Shown here one piece after another: positions 1 to 64,000 of a DNA stretch of 64,000 nucleotides (its first letter is position 1; each line of letters begins with the position of its first letter). Position numbers and translations under genes: made by a program. The stretch spans positions 279-64,278 of the forward strand of contig CAZJPR010000003.1 in assembly GCA_964548265.1 (NCBI GenBank). The letters run 5' to 3'. This DNA is from an uncultured Candidatus Saccharibacteria bacterium (GTDB lineage Bacteria; Patescibacteriota; Minisyncoccia; Phycocordibacterales; Phycocordibacteraceae). The notes beneath the pieces were generated by a model that did no database searches, had not been told where the DNA came from, and worked only from the letters and a program-made list of their open reading frames with translations.

Positions 1-1
1 C

Positions 2-1142
2 GACCCCCTTATACGTATACGACAGGGCAGTCATCGAAAAGCGCTGCCGCGACCTTCGCAGATACTTCCCCGATACGAAGATTTTCTACGCCGTCAAAGC
101 TAACAGCAACCCTGAACTCCTGAAGATTATCCAGAAGGAAGGTCTCGGCATTGAGTGCGTTTCACCGGGTGAAATCAGGGCAGGGCAGGCGGCAGGTTTC
201 CCCAAGACCGCAATCAGCTACACTTGTTCGAATCAGATGGAGAGCGACCTTCTCTTCGCTGCACAGAACGCAGGCTACGTGCATATAGATTCCCTCGTGC
301 AGCTTGAGACGTGGGGCCGTAAGAAGCTTGGTAAGGAAGTATCGCTTCGCATCAATGAAGGCATTGGCACTGGGCACCATCGCCACGTCGTGACCGGAGG
401 ACCTGACAGCAAGTTCGGGATCAGCGAGAAGGATATCCCTGCAGCGCGCCGGATTGCCAAGAAGTACGGACTTGTTATCGTCGCGGTCGAGCAGCACATT
501 GGTTCGAACATCCTCAACAAGGACGCAAATATTTTCTTGCGCTCCGTGCGCAAGCTCCTACGAACGGCACGCAGTTTCCCGGACGTAAGACATGTGGACT
601 TCGGCGGGGGCTTCGGCATCCCGTACAAACCAACAGATCGTGCGCTCAACTTAGCTACGCTCGGCAAGGAATTCACGAAACTCACCGCTGCCTTCCGCAA
701 TGAACGACCGGGAGCAACATTCGCCCTCGAACCAGGACGCTACGTGGTGGCTGAGTCGGGGACCCTCTACGCCTCTGTGGTGGACCTTAAATCAACGTCT
801 AAGCATGACTTCGTGGGAATAAACTCTGGCTTCAACCACCTCATCCGCCCGGCCATGTACGGCTCGTATCACCCCATACAGAACGTCAGCCGAAAAGGCC
901 CACAGAAGTCCATCACCGTTGCAGGCAACGTGTGTGAATCCGGAGACATCTTCGCCACGCATCGGAAGATCGCGAGTCCAAAGATTGGTGACCTCCTCGC
1001 CATAGGGAATGCTGGCGCCTACGGCATGAGCATGGTCTCTGTCTACAACCTACGCGAGCTCCCGAAGGAAGTGCTCATTGAGAAGGGGAGGACACGCGAT
1101 ATTTCTTTCTCTCCAGAAGCAAGGGTGCGAGCAAAGAAGTAG
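2..1142 (+). CDS. lysA: PLP-dependent fold-III decarboxylase, diaminopimelate decarboxylase-like (5' end lies outside the window)
   Basis: Frame 2 is open from the window edge; motifs YAVKANSNP (PLP lysine), EPGRYVVAESG and CESGD match LysA/ODC-family decarboxylases. Confidence 0.75.
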   Translation, partial: TPLYVYDRAVIEKRCRDLRRYFPDTKIFYAVKANSNPELLKIIQKEGLGIECVSPGEIRAGQAAGFPKTAISYTCSNQMESDLLFAAQNAGYVHIDSLVQLETWGRKKLGKEVSLRINEGIGTGHHRHVVTGGPDSKFGISEKDIPAARRIAKKYGLVIVAVEQHIGSNILNKDANIFLRSVRKLLRTARSFPDVRHVDFGGGFGIPYKPTDRALNLATLGKEFTKLTAAFRNERPGATFALEPGRYVVAESGTLYASVVDLKSTSKHDFVGINSGFNHLIRPAMYGSYHPIQNVSRKGPQKSITVAGNVCESGDIFATHRKIASPKIGDLLAIGNAGAYGMSMVSVYNLRELPKEVLIEKGRTRDISFSPEARVRAKK

Positions 1143-1185
1143 CCCTGGAAGCGAGCTGGTACGTCATGGTATAGTGCCAGCCACT

Positions 1186-1256
1186 GCGGCTATCGTTTAG
1201 TGGTAGGACGCGTCCTTGCCAAGGACGAGATGGGAGTTCGATTCTCCCTAGCCGCA
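1186..1256 (+). tRNA. tRNA-Gly (anticodon GCC)
   Basis: Cloverleaf by eye: acceptor GCGGCTA/TAGCCGC, anticodon loop TTGCCAA, T-loop GTTCGATTC, discriminator A. Confidence 0.85.
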
Positions 1257-1265
1257 CCAACATGA

Positions 1266-1294
1266 AGAAAACGGCCCCAAAAGGGCCGTTTTCA
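1266..1294. terminator. Rho-independent terminator hairpin
   Basis: ACGGCCC-caaaa-GGGCCGT followed by TTTTC; A-run upstream, so it could act in both directions. Confidence 0.6.
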
Positions 1295-1465
1295 ATACCT
1301 TGATAAGTCTGTGGATACTGGGGATAAAGGACAAAAAGACAACCTGAAGAAATTATTCTTTTTCTCTTAAATACCCTGTATATCAAGAGTATTTCTTTCG
1401 GTCGTCTTTTATGAAGCGTCCTTCATGTGTATTCAACAAGCGCGTTGTGCTAGGATGCGCGGACC

Positions 1466-1536
1466 GGGCCGTAGTATACCGGTAGTACATCTGCTTTGGG
1501 AGCAGACTGACCGGGTTCGATTCCCGGCGGCCCGAC
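1466..1536 (+). tRNA. tRNA-Pro (anticodon TGG)
   Basis: Acceptor CGGGCCG/CGGCCCG, anticodon stem TCTGC/GCAGA, loop TTTGGGA (G37), T-arm CCGGG-TTCGATT-CCCGG. Confidence 0.8.
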
Positions 1537-1539
1537 TAC

Positions 1540-2742
1540 CTAGTGAATCGCTTCTTTTATCACGTCGAGAAGCTCGGCGGCATCGTCCTCGTATCCTGAC
1601 ACGAGGGCATTCGTATTTCCCGAGAGATAGGTGTCGAGGTCCTTGCCTGTTTCTCGCTTAAACTCGCGGCGTATGTGGTCGATGGTAATTGCTTGAAGAT
1701 CGCGCAATGAAAGATCTGCCTTAACGGTGCGGGTGGTAATGGCCCCTATGAAACGGTCCTTGCTATCCAAGACACCTCCTCCGGAAGAACCTTCCTGAGC
1801 GGCTGCCCCGGCGTTAACAGAAAAGATATCAGGATTGCCTGTTACCTTCGAGAAGGTATACGCCTCCTTAACAGAGCCGAAGGCTATGGTGGGGTAGAGG
1901 GAAGAACGTATCTCAGAGCTTGTGAGAAACTCCGCACCATAGGAGCCACTCGATACCTTGTCTCCCGCAGCTATCCTCGCCCCCGTGGGAGCCAGTTTCA
2001 CCGCAGGGAAGGAAGAGGGCATGGAACCCGTGAGGCTTCGCGTGATCGCTAGGAAGGCGAAATCGTCCTTACCCGTGCCCTTTGGGCGACTGGTTACAAT
2101 GGTTTCAGGATTCTCCTCAATCCATGTGGAGGACAAATAGATGAGCTCGGCATCATAGGCGTTTTTGGCTGGGCTTCCGGTTCGGATCACACAGTTCCCC
2201 GCGTCCTTGGTAGGGAAGTCCTCAAGGAGGAAATTCTGTGCGACGTGTGCAACAGTAATGATGATGCCGCGAGGGTCGATAACCACGCCAGTGCCTGACA
2301 TGCCCTGAACGTTATAGCCTTTTGCTGGAAGACAGATGATGTTAACCAGGGCACCCTTGAGAAGTGCAGTGGTCGATGTGTGCGGTTGAGGATCTTCCGT
2401 TGTTGGGAGTGGAGTGGTGGTCTCCGTTGGCGGAATAACGACCGGAGGGGCGACAATCACCGGCGGGCGGACAGGCGAAGGCGCAGGAAACGTAAGCGTC
2501 GGGGTCGAGGGGGAAGAATCGGTTGCAATGGTGTCTTCAGCGCCCTGGAGTAGGTCGTAGATAACTTCCTCAAGCGTTGGTGGGTGCACGCCAGGGTTCC
2601 AGTTCTCAAGAGCTGGCATTGGTGGGGGAGCGACCGCCACCTTCTCCTCAAGGACATCCGAGCTTCCAACGCCGAGCACGGCGGACACGAGCCCTAGGAT
2701 AAGGGCGGCGCCATTGACGAGGAGTTCCTGAATGGCTGACAT
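1540..2742 (-). CDS. Membrane-anchored trypsin-like (S1) serine protease with proline-rich linker
   Basis: N-terminal TM helix, PT-rich spacer, His motif TVAHV, Ser motif GSSGGGV (GDSGG-like). Confidence 0.7.
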   Translation of the reverse strand: MSAIQELLVNGAALILGLVSAVLGVGSSDVLEEKVAVAPPPMPALENWNPGVHPPTLEEVIYDLLQGAEDTIATDSSPSTPTLTFPAPSPVRPPVIVAPPVVIPPTETTTPLPTTEDPQPHTSTTALLKGALVNIICLPAKGYNVQGMSGTGVVIDPRGIIITVAHVAQNFLLEDFPTKDAGNCVIRTGSPAKNAYDAELIYLSSTWIEENPETIVTSRPKGTGKDDFAFLAITRSLTGSMPSSFPAVKLAPTGARIAAGDKVSSGSYGAEFLTSSEIRSSLYPTIAFGSVKEAYTFSKVTGNPDIFSVNAGAAAQEGSSGGGVLDSKDRFIGAITTRTVKADLSLRDLQAITIDHIRREFKRETGKDLDTYLSGNTNALVSGYEDDAAELLDVIKEAIH

Positions 2743-2820
2743 TATGCGTACGCTACACCATTCATACGAAAAGGGAACGGGTGGGCGAATACATGTCCTT
2801 TATGGTATCCTCGCCCAGAA

Positions 2821-2891
2821 GCGGGATTAGTTTAATGGTAGAACATCAGTTTTCCAAACTGAGAGCAGGAGTTCGATTCTCCTATCCCGCA
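2821..2891 (+). tRNA. tRNA-Gly (anticodon TCC)
   Basis: Acceptor GCGGGAT/ATCCCGC, anticodon stem TCAGT/ACTGA, loop TTTCCAA, T-arm AGGAG-TTCGATT-CTCCT. Confidence 0.8.
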
Positions 2892-2927
2892 CCCTTTAGT
2901 GCTAATCCGAGAGACTGAGGTGCTTAG
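2888..2927 (+). repeat. Left copy of ~38-bp imperfect direct repeat (att-like), starts in the tRNA-Gly 3' end
   Basis: GCACCCtTTAGTGCTAaTcCgAGAGACTGAGgTgCTTAG aligns with 4148-4188 at about 31 of 38 positions. Confidence 0.55.
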
Positions 2928-2972
2928 TTGGTAAGTTTCTAATCCCCAAAGAATCAAGTTAAAGTCTCTGTA

Positions 2973-3530
2973 ATGGTCAAAATACCCAAAGTAACCAGAG
3001 GGAAGCTACTTAAGGCTCTGAGGTCTTTTGAACAGCGACGAGAAAGGTTCCCCAATATAATTCTTCTACAGGAAGCATCTACTTTTGAGATTGACGACCC
3101 ATCTCATCCAGACTCTGACGTAAGCGAGGTAAAAGTGACGGTGAGGATAGAGTATCCAAACTACCAGTACTTGGTAGGAGAAATTTACGGAAGTTCAGAG
3201 CTGCGCGATGGCCCTTTTGGATTCAAGGCACCTGTTGGAATTATTCGTGATGAAGTTCTGCGGATGGCCAACGATGGTTTGGTAACGTTAGAGATGCAAA
3301 GTCCGATTTTTACAAGAATAGATAAAAGGAATGGCGAAGAAGTTCGCTACGACCCGGGCAAATTTTTTAGCAGGGAAGAAATCAAAGACTACAAAACAAA
3401 AATAGTGCTTACTACAAAAGGAAGGAGTGTGCTCGAATACTGGAAGTCTAGCTTCCCAGAAAATGCTGTTGCGTGGCTCTCGCTCTTCGTTTCTCTCCTA
3501 GCATTACTTACCTCGATTTTTATTAAGTAG
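2973..3530 (+). CDS. Hypothetical tail-anchored membrane protein (soluble N-domain, single C-terminal TM helix)
   Basis: 185-aa ORF, AT-rich codon usage, C-terminal hydrophobic segment AVAWLSLFVSLLALLTSIFI; no recognisable family. Confidence 0.5.
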   Translation: MVKIPKVTRGKLLKALRSFEQRRERFPNIILLQEASTFEIDDPSHPDSDVSEVKVTVRIEYPNYQYLVGEIYGSSELRDGPFGFKAPVGIIRDEVLRMANDGLVTLEMQSPIFTRIDKRNGEEVRYDPGKFFSREEIKDYKTKIVLTTKGRSVLEYWKSSFPENAVAWLSLFVSLLALLTSIFIK

Positions 3531-3600
3531 CCCAAATCGAGATGCCTCATTAAGAGGCTTTAACCCTCGCGCCTAGTGCAAATAAACTTATAATAAAAGT

Positions 3601-4062
3601 ATGTCGTCTGCGGTTAATCGAGCAAAAAGGCGTTTAGTAGACAGCATCATTGCTGGGCGACGTAATGCAGAAAACGCAAAATACGGAGCATTCATTGTTC
3701 AGACAAATGAAGTTCAACTCAAACTCGCTTTGGCTGTTTTGCAGCGATCGGGCTTGCCTGATAAGGACTATGTAGAGAAATTGGAGAGATCAGAACTTGG
3801 CCCACTCCTGAATCTATATAAGGCCTGCGTAAAGAGAGTATCGCCAGCAGCCGTAACGCTAGTTCGAGATCTTGGAACATATAAGGGCTACAGGAATCGT
3901 CTTGCACACAAAATGTTCGGAGGAAAAAAGCTGACTCCTGTCGAGTGCGAAGAAGCGATAAAACTGGGAGAGTCTATATTACGGCGTCTGAATCAGTTAG
4001 TGGGTATATATAAAAATGCGAAGCCGAGAGTGCAAACCGAGTGGGAAAAGGTAAAGACCTAG
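3601..4062 (+). CDS. HEPN-like protein (Rx4H motif), candidate RNase/toxin component
   Basis: 153-aa helical ORF with YRNRLAHKMF (R-x4-H HEPN signature, as in DUF4145/HepT/Abi-type HEPN domains). Confidence 0.45.
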   Translation: MSSAVNRAKRRLVDSIIAGRRNAENAKYGAFIVQTNEVQLKLALAVLQRSGLPDKDYVEKLERSELGPLLNLYKACVKRVSPAAVTLVRDLGTYKGYRNRLAHKMFGGKKLTPVECEEAIKLGESILRRLNQLVGIYKNAKPRVQTEWEKVKT

Positions 4063-4147
4063 ACCGAGATGCCTCGACTTCAATCCTAAAACCCCGCCAA
4101 AGAACCCTTGAAGTGCCCCACTCTACCTAGTTCGAGACCGAGGTGGG

Positions 4148-4188
4148 GCACCCACTAGTGCTAGTTCAAGAGACTGAGATACCTTAAG
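4148..4188 (+). repeat. Right copy of att-like direct repeat
   Basis: GCACCCacTAGTGCTAgTtCaAGAGACTGAGaTaCCTTAAG; preceded by 9-bp stem hairpin GTGCCCCAC...GTGGGGCAC enclosing a T-loop-like TTCGAGA. Confidence 0.5.
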
Positions 4189-4222
4189 CATTTTATGCTG
4201 CCCCTTCGGGTATACTCAATAC

Positions 4223-4639
4223 ATGTTAAGCACGCTGCAGTACGGTTTACTATATCTTGTTTCAGTTCCGGTGTTCTTTATCATTGACCTGTTTTGGTTA
4301 GGGATAGTTGCTCCTGGTTTTTATAAATCGCAGATAGGGCACCTACTCAGCCCAACGGTTAACTGGCCAGTAGCAATCGTGTTTTACCTCCTATTTTTAG
4401 TTGGACTTATTATTTTTGCCGTTGCGCCGGCAATCGAGGCTCGTGCGTGGACGCACGCACTATTGTATGGAGCACTGTTTGGTTTTTTTACGTACCTTAC
4501 CTATGACCTAACCAACTGGGCAACAATGAAGGAGTGGCCCGCATTAGTATCAATCGTCGACATTGTGTGGGGGACGGTGCTTTCTGGAGCAGTAGCAACC
4601 ATAACGTACTTACTCGCTACTACCTTTATCATTAAATAG
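4223..4639 (+). CDS. Small integral membrane protein (DUF2177-like, 4 TM)
   Basis: 138 aa, four hydrophobic helices; 4-bp gap to next gene. Confidence 0.55.
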   Translation: MLSTLQYGLLYLVSVPVFFIIDLFWLGIVAPGFYKSQIGHLLSPTVNWPVAIVFYLLFLVGLIIFAVAPAIEARAWTHALLYGALFGFFTYLTYDLTNWATMKEWPALVSIVDIVWGTVLSGAVATITYLLATTFIIK

Positions 4640-4641
4640 TC

Positions 4642-5424
4642 ATGACACCATTGGCTCTTTCATTGGTAGCGCTTCTTGCCTACATGAGTGCGTTATTTGT
4701 CATTAGTCTTATCGTCAAAAACAATGGCGTTGCAGACATCGGGTACGGAATTGCATTTATGATTGTCATTGCGGCAACCTTCGCCCAGACAACAATCACC
4801 GAGCCATTCATTGTGGTCTTAGCGCTCTTACCATTTATATGGGGTGCTCGACTCGCAACTCGAATCTATCGTAAGAACAAAGGTAAGCCAGAAGATTTCC
4901 GGTACAAAGCCTGGCGTGACGCGTGGGGAAAGAGTTTCATCGTACGGAGTTTCTTTCAGGTGTATATGCTACAAGGTCTGGTTGTCTTCATTGTGTGTCT
5001 CCCCGTGACGCTTGCGCTCCTCTACCCATCCGTGCAACCGAACTATCCTCTTGCGTACCTTGGTCTTGCTGTGTGGGTGGTAGGGTTCTTCTTCGAAGTG
5101 GTTGCAGACCATCAGTTAGATCAGTTTATTAACGACCCACAAAACAAAGGATCCATACTGATGCGCGGGTTATGGAAGTACTCACGACACCCTAACTATT
5201 TCGGAGAAAGCACAATGTGGGTAGGTATTGCACTTATCTCCTTGGCGCTTTCCTCGGTACCGCTTGTCGCTCTCGTAAGTCCGCTACTAATTACCTTCCT
5301 TCTTTTGAAAGTGTCAGGGGTACCGCTGCTTGAGAAAAAGTGGGAAGGAAATCTTGCGTGGGAGGTATACAAAAAAAGAACATCGGTGTTTTTCCCACTC
5401 CCACCACGGCTCCCTCATGAATAA
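4642..5424 (+). CDS. DUF1295 / steroid-5-alpha-reductase-like membrane protein
   Basis: Multi-TM ORF with C-terminal RHPNYFGE motif typical of the DUF1295/ICMT/5-alpha-reductase superfamily. Confidence 0.65.
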   Translation: MTPLALSLVALLAYMSALFVISLIVKNNGVADIGYGIAFMIVIAATFAQTTITEPFIVVLALLPFIWGARLATRIYRKNKGKPEDFRYKAWRDAWGKSFIVRSFFQVYMLQGLVVFIVCLPVTLALLYPSVQPNYPLAYLGLAVWVVGFFFEVVADHQLDQFINDPQNKGSILMRGLWKYSRHPNYFGESTMWVGIALISLALSSVPLVALVSPLLITFLLLKVSGVPLLEKKWEGNLAWEVYKKRTSVFFPLPPRLPHE

Positions 5425-6046
5425 ATACATGTATACACTCCTAGCCATTGGAGCCTTACTCATTGCCTGGACGGCAATAAGTTACCTTGTTGAACATTCA
5501 GTTAAGACACCGGCTTATTCGGTTATTGAAAAACGGCACGGATACGAAGTGCGTGTATACCAACCATATATAACTGCTCAGGTGAAGGTCGGCGGGACCT
5601 ATGACGAGGCCTTGAATGAAGGTTTCAGGATTCTGGCTGATTACATTTTTGGAAACAACACAAAACAGACAAGCATCGCAATGACCGCTCCGGTTATCGA
5701 GGGCGAATCTGAGAAGATGGCAATGACTGCTCCAGTGATTGAAAGCTCAAAAGAAGGGAGCCGTACCGTCTCTTTCGTGATGCCGTTTGAATACACGCTT
5801 GAGACACTACCGCAGCCCAACAATCCTAGGATAGAGATTGTCCCGCAAGAAGCACGAAAAGTTGCCGTGCTGAGATTTTCTTGGTTCAGGGACAGTGAGC
5901 GGGTTGCTACGAAAAAGCAGGAGCTCCTCTCGCTGCTTGAGAAAGACTCAGTAGTGAGTAAGGGGGAGCCAGAATATGCGGGGTACAACGCGCCCTTCAC
6001 TGCACCGTGGCTTAACCGGAACGAGATATTGGTTGAAATTAACTAA
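5417..6046 (+). CDS. SOUL heme-binding-protein family protein (secreted/anchored)
   Basis: ATG at 5417 overlaps upstream stop (ATGAATAA); N-terminal hydrophobic signal; similarity by eye to SOUL/HBP fold proteins. Confidence 0.55.
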   Translation: MNKYMYTLLAIGALLIAWTAISYLVEHSVKTPAYSVIEKRHGYEVRVYQPYITAQVKVGGTYDEALNEGFRILADYIFGNNTKQTSIAMTAPVIEGESEKMAMTAPVIESSKEGSRTVSFVMPFEYTLETLPQPNNPRIEIVPQEARKVAVLRFSWFRDSERVATKKQELLSLLEKDSVVSKGEPEYAGYNAPFTAPWLNRNEILVEIN

Positions 6047-6156
6047 CGTCCCGTGGTTCTAACGCGCAGAGACAGTTCGATGTAAGAGGCCATGCCCCCA
6101 TTTTCTCCCCTCCCTGCAGGAAACCTTCATCATTTCTGCATGGTATCTTTGTTGTA

Positions 6157-7608
6157 GTGTTCACAGGGCGTGCTTTATCCGAACCGATTAATACGATTAT
6201 CGATATGCAAAGTAATGTAATGAGAAAGATAGGCGCGGTACTTACCGCCGTCGCGCTCGCGATTTCCGCGTACGCAGCGCTCGGACCGGCCTATACGGCG
6301 CACGCCGCTACGTGTACCTTCAGCCGCGACCTGTACGTCGGGACGACTGGTGAGGACGTGCGCTGCCTCCAGCAATATCTGAATGGTAGTGGCTACAAGA
6401 TTGCCTCCACTGGCCCTGGCGCCCCAGGCGCTGAGACCACTATCTACGGCTCCCTGACGGGAGTTGCCGTTGCTAAGTGGCAGGCTGCAAACGGCGTTAC
6501 CTCAAACGGAAACTTCGGCCCAATGTCCCGCGCCAAGTTCAGCGCGCTCATGGGTGGAGGCAGTACAACCATCCCTCCAATAACTGGCAGCGACCAGCTT
6601 CGTGCAAAGGTTGCCATTCTTGAGGCTGTTGCAGCCTACCAGGATGCCGTTGATGAGGACGGGGACGACGGCCCTCTTGAGGATGCCGCTCAGGACCTTC
6701 TCAATGCGTTTACTCAGTACCTCAACGGAAGTTACGTTCAGGCAATCGCTAGCGCGAACGCTTCAACGGACAGCTCCGATGAGGCAATGGGGAACAGTGA
6801 CGACGACAGCGACAGCAATGACGCTGACGAGAACGACGCAGAAGATGCGATTGCTGACGCAGAGGAAGCTATCGATGACGCTAATGACGCCATTGATGAT
6901 TCCGACGCCTCAGGTAGCGACATCGACGACGCAGAGGGACTCGTAGCTGACGCCGAGGACTTCCTCGACGACGCGAACGCAGCTCTTGATGACGAGGACT
7001 TCGATGAGGCAGTTGATGCTGCAAACGACGCGATTGACGCTGCCAACGAGGCAGAAGACATCGCTAACGGCGACAGCAGCAGCAATGACGGTGACGAAAG
7101 CGATGCTGAGGATGCAATTGCTGATGCGGAAAACGCTATCGATGACGCACAGACAGCTATTGATGATTCCGACGCTTCAGGTAGCGACATCAATGACGCC
7201 GAAGACCTCCTTGCTGATGCTGAGGACTTCCTCGATGAGGCAAATGATGCCTTTGACGATGAAGACTGGGATGCAGCGATGGATTCGGCAGATGACGCGA
7301 TTGACGCTGCTGACGAGGCTCGCGAAATCGCACTTGGAACCAGCGACAGCAATGACGCTGACGAGAACGATGCGGAGGATGCACTCGATGAGGCAGACGA
7401 TGCCATCAGCGAAGCACGCGAGGATCTTGCCGATTCTGACATCTCGTCATCTGACTACAGTGACGCAGATGAACTACTTGATGACGCGGATGACCTTCTC
7501 GAGGAGGCAGAAGACGCCTTCGATGACAATGACTGGGATGAAGTGATTGATCTCACCGACGAAATCATGGATCTCGTTGATGAGGCTCAGGACATCATTG
7601 ACGGATAG
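6157..7608 (+). CDS. Secreted peptidoglycan-binding-domain protein with long poly-acidic (Asp/Glu/Ala) tandem-repeat tail
   Basis: Probable true start ATG 6220 (MRKIGAVLTAVALA signal peptide); PG_binding_1-like segment (TGEDVRCLQQYLNGSGY); then three ~90-aa acidic repeats. Confidence 0.7.
   Translation: MFTGRALSEPINTIIDMQSNVMRKIGAVLTAVALAISAYAALGPAYTAHAATCTFSRDLYVGTTGEDVRCLQQYLNGSGYKIASTGPGAPGAETTIYGSLTGVAVAKWQAANGVTSNGNFGPMSRAKFSALMGGGSTTIPPITGSDQLRAKVAILEAVAAYQDAVDEDGDDGPLEDAAQDLLNAFTQYLNGSYVQAIASANASTDSSDEAMGNSDDDSDSNDADENDAEDAIADAEEAIDDANDAIDDSDASGSDIDDAEGLVADAEDFLDDANAALDDEDFDEAVDAANDAIDAANEAEDIANGDSSSNDGDESDAEDAIADAENAIDDAQTAIDDSDASGSDINDAEDLLADAEDFLDEANDAFDDEDWDAAMDSADDAIDAADEAREIALGTSDSNDADENDAEDALDEADDAISEAREDLADSDISSSDYSDADELLDDADDLLEEAEDAFDDNDWDEVIDLTDEIMDLVDEAQDIIDG
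6800..7605 (+). repeat. Three tandem ~270-bp coding repeats (about 75-80% identical)
   Basis: Repeating blocks gacagcaatgacgctgacgagaacgac...gattccgacgcctcaggtagcgacatc...gaggacttcctcgatga seen three times in phase. Confidence 0.7.
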
Positions 7609-7632
7609 TCGAACTGAGTGTGGCAGACAACA

Positions 7633-7661
7633 ACCGCCCCTGCGAGGGCGGTTTTTGTTTT
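7633..7661 (+). terminator. Rho-independent terminator
   Basis: ACCGCCC-ctgcga-GGGCGGT followed by TTTTTGTTTT. Confidence 0.7.
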
Positions 7662-7699
7662 CCGTTGCACTTCATGTGGAGAAGCGTAGTCTTGAAGAA

Positions 7700-8848
7700 A
7701 TGGAGCCCCTCGCCAACCGCATACGGCCGACCTCTCTCGACCAATTTGTCGGCCAGGAACATCTAGTGGGCAAGGACAAGCCGCTTCGAGTCGCTATTGA
7801 GAAGAAGCACCGCTTCTCCTTCATTCTCTGGGGGCCTCCTGGAACTGGAAAGACAACGATTGCCCGCATCTATGCAAAAGCACTTGATGCCGAGCTCTTT
7901 GAACTCTCCGCAGTCTCGGCAGGGAAAGACGATATACGTAAGATTGTTGGAGAAACGTCCCGCGCAGGAAAACTTGCACTTGAGAGACCTAAGGTATTGT
8001 TTCTCGACGAAATCCATCGCTTCAATAAAAGCCAGCAGGATTTCCTCTTGCCCTATGTTGAGAGTGGAGAACTCACCCTCATTGGTGCCACCACCGAGAA
8101 TCCTTCCTTCGAAGTGATTCCTGCGCTCCTTTCTCGCTCCCGAGTGTTTGTACTTGAGCCGCTCTCCGAAGAAGCGCTCAAGGCAATCGTGAAGCGCTCG
8201 AAGGTGAAGGTTCCCAAGGATGCCTTCGACTGGTTACTGGGTTATGCCAACGGGGATGCCCGTAAGGCACTCACCATGCTTGAAGGAGCAGAGACATTGT
8301 ATGGAGAAGTGTCTGTTGAGAACCTCAACAAAGCACTTGAGTCTCCGCACCTTCGCTACGACAAGAAGGGAGATGAGCACTACGACACTATCAGCGCTTT
8401 CATAAAGAGCATGCGAGCAAGCCAACCTGACGCCGCCATGTACTACCTCGCACGTATGGTTGAAGCGGGAGAGGACCCACTCTTCATCGCGCGAAGAATG
8501 GTTATCTTCGCTTCAGAAGATGTGGGACTCGCGCAGCCGACCGCACTTGTAGTTGCGAACTCTGTCTTCCGCGCCTGTGAGGTCATTGGGTATCCGGAGT
8601 GTGCCATCAATCTCGCACACGGAGTGGCGTATCTCGCGAACGCTGCAAAAGACCGCTCAGCCTACGATGCACTTAGGCTCGCTCAAGAAGACACAAAGAA
8701 GTTCGGCAACCTCCCGGTTCCCAAACATATCAAGAACGCCCACACAAAACTGATGAAAGAACTTGGGTACGGCAAGGGATACAGGAAGTACGACACGGAA
8801 AGCTACCTGCCTGAGAAACTGAAGGGGAAGAAATACTTCAATACCTAG
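7700..8848 (+). CDS. rarA: Replication-associated recombination protein A (AAA+ ATPase)
   Basis: [11 protein letters not shown] Walker A, MgsA/RarA C-terminal region; ATG at 7700 chosen ([19 protein letters not shown]). Confidence 0.85.
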
Positions 8849-8953
8849 AAAGATCTCGCACGAGCGGGACTTTTGGTAGTTTTACTTTACTTGACGAATT
8901 CTATAGATAAACCATGATGCGTCTGTACTACTTATCTCATCACGTACCATCTC

Positions 8954-9676
8954 ATGCCCGAAGGAACATTTGACGCAGGCCTCCCACCACAACAAGGATC
9001 AGTAGATCCGTTTTTAGGGGGCACCGTCCCCGAACACGAGCGATCAATCGTAAACGTTGAGGGCCCAGTGCAGACAGAGGTTGCCGCCCACGTGGAACAA
9101 GTGGTAGGCGCGGCCCGTAACGGTATCGCACTTGATCTTGCATCAGTTGATTTCTCAACGGCCTTTAGGGCTCCGGACGCAAGCCACGTCGAGAACGAGC
9201 CTACGGTCAGTGCCCGCCTTGAGGTCCGCGGACTCCCCGAGCGCTTTTCCCAAGCGTTCATTATCGCAAGCACAGTAGATGGTGAGCAGGCACGCATTAT
9301 CTCTCAGAGCTGCGCCGTTCTTAACGAACGCCTTACGCTTTGTGGCGAACCTGTCTTCCGTGTTGGTGCTGACAATAACGGTGAAGTGAGCGGCGCGGTG
9401 TATACCCTCGCACAACTCCTTGAAGCGAACGCGGTAGTGGGCATAAACTGGAACACCCAGGGTGAGCCTGCGGGCTTTGTAGAACTTGGCCGCACCTTCC
9501 AGATTGCAGGCACGGATGTCTCTGTTGAAATGGCTGCTGGCTCCTTTGACTCTGATGAGTACGGACGCTTGTCACTTAAGTGGGCGAGAGACAATGGTAT
9601 TGATGTCAGCATGCAGGTCTTCATCCCTGAGAACGGAGAGGCACAGCCCTCTATCACTGTTTCCCGACGCTTCTAG
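8954..9676 (+). CDS. Hypothetical protein
   Basis: 240-aa ORF; no recognised motifs; antisense ORFs look compositionally spurious. Confidence 0.4.
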   Translation: MPEGTFDAGLPPQQGSVDPFLGGTVPEHERSIVNVEGPVQTEVAAHVEQVVGAARNGIALDLASVDFSTAFRAPDASHVENEPTVSARLEVRGLPERFSQAFIIASTVDGEQARIISQSCAVLNERLTLCGEPVFRVGADNNGEVSGAVYTLAQLLEANAVVGINWNTQGEPAGFVELGRTFQIAGTDVSVEMAAGSFDSDEYGRLSLKWARDNGIDVSMQVFIPENGEAQPSITVSRRF

Positions 9677-9691
9677 GGTGTAGCGGGTGCG

Positions 9692-9722
9692 AAAAAAGCC
9701 CCGGGAGACCGGGGCTTTTTCT
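9692..9722. terminator. Bidirectional rho-independent terminator between convergent genes
   Basis: AAAAAA-GCCCCGG-gaga-CCGGGGC-TTTTT. Confidence 0.75.
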
Positions 9723-9734
9723 GTAAGAAGACTC

Positions 9735-10007
9735 TTACTTAACTGCGTCCTTAAGCGCCTTTGCGGGGCGGAACTTAGGGGTGCGAGTAGCTGCAATGCG
9801 GATGGTCTCGCCAGTGCGAGGGTTCCTTCCAGTGCGTGCTGGGCGTGCCTTCGCCACGAAGATGCCGAGTCCTGCAATAGATACCTCGTCCCCGCTCTTT
9901 ACGCCCTTAATGATGCAGTCGATGAGGGTCTCAACGGCGCGCTCCGCGTCAGCCTTGGTGCCGCCGAGAGTGTCCTGAACTTTTGAAACGATGTCTGCCT
10001 TGTTCAT
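9735..10007 (-). CDS. hup: HU/IHF-family DNA-binding protein
   Basis: MNKADIVSKV..., conserved GFGxF arm, RNPRTGE; 90 aa from ATG at 10007. Confidence 0.85.
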   Translation of the reverse strand: MNKADIVSKVQDTLGGTKADAERAVETLIDCIIKGVKSGDEVSIAGLGIFVAKARPARTGRNPRTGETIRIAATRTPKFRPAKALKDAVK

Positions 10008-10107
10008 GATGCTCTTGGTTATTCCTAATCCCGCGGCCACCGATTAGGCAGGGGGTATGTAGAAAGTATAAGAAATACGCCACGGTACGCAATAGGGCTA
10101 TCTAACA

Positions 10108-10138
10108 ACAAAAAATCCCTCACTAGAGGGATTTTTAT
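10108..10138 (-). terminator. Rho-independent terminator downstream of rny (minus strand)
   Basis: ATCCCTC-acta-GAGGGAT flanked by A-run/T-run. Confidence 0.65.
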
Positions 10139-10156
10139 AATCTGTGTCAAGAGTGC

Positions 10157-11686
10157 TTAGCGCGCAAACTCAACGACGCGGTTCTCGCGAATGATGTTTA
10201 CCTTGATTTCGCCCGGGTACTTGAGCTCACTCTGCACGCGCTCTGCAATATCACGCGCAAGGCGGTGCATGGCGAGGTCAGAGACCTTTCCGGGGTTCAC
10301 AAAGATGCGGATTTCACGCCCAGCCTGCACTGCATAGCTCTTCTCAACACCAGGGAAGGTGCTGGCGATGCGCTCGAGGTCGGTAAGACGCTCAAGATAG
10401 CGCTCTACCGTGTCGCGACGAGCTCCTGGGCGACCGCCTGAGACTGCGTCAGCTACCTGCACGATGATGGACTCTGGTGTCTCGTACGGATACTCTTCGT
10501 GATGCGACTGCATTGCCTGAATGACCTTCTTATCGACACCGAACTTCTCAAGCAAGCGGCGACCAATTTCCACATGCGTGCCCTGCACTTCGTGGTCCAC
10601 TGCCTTCCCGATGTCATGCAGAAGCGCGCCTGCGCGTGCCACATCAGCATCTGCGCCAAGCTCCGTCGCAAGCATGCCAGCCAAGTGCGCCATCTCAATT
10701 GAGTGCTGGAGTACATTCTGACCGTAGCTTGTGCGGAAGTTAAGACGCCCAAGAAGGGTAGTGAGTCGGGGGTCGAGACCAAGCACACCGACCTCGTACG
10801 CCGCCTGTTCGCCCTTCTGCTTCACAATCTCCGCCACTTCTTGCTTAGCCTTCTCTACCATTTCCTCAATCTTTGCAGGCTGTATGCGACCGTCTTCGAT
10901 AAGGCGCTCAAGTGCAATCTTTGCGATATGGCGGCGAAGTGGGTCAAAGGAGGAAAGCGTAATCTTGTCCGGTGCATCGTCGATAATGACGTCCACCCCC
11001 GTAGCGCGCTCAAACGCCTTGATGTTGCGGCCTTCCTTGCCGATGACCTTTCCTTTTATCTCCTCGGAGGCAATCGGTACCGAAAGCGTCATGACTTCAG
11101 CATTCACCGCGTTCCCCATACGGTGGATGGCGGTGAGAAGCATCGTACGTGCCTTCTCCTCAAGCTGCTCGCGCCCATGTGCCTCAAGCTTCTGCAGGCG
11201 GGAGAGGAAGGATTCCTGACTCGTCTCCTCAAGATCTTTCATGAGCATCTCGCGTGCCTGCTTCTCCGAGAGGTGAGAGAGCTGGAGCAACTCTGAGCGA
11301 CGCTCCTTAAGAAGCGCATCTGCTTCGCGCTTGGTATTTACTGCTTCGTTCTCGCGCGCTCGTACCTTGTCCTCGTCATCAGAGAGTCCGCGTTCTCGTT
11401 CGTCGAGGAATTCCTCGCGCTTTCCAAGACGCTCTTCCTTCTCTGCGAGCTTCTCGTCGCGCTCTTCAAGTGGGGCAAGGCGCTCCTCTTCGACTTCACG
11501 TGCTCGGTCCTCCGCCTCTTCAAGCACGCGTGCAGCGCGCTCACGCGCCTCGATCATCTTCTGCTTAATCTCCAACTCCAAAGACCCCCGCTGGGAGAGG
11601 GTGATGAGCCACCGAAGGACATAGCCAAGCGCAATGCCGGCAAGCCCTGAGAGGGCGAGAAGACCAAGAACAAGTTTGATGGACAT
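10157..11686 (-). CDS. rny: Ribonuclease Y (N-terminal TM, KH and HD domains)
   Basis: N-terminal TM helix, coiled-coil, KH (GKEGRNIK), HD motif (LLHDIGK). Confidence 0.9.
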   Translation of the reverse strand: MSIKLVLGLLALSGLAGIALGYVLRWLITLSQRGSLELEIKQKMIEARERAARVLEEAEDRAREVEEERLAPLEERDEKLAEKEERLGKREEFLDERERGLSDDEDKVRARENEAVNTKREADALLKERRSELLQLSHLSEKQAREMLMKDLEETSQESFLSRLQKLEAHGREQLEEKARTMLLTAIHRMGNAVNAEVMTLSVPIASEEIKGKVIGKEGRNIKAFERATGVDVIIDDAPDKITLSSFDPLRRHIAKIALERLIEDGRIQPAKIEEMVEKAKQEVAEIVKQKGEQAAYEVGVLGLDPRLTTLLGRLNFRTSYGQNVLQHSIEMAHLAGMLATELGADADVARAGALLHDIGKAVDHEVQGTHVEIGRRLLEKFGVDKKVIQAMQSHHEEYPYETPESIIVQVADAVSGGRPGARRDTVERYLERLTDLERIASTFPGVEKSYAVQAGREIRIFVNPGKVSDLAMHRLARDIAERVQSELKYPGEIKVNIIRENRVVEFAR

Positions 11687-11856
11687 AGGCGGGAGTTAGC
11701 CGCCTTCCGGTACCCTACCAACTACACAGAACTGCGCACGTTTCAGAGGTTTGAGTCATGTTCGGGATCGGAAGGCAGAGGATCAGCGTGGATAAGCGTT
11801 CAGTCGTTACTGGGTTCGTTATTGTGCCACAAATCAGCCCCAGGGGACAGGTTGGC

Positions 11857-12195
11857 CTAATCGACGTCGTCAGAGGTAAGAGAAGTGCGGGTGCCTATCT
11901 TCTCGGCCAGGCGTGGGTCAACGGACGCCTTGAAAATCTTCATGGCGTCCCGGTCATTGTAGAAAACGCCGCCAATGACAAAACCGAGCTGACTCTCAAA
12001 GACTGCACGCTTGAACGCGTCTCCACTGATATCGAGTTCTGACGCCATTGCCCGGTATGCCGCGTCGTGATACGGACCGATGTAGTGCTTCCCTTCGTGT
12101 AGTATTGCTGGCGTGTAATTCTTCTTGGTCGGCTCACGAGGTCCGAGAGGCAAGGGAGGAGTGCTCTCTGGGCTCGATCGTTCTCCCTCGGACAT
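11857..12195 (-). CDS. Hypothetical protein (immediately downstream of clpP, same strand)
   Basis: 112 aa; 4-bp spacing to clpP stop; competes with the + ORF 11758-12042; strand context favours the minus one. Confidence 0.35.
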   Translation of the reverse strand: MSEGERSSPESTPPLPLGPREPTKKNYTPAILHEGKHYIGPYHDAAYRAMASELDISGDAFKRAVFESQLGFVIGGVFYNDRDAMKIFKASVDPRLAEKIGTRTSLTSDDVD

Positions 12196-12199
12196 ATGA

Positions 12200-12802
12200 T
12201 TACTTGCTCTTGAACACCGTATCCACGAGCCCGTATTTCTTGGCTTCGTCTGCGGTCATGAAGTAGTCGCGTTCAACATCGCGCTCAATCTTTGCGAGTT
12301 CCTGTCCGGTCGACTTCGCAAGAATCTTGTTGAGACGGTCGCGAGTAGCGAGGATGTGCTTGGCCGTAATCTCAATGTCGGTGGCCTGACCCTGCGCGCC
12401 TCCCCATGGCTGGTGAATCATCACTTCAGAGTTTGGAAGCGCGTAGCGCTTGCCCTTCTCACCAGCAGCGAGGATGACGGCGGCGGCACTTGCTGCCATG
12501 CCCACACACACGGTGGAGACTGCTGGCTTCACATGGTTCATCGTGTCGAGAATAGCGAGACCTGCCGTTACCGAGCCACCTGGGGAGTTGATGTAGAAAG
12601 AGATGTCCTTCTTCGGGTCCTCAGACTCAAGGAAGAGCAACTGTGCGATGACGAGGTTTGCGGTGTCGTCATCAATACCACCACCGAGGAAGATGATGCG
12701 GTCCTTGAGAAGACGTGAATAGATATCGTACGCACGTTCACCAAACGATGACTTCTCGACGACCATCGGGATAAGCATTGAAGAGCGAGGTTTCATGTCC
12801 AT
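12200..12802 (-). CDS. clpP: ATP-dependent Clp protease proteolytic subunit
   Basis: GMAASAAA (Ser) and MIHQP (His) catalytic motifs; typical ~200 aa. Confidence 0.9.
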
Positions 12803-12822
12803 AGTCTGATGATAGTACCAAA

Positions 12823-12856
12823 GAAAAAGCCCCGGGCAAAACCCGGGGCTTTTTGC
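12823..12856. terminator. Bidirectional rho-independent terminator
   Basis: AAAAA-GCCCCGGG-caaaa-CCCGGGGC-TTTTT. Confidence 0.7.
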
Positions 12857-12865
12857 ACGAACGTG

Positions 12866-13156
12866 TTACTCCTCAAATGAAGCGTCGAGCTCGGTAAACG
12901 CCTTATCAAGCTCTGCATCAAACTCTTCAGAGGACTGCGCCTCGAGGTCTGCCTCAATTGCCGCAGGGTCCGTGGACTCGTCCTGAGTCTCAAGCGACTC
13001 AACAACCGCTTGCTCATTAAGTGGTGCATTCATGCGGTTCTGCCACGTGTAGAAAGCCCCAGCGACGATAAGCGCAACAATAAGCACGAGCACAACGATG
13101 GCTCCTGTAGAGGAAGCAGGGCGGATGGTCTGTTCGGTGGTCTGTGTTGGTTCCAT
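12866..13156 (-). CDS. Small single-TM membrane protein with acidic C-terminal tail
   Basis: TM helix AIVVLVLIVALIVAGAFYTWQNR; paralogous to 13977-14165 (GAFYTWGQR). Confidence 0.5.
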   Translation of the reverse strand: MEPTQTTEQTIRPASSTGAIVVLVLIVALIVAGAFYTWQNRMNAPLNEQAVVESLETQDESTDPAAIEADLEAQSSEEFDAELDKAFTELDASFEE

Positions 13157-13166
13157 GGTAGTTCTA

Positions 13167-13916
13167 TTATTCGCTTACTGCTTCTTCCTCTACGTCCCGG
13201 TTCGGGAGAGCCTGCGCGGCTTCTCGCAGCGCCTCGTGTGCTGCACGGAGCGCTTCCTTGGCAGCGTTACCTAGCTCCTTCGCTTCCCGCAGAGCTTCGC
13301 GAGGAGTCTCAGACGCAAGTGCCGCTTCAATGGCAGCCTTCACTGCATCCACTGCGTCAGCGGCGTTTTCGATAGCTGCTTCAGCTTCATCAAGTTCCGC
13401 CTGCGCCGCGCTCGCGTCGATACCTTCACCCTCGAGGAAGTCGATTCTTCCCTGGATGCGATCAGCAATGCCTGCAAGACGAGTGAGCATGGCATCAAGC
13501 AGGCGGGCGGCGTATCCTGCGCGCTCAATAACACGCTCCTTTATATGCTCAGCTATCTCAGTCTTCCGGAGCGCAGTCGAGGATGCAAACTCTGTGCGGC
13601 GTTCCATGATGCGGTCCTTGAGTGCTTCACGCCTCGCTTCAGTAGTTGATGCAAACTCGGCGCGTCGCTCTTTACCCGCCTCCTTCCAATCATCGACTGC
13701 CTCCTTCCGTCCCTCGCGCGCTTCAAGAAGATGCTCCTTTGCTTCTTCTCCTGCTGCCTTCCAGCGTTCGGTGTTCTCTGGACGCATGTCCTTCCCGTCA
13801 GGGAAGAAGAGGGTAGGCAAAGGACGCTCAGGACGAGGTGGCGGTGCGTTCTCCTCGGCCGAAACCGGAAGAGCGAAGGTCATGAGAAGCGCAATAAGAA
13901 CGGCGAGCTGTTTCAT
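13167..13916 (-). CDS. Secreted, highly charged alpha-helical protein (signal peptide)
   Basis: MKQLAVLIALLMTFALPVSA signal; the rest is E/K/R/A-rich; the antisense S/A/R-rich ORF was rejected. Confidence 0.5.
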   Translation of the reverse strand: MKQLAVLIALLMTFALPVSAEENAPPPRPERPLPTLFFPDGKDMRPENTERWKAAGEEAKEHLLEAREGRKEAVDDWKEAGKERRAEFASTTEARREALKDRIMERRTEFASSTALRKTEIAEHIKERVIERAGYAARLLDAMLTRLAGIADRIQGRIDFLEGEGIDASAAQAELDEAEAAIENAADAVDAVKAAIEAALASETPREALREAKELGNAAKEALRAAHEALREAAQALPNRDVEEEAVSE

Positions 13917-13976
13917 GCAGCGTATGCGTAAACTGGTATACCGAAAGTATACCCCACCCTCCTTGTCTTCCGTGTA

Positions 13977-14165
13977 CTACTCAGGGAGTTCGGTAGGAGG
14001 GAGTTCGCGGTCCTCAGCAACGCGCTGGCCCCAGGTGTAGAAAGCCCCAATGACGATAATGACCACAATAATAAGGAGTGTGATGAGGGTGCCCATCGAC
14101 GACTTTTCTTTAGACGTAGCTGGTGTGGCTACAGGGTTCGAGAGTTCGGTCGTCGGAGTATCCAT
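13977..14165 (-). CDS. Small single-TM membrane protein (paralog of 12866-13156)
   Basis: ATG at 14165 (MDTPTTELS...); TM LITLLIIVVIIVIGAFYTWGQR. Confidence 0.45.
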   Translation of the reverse strand: MDTPTTELSNPVATPATSKEKSSMGTLITLLIIVVIIVIGAFYTWGQRVAEDRELPPTELPE

Positions 14166-14214
14166 AGGGTATGAAACGATTATATAACCCCAGACGTTGA
14201 AGGAACAATGAAGA

Positions 14215-14715
14215 TTACCGGTTTTCAGGCAAGATAAAGCGTTCATTGCACTTTACAGGCACAAACCGGACCCCGAGATTTCCGGCAAACTCTCGATCAG
14301 AGTCCCGGTCTCCAAACATAAGCGATGAGGAGAGATCGATGTCAGCGGTAAGAAAAGGCGCGAGACCTCCAATTTTTGGCTTACGACACTCACATCCATC
14401 GTCGGGTCCATGCGGGCACGCCATCACAAAGGCAAAGCGTACGCCTTCCTTTTCTAGTTCTCCGATCATGCGTTCCATCACCGCATCAAAGATTCCTTGC
14501 GGGTGCCGCGACGTCCCAAGATACGTTTGGTTAGTGACGAGCACCAACTCATACCCTTCACCTGTAAGTGTCTTTAGTCCTTCAATTGCTCCTTCCATGA
14601 AACGAACCTCGTCCGCGCTTTTGAGCGGAAAAGTTTCGCGCGGGTCAATGCCTTCCGGACGCTCTGGTTCCAAAATGAGGGTTCCGTCTCTATCGACAAA
14701 GGCGACTTTACGCAT
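14215..14715 (-). CDS. gmhB: HAD-IIIA phosphatase (D,D-heptose-1,7-bisphosphate/histidinol-phosphate phosphatase-like)
   Basis: FVDRDGTL motif I and the second Asp-containing motif; ATG at 14715 overlaps upstream stop (ATGCGTAA). Confidence 0.65.
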   Translation of the reverse strand: MRKVAFVDRDGTLILEPERPEGIDPRETFPLKSADEVRFMEGAIEGLKTLTGEGYELVLVTNQTYLGTSRHPQGIFDAVMERMIGELEKEGVRFAFVMACPHGPDDGCECRKPKIGGLAPFLTADIDLSSSLMFGDRDSDREFAGNLGVRFVPVKCNERFILPENR

Positions 14716-15283
14716 TCTTAAAGTTTCCTGAGAGGAACCTAAGCAACACAAGTGCACTACGCTCTTCCTTAATAGAGCCATCAAGACACATACGTTTCAC
14801 TAGCTCCCGGTCCATAAACTCAACACTTATGTCTTCTGCTTCTTCAACGGTGCGCTCAGCGTCCACACTCGCGCGCTCAAGCGACGCTGCCTCTCGGGCT
14901 ACAAAATAGAAGAGGTCCCATTCCACGGTAGTGCCGCAGACTGATTTGTAGAGGAACGAAGCGTCCTTCACCTCAACATACGCTTCTTCGCGTGCTTCCT
15001 TTATCGCCGCTTTCTTAGCGGCCTCCACCATGTCGGATCCACTGGTGAGTGCATCCGTGTACTCAGTGAGCGTATCAAACACCTTTCCTCCTGGAAGGCG
15101 ATAGTCATAGCCGCCCTGCTCGTGGCGTTCTTCCTTCGTGATGAGGATAGAATCTCCACGGGCAACAATAAGACGTACACCCGGAGAGCGCCGCGCTTTC
15201 TCGAACACCAATTGCTTTCCTGCCTGCGTAACGTCGAACTCCACTACCTCAACAATCTTTCCTTTGTACTTGCTCGTCTCCAT
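14708..15283 (-). CDS. NUDIX hydrolase
   Basis: Nudix box-like GGKV...AAIKEAREEAYV. Confidence 0.65.
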   Translation of the reverse strand: METSKYKGKIVEVVEFDVTQAGKQLVFEKARRSPGVRLIVARGDSILITKEERHEQGGYDYRLPGGKVFDTLTEYTDALTSGSDMVEAAKKAAIKEAREEAYVEVKDASFLYKSVCGTTVEWDLFYFVAREAASLERASVDAERTVEEAEDISVEFMDRELVKRMCLDGSIKEERSALVLLRFLSGNFKNA

Positions 15284-15825
15284 TACTTAATCTCTGCTTT
15301 CTTCTCCTCGTAGAGTTTGCAGGCCTTCTCGAACGCAGCCTGTGCCTCAGCCTTCCCCTTAAAGCCGTTGATGACTACCTGGTGCTGCCCCTTCTCTCCC
15401 TTGAGTTCCTTGTACGTCTCGAAGAAGTGCTGAATCTCCTTAAGTGTGTGCTTGTTGATATCTTTGAGGTCCTGCACATCATCCCAACGCTTATCGTGGA
15501 CGGGCACGCCGATGACTTTGTAATCGTTCTCACCGCAATCCATCATCTCCATGAGTGCAACCGGGCGAACGTTCACGAGAATGCCTGAGGGGACTGGGAA
15601 GGTAGCGAGCACCACGACATCAAGAGCGTCTCCATCGTCCCAGTAGGTCTGGGGGACAAAGCCGTATTCACATGGGTAAGCGGCCGCAGAGTAGTTAGCG
15701 CGGTCGAGCTTAATCATGCCGGTTGCCTTATCAATCTCGTACTTGTTTGGGGAACCCTTTGGGACCTCGATGATAACGTTAATCTCATCCTTGGTGCCTG
15801 CGGGAATGTCGTGCCAGAGGTTCAT
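15283..15825 (-). CDS. ppa: Inorganic pyrophosphatase (family I)
   Basis: Family-I PPase fold and conserved acidic residues (EIPKGS..KYE.D, DGDP.D); 180 aa. Confidence 0.9.
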   Translation of the reverse strand: MNLWHDIPAGTKDEINVIIEVPKGSPNKYEIDKATGMIKLDRANYSAAAYPCEYGFVPQTYWDDGDALDVVVLATFPVPSGILVNVRPVALMEMMDCGENDYKVIGVPVHDKRWDDVQDLKDINKHTLKEIQHFFETYKELKGEKGQHQVVINGFKGKAEAQAAFEKACKLYEEKKAEIK

Positions 15826-15854
15826 TGGGCGAACTATACTACAACGCCCGCTAA

Positions 15855-15886
15855 CAAAAAAGCGCCCCGGTCGGGGCGCTTTTTCT
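15855..15886. terminator. Bidirectional rho-independent terminator downstream of nusA
   Basis: AAAAAA-GCGCCCCG-gtc-GGGGCGC-TTTTT. Confidence 0.75.
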
Positions 15887-15899
15887 CAACTGCGTTTCC

Positions 15900-17252
15900 T
15901 TACGCCTCGTCGCGAGATTCTTTCGTGTCGACAACCGACTCGTTCTCGCCGTTAACCGCAAGCTCTTCCTCGGCAGGGAGAACCGTGTCTGCTTCTTTCC
16001 CCTCAACGACAATTTCTGCCGGAGCTTCGGTTGGTGCAAGTCCAGCCTCAACTGCAGGCTCTTCAGTCTTCTCAGAGATTGAGACACCTTCGCCGTCGCT
16101 CTCTGCAACGTTCTCGCCGCCGACCGACTTGATGTCGATGTTCCAACCCGTGAGCTTTGCTGCGAGACGTACGTTTTGTCCGCCGCGACCAATAGCAAGA
16201 GACTGCTGATCCTCAGAGACCGTCACTGTTGCACGGTGATCGTCCTCAGAGAGCTCAACATCAAGCACAGAAGCGGGGGAAAGTGCTTCCTTGATGAAGG
16301 ACTTCTGGTCGTCGCTCCACTCAATGATGTCGATACGCTCGCCACCGAGCTCGCTCATAACAGTCGAGACACGCACACCACGCTGACCAACGAGAGAACC
16401 AACTGGGTCCACATGTGGATCAGTCGAAGCAATGGAAATCTTCGTGCGACTTCCAGGCTCACGTGCAATTGCCTTCACTTCAATCGCGCCACTTGCGAGC
16501 TCCGGTGCCTCAAGCTCAAAGAGCTTCACCAAGAACTTCGGGTGCGAGCGGGAAAGGCGGAGGTAGACGCCACGGAATCCTTCATCCACTGCGTGGAGGT
16601 ACGCACGGATGCGCTCTCCTGGGCGATAGCGCTCGCCAGGAATCTGCTCCTCGTACGGGATGAGTCCCGTTGCGCGACCGAGGTCGACGTAGAGTGCGCC
16701 GCGCTCGACCCTCTGCACGATACCGGAAACAATCTCGCCCTTCTTGTGACCAAACTCGTCGAGGATAGAGAGCTTCTCTGCCTCGCGAATCTTCTGAATC
16801 ACCACCTGCTTAGCCGTCTGGGCTGCAATGCGACCGAAGTCGTCCTGCGGCTCAAGAGGGAAGATGAGCTCTTCAGCAAGCTCAACACCCTTCTTCACGA
16901 GACGCGCAGTATCAAGGAGAATATGCTTCTCCTCGTCGTAGCGAGGGAGCTCGCCCTCGGCAAGTCCTTCGTTCTCGCTCTGCCAACCACCACGGTGCGG
17001 CTGCTCGACTTCCTCTTCGCCTTCCTCCGGGAAGCGGACCAAAGTGTCGTCGACAACCGTCTTTACCTGTTCAAAAGAAACTGTGCCCGTATTCATATCA
17101 AGCTTTGCACGGACAACCTGTCCGCGCTTGCCGTATTCCTTCTTGTACGCAGTTGCCATCGCGGCCTCGATAGCCTCGATCATGGTCTCCTTCGCTATGC
17201 CCCTATTCTCGAATTCAGTGAGAACGGTTTGTATTGTTTTTAGATCCAACAT
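15900..17252 (-). CDS. nusA: Transcription termination/antitermination factor NusA
   Basis: NusA N-domain, S1 and two KH domains; acidic C-terminal tail; ATG at 17252 (MLDLKTIQ...); track ORF starts at an upstream TTG. Confidence 0.85.
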   Translation of the reverse strand: MLDLKTIQTVLTEFENRGIAKETMIEAIEAAMATAYKKEYGKRGQVVRAKLDMNTGTVSFEQVKTVVDDTLVRFPEEGEEEVEQPHRGGWQSENEGLAEGELPRYDEEKHILLDTARLVKKGVELAEELIFPLEPQDDFGRIAAQTAKQVVIQKIREAEKLSILDEFGHKKGEIVSGIVQRVERGALYVDLGRATGLIPYEEQIPGERYRPGERIRAYLHAVDEGFRGVYLRLSRSHPKFLVKLFELEAPELASGAIEVKAIAREPGSRTKISIASTDPHVDPVGSLVGQRGVRVSTVMSELGGERIDIIEWSDDQKSFIKEALSPASVLDVELSEDDHRATVTVSEDQQSLAIGRGGQNVRLAAKLTGWNIDIKSVGGENVAESDGEGVSISEKTEEPAVEAGLAPTEAPAEIVVEGKEADTVLPAEEELAVNGENESVVDTKESRDEA

Positions 17253-17417
17253 ACCTTCTATATTTAGTTGTCGCCCTTTCTCTAAAAAGAAATGCCCGCA
17301 CAGCGGACATTCGATACCATATATATACCAGGATTCAGGGGAAAGGCAAGTCAAGCAGCTTCTTTTCCCCTCAGTAAGTAACTACGCCGTGTATTCACGC
17401 TATACTCTTCTATAGTT

Positions 17418-19169
17418 ATGAAGGTCTCTGAGAAGGAACTGAAGGAATTTATCCTCGATTCGGGACTCGTGTCTCGTAAGGACCTCGAGTCTGCTGAGGA
17501 AGAAGCTGCCGAACGCAAACAGTCGGTGGGCGATATTCTCGTGTCTCGTGGAGGACTCTCCGAAGATGCGCTTCGCCGCATCAAAGCATACGTGCTTGGT
17601 ATTCCGTTCGTGAACCTGAAGGACCGGAAGATTTCGGCAGATATCCTCTCCTTAATCCCGGAACCGATTGCTCGTACGCACAACCTCATTGCCTATGAAA
17701 AGAAGGGCGAGGAGCTTGAGGTGGCCATGCTTGATACCGAGGACTTGCCCGCTATCGACTCAGTCCGTAAGAAGACGGGGCTCAAGATTCTCCCGCGCCT
17801 CACTGACGAAGAATCTCTGAAGAATGCATTGCTGCAGTACCAGAAGTCTCTCAAGGAAGAGTTCGGTGACCTCATTGCCACCGAAGCAGGGAAGATAAAG
17901 ATTGTTAAGGAAGCAGAAGGACAGGAGCACTCCGGAGAAGACTTGAAGAAGATGGCAGAGGACCTGCCAATTGTGCGCATCGTCGACACACTGTTGAAGC
18001 ACGCCATCGTGCAGAAGGCCTCCGACATTCACATTGAGCAGCTCGAGCTCGAAGTACTCGTACGCTATCGCATCGACGGTATTCTCCACGACGCGATGAC
18101 GCTCCCTAAAGTTGCGGGCCCTGGCATCGTTGCTCGTATCAAAGTGCTCGCGAACCTCAAGCTTGATGAGAAGCGTCTTCCGCAGGACGGGCGTTTCAAG
18201 ATGGAAACGGAGAGCGACAAGGTCTCCTTCCGTGTATCGCTTCTTCCAACCTACTTCGGTGAGAAGATTGTGATGCGTCTTCTTCGAGAGACAGGAGAAG
18301 GATTCACGCTTGAGAAACTTGGCTTCCATGGCGAAGGCCTTGAGCACATCCACAAGGCGACCAAGGCGACCACCGGCATCATCCTCGTCTCAGGCCCTAC
18401 GGGGTCCGGTAAGACGACGACCTTGTATACGATCCTCGATATTTTGAATACGCCAGACGTAAACATTTCGACGATTGAAGATCCAATCGAGTACCAGATG
18501 CCACGCGTGAACCAAACGCAGGTGAACCCTGTAATTGGCTTCTCCTTCGCGAACGGACTGAGGGCCCTTCTTCGTCAGGACCCGAACATCATCATGGTGG
18601 GAGAGATCCGTGACGGCGAAACCGCCTCGCTTGCAATCAACGCGGCACTCACCGGCCACATCGTGCTTTCAACCATTCACACCAACTCAGCTACCGGCGC
18701 CATTCCACGTCTCATCGACATGGGGGTCGAGCCCTTCCTTCTCGTCTCGACTCTTCGTGTGGTGGTGGGCCAGCGCCTTGTACGCCAGCTGACCGACAGC
18801 AAGGAGCAGTACTCTCTCAGTAAAGAAGAGCGTGCCAAAGTTACCGATGAAGACCACTTCGAAGCTGCGCTTAAGGCACTCGCCGAAGAGAAGCTTGTTA
18901 AGAGCGGCGCCAAGCTCGACACGCTTCCGTTCTACCGTCCCAAGGCAAGCGACAATAAAGATGATGGTTACGAAGGCCGCATCGGCATCCACGAGACACT
19001 CGTCATAACTCCAACGATTCGCGATCTCATCATGCACAGTGCTACCGGCGACGCGATTGAAGCTCAAGCTCGCAAAGAAGGCATGATGACCATGCTTGAA
19101 GACGGTGTCTACAAGAGTGCGAAGGGAATTACCTCATTGGAGGAAGTATTGCGAGCGGTGTCGGAGTAA
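17418..19169 (+). CDS. pilB: Type IV pilus assembly ATPase PilB (GspE family)
   Basis: T2SSE_N-like N-domain; Walker A GPTGSGKTTT; Asp and His boxes. Confidence 0.85.
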   Translation: MKVSEKELKEFILDSGLVSRKDLESAEEEAAERKQSVGDILVSRGGLSEDALRRIKAYVLGIPFVNLKDRKISADILSLIPEPIARTHNLIAYEKKGEELEVAMLDTEDLPAIDSVRKKTGLKILPRLTDEESLKNALLQYQKSLKEEFGDLIATEAGKIKIVKEAEGQEHSGEDLKKMAEDLPIVRIVDTLLKHAIVQKASDIHIEQLELEVLVRYRIDGILHDAMTLPKVAGPGIVARIKVLANLKLDEKRLPQDGRFKMETESDKVSFRVSLLPTYFGEKIVMRLLRETGEGFTLEKLGFHGEGLEHIHKATKATTGIILVSGPTGSGKTTTLYTILDILNTPDVNISTIEDPIEYQMPRVNQTQVNPVIGFSFANGLRALLRQDPNIIMVGEIRDGETASLAINAALTGHIVLSTIHTNSATGAIPRLIDMGVEPFLLVSTLRVVVGQRLVRQLTDSKEQYSLSKEERAKVTDEDHFEAALKALAEEKLVKSGAKLDTLPFYRPKASDNKDDGYEGRIGIHETLVITPTIRDLIMHSATGDAIEAQARKEGMMTMLEDGVYKSAKGITSLEEVLRAVSE

Positions 19170-19172
19170 TAC

Positions 19173-19763
19173 ATGTTTGGTATCGCCTTCGTTCACTGGC
19201 TCGTCATCCTGAGCGCGTTCATCAGCCTTACCGGCTCGATTGCCTATATCCGCGACACGATAAAAGGGACGACAAAGCCAAACCGTGTCTCCTATTTTGT
19301 ATGGGCACTTGCTCCATTGCTTGGAGCAGCAGCTGCAGTTGCTGCTGGCGCCGACCTCTGGGCTACCGTTCGTGTATTCGTTTCTGGGTTAATCCCGCTT
19401 GTCGTACTCATCGTTTCGCTTTTCAATCCACAAAGTTACTGGAAGCTTACGCGGTTCGACCTGATGTGTGGTGCGGCAGCGCTCGTCGCACTTGGGTTCT
19501 GGCTCCTGGCTGATTCTCCGGTCATTGCCATTCTCTTCTTCGCTATTGCCGACGGGTTCGCGCTTATTCCGACGTTAATTAAAGCGTGGAGGTTCCCAGA
19601 AACGGAGACAGGCTATGCGTATATTGCTGGCCTTATTGCAGTACTCTTGGTCATCCCTTCAATTCCTGTGTGGAACATCGAGAACTCGGCGTTCCAAATC
19701 TACTTGCTCATCGCGAACATATTGCTTATTGCTTGCGTGTACCGCAAGAAGCTGTTTCGCTAG
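19173..19763 (+). CDS. Polytopic membrane protein, unknown function
   Basis: 196 aa, about 6 hydrophobic helices; sits between pilB and pilC. Confidence 0.45.
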   Translation: MFGIAFVHWLVILSAFISLTGSIAYIRDTIKGTTKPNRVSYFVWALAPLLGAAAAVAAGADLWATVRVFVSGLIPLVVLIVSLFNPQSYWKLTRFDLMCGAAALVALGFWLLADSPVIAILFFAIADGFALIPTLIKAWRFPETETGYAYIAGLIAVLLVIPSIPVWNIENSAFQIYLLIANILLIACVYRKKLFR

Positions 19764-19778
19764 CGGTATACTTACTGC

Positions 19779-20120
19779 ATGCTTGCCACCGCACTCCTCT
19801 TCTTTGTCTTAAGTATCATTACCTACACGCTCGTTGCGTGGTTCGGACAATTGACCGGGGGAAGTACCGGCACGTTCTGGCAGGATGTGCTCTCTATCTT
19901 CAAACCGTTACCGCTTCTCATTATCCTAGTCAGCAACGCCTTCTTCGCTGCGGCACTCTCGATGGGCTTCAAGCTCTCTCCCTATGCGGTGCCCATGTCC
20001 ATTGCCATCGGTGTCATCGCCTCCTTTATATACTCAACTCTGTTTCTCGGGGGAGTGGTGACGTGGGTGAAAGTCGTAGGCGTGGGTGCGATTCTCATCG
20101 GTATCTATCTTCTCAAGTAG
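19779..20120 (+). CDS. Small 4-TM membrane protein (SMR/DMT-like)
   Basis: 113 aa, four helices; C-terminal GAILIGIYLL typical of small DMT/SMR/ArnE-like proteins. Confidence 0.4.
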   Translation: MLATALLFFVLSIITYTLVAWFGQLTGGSTGTFWQDVLSIFKPLPLLIILVSNAFFAAALSMGFKLSPYAVPMSIAIGVIASFIYSTLFLGGVVTWVKVVGVGAILIGIYLLK

Positions 20121-20141
20121 TGAGTACGAGCTTTATGTAAC

Positions 20142-20172
20142 AAAACCGCGCCCTTGGGGGCGCGGTTTTTGT
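20142..20172. terminator. Bidirectional rho-independent terminator
   Basis: AAAA-CCGCGCCC-ttgg-GGGCGCGG-TTTTT. Confidence 0.75.
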
Positions 20173-20199
20173 AAGACGGTAGTTCGCTATGCAACGTGA

Positions 20200-20844
20200 T
20201 TAGTCGTCGTCTTCCTCGTCATCATCATCGTCGTCGTCGTCATTTCCGTGACCGCTGTTGTCATCATCTTCGTCTTCATCATCGTCGTCGTCCGAATCAT
20301 CATCTCCTTTGTCATCACAGTCTTCACCGTCAGAATCGTCGACCGTCTTATCGGAGGCACGACTAGCACGATCTTCCTCCTCAACTTCAAGTGCATCATC
20401 GACATCGGCCTCATCAAGTTCATCGTACTCTTCGAGGAGCGCGTCAATAATCTCTGCGCGGGAGTCAGCGTCGGTTATAAAGATCTCTGTGTCGCCATCG
20501 ATGGTAACTTCCACAACTGTCTCGTTCGTGAAGATATCTGCCTCAAGTTCGAGTTCGCCACTTGCATCACAACTGTCGCTATCGTCATCAGAGTCATCGG
20601 AGTCATCATCCGAAGTCGTCATTGGGACTCCACGCTCCTTCATGATTACTTCGAGCTGCTGGGTGAGGAGCTTGATGAGGTCCTCAAGAAGACGAATTAT
20701 GCTGTCATTCGAGGTCGTAGAAACGGCGGATCCGTTCGTCTCAGCCCGAACTGGCTGGATACCGACAGCCCCGAAGACGCTAAGCGTAAGGGCGGCGGCA
20801 ACCATGAAGGCTGCAAATTTCTTGTGTAGTGGTTCTTTCTGCAT
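20200..20844 (-). CDS. Secreted poly-acidic (Asp-rich) protein
   Basis: ATG at 20844 gives signal peptide MQKEPLHKKFAAFMVAAALTLSVFGAVGIQPVRA; C-terminal runs of D/E (DDDSDDDDDEDEDDD). Confidence 0.55.
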   Translation of the reverse strand: MQKEPLHKKFAAFMVAAALTLSVFGAVGIQPVRAETNGSAVSTTSNDSIIRLLEDLIKLLTQQLEVIMKERGVPMTTSDDDSDDSDDDSDSCDASGELELEADIFTNETVVEVTIDGDTEIFITDADSRAEIIDALLEEYDELDEADVDDALEVEEEDRASRASDKTVDDSDGEDCDDKGDDDSDDDDDEDEDDDNSGHGNDDDDDDDDEEDDD

Positions 20845-20984
20845 ACAATCAATGTTAGTAGGGTAATGCTTCCCAGTGTTGAGGACAAACACTCTGGGAG
20901 AAGCAGGGTAGCTTCTTGAATAAGTATACACGATGAAGATTCCTGCTGACCAGTCTGTAGTCTTCGCGTGCTACTATTTCGTAA

Positions 20985-22196
20985 GTGAAATTTCGCGTCA
21001 CCCTCACCAAAGAAGACGGTTCAACCGAAAAACGCGCCGTTGAGGCTCCATCTCGATTCGCTGTCTACGAACTCATCGAGAAAGAGGGCGCTCACGTCGT
21101 CTCTGTTGAAGAGGGTGGTTCTCTTGCGCTCCCATCGTGGGCCAACCTCAAGCTCTCAAGCGGCATCAAGTTCGAGGAACGCATCATCCTCACCAAGAAC
21201 CTCGCGGCCATGCTCGCGGCAGGTCTCACGCTTTCCCGCACGCTCTCGGTCATCGAGCGCCAATCAACCAACAAGTTCCTCAAGGAAGTGGTGAGCGATT
21301 TGGAGCAGGAAGTGAAGAAGGGAACCTCTTTCCACGAAGGCCTCGCAAAGCATCCCAAAGTATTCTCCAAGCTTTTCATCGCCATGACCAAAGCAGGCGA
21401 GGAGTCCGGAACGCTCGCTGAAGCGCTGAAAGTGGTTGCGCGCCAGATGGATAGGGCCTACACACTCGAGAAGAAAGTGAAGGGCGCCATGATTTACCCC
21501 GCCATCATTCTTATGGCGGTGATCATCATCGGTGTACTCATGATGATTTATGTGGTGCCGACACTCTCTGCGACCTTCGCGTCATTAGGGGTCGACCTCC
21601 CGGCTGCAACTAAGGCAATTATTGGCGCCTCAGATTTCATGGCCTCCCATGCCATGTTGACCTTGGGTGGCGTCGGGCTCTTCTTCCTTGCTCTCTATTT
21701 TTTCTTCAAGAGTAAGCCAGGAGCAGCGGCACTCCTTGCGGTTGCACTTCGCGTTCCCGTCATCGGGGACTTGGTTCGCGAAACCATGAGCGCACGCGCT
21801 TCTCGCGCACTTGCCTCGCTCCTTTCATCGGGTGTAGAAATGCTGACCGCCATCGGCATCGCGGAAGAGGTTGTGGGAGACAATCGTTTCGGAAAAGTGC
21901 TCGGAGAGGCAGGTGTGCGCGTGAAGAAAGGGGAATCACTCTCTGTTGCGTTCTCCGAACACCCGAAACTCTACCCAGTGTTTATTGTCGACATGATTGC
22001 CGTGGGGGAGGAGACCGGTAAGGTCGCCGACATGCTCGGCCAGGTAGCTGACTACTACGAGACGGATGTGGAGGAACGCACAAAGGACCTCTCAACCATT
22101 ATCGAGCCGATGCTCATGCTCTTCATTGGTGCGGTGGTGGGCGTCTTCGCTATCTCCATGATTTCTCCTATTTACTCACTTTCCGACAAGATCTAG
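20985..22196 (+). CDS. pilC: Type IV pilus inner-membrane platform protein PilC (GspF family)
   Basis: Duplicated GspF domains with 3 TM segments; GTG start at 20985 per track. Confidence 0.8.
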   Translation: MKFRVTLTKEDGSTEKRAVEAPSRFAVYELIEKEGAHVVSVEEGGSLALPSWANLKLSSGIKFEERIILTKNLAAMLAAGLTLSRTLSVIERQSTNKFLKEVVSDLEQEVKKGTSFHEGLAKHPKVFSKLFIAMTKAGEESGTLAEALKVVARQMDRAYTLEKKVKGAMIYPAIILMAVIIIGVLMMIYVVPTLSATFASLGVDLPAATKAIIGASDFMASHAMLTLGGVGLFFLALYFFFKSKPGAAALLAVALRVPVIGDLVRETMSARASRALASLLSSGVEMLTAIGIAEEVVGDNRFGKVLGEAGVRVKKGESLSVAFSEHPKLYPVFIVDMIAVGEETGKVADMLGQVADYYETDVEERTKDLSTIIEPMLMLFIGAVVGVFAISMISPIYSLSDKI

Positions 22197-22221
22197 ACCT
22201 TTAGTGCGTTATCATACGTGC

Positions 22222-23682
22222 ATGAGTCCTTTCCGGGGCATGACGTTCATCGACACCCTCGTCGGGAGCGCCCTTGTCCTCATCGTGTTCCTTGCCTTCT
22301 TTGGTTTGCTGCGCGCCTCGCTCTTAGTCTCCGGAGTCGCGAAAGCAAAGGCAGGCGCCACCGCCGTCGCCAACGCACAGGTTGAATACATTCGCTCACT
22401 CGACTACGGAAACGTAGGGACCGTAGGCGGTATCCCTGCAGGCGTTGTGCCGCAGTACGCGACGACGACTCTCAACAACATCGACTACGTTACCCGCACC
22501 TTCATTGAGTATGCCGACGACCCTGCCGACGGCAGTGGGGCGTCCGACAGCAACGGCATCATTACCGACTACAAACACATACGCGTTGCCGTGACCTACA
22601 CCGTGCGCGAACAGACCCGAGAAGTTTCGCTCGTTTCAAACCTCGTACCCCCTTCAATTGAGACCACGAGTGGCGGTGGAACGTTGCGCGCTAACGTAGT
22701 CGACGCCACAGGACTTCCTGTATCAGGCGCATCGGTTCGTGTTGTAAACGCAGCCACCAGCCCAACCATTGATGTCACCACCTTCAGCAGCGCCGCAGGT
22801 GTTGTTGACCTTCCAGGAGCACCTGCTTCTGACCAGTACGAAATATATGTATCTAAGATTGGTTATTCCTCGGCCCAGACCTATGAACGCGATGCAACTA
22901 ACGCAAACCCGACGCCTGGCTACCTCACTGTGGTTGCCGACTCCACTACCGCAAGCACCTTCGCGATTGATCTGCTCGCCACCCTAACCCTCAGAACCTT
23001 CTCACCAATTGCACCAAACGCGTTCACTGATTCCTTTGATGATCTGTCGGGCCTCGTCTCAAGTCCCAACACGCAAGTGACTAGTGGCGCACTCACGCTC
23101 TCGGGAACTACTGGGACCTACGCTGCTAGCGGAAGCGCACAGGCTTCGACCACCGAACCTCTGTATCTCGCTACCTGGGAGAGTGCGACAGCAACGCATG
23201 TCGAGCCAGCAGGAACAGACATTCACTTTAGCGTCGCGACAGAAGACGGCACACCACTTCCGGACGCGGTAGTGCCTGGAAATTCAACGGGCTTCACGGG
23301 AACCGTGTCCCTCTCAGGGGTCTCCACCACCACCTACCCAGCATTAACCCTCGTAGCTTCACTCTCTTCGGGCGACCCAAATGTCACGCCGCAGTTCCTC
23401 GATTGGACGATTAATTATACGGAGGGTCCACTTCCGCTCCCGAACGTTCCGCTCACCATCACCGGAGCGAAGACGATAGGATCGACAAGCGGGGGAGCCG
23501 CTATCTACAAGACCGAGATTGCAACCACGACCGACGCCTCTGGTGTGCGCACGATGATGCTTGAGTGGGATTCCTATGATGTGGTTCCGACGGGCTACAT
23601 CATCGACACCCTTGAGAGTTCCGAGGTCCCGATTGAGGTCCTGCCGGCCTCAACCGTCACGGGCACTCTGCTCCTTAACTAG
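22222..23682 (+). CDS. Large pseudopilin/minor pilin-like protein with prepilin-type N-terminus
   Basis: RG/MTFIDTLVGSALVLIVF resembles a class-III signal peptide plus hydrophobic helix; T/S/A-rich extracellular region. Confidence 0.55.
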   Translation: MSPFRGMTFIDTLVGSALVLIVFLAFFGLLRASLLVSGVAKAKAGATAVANAQVEYIRSLDYGNVGTVGGIPAGVVPQYATTTLNNIDYVTRTFIEYADDPADGSGASDSNGIITDYKHIRVAVTYTVREQTREVSLVSNLVPPSIETTSGGGTLRANVVDATGLPVSGASVRVVNAATSPTIDVTTFSSAAGVVDLPGAPASDQYEIYVSKIGYSSAQTYERDATNANPTPGYLTVVADSTTASTFAIDLLATLTLRTFSPIAPNAFTDSFDDLSGLVSSPNTQVTSGALTLSGTTGTYAASGSAQASTTEPLYLATWESATATHVEPAGTDIHFSVATEDGTPLPDAVVPGNSTGFTGTVSLSGVSTTTYPALTLVASLSSGDPNVTPQFLDWTINYTEGPLPLPNVPLTITGAKTIGSTSGGAAIYKTEIATTTDASGVRTMMLEWDSYDVVPTGYIIDTLESSEVPIEVLPASTVTGTLLLN

Positions 23683-23683
23683 T

Positions 23684-24265
23684 ATGAGAGGCTTCACACT
23701 CATGGAGACACTCGTGGTAATCGCAATCGTGGGCACTGCAGGTATCGCGCTCACGACCGCGCTGGTCGACTTCTACCGTCAGAACACCTATATCTTCGAG
23801 TCCTCGACCTCGCTTGAGAACTCACGCCGTGCGCTCCTTACCTCAGTCGGCAACTTGCGCGAGGCTACCTATGGTGAAGACGGCGGGTACCTTATCCTTT
23901 CCGCCGCCACCTCCACCGTTACGTTCCATGCCGACATCGATGCCGATGGTCCGGTGGAGAAGATACGGTTCTATCTCAATAACGGCACCTTCTATCGCGG
24001 CGTCACCAACTCGGCTGGAAATCCTCCGTCGTATTCCGGGCAGCCTGAAGTCACGGCCACTGTGATTGCGTATGTACGAAATGCAACCTCCACACCCATC
24101 TTCAGCTACTATGATTCAAGTGGGGCGCAGCTTACCGCTCCCGTTGATGTGAGCGCCATTTCCCAGGTCACAGTGCGCGTCGACACCGACCTGAACCCAC
24201 TGCGTGCTCCAGAAATTTTCACACTCACCGGCCGCGCCACGCTTCGTAACCTCCTCAACCAATGA
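23684..24265 (+). CDS. Type IV pilin / pseudopilin
   Basis: Canonical prepilin N-terminus MRGFTLMETLVVIAIVG (G-F-x-x-x-E). Confidence 0.75.
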   Translation: MRGFTLMETLVVIAIVGTAGIALTTALVDFYRQNTYIFESSTSLENSRRALLTSVGNLREATYGEDGGYLILSAATSTVTFHADIDADGPVEKIRFYLNNGTFYRGVTNSAGNPPSYSGQPEVTATVIAYVRNATSTPIFSYYDSSGAQLTAPVDVSAISQVTVRVDTDLNPLRAPEIFTLTGRATLRNLLNQ

Positions 24266-25683
24266 ACATGAAAGCCCCACGAGGTTATCTGATGTTGCTT
24301 GCGATTGTCTTCGGCGCAATCTTCTTCACGGTACTTGGTGCGCTCTCAAGCTATGTGCTCACTGAAAACAAACTGCAAAACGCCGGCCACGCGCAGGCTC
24401 GGGCGCTCTCCATTGCAGAAGCCGGGCTTGAGTACTACCGCTGGTTTCTGGCGCACTATCCTAATGACCTTCAAAACGGCACTGGCGTAGCTGGTCCGTA
24501 CATCATCCCGTACAACGACCCGGAAGGCGGCGTGACGGGGACCATCTCACTTGCTATCACCGGCAACACTTCCTGCGGACAGGTGACCTCAGTCGATATC
24601 ACTTCAACTGGCACGGCTAATGGTTCCCCGAGTGCCACGCGTGCGGTCTATGCTCGCTACGCGCAGCCTTCAGTCGCACGTTATTCCTATATCCTCAATG
24701 ATTCAGTGTGGGCAGGTGATGACCGCATCATCAATGGTCCCTACCACTCTAACGGCGGCATCCGCATGGACGGCACCGCCAACTCTTCGGTAACGAGCTC
24801 TCTTTCAAGCTGGAACTGCACCAGCAGCTACGGCTGCAGTCCTGCAAGCTCTTCGGCTTCCGGGGTAGTGGGAAGTGGCCCGAACCAAGATCTCTGGAGT
24901 TGGCCAGTGCCACAGGTGAACTTCGCCGGTATTGCGGCAGACTTCGGGACACTTAAAACACTTGCCCAGGCGCAGGGAATCTACTATCCACGCTGGAGCA
25001 CCACCAACAACCCAAACACAGCCGCCTACTGGCATGGCTACCACCTCATCTTCAACAGTAACGGCACCGTGACGGTGAGACGTACCACCTCGACTACTCG
25101 ACTCGACGTCACGCCAGTTAATAGTGCGGACGATGATGAAGACCGTGCGCTCATCAACAACGAGACTAACTACGAAACTCGCACTATCCCCGCCACCTGC
25201 GGTCTCATCTTTGTTGAGGACCACGTTTGGATTGAAGGAACGATTCCACAGAAGGTGACCGTGGTCGCGGCCAATGTGGTGAATGCCGGCATTGCACCGA
25301 ATGCGTATCTTAAGAACAACATCGTGTACGGAGCTACCGATGGCACTGACGGCCTCACGGTTATTGCCGAACACAACGTGCTGGTAACCCCAGACTCACC
25401 GAACAACATGACCTTAAACGGTATATTCATCGCCCAGGGTGGAGCCTTTGGTCGTAACTACTATGGAGGCTCTTATGACCCTCGAGGGACGCTTACTATT
25501 CTTGGCACTACGGTTTCTAATAAAAGAACGGGAACGAAGTGGTGCCTTAACGGAAGCTGTACGTCCTACGGAGGCTACGGCACCCGCATCGACTCCTATG
25601 ACCGACGTCTTGCGAACGATCCGCCGCCTTTCACGCCGCTGGTGTCGACCGATTACGAGTTCGTGGAGTGGAGGGAGAAGTAG
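24262..25683 (+). CDS. PilX-like minor pilin
   Basis: N-terminal TM followed by ARALSIAEAGLEYY (PilX_N signature); overlaps upstream stop by 4 nt. Confidence 0.6.
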   Translation: MNMKAPRGYLMLLAIVFGAIFFTVLGALSSYVLTENKLQNAGHAQARALSIAEAGLEYYRWFLAHYPNDLQNGTGVAGPYIIPYNDPEGGVTGTISLAITGNTSCGQVTSVDITSTGTANGSPSATRAVYARYAQPSVARYSYILNDSVWAGDDRIINGPYHSNGGIRMDGTANSSVTSSLSSWNCTSSYGCSPASSSASGVVGSGPNQDLWSWPVPQVNFAGIAADFGTLKTLAQAQGIYYPRWSTTNNPNTAAYWHGYHLIFNSNGTVTVRRTTSTTRLDVTPVNSADDDEDRALINNETNYETRTIPATCGLIFVEDHVWIEGTIPQKVTVVAANVVNAGIAPNAYLKNNIVYGATDGTDGLTVIAEHNVLVTPDSPNNMTLNGIFIAQGGAFGRNYYGGSYDPRGTLTILGTTVSNKRTGTKWCLNGSCTSYGGYGTRIDSYDRRLANDPPPFTPLVSTDYEFVEWREK

Positions 25684-25696
25684 TACAAGTTGTTGT

Positions 25697-25724
25697 TTGA
25701 CAGCCTTCGTGGGCGGTTCATAAT
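25697..25724 (+). promoter_or_regulatory. Sigma70-like promoter for the liv SBP gene
   Basis: TTGACA - 16 nt - CATAAT, about 47 nt upstream of ATG at 25771. Confidence 0.5.
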
Positions 25725-25770
25725 TTGCCTTGGAACTCAGGGGCATCTTATTACTTGAATAGTTACTTAC

Positions 25771-26916
25771 ATGGATAACTTTCCGAAGTGGGTGTGGATT
25801 GTAGTGCTTGTGGTTGTGGTTGGTGGAGGATGGTATCTAACAAAAGGAGGTCAGCCAGCGACAGTTGAAGGGCCTGTAAAGGTGGGCGTTATTCTCCCAC
25901 TCACTGGGGACGCAGCTGCGTACGGAGAACCTCTAGGAAAAGCACTGGAGCTTGCAGCTGAAGAAATCAATGCTGCCGGTGGAGTGAACGGATACCCGAT
26001 TGAATTCGTCATGGAAGATGGAAAGTGTGACGGGACTGCAGCCGCAAACGCTGCACAGAAACTCGTGAACGTTGACGGAGTAGAGGTCATTATTGGCGGC
26101 TTCTGTTCCAGCGAGTCTCTTTCGGCAGTTCCAATTGCTGAGGGAGGGAAGGTGGCTATGATTTCTGGCGGGTCCTCGAGCCCGAAATTGACGGATATAA
26201 GCAAGTACTACGTTCGTAACTACCCTAGCGATTCTGCACAGGGTTCAGTACTCGCAAATATCGCGTACACAGACAAGGACTGGAAGAAGGTAGCGTTTAT
26301 CCAGGAACAAACCGACTATGCAGTTGGCGTCTACACTGCATTCAGCGAGAAGTTCAGCGAGCTTGGAGGAACAACGTTAAACGAGTCGTTTGCAACTGAA
26401 ACGACCGATTTCCGTTCTATCCTTACGAAACTCAAGGACCAGAATCCTGATGCGCTCTTCATAAGCGTACAGACCCCCGCTGTGGCGTCTCGTATTCTTA
26501 CGCAGCTCGGCCAGCTCGGCTGGAAGCCAAATCTTATGGCGGCAGACGTGATTCCTGGCGACCCTACCCTCGTGTCTGAAAACGCAGCGGCGTTGGAGGG
26601 TACGCTCACGGCAGAATTCACTGCAGACCCAAATAATCCAAAGTTCTCTGCGATGGTCGCAGCGTACGAGGCAAAGAATGGTCAGCTCCCGTACCAGGGA
26701 TACGCAAGTACGGTGTACGACACCGTATACCTTGTACGTGATGCAGTAGTAGCGGTTGGTTATGACGGAACGAAAATCGCCAACTGGCTACGCACAGAAG
26801 TGAAAGATTGGGAGGGTGCCGCAGGCTCTATCACTATCGCTGCCAATGGTGATCCTCTCACCGGACACCGTGCAGAAGTGATTACGGGCGGAAAGGTGGT
26901 TCCTTACGTAAAATAA
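25771..26916 (+). CDS. livK: Branched-chain amino acid ABC transporter substrate-binding protein (LivJ/K family)
   Basis: Peripla_BP_6-like; N-terminal TM/signal; VKVGVILPLTGDAAAYG. Confidence 0.8.
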   Translation: MDNFPKWVWIVVLVVVVGGGWYLTKGGQPATVEGPVKVGVILPLTGDAAAYGEPLGKALELAAEEINAAGGVNGYPIEFVMEDGKCDGTAAANAAQKLVNVDGVEVIIGGFCSSESLSAVPIAEGGKVAMISGGSSSPKLTDISKYYVRNYPSDSAQGSVLANIAYTDKDWKKVAFIQEQTDYAVGVYTAFSEKFSELGGTTLNESFATETTDFRSILTKLKDQNPDALFISVQTPAVASRILTQLGQLGWKPNLMAADVIPGDPTLVSENAAALEGTLTAEFTADPNNPKFSAMVAAYEAKNGQLPYQGYASTVYDTVYLVRDAVVAVGYDGTKIANWLRTEVKDWEGAAGSITIAANGDPLTGHRAEVITGGKVVPYVK

Positions 26917-26928
26917 AGAACTCTTTTA

Positions 26929-26964
26929 GAAACCGGCCGCCACTATGGCGGCCGGTTTCGTTTA
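26929..26964 (+). terminator. Rho-independent terminator/attenuator between SBP and permease genes
   Basis: ACCGGCCGCC-actat-GGCGGCCGGT followed by TTCGTTT. Confidence 0.6.
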
Positions 26965-26976
26965 TACTAGTGGCAC

Positions 26977-27852
26977 ATGGACATTGTCCCCCAACTCGTC
27001 GTAAATAGCGTCATCGCCGGGTCGCTCTACGCGCTCATCGCAATGAGCTTCAACCTGGTATTCGGGGCTACCCGCTTCTTTAACCTTGCGCACGGTGTGC
27101 TTGGAGCGATCGCCGCTTATACCGTCTTCTTTATCGGCATGACGCTCAAGCTCCCACTGCTGGTAGCAGTCATCGGTGGTGTCGTGGTTGGTGCTGCGGT
27201 CGGCTACGGACTTGAGCGCCTTATTTATCGACCGCTCAGAAAGCGAGGCGGCTCCAGCCTCGTACTGCTTGTCGCTTCACTTGGCGCCTTTACGGCAATC
27301 GAAGCGTTCATCGCTATCTTGTTCACCAGCCAGTTCCGCACGCTTTCAGCACTCGTAGGACCCACCGGCTCCTTGAATCTAGGCGGCGGAATCATGACCT
27401 ATGTGCAGGTCGCAATGTTCTCTTCGGCTGTCGGGGTGTTGATTCTTCACTGGATTCTCCTCACGAAGACTTCCTTCGGTCGCGCCGTGCGTGCTGTCTC
27501 AGACGACGAAGAAGTAGCAAAGATTGTAGGAATCGATACGAACAAGATTATCGGCCTCATATTTATTGTAGGTTCTGCAGTCGCTGCTCTTGCGGGCATC
27601 TTCGCTGGGATGGATACCGGTATCGAGCCGCGCATGGGCTTTATTCTGCTTCTTAAGGGAGTCATCGCCGCCATCATCGGCGGAATGGGCAGTGTGTACG
27701 GAGGATTCCTTGGTGCCTTCATTCTTGGCTTCGCGGAGAACTTTGGCATCTGGCACATCTCCGGAGAATGGAAGGACGCAATAGCTTTCGTGATACTTCT
27801 TATCTTCCTCCTGGTTAGGCCTCAGGGGATACTAGGGAAGAAGAGAGCATAG
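26977..27852 (+). CDS. livH: Branched-chain amino acid ABC transporter permease LivH
   Basis: BPD_transp_2 family, 8+ TM helices. Confidence 0.8.
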   Translation: MDIVPQLVVNSVIAGSLYALIAMSFNLVFGATRFFNLAHGVLGAIAAYTVFFIGMTLKLPLLVAVIGGVVVGAAVGYGLERLIYRPLRKRGGSSLVLLVASLGAFTAIEAFIAILFTSQFRTLSALVGPTGSLNLGGGIMTYVQVAMFSSAVGVLILHWILLTKTSFGRAVRAVSDDEEVAKIVGIDTNKIIGLIFIVGSAVAALAGIFAGMDTGIEPRMGFILLLKGVIAAIIGGMGSVYGGFLGAFILGFAENFGIWHISGEWKDAIAFVILLIFLLVRPQGILGKKRA

Positions 27853-27855
27853 CTT

Positions 27856-28722
27856 ATGGAATACCTCGTCCACCTCGCAGTCGTCTTTGCCATCTACGCG
27901 ATACTCGCCGTATCCCTCCAGCTCATTGTCGGGTTCACGGGTCTCATATCACTCGCCCACGCCGCCTTCTACGGCGTGGGCGCGTATAGTGTCGCGCTCA
28001 TCCTCGAGAACACAGGCTTCGGATTCTTCCCGGCTCTAGTGCTCGGCATCCTCGTTAGCGCGGTGGCAGCTTTCCTTATAGGTATCGTGCTCTCCAAGTT
28101 CCGTGACGACTACTACGCGCTTGGTTCCTTGGGCTTCACAGTCATTGTGTTCTCTATTTTCCTTAACTGGCAGGAACTCACGCGTGGACCGCTTGGTATT
28201 CCGGGAATCAACCGTCCTGAACTCTTCGGTTTTGTATTCTCGGAGAATATTGTGTATCTCGGACTTGCCCTCGTGCTGCTGGGGCTGTGTTACGCCTTCT
28301 CCACGTTCGTGACGAAGTCTTCGTTTGGTCGCGCGCTCCAAGCCATACGCGAGGACGAGGTCGCACTCTCGGTCTTCGGCTACCATACGAGCTGGTTCAA
28401 GCTCGCAGTGTTCGTGATGGGAGCGGGTATGGCGGCAATTGCCGGAGGGCTCTTCGCTTCCTACATAACCTTCATCGATCCAAGCTCCTTCGGCGTGCCT
28501 GAATCGGTGTTCATGCTTTCGGTCATTATTCTTGGAGGACTTGGGTCTCTTCGCGGCGCAGTTATAGGAGCGCTCGTACTCGTACTACTTCCTGAAGCAT
28601 TGAGGTTTGTTGGCTTCACTCCTGACATCGCTGCGCAGATGCGCCAAGTCATCTACGGTCTTATGCTCGTCTTCCTTATGCTCTATCGGCCGCAGGGATT
28701 GGCAGGAACATACCGCCTATGA
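27856..28722 (+). CDS. livM: Branched-chain amino acid ABC transporter permease LivM
   Basis: BPD_transp_2 family. Confidence 0.8.
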   Translation: MEYLVHLAVVFAIYAILAVSLQLIVGFTGLISLAHAAFYGVGAYSVALILENTGFGFFPALVLGILVSAVAAFLIGIVLSKFRDDYYALGSLGFTVIVFSIFLNWQELTRGPLGIPGINRPELFGFVFSENIVYLGLALVLLGLCYAFSTFVTKSSFGRALQAIREDEVALSVFGYHTSWFKLAVFVMGAGMAAIAGGLFASYITFIDPSSFGVPESVFMLSVIILGGLGSLRGAVIGALVLVLLPEALRFVGFTPDIAAQMRQVIYGLMLVFLMLYRPQGLAGTYRL

Positions 28723-29453
28723 ACGCACTCCAGACAAAGGAGCTCGTAAAGAAGTTCGGCGGTGTGACGGCCGTTAACGGGCTGTCCATTACCGTACCTA
28801 CAGGAAAGATTACGAGCGTCATCGGTCCTAACGGCTCAGGAAAGACAACGCTCACCAACGTCCTCACCGGCATCTGCCAGATAGACGGAGGCGTGGTGGT
28901 GGTCGCAGGAGGGAAGGAGCGCGCACGCATTAAGCCGTACCAGGTATTCGGACTTGGCCTCACCCGCACCTTCCAGAACGTCCGCGTCTTCGAGCAGGTA
29001 AGTGTGCTCGATAACGTCCTTATCTCCCTCACCAAGCGCAGCGTGCTCGGTTCGTTGTTCGAGAAGAACAAGGAGGAGCATCTTAAGAAAGCAGAAGAGG
29101 TTCTCGTCCGCGTCGGGCTCTGGGAAAAGAAAGACGCGTACGCTTCAGAACTTTCTTACGGGCAACGCAAACTCCTCGAGATTGCGCGGGCACTTGCGAC
29201 CGGTGCCGATACCATTCTCTTTGATGAGCCGTACGCAGGGCTCTTCCCAGAGATGGTGAAGCTCGTGTCCGGCATCATGCGTGACCTTAGGGAACAAGGT
29301 AAGACCATCGTACTCATCGAGCACGACATGGCCCTCATACGTGAACTCTCAGACCATGTGATAGTGATGGACGCGGGGAAGTTGCTTGCAGAGGGTACGC
29401 CAACTGACGTACTTTCAAACAAGGCGGTAATCGAGGCGTATTTGGGAGTCTAG
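28719..29453 (+). CDS. livG: Branched-chain amino acid ABC transporter ATP-binding protein LivG
   Basis: Walker A GPNGSGKTT, ABC signature LSYGQRK, Walker B ILFDEP. Confidence 0.85.
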   Translation: MNALQTKELVKKFGGVTAVNGLSITVPTGKITSVIGPNGSGKTTLTNVLTGICQIDGGVVVVAGGKERARIKPYQVFGLGLTRTFQNVRVFEQVSVLDNVLISLTKRSVLGSLFEKNKEEHLKKAEEVLVRVGLWEKKDAYASELSYGQRKLLEIARALATGADTILFDEPYAGLFPEMVKLVSGIMRDLREQGKTIVLIEHDMALIRELSDHVIVMDAGKLLAEGTPTDVLSNKAVIEAYLGV

Positions 29454-30175
29454 GCTTCCGTCTTACTCCACAAGAACTCGAAGATCGCCCGTATCATCTG
29501 GGCAAGTTCGATGTTCTCGACCACAACAACGACCACCTCATCCTTGAAGCTCAGCATCGCTATCTTGTTCTTCCACATCCACATAAGCGAAGAGAAAGGG
29601 AGTGGTGGCTGCACGAGCCGGCTTTCCCGAAGATCCTGTGCGTCCTTCTGCTGACGTTCGCGTGCTTTCGGTGTATCACGGAAAATACTACGGAAAGGAA
29701 TACCTGCGTCCTTCCTGCGCTTCGTGAAAGAGGGGAAGAACTCTGGAAGTTCATTGAAGAGTTCCTCGGGAGATCCGATACCGATGAGTTCTGTCGCCTC
29801 ACCAAGAATTTCTTCGGCAACCACCTCGACACCGTCCCTACCTTTATACAAACGCACCTTGCTACCGGACGGCCCTTTCTCATAGAGGGCGCTCAGCTCT
29901 GGAAAGATGGTGTCGAGCGTTGCTTTCTGCTGCGCAAGCGTCTCCTTAAGTATCGTCGGATCGTTCACTGAGAAATGTTTGCGCCCTCGCGACTTGTACA
30001 TATTCACGAGGCCCTTCTCGGAGAGTTGTTTGAGTGCATCATAGACGGTGGACTTGGGTATACCAGCCTGCTCCGCAATCTGTATGGCAGTGCCTGACTT
30101 CAGGCGCAGGAGCGCGAGATAGATATCGGTATCGTTCTGGGAGAACCCTAGGGAATGGAGTGCGCTCTTCTGCAT
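29450..30175 (-). CDS. TrmB-family transcriptional regulator
   Basis: N-terminal wHTH (LGFSQNDTDIYLALLRLKSGTAIQIAEQAGIPKSTVYDALKQL) plus TrmB-like C-domain. Confidence 0.6.
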   Translation of the reverse strand: MQKSALHSLGFSQNDTDIYLALLRLKSGTAIQIAEQAGIPKSTVYDALKQLSEKGLVNMYKSRGRKHFSVNDPTILKETLAQQKATLDTIFPELSALYEKGPSGSKVRLYKGRDGVEVVAEEILGEATELIGIGSPEELFNELPEFFPSFTKRRKDAGIPFRSIFRDTPKARERQQKDAQDLRESRLVQPPLPFSSLMWMWKNKIAMLSFKDEVVVVVVENIELAQMIRAIFEFLWSKTEA

Positions 30176-30268
30176 AGATTTTGACGGCGAATCCGTCGTC
30201 TTTGTATGGGATAAATATACAGTATTTAAGCCATATAATCAATATATAGTTAGCTTTAGACGGATTTC

Positions 30269-30294
30269 CTGTACTTTCATGAAGAAAAGTACAG
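30269..30294. promoter_or_regulatory. Inverted repeat (candidate operator/5'-UTR hairpin) in the divergent regulator/SBP intergenic region
   Basis: CTGTACTTT-catgaaga-AAAGTACAG, 10 nt before ATG at 30305; perfect TATAAT at 30234-30239 upstream. Confidence 0.4.
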
Positions 30295-30304
30295 AATCGG
30301 CCCT

Positions 30305-31399
30305 ATGAAAAACCACATATTCTGGGCGGTAGGAATCCTAGTGCTCATTGGCGCATGGGTGCTGTGGGGCACGAGTTCCCAGGAGCGCGAGGTTATAAAG
30401 GTAGGAGTTATCGCTTCCCTCACGGGTGGAGGGGCTGCCCGCGGAGAAAGCGCGCTCCAGGGCATTGAGCTTGCGAAGAAAGAGATTGAAGAAGCAAGAA
30501 CCTTAGGAAACAAGAAGATTGAATTCGTGGTGCAGGATGTGCCGCTCGAGAAACCCAAGGACGCAATCGCGGCATACAACTATCTGGTCGACGTGGAGAA
30601 GGTTGTTGCGATAGTTGGTCCTATGGGTTCCGGGGCGGCGATGTCACTCGCTCCATTGGTTGATGCAAAGAAGGTGCCCATTATCGTGCACGCTGCTTCG
30701 GTGCAGGGAGCGACGGAGGGGAACGAGTACCTCCTGCGCCTCTGGCCGACTGCAGACCAGTATGCAGATGCGATGATGCAGACGCTTACCGAGGGCGGAT
30801 ATACGAAGGTCGCATTCCTTTCCGCAACACATGAGAATACTGTGGAGCTCTCTAGCATTCTCCGAGAACGCCTTGGCGCGAGTGTGATTATTGAAGAAAG
30901 CGTATCGGTAGATACAAAAGACTTCCGCACACAACTTACAAAGATAAAGCAGGCAGCGCCTGACGCAGTGTTCGTAAACGTCTTCGCGGGACAGATTGGC
31001 GTCGCGGCACACCAAGCACGCACGCTTGGTATTGATGCTCCACTTTTCACCAATGGAGTCATGTCCGTCACCGAACTCGCGAAAGCTGAGGGTGCACTTG
31101 AAAATACCTGGTTCCCTCGCTTCAGTGGGTACACGCAAGAAGCGCGCGAAGAGTTCGTTGCCTTTCTGGGGACGGAGCCCGCCGTGCCGGAAAATGCTGC
31201 TGCGGGACATGACGCAGCAATCGCTATAGCGGAAGCAATCGCACACCACGGCTCGAACTCCGAAGGCATCAAAGATTACCTCTACAGTCGCCAGTTTAAG
31301 GGAACTATCGGTGACTTCTCTTTCCTTGAAACTGGAAACGCGAAACTCCCAATTGGCATTTGGACAGTACGTGCCGACGACCTCGTCGAGGTAGAATAG
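30305..31399 (+). CDS. Second LivJ/K-family ABC substrate-binding protein
   Basis: Peripla_BP_6-like; N-terminal TM/signal. Confidence 0.75.
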   Translation: MKNHIFWAVGILVLIGAWVLWGTSSQEREVIKVGVIASLTGGGAARGESALQGIELAKKEIEEARTLGNKKIEFVVQDVPLEKPKDAIAAYNYLVDVEKVVAIVGPMGSGAAMSLAPLVDAKKVPIIVHAASVQGATEGNEYLLRLWPTADQYADAMMQTLTEGGYTKVAFLSATHENTVELSSILRERLGASVIIEESVSVDTKDFRTQLTKIKQAAPDAVFVNVFAGQIGVAAHQARTLGIDAPLFTNGVMSVTELAKAEGALENTWFPRFSGYTQEAREEFVAFLGTEPAVPENAAAGHDAAIAIAEAIAHHGSNSEGIKDYLYSRQFKGTIGDFSFLETGNAKLPIGIWTVRADDLVEVE

Positions 31400-31403
31400 T
31401 CGG

Positions 31404-32129
31404 GTGACTACAGAGACCCTCCTCAAACTCGACGACATCCACGTCCACTACGGTGGCGTGAAAGCACTTGATGGCGCATCAGTCTCGCTTGACGAAGGAG
31501 AGGTCGTTGCACTCATGGGCCCCAACGGCGCAGGGAAGTCCACCATCCTCAAGGCAATCTTTGGACTTGCTCCGGTAACTGGAGGCTCGGTCTCCTGGGA
31601 GGGAAGTGCAATACACCCTATCCCGCATGAAGTGGTAGCCCGAGGCATCGCCTTCGTTCCTCAGGGTCGCCGTGTCTTTGCGGACCTTACCGTAGAAGAG
31701 AACCTCGAGATAGGTGGATTCACCGTCAAAGACAAGGCAATCGTCCGTGAGCGCATCAAAGGGCTTATGGAAATGTTCCCTATATTAAAGGAGAAGCGAA
31801 ACGCCAAGTCCGGGACGCTCTCCGGAGGCCAGCAACAGATGCTCGCGATTGCCCGAGGTCTTATGACCGACCCTAAGGTCCTCTTGCTCGACGAGCCCTC
31901 CCTCGGACTCGCCCCTAAGGTGGTGAAAGAGGTCTTTGCGTTCGTGAAGGAGATTAACCAGAAGCGAAATACTGCCGTCATGGTGGTGGAACACAACATC
32001 AAGTCGCTCCTTGAGATAGCTACGAGAGGCTACATCCTCGACAAGGGAAAGGTGGTCGCCCATGGCTCCCCGCAGGAACTCGTATCCAAAGGGACGCTTG
32101 AAAAGGTGTTTACAGGTGCTGCGCTCTAG
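31404..32129 (+). CDS. livF: Branched-chain amino acid ABC transporter ATP-binding protein LivF
   Basis: Walker A GPNGAGKST, LSGGQQQML, LLLDEPS; GTG start. Confidence 0.85.
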   Translation: MTTETLLKLDDIHVHYGGVKALDGASVSLDEGEVVALMGPNGAGKSTILKAIFGLAPVTGGSVSWEGSAIHPIPHEVVARGIAFVPQGRRVFADLTVEENLEIGGFTVKDKAIVRERIKGLMEMFPILKEKRNAKSGTLSGGQQQMLAIARGLMTDPKVLLLDEPSLGLAPKVVKEVFAFVKEINQKRNTAVMVVEHNIKSLLEIATRGYILDKGKVVAHGSPQELVSKGTLEKVFTGAAL

Positions 32130-32147
32130 ACTGGTATACTGCTTCCA

Positions 32148-32888
32148 ATGTTGATCGTTGGTAACTGGAAGACGTACGTCCGTACGCGAGAGAAAGCTAA
32201 GAAGCTTCTCGCCGTTGCTAAGCGGCTCGCCGTCGGACGTAAGATTTCTATTGTCATAGCTCCTCCGGCTCCGTACCTCGGCCTCCTTGCCGGAAGCAGG
32301 GGAAACGTAGCGCTCGCGTCCCAAGATATTTCAGACACGCTCGATACGATTGAGACAGGAGAAATCGCCGCCCCTCTTTTGAAAGAACTCGGTGTGAAGT
32401 ACACCATCATCGGACACTCAGAACGCCGGGCTCGTGGAGAGAGCGATGAGCGCATCAACCAGAAGCTGAAGCGCGCACTCGTTCACGGAATGACACCGAT
32501 TCTCTGCGTAGGGGAGCGCGAGCGCGATAGCGAAGCAAAGTATCTTTCTTTTGTGCGCGGACAGCTCACGAGCGCTTTTAAAGGTCTCTCCGCAAAGGAG
32601 AGCCTCGAGGTCATCATCGCGTACGAGCCCGTGTGGGCAATCGGCAAAACTGATGAGGATGCAATCCAGTCACACGACCTCAACGAAATGGTGCTCTACA
32701 TTCGTAAGATTCTCGGCGACTTCATTCCAGGAAAGGGGGCATCGAAAGTGAAAGTTCTCTACGGAGGTTCAACGGAACCAGAAAACGTACGTGCACTTGC
32801 TGGTGGTGGTGGTGTCGACGGATTCCTTGTCGGGCACGCAAGCGTAGACCCGGTCATGTTTGCGGGCATCGTGAAGGCACTTAAATGA
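32148..32888 (+). CDS. tpiA: Triosephosphate isomerase
   Basis: GNWK, IIGHSERR, YEPVWAIGTG-like motifs. Confidence 0.9.
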   Translation: MLIVGNWKTYVRTREKAKKLLAVAKRLAVGRKISIVIAPPAPYLGLLAGSRGNVALASQDISDTLDTIETGEIAAPLLKELGVKYTIIGHSERRARGESDERINQKLKRALVHGMTPILCVGERERDSEAKYLSFVRGQLTSAFKGLSAKESLEVIIAYEPVWAIGKTDEDAIQSHDLNEMVLYIRKILGDFIPGKGASKVKVLYGGSTEPENVRALAGGGGVDGFLVGHASVDPVMFAGIVKALK

Positions 32889-34018
32889 AATCACTTTCCG
32901 ACATTCCGAAGCTCGATGGTGTACGAGTCTTGGTACGCTCCTCGCTCAACGTTCCGGTAGCAGACGGAAAAGTGGTGAACACGTTCCGCTTGCGCGGTGC
33001 ACTTCCAACAATTACCTACCTTCGTGAGAAAAGAGCGCGCGTCATTCTTATAAGCCACATCAGCGGAAAGGGGGCTGAATCCCTCGCTCCTATGTGGGAG
33101 GCCATGAAGGAATTTATTCCTGATATTCAGTTTTGTCCGGACATTATTGGAGACCAAGCGAGAAACGCAGTCTCTGCACTTCAAGCTGGCGAAGTGCTCA
33201 TCCTCGAGAACCTGCGTCAGAACCCAGGGGAGGAAGGGAACGATGAGGTGTTCGCGAAAGAACTCGCAAGCCTCGGAGAGGTGTTCGTACAAGACACCTT
33301 CGACGTCTGCCACCGCAAACACGCAGGGGTCGTTGGCATCCCGAAGTTTCTTCCTTCATACGCCGGCCTTCTTGTGGAAAAAGAGGTGCAGGAACTCGCA
33401 GGAGCGCTCCACCCGCAATTCCCCTCGCTTGCAATTATCAGCGGAGCCAAGTTCTCTACCAAGGAGCCCGTCATCAAGAAACTCCTTGCTAGCTACGACA
33501 AGGTATTTGTGGGTGGCGCACTCGCAAATGATTTCATCAAAGAAGCTGGAAATCCGGTGGGTGCCTCGCTTGTCTCTGGCACAAGCGGCGAGGAGATACG
33601 GGAGCTTTTACATAATAAGAAGGTAGTCATTCCGGTAGATGCAATCGTCGCCCCTAAAGGAGCCGAACGTAACGCGGGACGTGCGACGAAACTTTCTGAC
33701 GTAAAAGAGAATGAAGCAATTCTCGACATCGGTCCTGAGACCAGTACGCTCTTGGCGGATATTGTAAAGGACTCGAAGTCAGTGCTCTGGAACGGGCCTT
33801 TGGGTAACTACGAGAATGGGTTTACAGACGGCACAGAGAACCTTGCCAAGGCAATCGTTGCTAGTGGTGCGCACTCGGTCATGGGGGGAGGAGACTCAAT
33901 CGCTGTGGTCGAGAATCTTGGACTTGCCGATAAGTTCTCCTTTATTTCCACGGGGGGAGGCGCCATGCTCGACTTCCTCGCCGAAGGTACGCTCCCTGGA
34001 ATCGAAGCTCTAAAGTGA
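32885..34018 (+). CDS. pgk: Phosphoglycerate kinase
   Basis: PGK N- and C-domain motifs (SLNVPV, GGGDS, GGGA); overlaps tpiA stop (ATGA). Confidence 0.85.
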   Translation: MKSLSDIPKLDGVRVLVRSSLNVPVADGKVVNTFRLRGALPTITYLREKRARVILISHISGKGAESLAPMWEAMKEFIPDIQFCPDIIGDQARNAVSALQAGEVLILENLRQNPGEEGNDEVFAKELASLGEVFVQDTFDVCHRKHAGVVGIPKFLPSYAGLLVEKEVQELAGALHPQFPSLAIISGAKFSTKEPVIKKLLASYDKVFVGGALANDFIKEAGNPVGASLVSGTSGEEIRELLHNKKVVIPVDAIVAPKGAERNAGRATKLSDVKENEAILDIGPETSTLLADIVKDSKSVLWNGPLGNYENGFTDGTENLAKAIVASGAHSVMGGGDSIAVVENLGLADKFSFISTGGGAMLDFLAEGTLPGIEALK

Positions 34019-34039
34019 ATTTGGTACACTAGGGCTCAC

Positions 34040-35743
34040 ATGTTCTCTCTCCGTGAGCCTCTAGACGAACAAACCCGGGCTGCGCTGGTTGCCTACGACG
34101 ATCTTGCGGCCCTTTTGCTTGCCCATCGAGGTGTTGCCTCCAAAGAAGAAGCTGAGTTTTTCCTGAATCCTTCCTATGATTTGCATCTTCATGACCCCAT
34201 GAAGATTCTGAACATGCCGAAAGCTGCCGAGCGCCTTGCGAAAGCGATAAGCACCAAGGAGCAAATTGCTGTTTGGAGCGATTACGACTGCGACGGCATC
34301 CCCGGAGGTGTCATCTTGCATGACTTTCTCAAGAAAGCTGGGGCAAACTTCGTAAACTACATCCCGCACCGTCACGAGGAGGGGTATGGGGTGAACGAAG
34401 GAGGAATCGAAAAGCTTGCGAAGGACGGAGTAACGCTCGTCATCACGGTGGACTCCGGCATTGTCGACAATGTGCCTATCGCTCGTGCCAAAGAACTTGG
34501 TATGGATGTCATTGTCACTGATCACCACGAACCAGGAGAAGAACTTCCGGACGCTTTTGCGGTCATAGACCCCAAACAGAGAGGAGAGACTGCTCCATTC
34601 AAAGAACTCTGTGGTGCAGGACTTGCTTGGAAGCTTGTATGTGCCACGCTTCAACATGGCTTTGCGGGACGCGAGAAGATCCCTGTCGGTTGGGAGAAGT
34701 GGCTTCTTGATATGGCTGGGCTCGCAACGATTGCAGACATGGTGCCACTCACCGGAGAGAACCGTGTCATCGCAAAGTACGGACTCTTGGTGATGCGTAA
34801 GTCCCCGCGCATTGGTTTAGTAAAGCTCTGTAAGGCAGCCAACGTTAACCAGCGCATGATTACGGAGGACGACGTGGGATTCATGATTGCTCCCCGAGTG
34901 AACGCAGCTTCCCGCATGGGAGACCCTCGTGACGCGTTCACCCTCTTCACCACCGAAGACGAGAACGAGGCAGAAGCACTCGCAAAACTTCTTGAGAAAG
35001 CCAACCGCAGCCGCCGTTCGGTAGCAGCAGGCATCACACGCGCGGTGCACGACCGCCTTGCCGATCGCGAGATTCCAGACGTCATCGCAATGGGAGATCC
35101 AGACTGGCGGCCGGGACTTCTTGGACTTGTTGCTAACTCAATTGCTGATCAGTACCAACGTCCCGTGTTCCTCTGGGGCAGGGAGGCGAGCATGATTTGC
35201 AAAGGCTCCTGCCGTGCAGGAAGAAAGGACGTGCACGTACTCGACCTCATGGGCGCAGCAGAAGACACGTTCGTACAATTCGGGGGGCACGCACAGGCTG
35301 GCGGCTTCACCGTGAAGGAAGACGCTGTGTTTTTCCTTGAGGAGCGTCTCGCCAAGGCGCTCGCGACACTGCCAGGCAGCACTGAAGCAACACTCGCTAT
35401 TGCGGACGCAGAAATAACACCTGACGATGCAACAGGAAGCCTCCTCTCAAGCCTCGAGAAGTTTGCGCCGTTTGGCATGGGAAACGCAAAGCCCATCTTT
35501 GCGTTTCGGGACGCAGAGGTAAATGAAGTCCTGTGGTTTGGAAAATCAAACGAGCACCTGAAGCTCCGCATCAAACGAGAGTTCGAAGGGCCTATTGATG
35601 CCATTTGCTTCTATGCAAAAAGAGAGCTCGGCACAGGATGTGCCGAGCTTGCCGTCGGGAAGCGCACTGTATTAGGTTCTCTTGAGCGCGATCAGTTCTC
35701 CCGAGGCCGCCCAGTACGTATTAGGATTTCCGCGCTTGTGTAA
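34040..35743 (+). CDS. recJ: Single-stranded-DNA-specific exonuclease RecJ
   Basis: DHH motifs (DYDCDG, TDHH) and DHHA1 domain. Confidence 0.85.
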   Translation: MFSLREPLDEQTRAALVAYDDLAALLLAHRGVASKEEAEFFLNPSYDLHLHDPMKILNMPKAAERLAKAISTKEQIAVWSDYDCDGIPGGVILHDFLKKAGANFVNYIPHRHEEGYGVNEGGIEKLAKDGVTLVITVDSGIVDNVPIARAKELGMDVIVTDHHEPGEELPDAFAVIDPKQRGETAPFKELCGAGLAWKLVCATLQHGFAGREKIPVGWEKWLLDMAGLATIADMVPLTGENRVIAKYGLLVMRKSPRIGLVKLCKAANVNQRMITEDDVGFMIAPRVNAASRMGDPRDAFTLFTTEDENEAEALAKLLEKANRSRRSVAAGITRAVHDRLADREIPDVIAMGDPDWRPGLLGLVANSIADQYQRPVFLWGREASMICKGSCRAGRKDVHVLDLMGAAEDTFVQFGGHAQAGGFTVKEDAVFFLEERLAKALATLPGSTEATLAIADAEITPDDATGSLLSSLEKFAPFGMGNAKPIFAFRDAEVNEVLWFGKSNEHLKLRIKREFEGPIDAICFYAKRELGTGCAELAVGKRTVLGSLERDQFSRGRPVRIRISALV

Positions 35744-36266
35744 GCCAGTCGGGGAGCTTTTCGAGGTCAGAGTACTGGCGTACTTCGAACTTACCCTCGG
35801 GGCGATTTGGATCCTGCTCTATTTCACTTACCTTTGACTGTGCCCTCGCGAGCGCATTTAGTATTTCTAGCCTGCTGCTTGCCTCCTCTTGCGTGACGAT
35901 GGACTTAGTACCATCTGCAGTTTTGCGCCGAACAATAACCAGAATAGGGCGTTCGTTCTCGCGACTCTCTTGTTCGAATGAGAGGCCCGCCTCCTCTCCT
36001 TCCTCTAGGGGGCCGTAATCTACCAGCTCCAGCAGTTGGAGTCCTGGCATATTATTGCGCACTAGAAAGGCTCGGATATCAGAGACGGGCATGAGGTGCG
36101 CAGCGCGAGAATGTGCATCATCATACGTAACGACAATCTTCACTTCGTGGTTTGCTGGAATCTTCTCCACAAAGTCTGCAATTGAGGTGACATCTTTCAG
36201 TCCCTCAACCACCGGCACCTTCTTCGGCCACACTGGTTTCCCTGGTTCAAATGTTTCAGCTGTCAT
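35721..36266 (-). CDS. Hypothetical protein (convergent; overlaps the recJ 3' end by about 23 nt)
   Basis: 181 aa from ATG at 36266; no recognised motifs. Confidence 0.4.
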   Translation of the reverse strand: MTAETFEPGKPVWPKKVPVVEGLKDVTSIADFVEKIPANHEVKIVVTYDDAHSRAAHLMPVSDIRAFLVRNNMPGLQLLELVDYGPLEEGEEAGLSFEQESRENERPILVIVRRKTADGTKSIVTQEEASSRLEILNALARAQSKVSEIEQDPNRPEGKFEVRQYSDLEKLPDWLTQARKS

Positions 36267-36304
36267 GTGAGTAGCGTTGTGCTGGTAGTGTAGCATTACC
36301 AGAC

Positions 36305-36715
36305 ATGGAGTACACAATTCAGGCCGACGGCGGCTCGAGAGGCAACCCGGGGCCTGCAGGAGCGGGGGCCATTGTTCGGGACACCAAGGGAAAGACCGTT
36401 TTCACGGTCTCTGAGTTCTTGGGGTACACCACCAACAACGTGGCGGAATATACCGCCATCCTCAGAGCGCTCGAGGGCCTTGCAGAAGTAGCGGGAGCAA
36501 AGACCGCCACCGTAAAGATTGAGATGGATAGCGAGCTCGTCGTGAAGCAGATGCGTGGAGAGTACAAAATTAAGCACCCGAACCTGAAGCCACTTGCGAC
36601 CCAGGTCGCGCTCTTGCTTCACCGATTCAAATCAGTGACGTTCTCCCACATTCCGCGTGCAAAGAACAAAGACGCAGACGCGCTCGCCAACAAGGCGATG
36701 GACCGCGGTCACTAA
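36305..36715 (+). CDS. rnhA: Ribonuclease HI
   Basis: DGGSRGNPGPAG start, DEDD-type catalytic residues; 136 aa. Confidence 0.8.
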   Translation: MEYTIQADGGSRGNPGPAGAGAIVRDTKGKTVFTVSEFLGYTTNNVAEYTAILRALEGLAEVAGAKTATVKIEMDSELVVKQMRGEYKIKHPNLKPLATQVALLLHRFKSVTFSHIPRAKNKDADALANKAMDRGH

Positions 36716-36716
36716 C

Positions 36717-38180
36717 ATGCTCTTTGCGGGCAGCGTAGGATTTGCGCTTGGCATTCTCTTCTCAACGCTCGCTTCGCTTCCGCTTGCTGCTGCAGGATAC
36801 ATTGGCCTTCTTGGTCTTCTGTTCCTCTCCGCCGGAACAAAGCGTGTTGTCTATACCTTTATAGGTGTGGGTATGCTGTTCGCGGCTGTCGGGGTTGGCC
36901 GCACCGCACTCGTCCCAACATTCCCGGAAGCTCTGCTTCCGCTTCTCAACACAACGGTGACGCTCGAAGGAGAGGTGATTGCAGACCCCGATATCCGCGA
37001 GGAGAGCCAGAGAATCTCCCTACGCACGAATGACACCACCGTGCTTGCGATTGTTCCGCTGTATCCAGACGTGAACTACGGTGAGTGGGTGCGCGTTGAG
37101 GGGAAACTTGTACTCCCCAAACCGTTTGCTACTGATGGTGGCCGTGTCTTCCGCTACGATCATTTCCTCCAGAAAGATGGTGTCTTCGCTCTTGTAGAGC
37201 GGGCACATCTTGAAGTCACCGCACCTAGAGCCGGGACTCTCACACATGTTCGCGGATTCTTCTCGGATGTAAAAACAGGATTCCTCCACTCTCTTGCTGT
37301 TGCGCTTCCTGAGCCGGAGGCTGCGCTTGCTGGTGGGCTCGTGGCAGGAGGGAAGCAGGGGCTCGGTACCGGATTGCTTGATGCCTTTATTCGCTCGGGT
37401 CTTATACACATCGTAGTTTTGTCTGGGTACAACGTAATGATTGTTGCTGAGGCAGTGATGCGACTTCTCTCGGTGTTCCCACGAAGAGTTGCGGTAACAG
37501 CGGCGGCACTCACTATCGGCGCGTTTGTCCTTGCGGCTGGTGCAGGGGCGGCAAGCATTCGCGCAGGACTTATGGCAGGCATCGCCCTCTTTGCCCGAGC
37601 TACCTACAAAACCTACGACGCCGTACGCGCACTTCTCGTCGCGGGCGTACTCATGCTTCTCTGGAATCCGCTTCTCCTTGTGTACGATCCGGGATTCCAG
37701 CTCTCTTTTATCGCAACCTTGGGACTCATACTCGGCGCACCGTTGGTAGAGACAAAACTTACGTTTATTACAAACACGTTCCTGCGCGAAATTGCTGCTT
37801 CTACTGTCGCGGCCCAGATTGCGGTGCTGCCACTTCTGCTGTACCAAAACGGGCTCTTCTCCGTAGTCGCTCTTCCTGCAAACCTCCTGGTGCTGCCAGT
37901 AGTACCGCTTGCGATGGCTGCCTCAGCGCTTGCCGGGCTTGCTGGGTTCCTCATACCCGCAATCGCTCCCGTTATCGGGCTTCCGGCGTACGTGCTGCTT
38001 TCCTACATCGTGAAGGTGGTTGAGTTTTCTTCAGGCATTCCTCTCGCAGCTTTCTCGGTGCCCGCGTTCCCGTTTGCAGTCACCCTCCTCGCGTATGCGG
38101 GGCTTGGCTACTATCTATGGAAGAACCGGGGTCTTATCCGTGCGCCCTCTGGAGGCGTGAGTCTACTACGGTCCAGTTAA
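36717..38180 (+). CDS. comEC: ComEC/Rec2 DNA-uptake channel (membrane 'competence' domain only)
   Basis: DUF4131-like N-region and Competence domain (GLIHIVVLSGYNV); ATG at 36717 directly after rnhA stop. Confidence 0.75.
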   Translation: MLFAGSVGFALGILFSTLASLPLAAAGYIGLLGLLFLSAGTKRVVYTFIGVGMLFAAVGVGRTALVPTFPEALLPLLNTTVTLEGEVIADPDIREESQRISLRTNDTTVLAIVPLYPDVNYGEWVRVEGKLVLPKPFATDGGRVFRYDHFLQKDGVFALVERAHLEVTAPRAGTLTHVRGFFSDVKTGFLHSLAVALPEPEAALAGGLVAGGKQGLGTGLLDAFIRSGLIHIVVLSGYNVMIVAEAVMRLLSVFPRRVAVTAAALTIGAFVLAAGAGAASIRAGLMAGIALFARATYKTYDAVRALLVAGVLMLLWNPLLLVYDPGFQLSFIATLGLILGAPLVETKLTFITNTFLREIAASTVAAQIAVLPLLLYQNGLFSVVALPANLLVLPVVPLAMAASALAGLAGFLIPAIAPVIGLPAYVLLSYIVKVVEFSSGIPLAAFSVPAFPFAVTLLAYAGLGYYLWKNRGLIRAPSGGVSLLRSS

Positions 38181-38730
38181 CGTTCTCGAGAAATGCTTCA
38201 ACGTAGGTTTTCTTTTCTGCAGGAACGTAATCAACCATGAACGCATGTTCCCAGAGGTCGAGCGCAAGAAGAATAGGGAGGCCGGAGAACTGCCCGAGTT
38301 CATGATCATTCACGAACGCGGTGTGCAACATGCCAATAGTGGCGTCGTAGTAAACAACCACCCATCCAATCCCACGAGTACCGGCGACCTCCTGTATATG
38401 TGCGAGGAATTCATCCCAGCCACCATATTTCTCCGTGACTCGTTTGCGAAGATTGCCTTGTCCGTCTGACACCTGCGACCCACCTTCGAACTGTTCAAAG
38501 TAGTACTCGTGCATGCGCATGCCATCAAACTCAAAACCTAGGCGGCGGCGCAGCTCATTAATAGTAAACGCGTTTGCTGCTGCATCCTCGTCACGCAGTT
38601 TCTTAATCGTATCGAGGATGAGATTCGTGTGCTTCACGTAGCCTTGGTAGAGGGCGAGGTGTACCTCTAGCTGCTTCTTGGAAAGCCCCTTGAGTTCCGG
38701 AAGGTCAAACGTCCGTGCGGTGTAGGTCAT
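38134..38730 (-). CDS. sodA: Fe/Mn superoxide dismutase
   Basis: Metal-ligand His residues; DLWEHAF motif; overlaps the comEC 3' end. Confidence 0.85.
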   Translation of the reverse strand: MTYTARTFDLPELKGLSKKQLEVHLALYQGYVKHTNLILDTIKKLRDEDAAANAFTINELRRRLGFEFDGMRMHEYYFEQFEGGSQVSDGQGNLRKRVTEKYGGWDEFLAHIQEVAGTRGIGWVVVYYDATIGMLHTAFVNDHELGQFSGLPILLALDLWEHAFMVDYVPAEKKTYVEAFLENVNWTVVDSRLQRAHG

Positions 38731-38783
38731 AGGTGTTCAGTATAGCGCTTCTTGCCTGAGGGGTCTGTGAGTATCATGGGCGC

Positions 38784-39629
38784 ATGTCTCGCGCACAGAT
38801 TCTCTGGACGCTCGTTGGTGCACTTGTGTTTGTGAACCTCGTGTTCCTCCTTCTTCTTGTGCCGCGCCCACACGAGCTCCGGATCTCGTACCTCAATGTT
38901 GGGCAAGGGGATTCCATCCTCATACAGGGACCAACGGGAGTCGACCTGCTTGTGGACGGTGGACGAGACCGTTCGGTGCTTCGAGAGTTGCCGAAGGTTA
39001 TGGGCATTCTCGACCGCTCTATTGATGCAGTGGTTGCCACCCACCCGGACGCCGATCACATCTCAGGGCTCTCCGATGTGTTTGAACGCTACCGAGTGCG
39101 GTATTTCTTGGAGCCCGGAGTTGAAAACGACACCAGCGCAACACTCAGACTCAAGAACGCCGTCAGCCACGAGTCGGGGGTCGAAGCACTGCTTGCAAGA
39201 CGCGGACAACGACTCAATCTGGGGGACGGCGCCTACGCCGACATCCTCTACCCTGCAGGAGACGTATCGAAGCTCGAGACCAACACTGGTTCAGTCATCA
39301 TGCGGGTGGTCTACGGCGAAACTGAGTTCATGCTCACCGGGGATGCCCCTATTTCTATAGAGAATTGGCTGGTCTCACAGAAAGGAAATCTAAACAGCGA
39401 TGTGCTCAAGGCCGGGCATCACGGCTCAAGAACCTCGACCAGTGACCAGTTCCTTGCAGCGGTCGCCCCGTCACTCGTGATTATCTCAGCAGGGAAGGAC
39501 AACAGCTACGGACACCCACACCCAGAGGTGCTTGAGCGAGTGAGCGCGGTGAGTGCACGCACTCTCTCCACCATTGAGAGCGGCACTATTACGCTTATGA
39601 GTGACGGGGTGACCATCAAACAAAAGTAA
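38784..39629 (+). CDS. ComEC C-terminal metallo-beta-lactamase domain encoded as a separate gene
   Basis: N-terminal TM; MBL motif HPDADHISG; GHHGS. Confidence 0.7.
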   Translation: MSRAQILWTLVGALVFVNLVFLLLLVPRPHELRISYLNVGQGDSILIQGPTGVDLLVDGGRDRSVLRELPKVMGILDRSIDAVVATHPDADHISGLSDVFERYRVRYFLEPGVENDTSATLRLKNAVSHESGVEALLARRGQRLNLGDGAYADILYPAGDVSKLETNTGSVIMRVVYGETEFMLTGDAPISIENWLVSQKGNLNSDVLKAGHHGSRTSTSDQFLAAVAPSLVIISAGKDNSYGHPHPEVLERVSAVSARTLSTIESGTITLMSDGVTIKQK

Positions 39630-39652
39630 AAGCCCCTTGTGGGGGCTTGTGC
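39627..39652. terminator. Terminator-like hairpin between convergent genes
   Basis: AAAAGCCCC-ttgtg-GGGGCTT. Confidence 0.5.
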
Positions 39653-39897
39653 TACTTAACGACTTTTGCCTTCTTGAGAGTGGCGTAGGCTCCGTTCTTC
39701 TTGATGTGGCGGAGGCCTTTGGTCGAAATATCGACGAGAACCGATTTTCCGAGCTCAGGGACGTAGATACGCCTCTTCTGGAGGTTCGCGCGGCGGCGAG
39801 TCTTTCCAACCGGGTTGTACTGGGTTGCACGGGTACGGTTAGAGTACCTTCCGCCTACCTGCGTGCTCTTTCCAGTGATTTCACATTCGCGTGCCAT
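39652..39897 (-). CDS. rpmB: 50S ribosomal protein L28
   Basis: MARECEITGK... typical L28 N-terminus. Confidence 0.85.
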   Translation of the reverse strand: MARECEITGKSTQVGGRYSNRTRATQYNPVGKTRRRANLQKRRIYVPELGKSVLVDISTKGLRHIKKNGAYATLKKAKVVK

Positions 39898-39930
39898 AGT
39901 CGCCGCATGCTAGCATAGCGGAAGCGTTTT

Positions 39931-40560
39931 ATGCAAACCGACCTCGAAACGAGCATTTTCACCATCCTGGTGCTCATTTTCTCCATCATCATCCACGAGG
40001 TGGCACACGGCTACGCTGCCTATGCTCTTGGGGACCCCACCGCCAAGCTTTCGGGGAGGCTGACGATGAATCCGCTGCCGCACTTGGACCCCATTGGCTC
40101 GGTTTTTCTCCCTGCGCTCCTCGTACTCACCAACGCCGGCTTTCTCTTCGGCTGGGCAAAGCCTGTCCCCTACAATCCGTACAATCTGCGCAATCAGCGG
40201 TGGGGTGAGGCCTTCGTGGGCATCGCTGGAGTAGCAACCAACCTTCTGCTCGCAGTCCTCTTCGCGATTGTATTTCGCGTTGCCGACAGTGCAGGACTCG
40301 ACCTCTTCGCGGCGCTTGCCGCCATCGTCGTGTTCGTGAATCTTTTCCTTGGACTCTTCAACCTCATTCCATTTCCTCCACTCGACGGCTTCACTGTGCT
40401 CCGGAGCATCCTCCCGAGCCGCTATGCAGTGCCAGTGCGCAACTTCGAGAGCCGGATGGGCATCTTCTCCCTCCTTCTGTTCCTTATGTTTTTCTCCTAT
40501 TTCCTCTCTGCACCCTTCTTCCAGTTCGTTATGTGGGTATTCGGCCTGCTGGTGGGGTAG
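39931..40560 (+). CDS. Site-2-protease-family (M50) zinc metalloprotease
   Basis: HEVAHG HExxH motif in a TM helix; NLIPFPPLDG second motif. Confidence 0.8.
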   Translation: MQTDLETSIFTILVLIFSIIIHEVAHGYAAYALGDPTAKLSGRLTMNPLPHLDPIGSVFLPALLVLTNAGFLFGWAKPVPYNPYNLRNQRWGEAFVGIAGVATNLLLAVLFAIVFRVADSAGLDLFAALAAIVVFVNLFLGLFNLIPFPPLDGFTVLRSILPSRYAVPVRNFESRMGIFSLLLFLMFFSYFLSAPFFQFVMWVFGLLVG

Positions 40561-40596
40561 GGAGGTATACTTTTGAGGTACCCCTAACCTTCCTCT

Positions 40597-40986
40597 ATGG
40601 AACTTACAATTCTGCTTTCTAAGATTCTCGGCGCATATATGTTGATTGCCGGTATCGCCGTGCTGATGAACCGCCGCCACCTCATGGCGGGCATCGTTGC
40701 GATGGCCAAGGAACGTTTTGCGCAGATTATGGCCGGCGTTATCGCCCTCTTGTTCGGCCTTGTACTGGTGAACATCCACAACGACTGGTCAACTCTTCCG
40801 GCTTCGATTATCTCCCTCATAGGGTGGGCAGCACTTCTCAAGGGTCTCTTCTATCTCTTCATGCCAGAGAAGGGTCTTACCAAGCTGATGCACGCTCTCA
40901 CTGAGCGCTCTTGGTACCTTATCGACGGCATCGTTATCTTAGTTGCCGGTCTCTACCTCGCAGGCTTCGGCTACGGCTGGTTCTAG
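40597..40986 (+). CDS. Small membrane protein, unknown function
   Basis: 129 aa, about 4 TM helices. Confidence 0.45.
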   Translation: MELTILLSKILGAYMLIAGIAVLMNRRHLMAGIVAMAKERFAQIMAGVIALLFGLVLVNIHNDWSTLPASIISLIGWAALLKGLFYLFMPEKGLTKLMHALTERSWYLIDGIVILVAGLYLAGFGYGWF

Positions 40987-41037
40987 ATTCACAGGGTGCG
41001 CCAGAAATCAGGCGCAAAGACGCTATACTATAGGAAC

Positions 41038-42027
41038 ATGCAGCTCTTTCGCGTTTCGCTCATGCTCCTCGTGCTCGGCCTGTTCCCGCTCTCGGCGGGC
41101 GCTCAGGCCCTGCTCCCAAGCAGTGACGCCATTACATTCATCGTCACACCCACCTACCCTCGGCCGTACGACACCATCATCATTTCTCCGAGAAGTACGC
41201 TGCTCAACCTTTCTGAGTGCATTGTTACTATCTCGGTGAACGGGACAATCGTGCAGGAAGGAACGGGCACGAGGTCGGCTGAAGCGACCATGGCAGGTCC
41301 GGGCTCCGCCACCGTGATTACCGTCTCCGCACAAGACCCAACAGGGGCGGTGTACCAAAAGGAACTCACGCTTCGCGCGGCAGATGTGTCCCTCGTCATG
41401 GAACCTATCTCAAGTTCCCATCCTTTCTATGAAGGATCGCCGCTCGTTGCTCCAGAGGGCCGTGTTCGCATCGTTGCACTTCCAGATTTCAGAGGTGCCG
41501 ACGGCGCAGTCATCCCACCACAAACCTTAGTGTACTCCTGGAAGAACGGCGAGAAGCAACTGACTGACCAGTCAGGGATTGGTCGCTCTGTTCTCGACGG
41601 CATCGCCCCGCTGCGCTACCGAAACGCAAACATTTCTGTGACAGTGACGAGCCAGGACCGATTGTTTGCGGGATCCGCAAGCGTTCTCGTCGCACCTGTT
41701 GAGCCTTCCGTGTACGTCTATCGCACCTACCCGCTTCTCGGCACTTGGCTTGAGCGGGCAGTCGGCTCGACCGCAACGTTAACCAACACTGAGGACAGCT
41801 ACCGGGCAGTCGGCTACAACTTCCGCCGCGTTCCGTCTTTCGCGTGGACTGTGAATGGGGCAGCGAACGAGACGGACGATGACATCACTGTGCGCATTAC
41901 AACGCCCGGCAGTGGCACCGCACAGATCGGCGTCACGGCAGAGGCAGAAGGTCTCTTCCAGCTCGCTAAGAAGACCTTCGCGCTTAAGTTTTCCTCCGGC
42001 AATTCCGTCGGCATATTCGGCCTATGA
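41038..42027 (+). CDS. Secreted hypothetical protein
   Basis: ATG at 41038 gives signal peptide MQLFRVSLMLLVLGLFPLSAGAQA; translationally coupled to the next gene. Confidence 0.5.
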   Translation: MQLFRVSLMLLVLGLFPLSAGAQALLPSSDAITFIVTPTYPRPYDTIIISPRSTLLNLSECIVTISVNGTIVQEGTGTRSAEATMAGPGSATVITVSAQDPTGAVYQKELTLRAADVSLVMEPISSSHPFYEGSPLVAPEGRVRIVALPDFRGADGAVIPPQTLVYSWKNGEKQLTDQSGIGRSVLDGIAPLRYRNANISVTVTSQDRLFAGSASVLVAPVEPSVYVYRTYPLLGTWLERAVGSTATLTNTEDSYRAVGYNFRRVPSFAWTVNGAANETDDDITVRITTPGSGTAQIGVTAEAEGLFQLAKKTFALKFSSGNSVGIFGL

Positions 42028-43175
42028 CACACCAACTCTTCCATCGCGCTTCGGGAATACTAGTGGGCATCGTGCTTGCTGCACAGATTGTTGGGCTCTT
42101 TGCGTTCCCGGCAGTTGCCTTTGCCGTTCAGTGTGATGGTTCAGAAGGTCCCCAATGTCTTACCAAGTGTTGCCCAGATTCGAGCGGAACGCTCCAATGC
42201 TCAGGTCTTCCCGTAAACGGCGACTGTCCTGCGGTGGCAACGACCGCAGACGATACCCCTGCAGACGATACCCCGGCAGCAGATGCTGAAGCAGAGGCAG
42301 CAGATGCCTCCACACAGGAGAGTGCTGGGTTTATTCCTTTGACGGATCTCCCGGGGCTTCGCGATGTCGCTAACTCCTCCAGCATTCCTGTATTCCTCAA
42401 CAACATTTACAAGCTCTGCATCGGCGCGGCAGCAGTGCTTGCGGTACTTCAGATTATGCGCGGCGGCATCACCTACATGCTCGGCGATAGCATCACTGAG
42501 AAAAAGGAGGCTCGCACCCTGATTCTGATGTCCGTTGTGGGTCTGCTCCTCGTGCTCTCCCCGGTAATTGTTTTCGGATTGATTGATCCAAGAATTCTTA
42601 ATCTTCAGTTAAATTTTGGAAACCTTGCCCCTGCGGAGCGGCCTGGCGTGGTGTCGGGTAACACCATAGATGTCTGTTCCCGCTTTGCTGACGACCCTGA
42701 CACTATGGTAGCGGTAACTGAGTTTGAGGACGGAAGCCTCCCGGGAAATGCCTCGACGTGGAATTACGGTCCTTCGAGCGATGCGTGTGTTTCCACCTGC
42801 TCTACCAAGACGCGCAGTGGCTCAGATTCAAGGCACTGCAGCACGGAGCGAGATCCGGAAAACCGAAACAATCTTATGTACTGTGACTGCCGCCCGTATG
42901 AGGTTTCCCGAACACAACACACCCTCAGGTCGGTTACGATTACAACGGGTGGTGAGCAGTACACACTCTCCGCGGTGCGATCGGTTTTCTTTGCCAACTT
43001 GGGACAATGTGAGGCCCTGACGGCAGGAACTGTACGAAATTATGTGGGAGGCGGGACCTTAGAGTGTCCTTCAGGGGCTGCAAACTATGCGGCGTGCGAT
43101 GCCGCCGTTCTTGCAGCGGTGAGCGGCGGGACGCTCACGGTAGATGAGGTTGAGTGCGCGCCGGCCGAAGTATAA
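42024..43175 (+). CDS. T4SS-pilin-like (TrbC/VirB2-like, CPR 'type IV secretion system pilin' family) protein with Cys-rich N-linker and ~190-aa Cys-rich C-terminal extension
   Basis: Signal peptide; core IPLTDLPGL...IYKLCIGAAAVLAVLQIMRGGITYMLGDSITEKKEARTLILMSVVGLLLVLSPVIVFGLI (two-helix pilin hairpin with GG-I-YM and KK motif); at least 20 Cys outside the core. Confidence 0.55.
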   Translation: MTHQLFHRASGILVGIVLAAQIVGLFAFPAVAFAVQCDGSEGPQCLTKCCPDSSGTLQCSGLPVNGDCPAVATTADDTPADDTPAADAEAEAADASTQESAGFIPLTDLPGLRDVANSSSIPVFLNNIYKLCIGAAAVLAVLQIMRGGITYMLGDSITEKKEARTLILMSVVGLLLVLSPVIVFGLIDPRILNLQLNFGNLAPAERPGVVSGNTIDVCSRFADDPDTMVAVTEFEDGSLPGNASTWNYGPSSDACVSTCSTKTRSGSDSRHCSTERDPENRNNLMYCDCRPYEVSRTQHTLRSVTITTGGEQYTLSAVRSVFFANLGQCEALTAGTVRNYVGGGTLECPSGAANYAACDAAVLAAVSGGTLTVDEVECAPAEV

Positions 43176-43177
43176 GT

Positions 43178-44422
43178 ATGGATATCCTACGGAAAAGACT
43201 CCCCATCATCATCGGCAGTGTCGTTGCCGTGAGTATCATCTTGGTGGCTATCTACTTTGTTTTCTTCAACACAACGCCGCCAGACGGAGCCGTTGATGGC
43301 GACCCATTTGGAGGCGCTGGGTCCGGCGACACGTTTGGGAGTGGTACTCCGAGCGTGCTTGATGGCGGCATTGAGTTCTCTGGTGACGCTGGAGTTGAGG
43401 TTGCGCCCCGCCTCGTGCGCATCACAAACGCTCCGGTTGCCTATGGTGTTGCGGCACTCTACATCCCTGAAGTGCCCGCCATCACCAACACAGACGGCGT
43501 GATCGTCCCCGCCATCCCTCCGGACATCGAAGTGCGCTTTGTTGAGCGGCAGAGCGGCAATCTCTACGCCTACCGTGTGCACGCACGCACCCTTACGCGC
43601 ATTTCAAACCAAACTATTCCTGGTGTGCGCGAGGCGCTCTGGCTTTCTGATGGGTCCCAGGCATATCTTCGCTTCCTGTCGGAGGATGTTGGCACTCACA
43701 TGGAAACCTACGCACTCCCCGCAGAAGGCGATGGAGGATTCTTCCTCGAGCAGGACCTGATAGACGTGGCGGCAACAAGCACCAACGGGCTTCTTACCCT
43801 TCAATCTGATACGAATGGCGCTATCGCCACCCTTGCGAAGGCAGATGGCTCGGTCCCTAAAACCGCCTTTACCACGGAACTCTCTTCCATTGTGGCTTCC
43901 TTCTTCGGAAAGGGATACTTGGTTTCAACTAAGCCGTCAGCGGGTCTTGCCGGCTACTCATTCTCAGTCTCAAGTACCGGCACGTGGAACCGTGTCTTGG
44001 GGCCACTCTCAGGGCTCGCCGCTATCGGCAATTCAACTGGCGCAGAACTACTGTACTCCTACACAAGCAACGGGGGACTGCGCACCGCCCTTATGGATAT
44101 GGCAACACGTACGCCGGTGCCGTTGCCAATCACCACACTGGCTGAGAAATGTTCGTTCTCGGGCGATGGAGCGAGTGTCTACTGCGCGGTACCGAAAATA
44201 CTTGGCGGCACACTCCCTGATGACTGGTACCACGGTATCGCCTCGTTCAATGACCGCCTCTGGCAGGTGAGTGTTTCCGACCGTTCAGCTATCCTTATTC
44301 TTGACCCTAGTGAAATCGCGCGGGTAGACATCGACGCAGTTTCGCTCACTCCTGACCCCACCAACGATGTTCTTGTGTTTACCAACAAGAAAGACGGTTC
44401 CCTCTGGGTGTACGACCTTTAG
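43178..44422 (+). CDS. Membrane-anchored (N-terminal TM) extracytoplasmic protein, unknown function
   Basis: ATG at 43178 (MDILRKRLPIIIGSVVAVSIILVAIYFVFF); overlaps upstream stop. Confidence 0.5.
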   Translation: MDILRKRLPIIIGSVVAVSIILVAIYFVFFNTTPPDGAVDGDPFGGAGSGDTFGSGTPSVLDGGIEFSGDAGVEVAPRLVRITNAPVAYGVAALYIPEVPAITNTDGVIVPAIPPDIEVRFVERQSGNLYAYRVHARTLTRISNQTIPGVREALWLSDGSQAYLRFLSEDVGTHMETYALPAEGDGGFFLEQDLIDVAATSTNGLLTLQSDTNGAIATLAKADGSVPKTAFTTELSSIVASFFGKGYLVSTKPSAGLAGYSFSVSSTGTWNRVLGPLSGLAAIGNSTGAELLYSYTSNGGLRTALMDMATRTPVPLPITTLAEKCSFSGDGASVYCAVPKILGGTLPDDWYHGIASFNDRLWQVSVSDRSAILILDPSEIARVDIDAVSLTPDPTNDVLVFTNKKDGSLWVYDL

Positions 44423-45168
44423 TCTGCGGCTTCTTGTACAGCGAGCGGTGCGTTGCGTAACTTACGAGCGATAAATATCTCCTGGAGGAAGGTGAATGTG
44501 TTGCTGGTTATAAAGTAGAGGGCGATAGCGCCTGAAGAGAAGGCAACGAGGCCTATGATGAGCGGGAGTGCGAAGCGAGCCTGGAGCGCCATTGCGCGAC
44601 CGAATTCCTCCTGCATAGACGCAGGAGCTGACGAAGTGTTCTTGGGCGGCACGGGAATGGCGACCATCGCGTGCGCAAACTGAGTTGCGGCTGCAAGGAT
44701 GGCAAGTATGAGACTTGCGCCGACGATAGGGAAGATGCCAAGGAAGAGGACGGACACGGCCTCTGGTACGGGAACGTAGGAGTAGAGAAGGGCGACATCA
44801 ACCTGCGCAAGGGATTCCTTCTGGAACACGAGGTAGAGGGAGATGAGTACTGGAATCTGGATGAGCAGCGCGAGGAAGCTCGCAAACGGCTTCACGTTGT
44901 ATTTCTTGTAGAGCGCGAACATTTCTTTCGCCTGGCGCTCTTTGTCGTCCTCGTACTGCTCCTTGAGTTTCTTCAATTCCGGCTCCATGGCCTTCATGGC
45001 CTTCTGCGTCTTGATGGCCGCAACCGTGAAGGGGAGCGTGATGATTTTCACGATGAGCGTGACCACCACCACGGCAAGGCCTCCATCGCCGTTCGGCAGC
45101 ACCCCCGTCAACCAAATGAGGAGGTTGTAGATGGGGATATAGAGCCACTCGTGGAAGAACTCAATCAT
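44419..45168 (-). CDS. yidC: Membrane protein insertase YidC (short form)
   Basis: 60-kDa inner-membrane-protein fold, 5 TM helices; rnpA-yidC synteny. Confidence 0.85.
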   Translation of the reverse strand: MIEFFHEWLYIPIYNLLIWLTGVLPNGDGGLAVVVVTLIVKIITLPFTVAAIKTQKAMKAMEPELKKLKEQYEDDKERQAKEMFALYKKYNVKPFASFLALLIQIPVLISLYLVFQKESLAQVDVALLYSYVPVPEAVSVLFLGIFPIVGASLILAILAAATQFAHAMVAIPVPPKNTSSAPASMQEEFGRAMALQARFALPLIIGLVAFSSGAIALYFITSNTFTFLQEIFIARKLRNAPLAVQEAAD

Positions 45169-45177
45169 AGAGGCATA

Positions 45178-45498
45178 CTACGCGCGAAGTGTCTTGGTGA
45201 GAAGGGCTGACAGCTCAGAGGCAAGCTCCTTATAAGGAAGGAGTGGGGCGCCAGAGCGGGCATAGGCGACCAGGGAGTGGTCGGCACTACACCACGGGCG
45301 CATGACGGCGAGCATCCGGCGCTTAAGTAGGTGGCGGGCAACCGAGAGGCGGGCGACCTTTTTGGAGACCACGACCGCGCAGCCTCCGTGTCCAGGGGCT
45401 GCTGGCCCTGCAGTAAGGGAGAAATGGGTGCTTGCGGCCCTAGAGCCCGAGGCTACAGGGAACGTCCGCCGGGTAAGACGCAGGCGGCGCGGCAGCAT
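45178..45498 (-). CDS. rnpA: Ribonuclease P protein component
   Basis: LPRRLRL..F N-terminus, basic RNR-like motif; rpmH-rnpA synteny. Confidence 0.75.
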   Translation of the reverse strand: MLPRRLRLTRRTFPVASGSRAASTHFSLTAGPAAPGHGGCAVVVSKKVARLSVARHLLKRRMLAVMRPWCSADHSLVAYARSGAPLLPYKELASELSALLTKTLRA

Positions 45499-45499
45499 G

Positions 45500-45643
45500 C
45501 TACTTAGAGGTCGAGAGGGAAGCGCGGCCCTTGCGGCGGCGGCGGGCTACGACGCGCTTTCCGCCTGGTGTTGCGGCCCTGGCGCGGAATCCGTGGGTCT
45601 TTGCGCGCTTCCTTTTCTTCGGCTGGTACGTTCGTTTAGGCAT
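45500..45643 (-). CDS. rpmH: 50S ribosomal protein L34
   Basis: [43 protein letters not shown] (47 aa). Confidence 0.9.
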
Positions 45644-45750
45644 GTTCGTGTGTTGTAGTGATGTCCACAGGATACTAACAGTTTCCCCAGCCGCCTGCAA
45701 CAAAAGGGGAGGCTTCACGAGACGACGTTCACGCGTATACTGTGCCAACG

Positions 45751-47097
45751 ATGAATAAGTCAGATCCTCGCGAACTTTGGGAACACGTGTTGTCGCAGGT
45801 CGAACTTTCAATTTCTCCAGCAAACTTTAATACTTGGTTCCGCGAGAGCTCAATTGTGAAGATTGAGGACGGGATTGTCTATATTGGTGTGCCTTCGCAG
45901 TTCTTCCGTGACTGGTACCTGAAGAAATTCCACCCCCTGCTACTTAAAATCATCCGCGGCGTCTCCTATGAGTTTAGAAATATCGAATACATGATTGTGA
46001 AGGACGCTTCTCGTAAGCCCCGGGAACAGAAAAGGAGGGAGCCCTCCATTGAAATGCCGCTTGATGAGTTCTACATCAACAAAAGTGACAACTTAAACCC
46101 GAAATACACCTTCGACACCTTCGTTATCGGTTCGTTCAACGAGCTTGCGTACTCTGCAGCGCAGGCAGTGCTCAATCGTCCGGGCATTACGTACAACCCA
46201 CTCTTTATTTACGGCGACACCGGGCGCGGAAAGACACACCTCATCCAGGCAATAGGGAACCACTACAAGAAACTGTACCCTACAAGGAAAGTGTTCTACC
46301 TAACGTCAGAGCGTTTTGCCGTTGATTACACCGATTCCATCCAGGCGGGGAACGCAAACCGCTTCAAAGAGAAGTATCGCCAGTACGACTTGCTCATCAT
46401 GGACGACGTGCAGTTCCTTTCAAAGAAAGAGAAGACCCAGGAGGAGCTTTTCCATCTCTTCAATGCGCTCCATGACAACAACCGGCAGATTATCTTCTCC
46501 TCAGACCGCTCTCCCCAGGCTATTCCTGATATTGCCGACCGCGTACGTGGCCGCCTCTCAAGTGGTATGACGGTGGATATCGGAGAACCTGACACAGAGA
46601 GCCGTATGGCCATTGTGCGCCGCAAGGCGGCCTCTCACGGCGTCACCCTCGGGGAAGATGTCATTGAGTACGTGGCCACCTCGGTCTCGGGCTCTATCCG
46701 TGAGCTTGAGGGGGTTATAAACAGTGTCGTCTGCCACACCCAGGTGAAGGGTGTTCCCCCAGACCTCGCAGAGGTTAGGCAGTCGCTGAGGGCCTTTTCA
46801 CGGCCTACTAAGACGGTTTCTGTGAAGCATGTGGTCTCTAAGGTGGCTGAGTTCTACGGTATTGATGAAGAGTCTATATATGAGAAGACTCGCCGCAGGG
46901 AGGTGGTGAGGCCGCGCCAGGTCATCATGTACCTACTGCGTGAGGACTTCTCAGTGTCCTACCCAACCATCGGCTCTAAGCTTGGTGGCCGCGACCACAC
47001 CACCGTCATCCACTCGTGTGAGAAGGTGAAGAGGGAGATTGTGGACGACACTGAACTTGCAAAAGAGATTCAGGCTATTCGTGGGCTGTTGGTATAG
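45751..47097 (+). CDS. dnaA: Chromosomal replication initiator protein DnaA
   Basis: AAA+ Walker [11 protein letters not shown]; C-terminal DnaA-box binding domain; ATG at 45751 (track ORF starts GTG 45742). Confidence 0.9.
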
Positions 47098-47307
47098 TTG
47101 TAGATAAGATATGGATAACTCTCAGATAGTCATGTGGGTAAGAGGAGGAAGGACACGTGTTCGTGTCGTTCGTCGAAAAAACTCCCGCGTCGTATCCCAG
47201 TGTGGTTCGACGTTCTCCACACCTTCTCAGTCTATCGATTGCAGTAACGCGTCGTACTTACTCACTGACTATAGTTTCCCCCGTATCAACAGGACTAATA
47301 AGAGGGT
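47098..47307. promoter_or_regulatory. Candidate oriC: dnaA-dnaN intergenic region with DnaA-box-like 9-mers
   Basis: TTATCCATA (revcomp of tatggataa), TTCTCCACA, TATCCCAGT; also TGTCCACA upstream of dnaA at about 45660; strong SD AAGAGGG before dnaN. Confidence 0.5.
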
Positions 47308-48408
47308 ATGGTAATTATTTTACAAAAAAAAGAATTCGCAGAAGTGGTGGGGATGGTATCTCGGTTTGCTGATCGACGTTCAGCAACGGTTCCTGCGCTT
47401 TCTGGAATCGCTATTGTTGCGGGGGATGATGGAATTAAAGTTCGTGCCACCAATCTTGAGACGGGAGTTGATATTCACATTGAAGGAACGATCAAGAACC
47501 AAGGTGCGATTGTTCTTCCGTCGACCATCCTTCGTGAGATTTCTTCCTCTTTCTCTGGAGAAGGTCAGGTGACCATTGAACACAGTGGGGATACTGCGGT
47601 CATAAGCTTTGGTTCCGCTAAGAGCACCATGAAGACACTTCCGTTTGAGGACTTCCCAACTCTTCCGCTTCCGGAGAATCCTAAGACAACGTTTACTATT
47701 GCTGGAGCAGCACTGAAGGCGCTTATTGGTACCGTCGCTCCTTGCGCATCCACCTCAACCATTCGTCCTGAGCTTGCATCTGTTCTTCTTTCTTCTGAAG
47801 GAGGAGTAGTGAAGGCGGTTGCAACTGATTCTTTCCGTCTTGCAGAGAAGAAGATGTCAGTGAAAGGGAAGATTGGGAACTTCTCCATACTTATTCCTGC
47901 AAAGAACGCGCTCGACCTTGCACAGACGATTCCTGATGATGAGGTTGAGGTCCGTGTGGGCGAGCACCAGTGTGCAGTCCTGTGGGCAAAGAGCACGATT
48001 ACAACGCGCCTCGTGTCGGCTGCGTATCCTGACTACACACAGATTATTCCTAAGTCCTTCTCGGTAGAGGCAACACTTCTCCGTAAGGACTTTGAGGGGG
48101 CACTTCGCCGCACCGCAGTCTTCTCTGACTCCTTCCAGAAGGTTCGTCTCAGCTTTGATGTCTCAGGCAAGAAACTGGCCCTTTCGGCACACAATGCGGA
48201 CGTAGGCGAGTCTGTAGAGCCTCTGACCGCGGCAATGTCTGGCGAGTCTCTTGAGCTTTCCTTCAACCACCGCTACCTACACACCCCACTACCTCTTATT
48301 ACCGCTGAGAGCATTACCCTGTCCGCGGGGGGCATAGGTAGGCCGCTAATCATCAAGGGGGTGGGGGATACGGGCTTCTTGTATTTGGTGATGCCGATGA
48401 ATCAGTAA
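47308..48408 (+). CDS. dnaN: DNA polymerase III beta sliding clamp
   Basis: Three-domain beta-clamp, 366 aa; position downstream of dnaA. Confidence 0.85.
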   Translation: MVIILQKKEFAEVVGMVSRFADRRSATVPALSGIAIVAGDDGIKVRATNLETGVDIHIEGTIKNQGAIVLPSTILREISSSFSGEGQVTIEHSGDTAVISFGSAKSTMKTLPFEDFPTLPLPENPKTTFTIAGAALKALIGTVAPCASTSTIRPELASVLLSSEGGVVKAVATDSFRLAEKKMSVKGKIGNFSILIPAKNALDLAQTIPDDEVEVRVGEHQCAVLWAKSTITTRLVSAAYPDYTQIIPKSFSVEATLLRKDFEGALRRTAVFSDSFQKVRLSFDVSGKKLALSAHNADVGESVEPLTAAMSGESLELSFNHRYLHTPLPLITAESITLSAGGIGRPLIIKGVGDTGFLYLVMPMNQ

Positions 48409-48415
48409 GAACCGC

Positions 48416-49429
48416 ATGAGCCTTTCCGAACAATTTAAGATTTTTTCGGAAAGGTACCCGAAAGAAAGCACGGAGCCGTTTCGCGCTACAGACACTTCGC
48501 AAATAATTACACGCACACTCCCTGGAATCTTACGAGAACGGCTGCAACTCGGGGAAAAGTACAGAATCTACGGGTCAACGGGTCGCGGTCGGTGGGCAGA
48601 AATTCCTTGGGTCGCTATTCTTGACAAGGAAATTACTAAAAGCACAGAGGATGGGTATTACGTCGTAATTCTTTTTGATAAAGAAATAAAGAATATCTAC
48701 CTGAGCCTTGCCGTCGGATGGCATCAGTTTGAGTGGGAGTATGGAATTAGGGACTCGCGAGCGAAAATTCAAGACGCTTGTAAATATTACGCTCACGTAC
48801 TCACTACAAAACTCGAAGGATTTAAGGAGGGAACAATTACACTTGGCGCAGAAAATATTCTCGGAAAAGGATACGAAATGGGGTGTGTGTTCTCTAAGGA
48901 ATATTCCATTTCTGATATTGAGGAGCCCGTCCTCTTAAATGACATCCAACACGTCCTGTCCTCCTATCAAGAGCTGAAAGATATTGTCGGCAACAGTATT
49001 CTTAATCTTGAAATTGATTCAGTGTCAAGTTCGGATGAGCGAGTGCGTACGTTCAAAAAGAGAATTGCAGAAAAGACGCTTACCGACGACAAGCTCGCCG
49101 CACTCGCACAACTGGTGCAAGAAGCAAATGCCGCCCCGCCGCCAATACGCACAGTCTTAAAGAAGGAAATTGTAAGAAATAAAACATTTGCTGCTGTTGT
49201 TAAGCAGCGCGAGGATTTTATATGTGAAGTCTGCAAAAGACTCCCTTTCATGCAAAGAAACGGAGCCCCGTATGCCGAGGCGGACCACATCATTCCACTT
49301 GGCGGAACGGAAAGAGGGAAAGACAGCCCAGACAATATGCGCTGTTTATGCGCCCAGTGCCACGCCATTCTTACGCACGGTTCCCCCAAAGAAATTGAGC
49401 AACTGTTAAATCGGACTACTGCCCCGTAA
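48416..49429 (+). CDS. MrcB_N (DUF3578)-HNH fusion: putative modification-dependent (Type IV) restriction endonuclease
   Basis: N-domain YRIYGSTGRGRWAEIPWVAILDK...YYVVILFDKEIKNIYLSLAVGW (DUF3578/MrcB-N signature); C-terminal HNH CEVCKRL...EADHIIPLGGTERGKDSPDNMRCLCAQCHAILTHG; low GC by eye. Confidence 0.6.
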   Translation: MSLSEQFKIFSERYPKESTEPFRATDTSQIITRTLPGILRERLQLGEKYRIYGSTGRGRWAEIPWVAILDKEITKSTEDGYYVVILFDKEIKNIYLSLAVGWHQFEWEYGIRDSRAKIQDACKYYAHVLTTKLEGFKEGTITLGAENILGKGYEMGCVFSKEYSISDIEEPVLLNDIQHVLSSYQELKDIVGNSILNLEIDSVSSSDERVRTFKKRIAEKTLTDDKLAALAQLVQEANAAPPPIRTVLKKEIVRNKTFAAVVKQREDFICEVCKRLPFMQRNGAPYAEADHIIPLGGTERGKDSPDNMRCLCAQCHAILTHGSPKEIEQLLNRTTAP

Positions 49430-51491
49430 ACCCACTCGCATTCAACGCCTGAATCGGATACTCCCAGTGCGCGTTCTGTGCATCGCGTCGTGAAGTTCCT
49501 CCACCCAACGGATTATCCTTATCTACCCAGTAGAGAATGTCGTGCACGCCGTCTTCTCCGGTGTATACACCACGCAGCGCAGGAGGGGCGTTCTCTGGAA
49601 TACCGCGCGGCTCACCAAAGAATTCTTTCGGACGCTTAGGAAGAGCGACATCCATGAACGCCCTCCACATAGGTGCGACCACGTAGCCTGCGGTCTCATG
49701 CACCATCGGGGTGTTGTCGTTGTTACCGGCCCAGACACCAACGGCAATTGAAGGTGTGTAGCCGACAGTCCATGTATCACGGTATTCGTTCGTGGTTCCG
49801 GTTTTCGCTGCAACCTCGTAGTCCGGGATGTTGAACGGGTTGTCCGGACGGTACGAAGGAATACGCGCCTGGTTGTTGGAAAGCATTGAGGAGATGTCAC
49901 GAGCGACCCCCGGATCAAGCACCGGTTCTGGATGCGCTTCGTATTCTTCAAGCACGGTGCCCTTCATGTCAGTGACCTTAAGGACGGCCACAGGAGGCAC
50001 GCGTACTCCATCGTTGGCGAAGACGCCGAAGGCGCTTGTAAGCTCGAGGAGCTTCACTTCTCCGGCTCCAAGGGCGAGCGAGAGGCCGTACTGATCGGCG
50101 TTGGTAAGGGTGCTGATACCCATCTGGCTTGCCAGCGCGATGACATTGTTGATTCCAGCCAGGTACATCGTCTTCACGGCCGGGATGTTAATGGACTGCG
50201 CGAGCGCTGTCGTGAACGTCATAGGGCCCCGGAACTTGTCATCGAAGTTTCCTGGAGCGTAGCAGGGGTACGCGGCATTGTAATTGTCTGCAGGACTGCA
50301 GGAGGTAGAGAACTGGGTAGGAAGGTCGAAGACAATGGTCTGCGGCGTGAAGCCCTTCAACAGCGCGGCTGCGTACACGAATGGTTTAAAGGAAGAGCCC
50401 GGCTGACGATTTGCGGTCACCGAGTTGTAGCTACCATCGATTTCCTCGTTGAAGTAATCGCGTGAGCCCACCATGGAAAGAATCTCCCCGGTCTTAGGGT
50501 CAATGGCCACAAGGGCGGCGTTGTTGGCATTGAATTTCTCGACGTTTGCCGCTCCGTATTCAGAGACGATGGTCTCCGCCTCGTGCTGAAGCTCAGCATC
50601 AATAGACGTGATGACCGTAAGTCCTTCCTCAACAACCTCTGGCCCATACTTCTCCTCGAGGTATTCGCGCACATAGAAGACAAAGTGTGGCGCAATAATA
50701 GAGGAGTTCGGCTGTGCGCTGAAGGTGACGACCTCGGCCTTTGCTGCTTCGTACTGCTCCTGATTAAGGAATCCAACCTTCTTCATGCGCTCGAGCACCA
50801 AATTCTTGCGTGCATCAAGCTCCTCACGATTGTTGCCGTACGGAGAATAGCGAGTGGGGGACTGCGGGAGAGCGGCCAAGTAGGCGGCCTCTCCAATGGT
50901 TACGTCCTTGGCAGACTTCCCAAAGAAGGCGCGCGAAGCGGCCTCAGCACCATATAAGGTGCCGCCGTACGGGGTGTTATTCAAATACAACTCGAGAATC
51001 TCATCCTTAGTGAAGCGCTGTTCGAGCTTCAGTGCGAGCACCCACTCGTGCACTTTGCGGATGATTGTTTTGTCTCCGGTCAAAAGCGTCATCTTCACCA
51101 CCTGCTGGGTGATGGTCGAGCCTCCTTGGCTAAAGGATCCGGTCGTAAGGTTTACCAACACTGCGCGCAGGAAAGAAATAGGGCGCACCCCCATGTGCTG
51201 GTAGAACGTGTCGTCTTCAATCGCAATAGATGCATTGCGGATGTTCTCGGAGATTGCTGAGAGCGGCACGATGTTGCGACGCACGTCAGTGTTGAGGTCG
51301 TAGAGAATGGTGTCGCCGGTGCGGTCGTAAATCTTGGTCGACTGCGTCACTTTGCGGTAGGAAAGGGAATCGAGGTCAGGCACCGGAGTAAGGGCCATGA
51401 GGATGAGGCCTGCCCCTGCAATACAGAAAAGGATGCCGGCGAAGACGAAAAGCCTGCGAGTGATGGGATGGGCGCGCTTCTTACGAGGCAT
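49416..51491 (-). CDS. mrcA: Class A penicillin-binding protein (transglycosylase + transpeptidase)
   Basis: N-terminal TM, GT51 motifs (EDDTFYQHMG), transpeptidase motifs SSFK, KTG. Confidence 0.85.
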   Translation of the reverse strand: MPRKKRAHPITRRLFVFAGILFCIAGAGLILMALTPVPDLDSLSYRKVTQSTKIYDRTGDTILYDLNTDVRRNIVPLSAISENIRNASIAIEDDTFYQHMGVRPISFLRAVLVNLTTGSFSQGGSTITQQVVKMTLLTGDKTIIRKVHEWVLALKLEQRFTKDEILELYLNNTPYGGTLYGAEAASRAFFGKSAKDVTIGEAAYLAALPQSPTRYSPYGNNREELDARKNLVLERMKKVGFLNQEQYEAAKAEVVTFSAQPNSSIIAPHFVFYVREYLEEKYGPEVVEEGLTVITSIDAELQHEAETIVSEYGAANVEKFNANNAALVAIDPKTGEILSMVGSRDYFNEEIDGSYNSVTANRQPGSSFKPFVYAAALLKGFTPQTIVFDLPTQFSTSCSPADNYNAAYPCYAPGNFDDKFRGPMTFTTALAQSINIPAVKTMYLAGINNVIALASQMGISTLTNADQYGLSLALGAGEVKLLELTSAFGVFANDGVRVPPVAVLKVTDMKGTVLEEYEAHPEPVLDPGVARDISSMLSNNQARIPSYRPDNPFNIPDYEVAAKTGTTNEYRDTWTVGYTPSIAVGVWAGNNDNTPMVHETAGYVVAPMWRAFMDVALPKRPKEFFGEPRGIPENAPPALRGVYTGEDGVHDILYWVDKDNPLGGGTSRRDAQNAHWEYPIQALNASGFTGQ

Positions 51492-51550
51492 TGGGAGAAT
51501 GCTATCACAAAAAGCAAAAGGCCCGCGCGGGGCGGGCCTTTGTGAGAGCC

Positions 51551-51670
51551 TTAGTAGGCGTCCTTTTCTTCTTCGAGTTCGTCGTCTGCCGTTTCCTCGG
51601 AGTCCTCGTCTTCATCCATGTCGTCATCGAGGTCGAGAACGTCATCATCTTTCATTGCATCGTCGTCCAT
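51551..51670 (-). CDS. Small poly-acidic ORF (39 aa), speculative
   Basis: ATG 51670..TAA 51551 encodes MDDDAMKDDDVLDLDDDMDEDEDSEETADDELEEEKDAY; below the track size cutoff; followed on the minus strand by hairpin GGCCCGCCCC/GCGGGCC. Confidence 0.25.
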   Translation of the reverse strand: MDDDAMKDDDVLDLDDDMDEDEDSEETADDELEEEKDAY

Positions 51671-51757
51671 GTGCAAAAGTTACTGTTTCAAGCCTCCGCG
51701 AGCCGGGAGTGCCTCTATTTGACCAGACTTCCGCTCCTTTGCAACGGGGGACAACCT

Positions 51758-52231
51758 CTACTGGGGAAAACCGGTCGAAAGGGCCGTTATGCCTATGGCG
51801 ATGGCATCGAGCTCATCGTCCAGTCGCTTCTTGGGAGGGAGGGCTATAAGGAGGGGCAGCATCTTAGCGATGGCCGTCTTATCCGCCGCGCCGTTTCCGG
51901 TAACGGCCAGCTTTATGGTCCCAGGAGCGAACTCCTGCACCGGGACCCCGGTTCTACCAATGGCCGCAAGCACCGCTCCGCGTGCTTCAGCTACCCCCAT
52001 GGCGCTCGATTTGTTCACGCTGAAGAAAAGCTTCTCAATCGCGAGCATGTCTGGCTGATATTTGGCGAGCGCGTCTTCCACCGCCATGCGAACCTCAGAG
52101 AGACGGTCCTGGTGCGCTCCCTTGGCAGGAATCAAACAATCACTCCACACAAGCACCGGCTTGTTGCCCGTTCCTTCGACGACAGCGATGCCAAGGCGAT
52201 CGTAGCCCGGGTCAATCGCCAGTATTCTCAT
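51758..52231 (-). CDS. ruvC: Holliday junction resolvase RuvC
   Basis: MRILAIDPGYDRLGIAV..., catalytic Asp/Glu; ATG at 52231. Confidence 0.85.
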   Translation of the reverse strand: MRILAIDPGYDRLGIAVVEGTGNKPVLVWSDCLIPAKGAHQDRLSEVRMAVEDALAKYQPDMLAIEKLFFSVNKSSAMGVAEARGAVLAAIGRTGVPVQEFAPGTIKLAVTGNGAADKTAIAKMLPLLIALPPKKRLDDELDAIAIGITALSTGFPQ

Positions 52232-52769
52232 AGCCCTCGGCGTTAGTGAATACTTCTTGCACGTCCTCCTGCTCATCAAGAATAGTGAGAATCTCCTCGA
52301 GCTTACTTTCGTCTTCTGCGGCGACAGGCATCTTTGGTTCGTTCGCTGAATAACGACCATCAGGACTCTTGGTAAATGCCCACGACGCACTTCCCGGAGC
52401 ACCAAGCTCGTAGCCGTTCTTGGAGAGCAGGTGCTTTATCTCCTGCGTCGTGCGGTTCTTGCTGTCGGTAACCGCGCTCGCAATGATGGCGATACCGCCA
52501 GGGCCATAGAACTCGTACGCGACCTGTTCAAGGTCTCCAGAATCTTTTGATGCTCCCTTGGTAACTGCGCGGTCGATGTTGTCCTTAGGCATGTTGGCCG
52601 CCTTAGCTCGCGTGATGACTGCCGCGAGGCCCGGAGAGGAAACGTTCCCCCCTGCTTTCTTCGACTCAAGTGCGAGCTCGCGCGCAAAGCGAGAAAAGAC
52701 GCGGGAACGAGCAGCGTCCGTTACCCCCTTCTGGCGCTTTATCTGGGACCATTTGGAGTGTCCTGACAT
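52212..52769 (-). CDS. yebC: YebC/PmpR-family transcriptional regulator (short)
   Basis: MSGHSKWSQIKRQKG N-terminus; yebC-ruvC synteny; shorter than the typical ~240 aa. Confidence 0.75.
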   Translation of the reverse strand: MSGHSKWSQIKRQKGVTDAARSRVFSRFARELALESKKAGGNVSSPGLAAVITRAKAANMPKDNIDRAVTKGASKDSGDLEQVAYEFYGPGGIAIIASAVTDSKNRTTQEIKHLLSKNGYELGAPGSASWAFTKSPDGRYSANEPKMPVAAEDESKLEEILTILDEQEDVQEVFTNAEGYENTGD

Positions 52770-52770
52770 A

Positions 52771-53766
52771 TTAGTTTGTCTCTAGGTATGCTCGCCCCTT
52801 CTCAGTAAGTACGCGCCCGCGCGAAGACCGCTCAACAAACCCAAGGCGCAATAGAAACGGCTCATACACATTCTCAAGCGTATCGGGATCTTCGTGGAGC
52901 GCAGAGGCGAGCGCACGTATGCCGGCAGGACCTCCCTTGAATCCTTTCTCAAGCGTTTCTAGGTAGCGGCGATCATCCTTGGTAAGACCCAGCGTATCAA
53001 TGCCGAACATCTGGCAGGCGAGGTCGCAGACTTCGGTGGTGATGTCTTTCTCCGCTACTTCTGCATAATCACGCACGCGCTTGAGGAGTGCGTTGGCAAC
53101 ACGCGGTGTGGCACGGCTGCGTCCCGCAATCTGCTCAATCACATTGTCAGGTGCCTTGAGACCGAGCATGCGAATAGAGCGCTTCACAATGGAACGAAGG
53201 TCTTCGTCAGAATAGAAGTCGAGCTGGTACACGCCACCACCGAAACGGGAACGCAGCGGACCTGAAATGTGTGAGACCTTGGTCGTCGCACCAACGAGCG
53301 TGAAGCGGGGAAGAGACAACTCAACCGTGCGAGCTGAAGGCCCCTTTCCAAGTACGATATCGAGCGTGCCAGACTCAAGCGCAGGATATAAAAGCTCCTC
53401 AACCTTGCTTCCGAGTTGGTGAATCTCATCTATAAAGAGGATGGAGTTCGGCTCGAGGTTCGTAAGAATTGCGGCGAGATCTCCTGCGCGCTCAATGGCG
53501 ACACCAGAGGTGCTTCGAATCGGGCGTTCAAGCGTCGCTGCCACAAGGTGAGCGAGTGTCGTCTTACCAACTCCGGGCGGGCCGTAGAACAGAAGGTGCT
53601 CGGGCATGTCGCCGCGCTTCTTTGCTGCTTCAAGCACCACTTTTACGTTGGCTTTGACGTGCCCCTGGCCCACATATTCGTCCCAAATGGTGGGCCGTAG
53701 CGCCGCATCAAGTGCTTGGTCGCGTGGGACCGCCTCTTTCTGCGGTTCTAGGGGGGTACTTGACAT
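52771..53766 (-). CDS. ruvB: Holliday junction branch-migration helicase RuvB
   Basis: Walker A GPPGVGKTTLA, sensor motifs; ATG at 53766 (MSSTPLEPQ). Confidence 0.9.
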   Translation of the reverse strand: MSSTPLEPQKEAVPRDQALDAALRPTIWDEYVGQGHVKANVKVVLEAAKKRGDMPEHLLFYGPPGVGKTTLAHLVAATLERPIRSTSGVAIERAGDLAAILTNLEPNSILFIDEIHQLGSKVEELLYPALESGTLDIVLGKGPSARTVELSLPRFTLVGATTKVSHISGPLRSRFGGGVYQLDFYSDEDLRSIVKRSIRMLGLKAPDNVIEQIAGRSRATPRVANALLKRVRDYAEVAEKDITTEVCDLACQMFGIDTLGLTKDDRRYLETLEKGFKGGPAGIRALASALHEDPDTLENVYEPFLLRLGFVERSSRGRVLTEKGRAYLETN

Positions 53767-53790
53767 AAAAACAGGGTATGCTAGTATCCC

Positions 53791-53796
53791 ATTATA
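53791..53796 (-). promoter_or_regulatory. Perfect -10 hexamer (TATAAT on minus strand) about 25 nt upstream of ruvB start
   Basis: Read on the minus strand: ...ctgaggTATAATgggatactagcataccctgtttttATG. Confidence 0.35.
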
Positions 53797-54021
53797 CCTC
53801 AGTTCGGAGAGGTAGCGGAACCTTCGGGTTCTTTTTCTTTGCAAAAATCGTGCGCATCACCCTCTAGGCAAAGGTCTGACGGCTTAGGGCGACTCCCCAA
53901 GGATCATTTGGTTCCGCGTTCGCGCGGCTCGACTGAATGTCTCCTCAGGCGTTTCGTTCAGCCTGGAGGGTAATGCGTGTGATTTCCGTACAACGCGCCT
54001 TTCTAGAGGGCGCGTTTTTGT

Positions 54022-55698
54022 TTACCCAAGTGGAAGGTCGACGACGCGCGCGAGCTCTTCAATTGAGGTCTTGCCTTGGAGCACTTTAATGATGCCGTCT
54101 TGTGCAAGTGTGGGGTAGCCCTGGCGAAGTACGTGCTTGGCGATATCGCTTTCAGATGGGTTATCGCGCAGGAACTCACCAAGCTCATCATCCATGAAAA
54201 TAGCTTCGTGGATACCCATACGGCCTTTGTAGCCAGTGGAACCGTCTTCACCGGGGACGGCAACCCACACCGTATCCATAGAAGGAGGGATGAGGGACTT
54301 ATCAGTGAGCGTTGAGAGTACTGTTTCCATCATACGTTTCTCCTCAGCAGTCGCCGGACGCGATTTCTTGGTGGCCTCATCAAGAGTACGCACGAGGCGC
54401 TGGGCCATAGAGACAGTAACGGCAGACGCAAAGAGCTTTGGATCCACCTCAAGGTCAACGAGGCGAGGGAAGGTACCGGCAGCGTTGTTGGTGTGGAGCG
54501 TTGAGAACACAAAGTGACCGGTAAGCGCCGCCTGAATGGCGGTTTCGGCGACCTCTGCATCGCGGATTTCTCCCACCATGATGACGTCAGGATCCTGACG
54601 CAGCACGGAACGAAGGCCTGAGGCAAAGGTGTAGTCGGGGCCCACCTGCGTCTGCACGATGCCTTGCACGTGGTATTCCACCGGGTCTTCAATCGTCACA
54701 ATCTTAATCTCAGGGGAATGAATATCCCGCATGAAGGTATAGAGACTGGTCGTCTTACCGGAGCCGGTAGGACCAGTGTTGAGGAGCATGCCGGTAGGGC
54801 GGCGGATTTCTTTCTGCAAACGTGTGAGCAGCTTGTCGTTAATGCCGATATCAGTCAGCGTGCGTTGAATAGCGCGCGGATCCAGAATACGCAGCACCAC
54901 TGACTCGCCGTAGTTTCCTGGAATCACCGAACAGCGAATTTCAATCTCCATGCCGTTAACCACCACCGTGAAGCGTCCATCCTGCGCTCGGTCCGTAACG
55001 TTCAGCTTCAGGCCAGAGAGAAGTTTGATGCGAGAGTTAAGCGACCGATAGACATGGTGGTCGAAGGAGAAGATGTCGGTCAACATACCATCGAGACGCA
55101 GGCGAATGCGTGCGTCTTCTTCTTCCGGTTCGATATGGATGTCAGATGCCTTCATGACGAACGCAGCAGCAAGAATCTCCTCGAAGATTTTGGAAACCTG
55201 CGCGCCCTTCTTTTCTGCAATTGTTGCGGCAAGCCGTTCCTTAAGTGCAGCGAGGGTCGTGAGCTCTGCCGAAAGCTTTTCAAGTTCGTCACCTGAAATA
55301 TCAAAGGTGCCAGCGGTGCTTACGGTCGCAAGGGAGAGGTCCGCATAACGGGAGTAGGCCTTCTGCAGACTCTTCGGAGAAACCAAGAACTTAGAGAGAA
55401 TGAAGCCGCGCGTTTCAAGTTCGGCAAGTTCAGCTGCAAGCGCAGGATTCTTTGGGTTGTGGAGCGCCACCGATACTTGGTGGGCAATCTTTGCAAAGGC
55501 CACCACCTCTGCCGCACGAGCACGCTCTTCAGGAATAAGACGCAGTGCGTCCACATCAATGGGCACTACACCGAGATCAGTGTAGGAGAGGCCGTAACGG
55601 CCAGAGAGAACCTGCGCGAGGTCCTCTTCTTCTTTCTCTCGGATGCCAGAAAGCTTGGCGTCCTGTCCGGCATCATCAAACGTCGTGTGGCTGGCCAT
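54022..55698 (-). CDS. Second GspE/PilB-family secretion ATPase (orphan)
   Basis: T2SSE_N-like N-domain; Walker A GPTGSGKTTS; His/Asp boxes. Confidence 0.8.
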   Translation of the reverse strand: MASHTTFDDAGQDAKLSGIREKEEEDLAQVLSGRYGLSYTDLGVVPIDVDALRLIPEERARAAEVVAFAKIAHQVSVALHNPKNPALAAELAELETRGFILSKFLVSPKSLQKAYSRYADLSLATVSTAGTFDISGDELEKLSAELTTLAALKERLAATIAEKKGAQVSKIFEEILAAAFVMKASDIHIEPEEEDARIRLRLDGMLTDIFSFDHHVYRSLNSRIKLLSGLKLNVTDRAQDGRFTVVVNGMEIEIRCSVIPGNYGESVVLRILDPRAIQRTLTDIGINDKLLTRLQKEIRRPTGMLLNTGPTGSGKTTSLYTFMRDIHSPEIKIVTIEDPVEYHVQGIVQTQVGPDYTFASGLRSVLRQDPDVIMVGEIRDAEVAETAIQAALTGHFVFSTLHTNNAAGTFPRLVDLEVDPKLFASAVTVSMAQRLVRTLDEATKKSRPATAEEKRMMETVLSTLTDKSLIPPSMDTVWVAVPGEDGSTGYKGRMGIHEAIFMDDELGEFLRDNPSESDIAKHVLRQGYPTLAQDGIIKVLQGKTSIEELARVVDLPLG

Positions 55699-55744
55699 AG
55701 TTCCTCATAGTATCGCGCGAGGGCCCTCTTGGTACAATGGGCAT

Positions 55745-56182
55745 ATGGAGAAAGTCCTCGTATCCCTTGCTGACCTTGAAATGGAAGCACGCGCCCTCGT
55801 TGGGCGTCTTTCTCCTACCCCCGGGGCCGCAACCTTGGTTACGCTCTCTGGTGAGCTTGGGGCGGGTAAGACCGCATTCACGCAAGCGGTCGCAAAGGCC
55901 TACGGCGTAGCGGAGAGCGTGACGAGCCCCACCTTCGTACTTGAGAAGGTGTACACACTTCCGCCCGAGAGTGGGTTTGCACACCTCATCCATATTGATG
56001 CGTATCGTCTTGAGAGTGCTGACGAGCTCAGGGTGCTCGGCTGGGACTCTTTGATGAGAGAAGAGGGGAATCTGGTTCTCCTTGAATGGCCGGAGAACGT
56101 AGCGGGCGCCCTTCCAACAGCAGCCACTGCGATACGCCTCACACCACGAGCAGACGGGTCTCGCCTCATGTCCTATGCCTAA
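55745..56182 (+). CDS. tsaE: tRNA threonylcarbamoyladenosine biosynthesis protein TsaE
   Basis: GELGAGKT P-loop, SPTF motif; ATG at 55745. Confidence 0.75.
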   Translation: MEKVLVSLADLEMEARALVGRLSPTPGAATLVTLSGELGAGKTAFTQAVAKAYGVAESVTSPTFVLEKVYTLPPESGFAHLIHIDAYRLESADELRVLGWDSLMREEGNLVLLEWPENVAGALPTAATAIRLTPRADGSRLMSYA

Positions 56183-58562
56183 GAAGACGGATACAAGGAG
56201 ATTGGTACTGCTTGATGCACACGCGATTATTCACCGCGCCTATCATGCGCTTCCAGACTTTACGACCCCAAAGGGCGAGCCGAGCGGCGCACTCTACGGA
56301 CTCTCGTCAATGCTGCTTCGCATTCTTGCGGACCTGAAGCCCGATTACGTTGCTGCCTGTTACGACCTCCCGAAACCAACCGTGCGGCATGAGGCGTATG
56401 CCGACTACAAAGGGACACGCGCGAAGACTGATGATGCACTCATCGCGCAGCTCAAGACCTCTCGCGAGGTTTTTAAGGCATTTTGCATACCTATATATGA
56501 GCGCGAGGGCTTTGAGGCTGATGACGTTCTGGGCACCATCGCCCACATGCTTCGCGACGAGAGGGAGGTGGAGGTCATTATCGCGTCTGGTGACATGGAC
56601 TGCCTGCAGTTAGTCGAAGGCAAGCGCGTAAAGGTGTACACGCTTAAGAAGGGGCTGAACGACACCATCCTCTACGACGAGAAGGCCGTACAAGACCGCT
56701 TCGGGTTTCCTCCCGCGCTCATTCCTGACTACAAGGGGCTCCGTGGTGACCCGTCCGATAACATCAAAGGCATACCAGGCATTGGGGAGAAGACCGCAAC
56801 TGACCTCATCACGAACTTCGGTAGTGTTGAAGACATCTACAAGAAACTTAAGAAAAGTGAGAAGCCGTTTCTTGAGAAGGGCATCAAGGCACGCATCGTC
56901 GCGCTTCTTAAGGAACATGAGGAGGATGCGATGTTCTCAAAGATGCTCGCGACCATTCGCACCGATGCGCCGATTGCGTTTGCGCTTGGGGACGCCGAGC
57001 GTCACGCGGATCGCGGCAAGAAAGTACTCGGGCTCTTTGACGAACTTGGATTCCGTTCGCTTCGGGGGCGTGCTCGCGCCGTACTCTTTGGTGGGGACGA
57101 AGAAGATGAAGACGAGGAGGGAGAGATGGGGGAGGAACCAAGCGAGGACGATATCCCTCCGCAACGCCTCGCCGAAGCAAAGGTGATGCTCTGGCTCGTG
57201 CACTCAGAGTTCTCCAATCCTTCGCTTGATGACGTGCTTGCGTTTACCAAGAGCAACTCGTTTGACGAAGCGTATGCGGAACTCGAGAAGCAACTGAAGG
57301 CCACCGGCAGACTCTGGGACGTATACGAGAACATTGAGAAGCCCTTGGTACCAGTGCTCGCCAAGATGAAGGAGGTAGGCGTTTACGTTGACAAAAAGGT
57401 GCTGGCGAAGCTCGAGAAAACCTATCGGGCGGAACTTGAAGGAATCGAGAAGCGCATCCACAAGGCAGCTGGTCACGAATTCAACATCAGCTCGCCTAAG
57501 CAGCTTGGAGTCGTGCTCTTTGATGAGCTTGAGCTTTCCGCCAAGGGACAGAAGAAGACTGCGGGCGGCCAACGCTCCACGAGAGAGTCTGAGCTTGAGA
57601 AAATCCGCGACCTCCACCCAATCGTTGCGGACATTCTTGAGTATCGTGAGATTCAAAAGATTCTGTCCACCTATATAGAAGCGATTACTCCTTTGCTCGA
57701 CAAGGAAGGAAGGCTGCATGCAGACTTCATACAGACGGGAGCTTCCACTGGTCGCATGGCGAGCGCCAACCCGAACCTCCAGAATATTCCGATTAGGAGC
57801 GAGCGTGGGCGAGCAATCCGCAACGCATTTGCGGCACCCGAAGGCTGCGTGCTGGTTGCGCTCGACTACTCGCAGATAGAATTGCGTATCGCAGCAATTG
57901 TGTCAGGCGACGAGAAACTTGGAGATATTTTCCGTAGCGGCCGCGATGTACATACGGAAGTGGCCGCAGCGGTCTTCAAGGTTGCGCCAGACAAAGTCGA
58001 CGCTGAGATGCGCAGACGTGCAAAGGCGATTAACTTCGGCATTCTCTATGGCATGGGCGTGAATTCGCTTCGCACCGCACTCGGCACCACAACCGCTGAG
58101 GCGCACCAGTTCTATGACGATTATTTCAACACTTTCAGCACCCTTGCGGAGTATCTTGAGAAGACCAAGGGCTTTGCACGCAAGAACGGGTACACCGAAA
58201 CACTATTTGGCCGCCGCCGCCAGTTCCCTGAGATGAAGTCTCCGCTTCCATACGTGCGTGCACAGGCAGAGCGCATGGCCATCAATGCTCCTATTCAAGG
58301 AACGCAGTCCGACATCATCAAACTTGCGATGGTGCGCATCGATACCTTTCTTCAACAAGAAGGAAACGATAAGAATGCGCATCTGTTGCTTCAAGTGCAT
58401 GACGAGCTCGTGTACGAAATGAGCGAAGAACGCGCGAAGGACCTCACCCCTCGTATTAAGGCGCTCATGGAGGATGTGCTACCTCCCGAGGAGGCACATA
58501 ACGTACCTATCGTTGCGGAGGCTAAGCTAGGCCCTGATTGGGGTACCATGGAGCGTATATGA
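56175..58562 (+). CDS. polA: DNA polymerase I (5'-nuclease + polymerase; no recognisable 3'-5' exonuclease domain)
   Basis: 5'-3' exo N-domain; pol motifs A (DYSQIELR), B (RRRAKAINFGILYG), C (VHDE); 795 aa. Confidence 0.9.
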   Translation: MPKKTDTRRLVLLDAHAIIHRAYHALPDFTTPKGEPSGALYGLSSMLLRILADLKPDYVAACYDLPKPTVRHEAYADYKGTRAKTDDALIAQLKTSREVFKAFCIPIYEREGFEADDVLGTIAHMLRDEREVEVIIASGDMDCLQLVEGKRVKVYTLKKGLNDTILYDEKAVQDRFGFPPALIPDYKGLRGDPSDNIKGIPGIGEKTATDLITNFGSVEDIYKKLKKSEKPFLEKGIKARIVALLKEHEEDAMFSKMLATIRTDAPIAFALGDAERHADRGKKVLGLFDELGFRSLRGRARAVLFGGDEEDEDEEGEMGEEPSEDDIPPQRLAEAKVMLWLVHSEFSNPSLDDVLAFTKSNSFDEAYAELEKQLKATGRLWDVYENIEKPLVPVLAKMKEVGVYVDKKVLAKLEKTYRAELEGIEKRIHKAAGHEFNISSPKQLGVVLFDELELSAKGQKKTAGGQRSTRESELEKIRDLHPIVADILEYREIQKILSTYIEAITPLLDKEGRLHADFIQTGASTGRMASANPNLQNIPIRSERGRAIRNAFAAPEGCVLVALDYSQIELRIAAIVSGDEKLGDIFRSGRDVHTEVAAAVFKVAPDKVDAEMRRRAKAINFGILYGMGVNSLRTALGTTTAEAHQFYDDYFNTFSTLAEYLEKTKGFARKNGYTETLFGRRRQFPEMKSPLPYVRAQAERMAINAPIQGTQSDIIKLAMVRIDTFLQQEGNDKNAHLLLQVHDELVYEMSEERAKDLTPRIKALMEDVLPPEEAHNVPIVAEAKLGPDWGTMERI

Positions 58563-59212
58563 TTTACCTCTTCCACGGCTCGGACGCAGGGAAGGCCAGA
58601 GCCAAGGCATTTCAGTGGGTGAGCGCCTCTCGAAGTAAACAGCCGGATGCCCCGTATATACGTCTTGATGCGCAATCTCTTACCGAGGCCACACTCTCAG
58701 AAGCCATTGCTACGCAAGGACTCTTTTTCAAGAAAGCACTCGTTCTGATTGATGATCCGTTCTCGCTCACAACATCCGGCGAAGTGCTCCTTGAGCACCT
58801 CCATGCACTTGCCGAATCCGCAAACCCCATTGCGATACTGGCACCGAAGCTACTTGCCGCGCGCGTAAAGAAACTCGAAGCGAAAGCAGAGAAGGTATTC
58901 GTCTCAGATCGGAAGGAGAAGAAGGTTGTGCGCGGGTTTAACTCAGGACTGGTAAACGCACTTGCGTCAAAGGACCGCGAAGCGCTCTGGAAGGAAATCA
59001 CGAAAGCGCTTCGCCAAGGGGATGCCCCTGAGATGGTGCACGGCCTCTTGCATTGGAAGGCTCGAGACATGATGCAGAAGGGAAGCCCAAAGTGGGGGAA
59101 GGATGGCGCGCGCAGATTGTCACGAGATTTGATTGAACTTCTTTCGGATTCCCGAAGCGGAGACCTTGAACTCTCGCTTGCGCTTGAGCGGTTTGCGCTC
59201 TCGGTGAAATAG
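58559..59212 (+). CDS. holA: DNA polymerase III delta subunit-like (HolA-like)
   Basis: MIYLFHGSD N-terminus and helical C-region resemble short HolA; overlaps polA stop (ATATGA). Confidence 0.4.
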   Translation: MIYLFHGSDAGKARAKAFQWVSASRSKQPDAPYIRLDAQSLTEATLSEAIATQGLFFKKALVLIDDPFSLTTSGEVLLEHLHALAESANPIAILAPKLLAARVKKLEAKAEKVFVSDRKEKKVVRGFNSGLVNALASKDREALWKEITKALRQGDAPEMVHGLLHWKARDMMQKGSPKWGKDGARRLSRDLIELLSDSRSGDLELSLALERFALSVK

Positions 59213-59285
59213 TCCGCCCGCCAGGGCTCGAACCTGGGACCGTCTCCTTAAAAGGGAGCTGCTCTACCGACTGAGCTACGGGCGG
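59213..59285 (-). tRNA. tRNA-Lys (anticodon TTT)
   Basis: On minus strand: acceptor CCGCCCG/CGGGCGG, anticodon loop CTTTTAA, T-arm CCAGG-TTCGAGC-CCTGG. Confidence 0.8.
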
Positions 59286-59302
59286 CTTTGGGTACGCTAC
59301 CA

Positions 59303-60208
59303 CTAGTACGCGAGCACGTCGACAGTCTTGCCCTCAGCATCCAAGAGACGGATGGTCTCATGGTTCTCTCTCCAGAGTTCCTGGCTGTTACCAAGGAAGA
59401 CGCGCCAGGTGCCTCCAATGAATGAAGGCTCGTCTACGTGACGCGCAGCGCAGGAGTTGTAGTTGAGGTCACCAAGGAGATTCTCGCAGGAGTTTGAGAG
59501 GCTTGATGGCGCTCTCGACACGACCGAACAGCGCGGAACAGTGTAGCTAAAGTCGATGCACTCCTCATCTCCTCCTGCTGCCCGTATCTCTGACTGGGCG
59601 CTCGGGCAGTCTTGATCGAGGTCTGGAGAGAAGTCCTGGAACTCGGAAAGGTATCCCGTACAGAGATTCTCACGGAAGGACACCCCAATGGGAGAGCGCC
59701 CACTCGTTATGATGGCCGTATCGCCAGGGTTAAGCGTAATGTTTGAAAGGGAATTCACCTTTCCTGAGTGCGGTACTTCGACGCCTTGTGGGATGGTGAC
59801 CGCCACCTCAGTTGCGGCACTCTCGAGCTTCCACCCAGAGAAGGTAATGGGGTCGCTCGCCCTGCGGGAAACAGAGAGAGAAAGATATTCCTGCTTTGCA
59901 TCAGTGTTGCGCGGGCCGCTGGGGTTGCGACTAATCGACACCAGCCCACGGTAGGTGGACGCTTCTCCAAATGAGGAGAGGTCATCTATTTGAGCTTCGA
60001 GATCAAAGAAGCTCCCAGACGCCCCACTTCCTGTTGAAGAACCCGAACCACGTTTCAGGTCGTACGGCTCAGCAACCTGACCTGGTCCGCTAATGGGCTT
60101 TAGGTACGGTCCCGCAAAGGAGAAGGGCTTGGAGGGTCCGCCTGTAATGGCCCAGAGTACGAATATAAAGACGAGAACACCAAAGAAGAAAACCGCGTTG
60201 CTGCTCAT
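59303..60208 (-). CDS. Membrane-anchored extracytoplasmic protein, unknown function
   Basis: N-terminal TM AVFFFGVLVFIFVLWAI; Cys-containing C-region. Confidence 0.45.
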   Translation of the reverse strand: MSSNAVFFFGVLVFIFVLWAITGGPSKPFSFAGPYLKPISGPGQVAEPYDLKRGSGSSTGSGASGSFFDLEAQIDDLSSFGEASTYRGLVSISRNPSGPRNTDAKQEYLSLSVSRRASDPITFSGWKLESAATEVAVTIPQGVEVPHSGKVNSLSNITLNPGDTAIITSGRSPIGVSFRENLCTGYLSEFQDFSPDLDQDCPSAQSEIRAAGGDEECIDFSYTVPRCSVVSRAPSSLSNSCENLLGDLNYNSCAARHVDEPSFIGGTWRVFLGNSQELWRENHETIRLLDAEGKTVDVLAY

Positions 60209-60212
60209 GCGT

Positions 60213-61472
60213 CTATGATACCAGCTTCTCGAGTTCGTCCTTTACGACGCGTGCATCACTCCAGGGAGTGCGTGTCCCACGAGCGCCCATGATGTAGGGG
60301 TCGGTGCCCTTACCAGTAATAAGGACTGCGTCGCCTGCCTGTGCGAGCGAGAGCGCGGACTTGATTGCTTCACGTCGGTCCATAACGATTCGCGGCTTCT
60401 TCTGCATTCCAGAGGCCATTGCCGCAACGATGGCATTAGGGTCCTCATCGTACGGGTCTTCGTTTGTGAGGATGACCTCATCACAGTATTCCTCTGCAAT
60501 GGCGCCCATCTCCGGACGCTTCCAGGTATCACGGCCACCGCCAGTGTTTCCGAGGACGCAGATTTTCCGGCGTGACGGGTACGCACTGTAGAGCGCACGA
60601 AGGGAATCTGGCGTGTGCGCGTAGTCGACGACTGCGAGGAAGGCCTGTCCGCCGTCTATTTTCTCCGCTCGTCCCGGGATGCGAATGAGCTTGGTAAGCG
60701 CACGAGCGCTCACTTCAAACGGGACACCAAGGAAGCGAGCTGCCTTCGCGGCTGCAAGCGCGTTCAGTATGGAAAAGGTTCCTGGGTGAGGGAGGGAGAA
60801 ACGCACGCCATCGAGTGTGAAGGCAACACCGTCATTTTCCATAACGATGTCCGTAACATCGGTAAGCGAGAAGCCAATCTTTTCTTCGAGCGGGAGTTCA
60901 AGGAATCGCTTCCCGTATTCGTCTTGTGCATTGGCGATGATGGCGCGCGGTCGCTTCGGGGAGCGGACCACCGCCTTCCCAAGGCGAAACTTAGCCTGGA
61001 AGTAGTTTTCCATACTCCCGTGTGACTCAATGTGCTCCTTTGCGAGGTTTGTGAACACCAGTCCATTGAGATAGGTAAATGAGTGGCGATACTGCACGGC
61101 GCTCTCGCTCGTAAGCTCCACGACTGCGTGCGTGCAGCGAGCCGTACGCGCATTGTGTAAAAACGATTGCAAAAATCCTCGACCAGGCAAGGTCATCTTG
61201 TAGAGGTTGCCGTCTGAGGTCGCGCCTAGTTTGAAGCGAATGGTGCTTGAGAGAGCAACCTGCTTTCCGTCTTCCTCCAAACACGCTGCAAGCATCTCGC
61301 AGACGGAAGACTTTCCCTTAGTGCCGGTAACGCCGATAACCACCAGCTTCTTTGCGGGGAACCCATACCAGACCGCACTTCCAAGTGCCCAGAGATAGTG
61401 GTAGCCAGTGAGCAGTCCGCGGTAGAACGAACGCGGAAGCAGTGTCTGGAGTACCGTTCGAAGGACTCCCAT
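60213..61472 (-). CDS. murE: Mur ligase family protein (MurE-like UDP-N-acetylmuramoyl-tripeptide synthetase)
   Basis: P-loop VIGVTGTKGKSS; Mur ligase middle and C domains. Confidence 0.65.
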   Translation of the reverse strand: MGVLRTVLQTLLPRSFYRGLLTGYHYLWALGSAVWYGFPAKKLVVIGVTGTKGKSSVCEMLAACLEEDGKQVALSSTIRFKLGATSDGNLYKMTLPGRGFLQSFLHNARTARCTHAVVELTSESAVQYRHSFTYLNGLVFTNLAKEHIESHGSMENYFQAKFRLGKAVVRSPKRPRAIIANAQDEYGKRFLELPLEEKIGFSLTDVTDIVMENDGVAFTLDGVRFSLPHPGTFSILNALAAAKAARFLGVPFEVSARALTKLIRIPGRAEKIDGGQAFLAVVDYAHTPDSLRALYSAYPSRRKICVLGNTGGGRDTWKRPEMGAIAEEYCDEVILTNEDPYDEDPNAIVAAMASGMQKKPRIVMDRREAIKSALSLAQAGDAVLITGKGTDPYIMGARGTRTPWSDARVVKDELEKLVS

Positions 61473-61474
61473 GA

Positions 61475-62029
61475 TTAGTGAGCAGCAGAAGAGAGTGCTG
61501 CCTTAAGTCGCGCATCTTTCCCAACCACCTCAGAAGGAATGCCAGAGACTGCACGACGTGCTTCGCGGTCAGTATAGCCAAGCGCCACCAGCGTATCGAA
61601 GACGTCAGCATCCTCGCTATCGTGCGGAGCGCCGTCAGTGCCAATTTTTTCAGAGAGTTCGAGGGCAAGTTTCTCAGCTGCCTTTTTGCCGAGACCAACG
61701 ACGCGTGTGAGGTAGGAAATGTCGCGCTTAGCGATTGCGCCTTCAAGCGCCTCTCGTGGCGCGCGACGTAGCAGCGAGAGTGCGGTCTTCGGACCAACTC
61801 CCGGAACGAGCAAGGTCATTTGGAAGAAGCGAAGGTCCGCTGGGTCCGAAAAAGCATAGAGCTCGACTCCGTCCTGCTTCATGGCGAGGTGTGTATCCAG
61901 TGTTACTTCAGCTCCTACAACGAGCGTTGCGGTTGAAGGCATAGACACCGAGACACCCCAACCGGACACATCAATAACGGCTCCTTCGGGGCTTACCGAT
62001 ACCACCGCACCGCGTATCTGCCGTATCAT
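61475..62029 (-). CDS. ruvA: Holliday junction DNA helicase RuvA
   Basis: OB-fold N-domain and two HhH motifs (VPGVGPKTA, VGLGKKAAEKL). Confidence 0.85.
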   Translation of the reverse strand: MIRQIRGAVVSVSPEGAVIDVSGWGVSVSMPSTATLVVGAEVTLDTHLAMKQDGVELYAFSDPADLRFFQMTLLVPGVGPKTALSLLRRAPREALEGAIAKRDISYLTRVVGLGKKAAEKLALELSEKIGTDGAPHDSEDADVFDTLVALGYTDREARRAVSGIPSEVVGKDARLKAALSSAAH

Positions 62030-62083
62030 CCGCTTAATCCTACCATTTGCAGGAAAAGGACGGATAGCGTACTATGCCGCGAC

Positions 62084-62350
62084 ATGGCAATTACGAAATC
62101 AGCAAAGAAGGCCCACCGCGCGTCCCTTAACAAGCGCGTGTTCAACCTCCGCCGCAAGCGCGCACTCGCTGACTCCACCAAGGACGTCCGCACCCTCCTT
62201 TCTTCCGGAAAGGCAAAGGACGCTGCGGCATCTCTCTCAGTTGCCTACAAGGCAATTGATAAGGCAGCAAAGCGCGGTGTCATCAAGAAGAACACCGCAT
62301 CGAGAAAGAAGGCTCGTCTCGCTGCCGCTCTCAAGCGCGCAACAGCCTAA
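62084..62350 (+). CDS. rpsT: 30S ribosomal protein S20
   Basis: MAITKSAKKAHRASLNKRVFN... Confidence 0.85.
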   Translation: MAITKSAKKAHRASLNKRVFNLRRKRALADSTKDVRTLLSSGKAKDAAASLSVAYKAIDKAAKRGVIKKNTASRKKARLAAALKRATA

Positions 62351-62354
62351 CGAA

Positions 62355-62380
62355 CAATCGCCCGAAAGGGCGATTTTCAG
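62355..62380 (+). terminator. Rho-independent terminator after rpsT
   Basis: ATCGCCC-gaaa-GGGCGAT followed by TTTC. Confidence 0.6.
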
Positions 62381-62682
62381 TTCTTGAGCCTTCCGTTGGC
62401 TCCCAGTACCTGTCGGGCCGTCCGGAGGGTATTGTTCACGTGGTCGCGATGTCCGCGCATTGCCTCTGCGTACTCCCAATCCTTGGTCCATATCGCATCG
62501 AGATCACCGTAGGCTTCTGCAAGCGCATCAAGCGCTTCTTTGGATGGTGACTCTCCTTTCTGGCATTCGACAATCGCATCGAGTACGCGCCTGGTGTCGA
62601 CAAGCTCAGCGGCTCGTTTATTCCCCTCAGACCGGCGAGTGAATTTCGCGCCCAATTGTTCAATAATCCATTTGGGACCCAT
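62377..62682 (-). CDS. Hypothetical small helical protein
   Basis: 101 aa; weak R-x4-H-like stretch MRGHRDHV, otherwise no family recognised. Confidence 0.35.
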   Translation of the reverse strand: MGPKWIIEQLGAKFTRRSEGNKRAAELVDTRRVLDAIVECQKGESPSKEALDALAEAYGDLDAIWTKDWEYAEAMRGHRDHVNNTLRTARQVLGANGRLKN

Positions 62683-62703
62683 AGATACAGAGTACCATCG
62701 CGG

Positions 62704-62775
62704 TGCTCTCGGTAGGAATCGAACCTACATTTCCTCCTTCGGAGGGAGATGTCCTATCCATTGAACGACGAGAGC
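62704..62775 (-). tRNA. tRNA-Arg (anticodon CCG)
   Basis: On minus strand: acceptor GCTCTCG/CGAGAGC, anticodon loop CTCCGAA, T-arm GTAGG-TTCGATT-CCTAC. Confidence 0.8.
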
Positions 62776-62802
62776 GTTCGAGGACTATAGCACTTTCTAT
62801 TG

Positions 62803-62874
62803 TGCTCCCGGTAGGAATCGAACCTACATTACAAGCTCCGCAAGCTTGCGTCCTATCCATTGAACGACGGGAGC
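62803..62874 (-). tRNA. tRNA-Arg (anticodon GCG as read; unusual)
   Basis: Acceptor GCTCCCG/CGGGAGC, anticodon stem CAAGC/GCTTG, loop TTGCGGA; same D- and T-arms as the neighbouring tRNA. Confidence 0.65.
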
Positions 62875-62916
62875 AATAGGGCTGACTCTATCGCCCTTCG
62901 CGAGCTTCCGCAAGGA

Positions 62917-63390
62917 TTAGAGTCGTAGCGATTCGATGAACCTATCAACGATGGAATGCTCGTGATTGCCTTCCGGTACATGCTGGCTGATGTAGGTGTA
63001 CACCTTGAGTGGGTCATGCCCAACAATTGGGACGAGAAGGTGAGGGGAGAGCACGTGGCGGGTCTTTATGGAAAGCGCAGGTGGCAGATCCTTCTCTATA
63101 TACTCGAGCACCGAGAAGTGGAGCATGTCCGCATAGAGGTAGAGCGTGTCATCAATGGCGACGCCCTCTTCACGCACTGAGAAGCGATGTATGCGCGGAT
63201 GGCGAGCAGTGCGTACCGCAACGGCTCCTGCGCCCGCAGCAATCACGAGGGCCAGCAGAATGTTGTTGAAGAGAATGCAGGCGATCACCGCTGCTGTAGC
63301 GATGATACCGAGAGCCCAATACCAGTCAGCGCCTTTCTCGCCGAACTCGTACTCGCGGCCCTCCCATTCATAAATGATGGCGCGTGCCAT
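62917..63390 (-). CDS. Membrane protein, unknown function (2 TM + cytoplasmic domain)
   Basis: 157 aa; hydrophobic segment WALGIIATAAVIACILFNNILLALVIAAGAGAV. Confidence 0.45.
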   Translation of the reverse strand: MARAIIYEWEGREYEFGEKGADWYWALGIIATAAVIACILFNNILLALVIAAGAGAVAVRTARHPRIHRFSVREEGVAIDDTLYLYADMLHFSVLEYIEKDLPPALSIKTRHVLSPHLLVPIVGHDPLKVYTYISQHVPEGNHEHSIVDRFIESLRL

Positions 63391-63422
63391 AACTCACCTC
63401 ATGATACCACCTCTACAGTGGC

Positions 63423-64000
63423 CTATTCGTATTCAATGGTTGCAGGCGGCTTCTGGGTAACGTCGTAGAGGATGCGGTTGACACCACGTACCTTCCCAAC
63501 AATGGCGCTCGAGATGCGCTCCATGAGTTCTGGCGGCATCTTGTGCCAGTCGGCGCTCATGCCATCGACGGAATCAACCGCACGAAGGGCGAGGATGTAT
63601 TCGTAGGTGCGGGCATCCCCCATAACCCCCACTACCTTAAGGGGGAGTAGTGCTGCAAAAGCCTGCCAAATCTTCTCGTATTCACCGGCTTTCTTGAGTT
63701 CCTCTATATAGACGGCGTCTGCCTCTCGAAGGATGGCAAGACGTTCAGGAGTGACTTCGCCGACGATGCGGATGGCGAGCCCTGGGCCTGGGAATGGGTG
63801 GCGCCAGATAAGTTCCTTAGGGAGGCCGAGGGATAGGCCGACGCGGCGTACCTCGTCTTTGTACAAATCCTTAATAGGTTCGAGCACCTTGAGACCGAAG
63901 CGCTCAGGAAGCGTGAGGTTGTGGTGGCTCTTAATCTTTGAAGCTTGCTTGCCCGTTGCTGCCGATTCAATTCGGTCCGGATAAATGGTGCCCTGTGCCA
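63423..64000 (-). CDS. guaA: GMP synthase, C-terminal ATP-pyrophosphatase/dimerisation region (5' part outside window)
   Basis: [27 protein letters not shown]; frame stays open upstream to the window edge (..[17 protein letters not shown]..). Confidence 0.85.

What the first reader, a model, noticed from the sequence alone, without database searches (positions are those of the whole stretch)
48416..49429. MrcB_N(DUF3578)-HNH single-polypeptide restriction-like nuclease inserted directly after dnaN at the origin
The N-terminal half has the DUF3578/MrcB-N signature (KYRIYGSTGRGRWAEIPWVAILDK ... YYVVILFDKEIKNIYLSLAVGW). That domain is a modified-DNA reader in McrB-like enzymes. The C-terminal ~80 aa are a textbook HNH nuclease (C-x2-C ... 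ADHIIPL ... N ... C-x2-C-H). The gene is markedly AT-richer than dnaN/PBP1A, starts 7 nt after the dnaN stop without its own SD, and its 3' end overlaps the convergent PBP1A gene. It replaces the usual recF/gyrB neighbours of dnaN. As read, this is a one-gene modification-dependent (Type IV-like) restriction system, horizontally acquired into the most conserved locus of the chromosome. No methyltransferase is adjacent, consistent with a modification-dependent enzyme.
Basis: partly seen in the sequence, partly recalled or inferred. Interest (0 to 1): 0.65.

Follow-up and report, generated by a model that had tools for sequence, protein, structure and literature searches.

The report
McrB-reader/HNH restriction gene after dnaN
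This is an intact one-gene nuclease, predicted to cut foreign DNA that carries modified cytosines, sitting in a frequently swapped gene slot next to the replication origin of a tiny uncultured bacterium; it is an ordinary member of a widespread but biochemically untested family.

Summary

The Type IV-like, single-chain reading is the best explanation. Acquisition is supported. The gene is AT-richer than its flanks and is absent from this locus in all 80 related species. Two same-genus relatives (flanks ~86-88% identical at DNA level) carry unrelated genes in exactly the same stop-codon-to-stop-codon slot.

- Nothing "replaces recF/gyrB". In this Patescibacteria lineage dnaN is always followed by convergent PBP1A.
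- The dnaN-PBP1A gap is a variable cargo slot, not a frozen locus.
- The missing Shine-Dalgarno motif is normal here (about 36 of 46 genes lack one).

The architecture is common: about 95 of the best 150 50%-identity clusters are full length. It is already annotated as DUF3578 protein or "McrA" and noted in the literature, but I found no experimental characterisation. Verdict: new member of a known kind, modest interest.

The parts
48416..49429 (+). ADAM(MrcB_N/DUF3578)-HNH gene, 337 aa including the stop codon
   Evidence: ORF list. Pfam MrcB_N 1.1e-42 and HNH 2.6e-7. AF2 model with mean pLDDT 91.5. 87 full-length homologues at 34-59% identity.
48449..48979 (+). N-terminal reader domain (residues 12-188), McrB-N fold. 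Proposed base-flipping pocket residues: S54, W65, Y82, L86, and probably Y153.
48980..49222 (+). Helical linker (residues 189-269). Its last part is shared with the pre-HNH helices of EcoKMcrA.
   Evidence: Secondary structure of the model. The alignment to 6ghc starts at query residue ~230-238.
49223..49372 (+). HNH (beta-beta-alpha-Me) nuclease core, residues 270-319. Zinc ligands C270, C273, C312, C315; catalytic D290-H291, N307, H316.
48409..48415 (+). 7-nt spacer between the dnaN stop and the ATG. No SD-like motif; there is no room for a promoter, and none was found in dnaN or the spacer. Co-transcription and translational coupling with dnaN are inferred.
   Evidence: Sequence. Promoter scan found no + strand site in 46900-50000. 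SD survey.
48409..49415 (.). The cassette: sequence with no homology to the same-genus relatives L005 and L006, bounded exactly by the dnaN stop and the PBP1A stop.
   Evidence: Three-way DNA alignment A2. blastn of the insert hits only the four same-strain contigs L001-L004.
49416..49429 (.). 14-nt overlap with the 3' end of PBP1A. The last codons (T-A-P-stop) of the nuclease gene lie in the conserved flank.
   Evidence: The unrelated 152-aa ORF of L006 ends with the same 'TAP*' in the same flank.
47308..48408 (+). dnaN (left flank, conserved core gene)
   Evidence: Pfam DNA_pol3_beta x3. 80 orthologous loci.
49416..51491 (-). Class A penicillin-binding protein (PBP1A; right flank, conserved core gene, convergent)
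   Evidence: Pfam Transgly and Transpeptidase. Present convergently after dnaN in nearly all 80 loci.
47099..47221 (.). Cluster of four one-mismatch DnaA boxes in the dnaA-dnaN spacer: probable oriC, about 1.2 kb upstream of the nuclease gene
   Evidence: Pattern search. Four of the window's 14 matches fall within 123 bp.

Best explanation
The gene encodes a stand-alone, NTP-independent, modification-dependent (Type IV) restriction endonuclease.

Proposed mechanism:
- The N-terminal ADAM/McrB-N-type domain scans DNA from the minor groove and flips a base into an aromatic pocket (W65, Y82, L86, probably Y153). It binds stably only when the base is a modified cytosine (5mC, 5hmC or N4mC class).
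- The C-terminal zinc-stabilised HNH domain, probably acting as a dimer as in TagI and EcoKMcrA, then cuts nearby.
- The host's own DNA is presumed to lack that modification, so no methyltransferase partner is needed.

The gene is a horizontally acquired single-gene cassette in the dnaN-PBP1A cargo slot next to oriC. It is probably transcribed from the dnaA-dnaN operon.

Shown: domain identity, fold, conserved residues, cassette boundaries, and absence from this locus in relatives. Inferred: substrate modification, dimerisation, cleavage, defence role, and co-transcription.
For: - Pfam MrcB_N 1.1e-42 and HNH 2.6e-7.
- AF2 model with pLDDT 91.5.
- The HNH region is most similar in sequence to three proven Type IV enzymes: 6ghc 1.5e-13, 6ghs 7.3e-10, 5zmm 8.2e-7. 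It also matches the PADLOC mREase_IV model at 9.4e-11.
- McrB-N residues S38 and W49 (phosphate clamp) and Y64 and L68 (methyl sensing, per PMC3424535) align to S54, W65, Y82, L86. These are conserved in 75-76 of 76 homologues.
- HNH residues H291, N307, H316 and the four zinc cysteines are conserved in 73-76 of 76.
- No NTPase domain and no McrC neighbour.
- Homologues are stand-alone genes with changing neighbours, and in about four of the nine distinct contexts inspected these are defence or DNA-methylase genes. Examples: a Priestia plasmid defence island with Type I R-M and an ABC-three-component system; Thoeris-like TIR and Macro genes; an Eco57I-type N6 methyltransferase.
- ADAM is also found fused to a different nuclease (PF13020) in relatives. 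This is the modular logic of modification-dependent enzymes.
- Acquisition: GC 0.46 against 0.54, absence from 80 related loci, and cassette replacement in L005 and L006.
Against: - No biochemical data exist for any ADAM-HNH protein that I could find.
- PADLOC and NCBIfam have no full-length model. Only the HNH part matches mREase_IV.
- Identity to EcoKMcrB-N is only about 14-20%. The finger residue that intercalates in McrB (Y41) is R57 here and is hypervariable in the family, so sequence context and even the preferred modification may differ.
- The Y117-to-Y153 equivalence rests on motif resemblance only. hhalign stopped at residue 101.
- The host methylome and the rest of the genome are unknown; only 64 kb was checked for methyltransferases, and by regex.
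Confidence: 0.7

Rival explanations
1. It is a modification-dependent nuclease, but the reader domain is tuned to something other than methyl- or hydroxymethyl-cytosine. Candidates are a hypermodified phage base, 6mA, or a damaged base.
For: Identity to EcoKMcrB-N is low, at 14-20%. The McrB hydrogen-bonding residues 82-85 are not conserved among homologues according to PMC3424535. The finger residue 57 is hypervariable. McrB N-terminal domains of other families read 6mA (the PMC11037411 text seen).
Against: The methyl-sensing pair Y64/L68 and W49 are invariant here. According to PMC3424535 the McrB-N pocket size excludes purines. Several homologues sit beside N6-adenine methyltransferases, which would be self-toxic for a 6mA reader.
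Confidence: 0.15
2. It is a selfish or toxic nuclease that does not depend on modification. It could be a free-standing HNH homing endonuclease that inserted itself after dnaN, or an abortive-infection or toxin effector that uses the ADAM domain only as a general DNA clamp.
For: It is a single-gene insertion with sharp boundaries. Many PHROG HNH families match the C-terminus. One homologue lies near a PemK toxin gene.
Against: - The same slot holds many unrelated non-nuclease genes in relatives, so the slot rather than the gene explains the insertion.
- There are no flanking repeats or target duplications.
- No relatives were found in 2.9 million viral contigs. Phage-genome hits are only partial.
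- The HNH is nearest to Type IV enzymes, not to homing enzymes.
- No NUMOD- or AP2-type DNA-binding modules were found.
Confidence: 0.07
3. It serves nutrient acquisition rather than defence. These small symbiotic bacteria are thought to depend on imported nucleotides, so the enzyme could selectively fragment methylated DNA taken up from host or neighbour cells while sparing self DNA.
For: The close homologues with long contigs lie in genomic contexts resembling small Patescibacteria-like genomes, though taxonomy was not determined. One homologue sits next to a secreted-type SNase/Excalibur nuclease. Nothing in the data excludes this reading.
Against: No signal peptide or uptake-machinery linkage was examined or seen. 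The same architecture occurs in free-living Bacillota on plasmid defence islands. This is pure inference.
Confidence: 0.04
4. It has a housekeeping role in replication or repair, linked functionally to dnaN and oriC.
For: It is immediately adjacent to dnaN, probably co-transcribed with it, and about 1.2 kb from the DnaA-box cluster.
Against: It is absent from this locus in all 80 related species. None of the nine homologue contexts inspected is next to dnaN. Same-genus relatives carry a small-molecule-type methyltransferase or a membrane protein in its place.
Confidence: 0.02

Closest known systems
EcoKMcrB N-terminal domain (McrB-N, DUF3578/PF12102, 'ADAM'; PDB 3SSC/3SSD/3SSE)
   Different: In E. 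coli the domain is fused to an AAA+ GTPase and needs McrC, with GTP-driven translocation and cleavage between distant sites. Here it is fused directly to an HNH nuclease, with no NTPase and no partner. The intercalating Tyr41 is Arg57. Identity is only about 14-20%.
EcoKMcrA (PDB 6GHC), the 5mC/5hmC-dependent HNH enzyme
   Different: The reader domain is unrelated. McrA uses the NEco domain, which reads modified CpG without base flipping (PMC7145662 abstract). Only McrA residues ~178-276 (the C-terminal HNH part) align.
TagI / ScoA3IV (SRA-HNH), VcaM4I (EVE-HNH), ScoMcrA (SBD-SRA-HNH)
   Same: Modular design of a base-flipping modification reader plus an HNH domain. They are NTP-independent and have no methyltransferase partner. 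[quoted passage not shown] HNH similarity: 6ghs 7.3e-10 and 5zmm 8.2e-7.
ADAM-HNH / 'DUF3578 domain-containing protein' genes of Bacillota plasmids (for example Priestia aryabhattai WP_263294459.1)
   Same: Same full-length architecture, with 95% coverage at 27.5% identity. It lies in a defence island. The fusion class 'ADAM/DUF3578'-HNH is mentioned in bioRxiv 2025.04.06.647449.
   Different: These are distant in sequence. The window's subfamily (34-59% identity) was found only in metagenomic and MAG data. None has been characterised experimentally, as far as the searchable literature shows.

Membership tests
Pfam MrcB_N / DUF3578 / ADAM domain | Profile match above the curated cut-off over the whole domain | tested here: met
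   146.2 bits against a cut-off of 25; model positions 4-182 of 183.
Pfam MrcB_N / DUF3578 / ADAM domain | McrB-N fold | tested here: met
Pfam MrcB_N / DUF3578 / ADAM domain | Conserved phosphate-clamp (S38, W49) and methyl-sensing (Y64, L68) residues | tested here: met
   They align to S54, W65, Y82 and L86 and are conserved in 75-76 of 76 homologues.
Pfam MrcB_N / DUF3578 / ADAM domain | Aromatic residue stacking on the flipped base (Y117) | tested here: inconclusive
   Invariant Y153 in a 'GKGYE' motif resembles McrB 'KKYGQ', but hhalign did not extend past residue 101.
Pfam MrcB_N / DUF3578 / ADAM domain | Preferential binding of modified cytosine in DNA | not testable with these tools
   Needs EMSA, fluorescence or crystallography.
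HNH (His-Me finger) nuclease, McrA/TagI clade | Profile match plus catalytic His, Asn, metal-binding His and a Cys4 zinc site | tested here: met
   PF01844 at 31.1 bits against a cut-off of 21.4. H291, N307, H316, C270, C273, C312 and C315 are present and conserved in 73-76 of 76 homologues. Nearest solved relatives are 6ghc, 6ghs and 5zmm.
HNH (His-Me finger) nuclease, McrA/TagI clade | Metal-dependent DNA cleavage | not testable with these tools
   Needs an enzyme assay.
[quoted passage not shown] | Modification-reader domain and nuclease domain in one polypeptide, with no NTPase | tested here: met
   There are only two domains, and no P-loop or AAA hits.
[quoted passage not shown] | No cognate methyltransferase; host DNA lacks the target modification | tested here: inconclusive
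   The neighbours are dnaN and PBP1A. No methyltransferase motif was found by regex in 64 kb. The rest of the genome and its methylome were not seen.
[quoted passage not shown] | Cleavage requires modified DNA; restricts modified phage or plasmid | not testable with these tools
   An experiment is required.
[quoted passage not shown] | Match to a curated defence-system model | tested here: inconclusive
   PADLOC mREase_IV PDLC03656 at 9.4e-11 covers residues 245-322 only.
McrBC system | McrB AAA+ GTPase domain with an NxxD motif | tested here: not met
   The protein ends at residue 337 with an HNH domain. The NCBIfam McrB equivalog scores 12.8 bits against a cut-off of 637.
McrBC system | Adjacent McrC (DUF2357 plus PD-(D/E)xK) partner | tested here: not met
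   The flanking genes are dnaN and PBP1A.
EcoKMcrA orthologue (the name JGI gives to homologues) | NEco N-terminal reader domain | tested here: not met
   Only McrA residues ~178-276 (the HNH part) align. The N-terminal domain here is ADAM.
HNH homing endonuclease | Phage, intron or intein setting; sequence-specific DNA-binding modules; spread into a cognate empty site | tested here: not met
   There are no viral relatives, no such domains and no flanking repeats. The slot holds unrelated cargo in relatives.

The most novel reading that the evidence does not exclude
In this Patescibacteria (Paceibacteria) lineage the dnaN-PBP1A gap, beside oriC, may act as a dedicated single-gene cargo slot. 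Cassettes would be swapped stop-codon-to-stop-codon by homologous recombination in the flanking core genes. They would be expressed by read-through from the dnaA-dnaN operon. In that case the ADAM-HNH gene is a defence or DNA-scavenging nuclease that borrows origin-proximal gene dosage and replication-gene transcription. In an episymbiont, a modified-DNA-specific nuclease might also serve to digest methylated host DNA for nucleotides.
Probability: 0.12. Interest if true: 0.6.

Novelty: new member of a known kind. Interest (0 to 1): 0.3.

Why it matters
If the prediction holds, ADAM-HNH enzymes would add another reader fold, McrB-N, to the toolbox of small NTP-independent modification-dependent nucleases such as MspJI, TagI and VcaM4I. 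Such enzymes are used for epigenome mapping. The hypervariable finger residue (position 57) would offer a natural series of sequence-context specificities.

For Patescibacteria biology, the gene shows that even ~1-Mb symbiont genomes exchange single defence genes at a fixed slot next to the origin. It also predicts that this organism lacks cytosine methylation. None of this overturns current understanding.

Tried and rejected
- Flanking direct or inverted repeats, att sites or target duplications around 48409-49415: only short chance-level matches. I therefore dropped a site-specific mobile element.
- Viral origin: no relatives in IMG/VR. There are only partial single-domain hits in phage genomes.
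- NCBIfam: no family-level hit. PADLOC matches only the HNH part.
- Literature searches for a characterised DUF3578/ADAM-HNH enzyme: only passing mentions. PcaRCII (PMC8989522) has a different N-terminal domain.
- Source names for the exact protein and four homologues: none on record.
- hhalign to map the stacking Tyr117: the alignment stopped at residue 101.
- Terminator and promoter scan: nothing above shuffled expectation.
- Remnant of the conserved 83-aa post-dnaN ORF in the window: none.
- L002's mosaic (divergent dnaN next to an identical cassette) as proof of recombination: not accepted as proof. The identical junction stretch is only 35 nt, and I judge that too short to rule out a strain-chimeric assembly.

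Full report
**1. The observation**

The ORF list shows a 337-aa ATG-initiated ORF at 48416..49429(+). It lies between dnaN (47308..48408, +) and a convergent class A PBP gene (49416..51491, -). Pfam confirms DnaA, DnaN and PBP1A for the neighbours.

The sequence shows the dnaN stop TAA, the 7-nt spacer 'gaaccgc', and then the ATG. The nuclease ORF's stop TAA (49427-49429) lies 14 nt inside the 3' end of PBP1A.

GC drops to 0.438 over 48500-49249 against about 0.54-0.57 in the flanks. The gene as a whole is 0.46 against a window mean of 0.54.

**2. Domain identity**

- Pfam gives MrcB_N (PF12102, formerly DUF3578) at E=1.1e-42. The match covers essentially the whole model (positions 4-182 of 183) on residues 12-188.
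- Pfam gives HNH (PF01844) at E=2.6e-7 on residues 270-319. Both scores are above the curated cut-offs.
- An AlphaFold2 model built on 76 homologues is confident, with mean pLDDT 91.5.
- Foldseek's best 15 hits are all EcoKMcrB-N structures, followed by EcoKMcrA, ScoMcrA and TagI.
- A sequence profile of the family hits EcoKMcrA (1.5e-13), TagI (7.3e-10), ScoMcrA (8.2e-7) and EcoKMcrB-N (1.3e-3).
- hhalign against the MG1655 McrB N-terminus gives probability 95.8% and E=6.8e-9.

**3. Functional residues**

The crystal-structure paper on McrB-N (PMC3424535) assigns these roles:
- Ser38 and Trp49 clamp the phosphates of the flipped nucleotide.
- Trp49, Leu68 and Tyr117 form one wall of the pocket, and Tyr64 the other.
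- Tyr64 and Leu68 sense the 5-methyl group and are conserved among homologues.
- The intercalating Tyr41 is not conserved and may set sequence context.

In the alignments these positions map to S54, W65, Y82, L86 and R57. Across 76 full-length homologues the counts are: W65 and Y82 76/76, L86 75/76, S54 75/76. Position 57 is hypervariable (T, Q, N, S, R and others).

Invariant Y153, in a 'GKGYE' motif, is a plausible Tyr117 equivalent. This is inference only, because hhalign stopped at residue 101.

In the HNH part, C270, H291, D303, C312, C315 and H316 are 76/76. C273 is 75/76. D290 and N307 are 73/76.

**4. What it is not**

- There is no AAA+/GTPase domain. The NCBIfam McrB equivalog scores 12.8 bits against a cut-off of 637.
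- There is no McrC neighbour, so this is not an McrBC system.
- It is not an EcoKMcrA orthologue, despite the name JGI gives to homologues. Only the HNH part of McrA aligns, and McrA's reader domain (NEco) is a different fold that does not flip bases (PMC7145662 abstract).
- PADLOC's Type IV models match only residues 245-322.

**5. The family**

The word-indexed search found 87 full-length proteins with the same two Pfam domains at 34-59% identity. It also found relatives in which MrcB_N is fused to PF13020 instead of HNH.

The exhaustive search of 1.84 billion 50%-identity representatives found 4428 hits at E<=1e-3 and 84 at E<=1e-30. About 95 of the best 150 align over essentially the full length.

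Three Priestia or Paenibacillus plasmids carry full-length homologues annotated 'DUF3578 domain-containing protein'.

[quoted passage not shown] A 2025 preprint lists 'ADAM/DUF3578' among the reader domains that recruit HNH domains in modification-dependent enzymes.

I found no paper that characterises such an enzyme. The architecture is therefore known and common, but biochemically untested.

**6. Genomic context of homologues**

I inspected nine distinct contexts. None is next to dnaN, and the neighbours always differ. Several include defence or DNA-methylase genes, and others include mobile-element genes:
- integrase, serine recombinase and phage Rep_O;
- Prim-Pol and SNase;
- an N6_N4 methyltransferase and MazG-like genes;
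- a PemK toxin;
- Thoeris-like ThsB_TIR and ThsA_Macro plus SocA_Panacea;
- an Eco57I/N6 methyltransferase, convergent and overlapping;
- a Priestia plasmid island with an ABC-three-component system, a restriction endonuclease, Type I R-M and DUF2075.

This is what one expects of a stand-alone defence gene. Co-occurrence with adenine methylases is compatible with a cytosine-modification reader.

**7. The locus in relatives**

A scan of GTDB species representatives with DnaN returned 80 loci at 53-96% identity. All are Patescibacteria/Paceibacterota (Parcubacteria, Kaiserbacteria-type) MAGs.

tblastn with the window's proteins shows one conserved order wherever the locus is long enough: yidC<-, dnaA->, dnaN->, <-PBP1A, <-ruvC, <-yebC, <-ruvB. 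In L022 the downstream block is inverted. The ADAM-HNH protein is absent from every one of these loci at E<=1e-5.

So recF/gyrB never follow dnaN in this lineage, and nothing of that kind was displaced.

The dnaN-PBP1A gap varies from 8 to 4712 bp:
- 32 loci hold a conserved 83-84-aa ORF with no Pfam match.
- Others hold unrelated genes: Methyltransf_11, SDR, aldose epimerase, DKNYY, Maf-like, DUF4145, peptidase S51, an IS1595 transposase, VTT, AstE/AspA-like and a histidine phosphatase.

The slot is thus a general cargo site, not a defence island.

**8. Cassette boundaries**

The two nearest relatives are L005 and L006. Their DnaN is 96% and 95% identical in protein sequence, and their flanking DNA is 86-88% identical, so they are the same genus but different species.

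They align with the window up to the dnaN stop codon, and again from the PBP1A stop codon (CTA at 49416-49418). Between these points the three genomes have three unrelated sequences:
- the ADAM-HNH gene in the window;
- a 232-aa Methyltransf_11 protein in L005;
- a 152-aa membrane protein in L006.

The last three sense codons and the stop of the nuclease gene (T-A-P-stop) lie in the conserved flank. L006's unrelated ORF ends with the same 'TAP*'.

No flanking repeats exist. The simplest mechanism is replacement by homologous recombination in the flanking core genes. This is an inference.

Four independent metagenome contigs carry a 100% identical copy. One of them, L002, has a dnaN that is 7% divergent, joined to a cassette and PBP1A that are identical over 2475 nt. 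This is either a recombination mosaic or a chimeric assembly.

**9. Expression**

No promoter-like site lies on the + strand in dnaN, the spacer or the nuclease gene (scan of 46900-50000), and the 7-nt gap leaves no room for one.

The lack of an SD motif is uninformative. Only about 10 of 46 genes in the window have one, and many have a -10-like box directly before the ATG.

Co-transcription with dnaN and termination-reinitiation coupling are inferred. Four near-consensus DnaA boxes cluster at 47099-47221 in the dnaA-dnaN spacer, so the gene is about 1.2 kb from the probable oriC.

**10. Mechanism proposed**

- Shown: an intact McrB-N-type reader with a conserved pocket, an intact McrA-type HNH domain, no NTPase, no partner, and cassette-like acquisition.
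- Inferred from the named families: base flipping of a modified cytosine (5mC, 5hmC or 4mC class) into the W65/Y82/L86 pocket; HNH dimerisation as in TagI (PMC6212794 abstract); double-strand cleavage near the site; and self-tolerance because the host lacks that modification.
- I put 0.7 on 'modification-dependent restriction nuclease'. Within that, roughly two-thirds goes to a modified-cytosine specificity.

**11. Verdict**

Its claims about the locus are wrong for this lineage.

The gene is a new member of a known, widespread, already annotated but uncharacterised architecture. The most interesting by-product is the stop-to-stop cargo slot between dnaN and PBP1A beside oriC.

Limits:
- Only +/-6 kb of each relative was examined, so the gene could sit elsewhere in those genomes.
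- Only 64 kb of the host was checked for methyltransferases.

Noticed in passing
window 48409-49415, compared with L005:7102-7855, L006:1237-1690 and 75 other loci: The dnaN-PBP1A gap is a lineage-wide variable cargo slot of 8-4712 bp. It holds unrelated single genes or small gene sets, including an IS1595 transposase in L017. In close relatives the boundaries fall exactly at the two stop codons.
   Followed up: yes
L002:1-3416 (Logan DRR783843 contig), equivalent to window 47433-50848: All 69 mismatches to the window fall inside dnaN, mostly at third codon positions (92.9% identity). There are then no mismatches over the last 35 nt of dnaN, the nuclease gene and 1.4 kb of PBP1A. This is either a recombination mosaic between strains or a strain-chimeric assembly.
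   Followed up: partly
window 47099-47221: Four one-mismatch DnaA boxes (TTATCTACA, TTATCCATA, TTACCCACA, TTCTCCACA) cluster in the 210-bp dnaA-dnaN spacer. This is the probable oriC.
   Followed up: partly
whole window (46 gene starts): Only about 10 of 46 genes have an SD-like motif. Many have a TAnnnT, -10-like box immediately upstream of the start codon, which suggests widespread leaderless or short-leader mRNAs in this organism.
   Followed up: partly
L029:7122-7373 and 31 other loci (directly after dnaN): A conserved 83-84-aa ORF follows dnaN in 32 of 78 relatives. It has no Pfam match and is absent from the window and its closest relatives. It may be a small replication-associated protein.
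   Followed up: partly
window 2973-5424: A second low-GC patch (0.43-0.47) holds four + strand ORFs: two without Pfam hits, one DUF2177 membrane protein and one DUF1295/steroid-reductase-like membrane protein. It may be another acquired segment.
   Followed up: partly
L091:8104-8433 (Priestia plasmid) and L090:11297-11644: In Priestia a MazG-like nucleotide pyrophosphohydrolase gene overlaps the 3' end of an ADAM-HNH homologue, and another lies 2.3 kb from the homologue P0014. This may be a recurrent partnership, but it is not present in the window.
   Followed up: no
L020:7103-8661: A relative with 80% DnaN identity carries a two-gene cassette in the same slot: a 182-aa membrane-anchored protein and a 337-aa protein. 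Neither has a Pfam match, and neither is related to the ADAM-HNH protein despite the identical length of the second.
   Followed up: partly
residue 57 of the protein (window 48584-48586): The position equivalent to the DNA-intercalating Tyr41 of EcoKMcrB is hypervariable across 76 homologues (T, Q, N, S, R and others), while the pocket residues are invariant. It is a candidate determinant of sequence-context specificity.
   Followed up: partly
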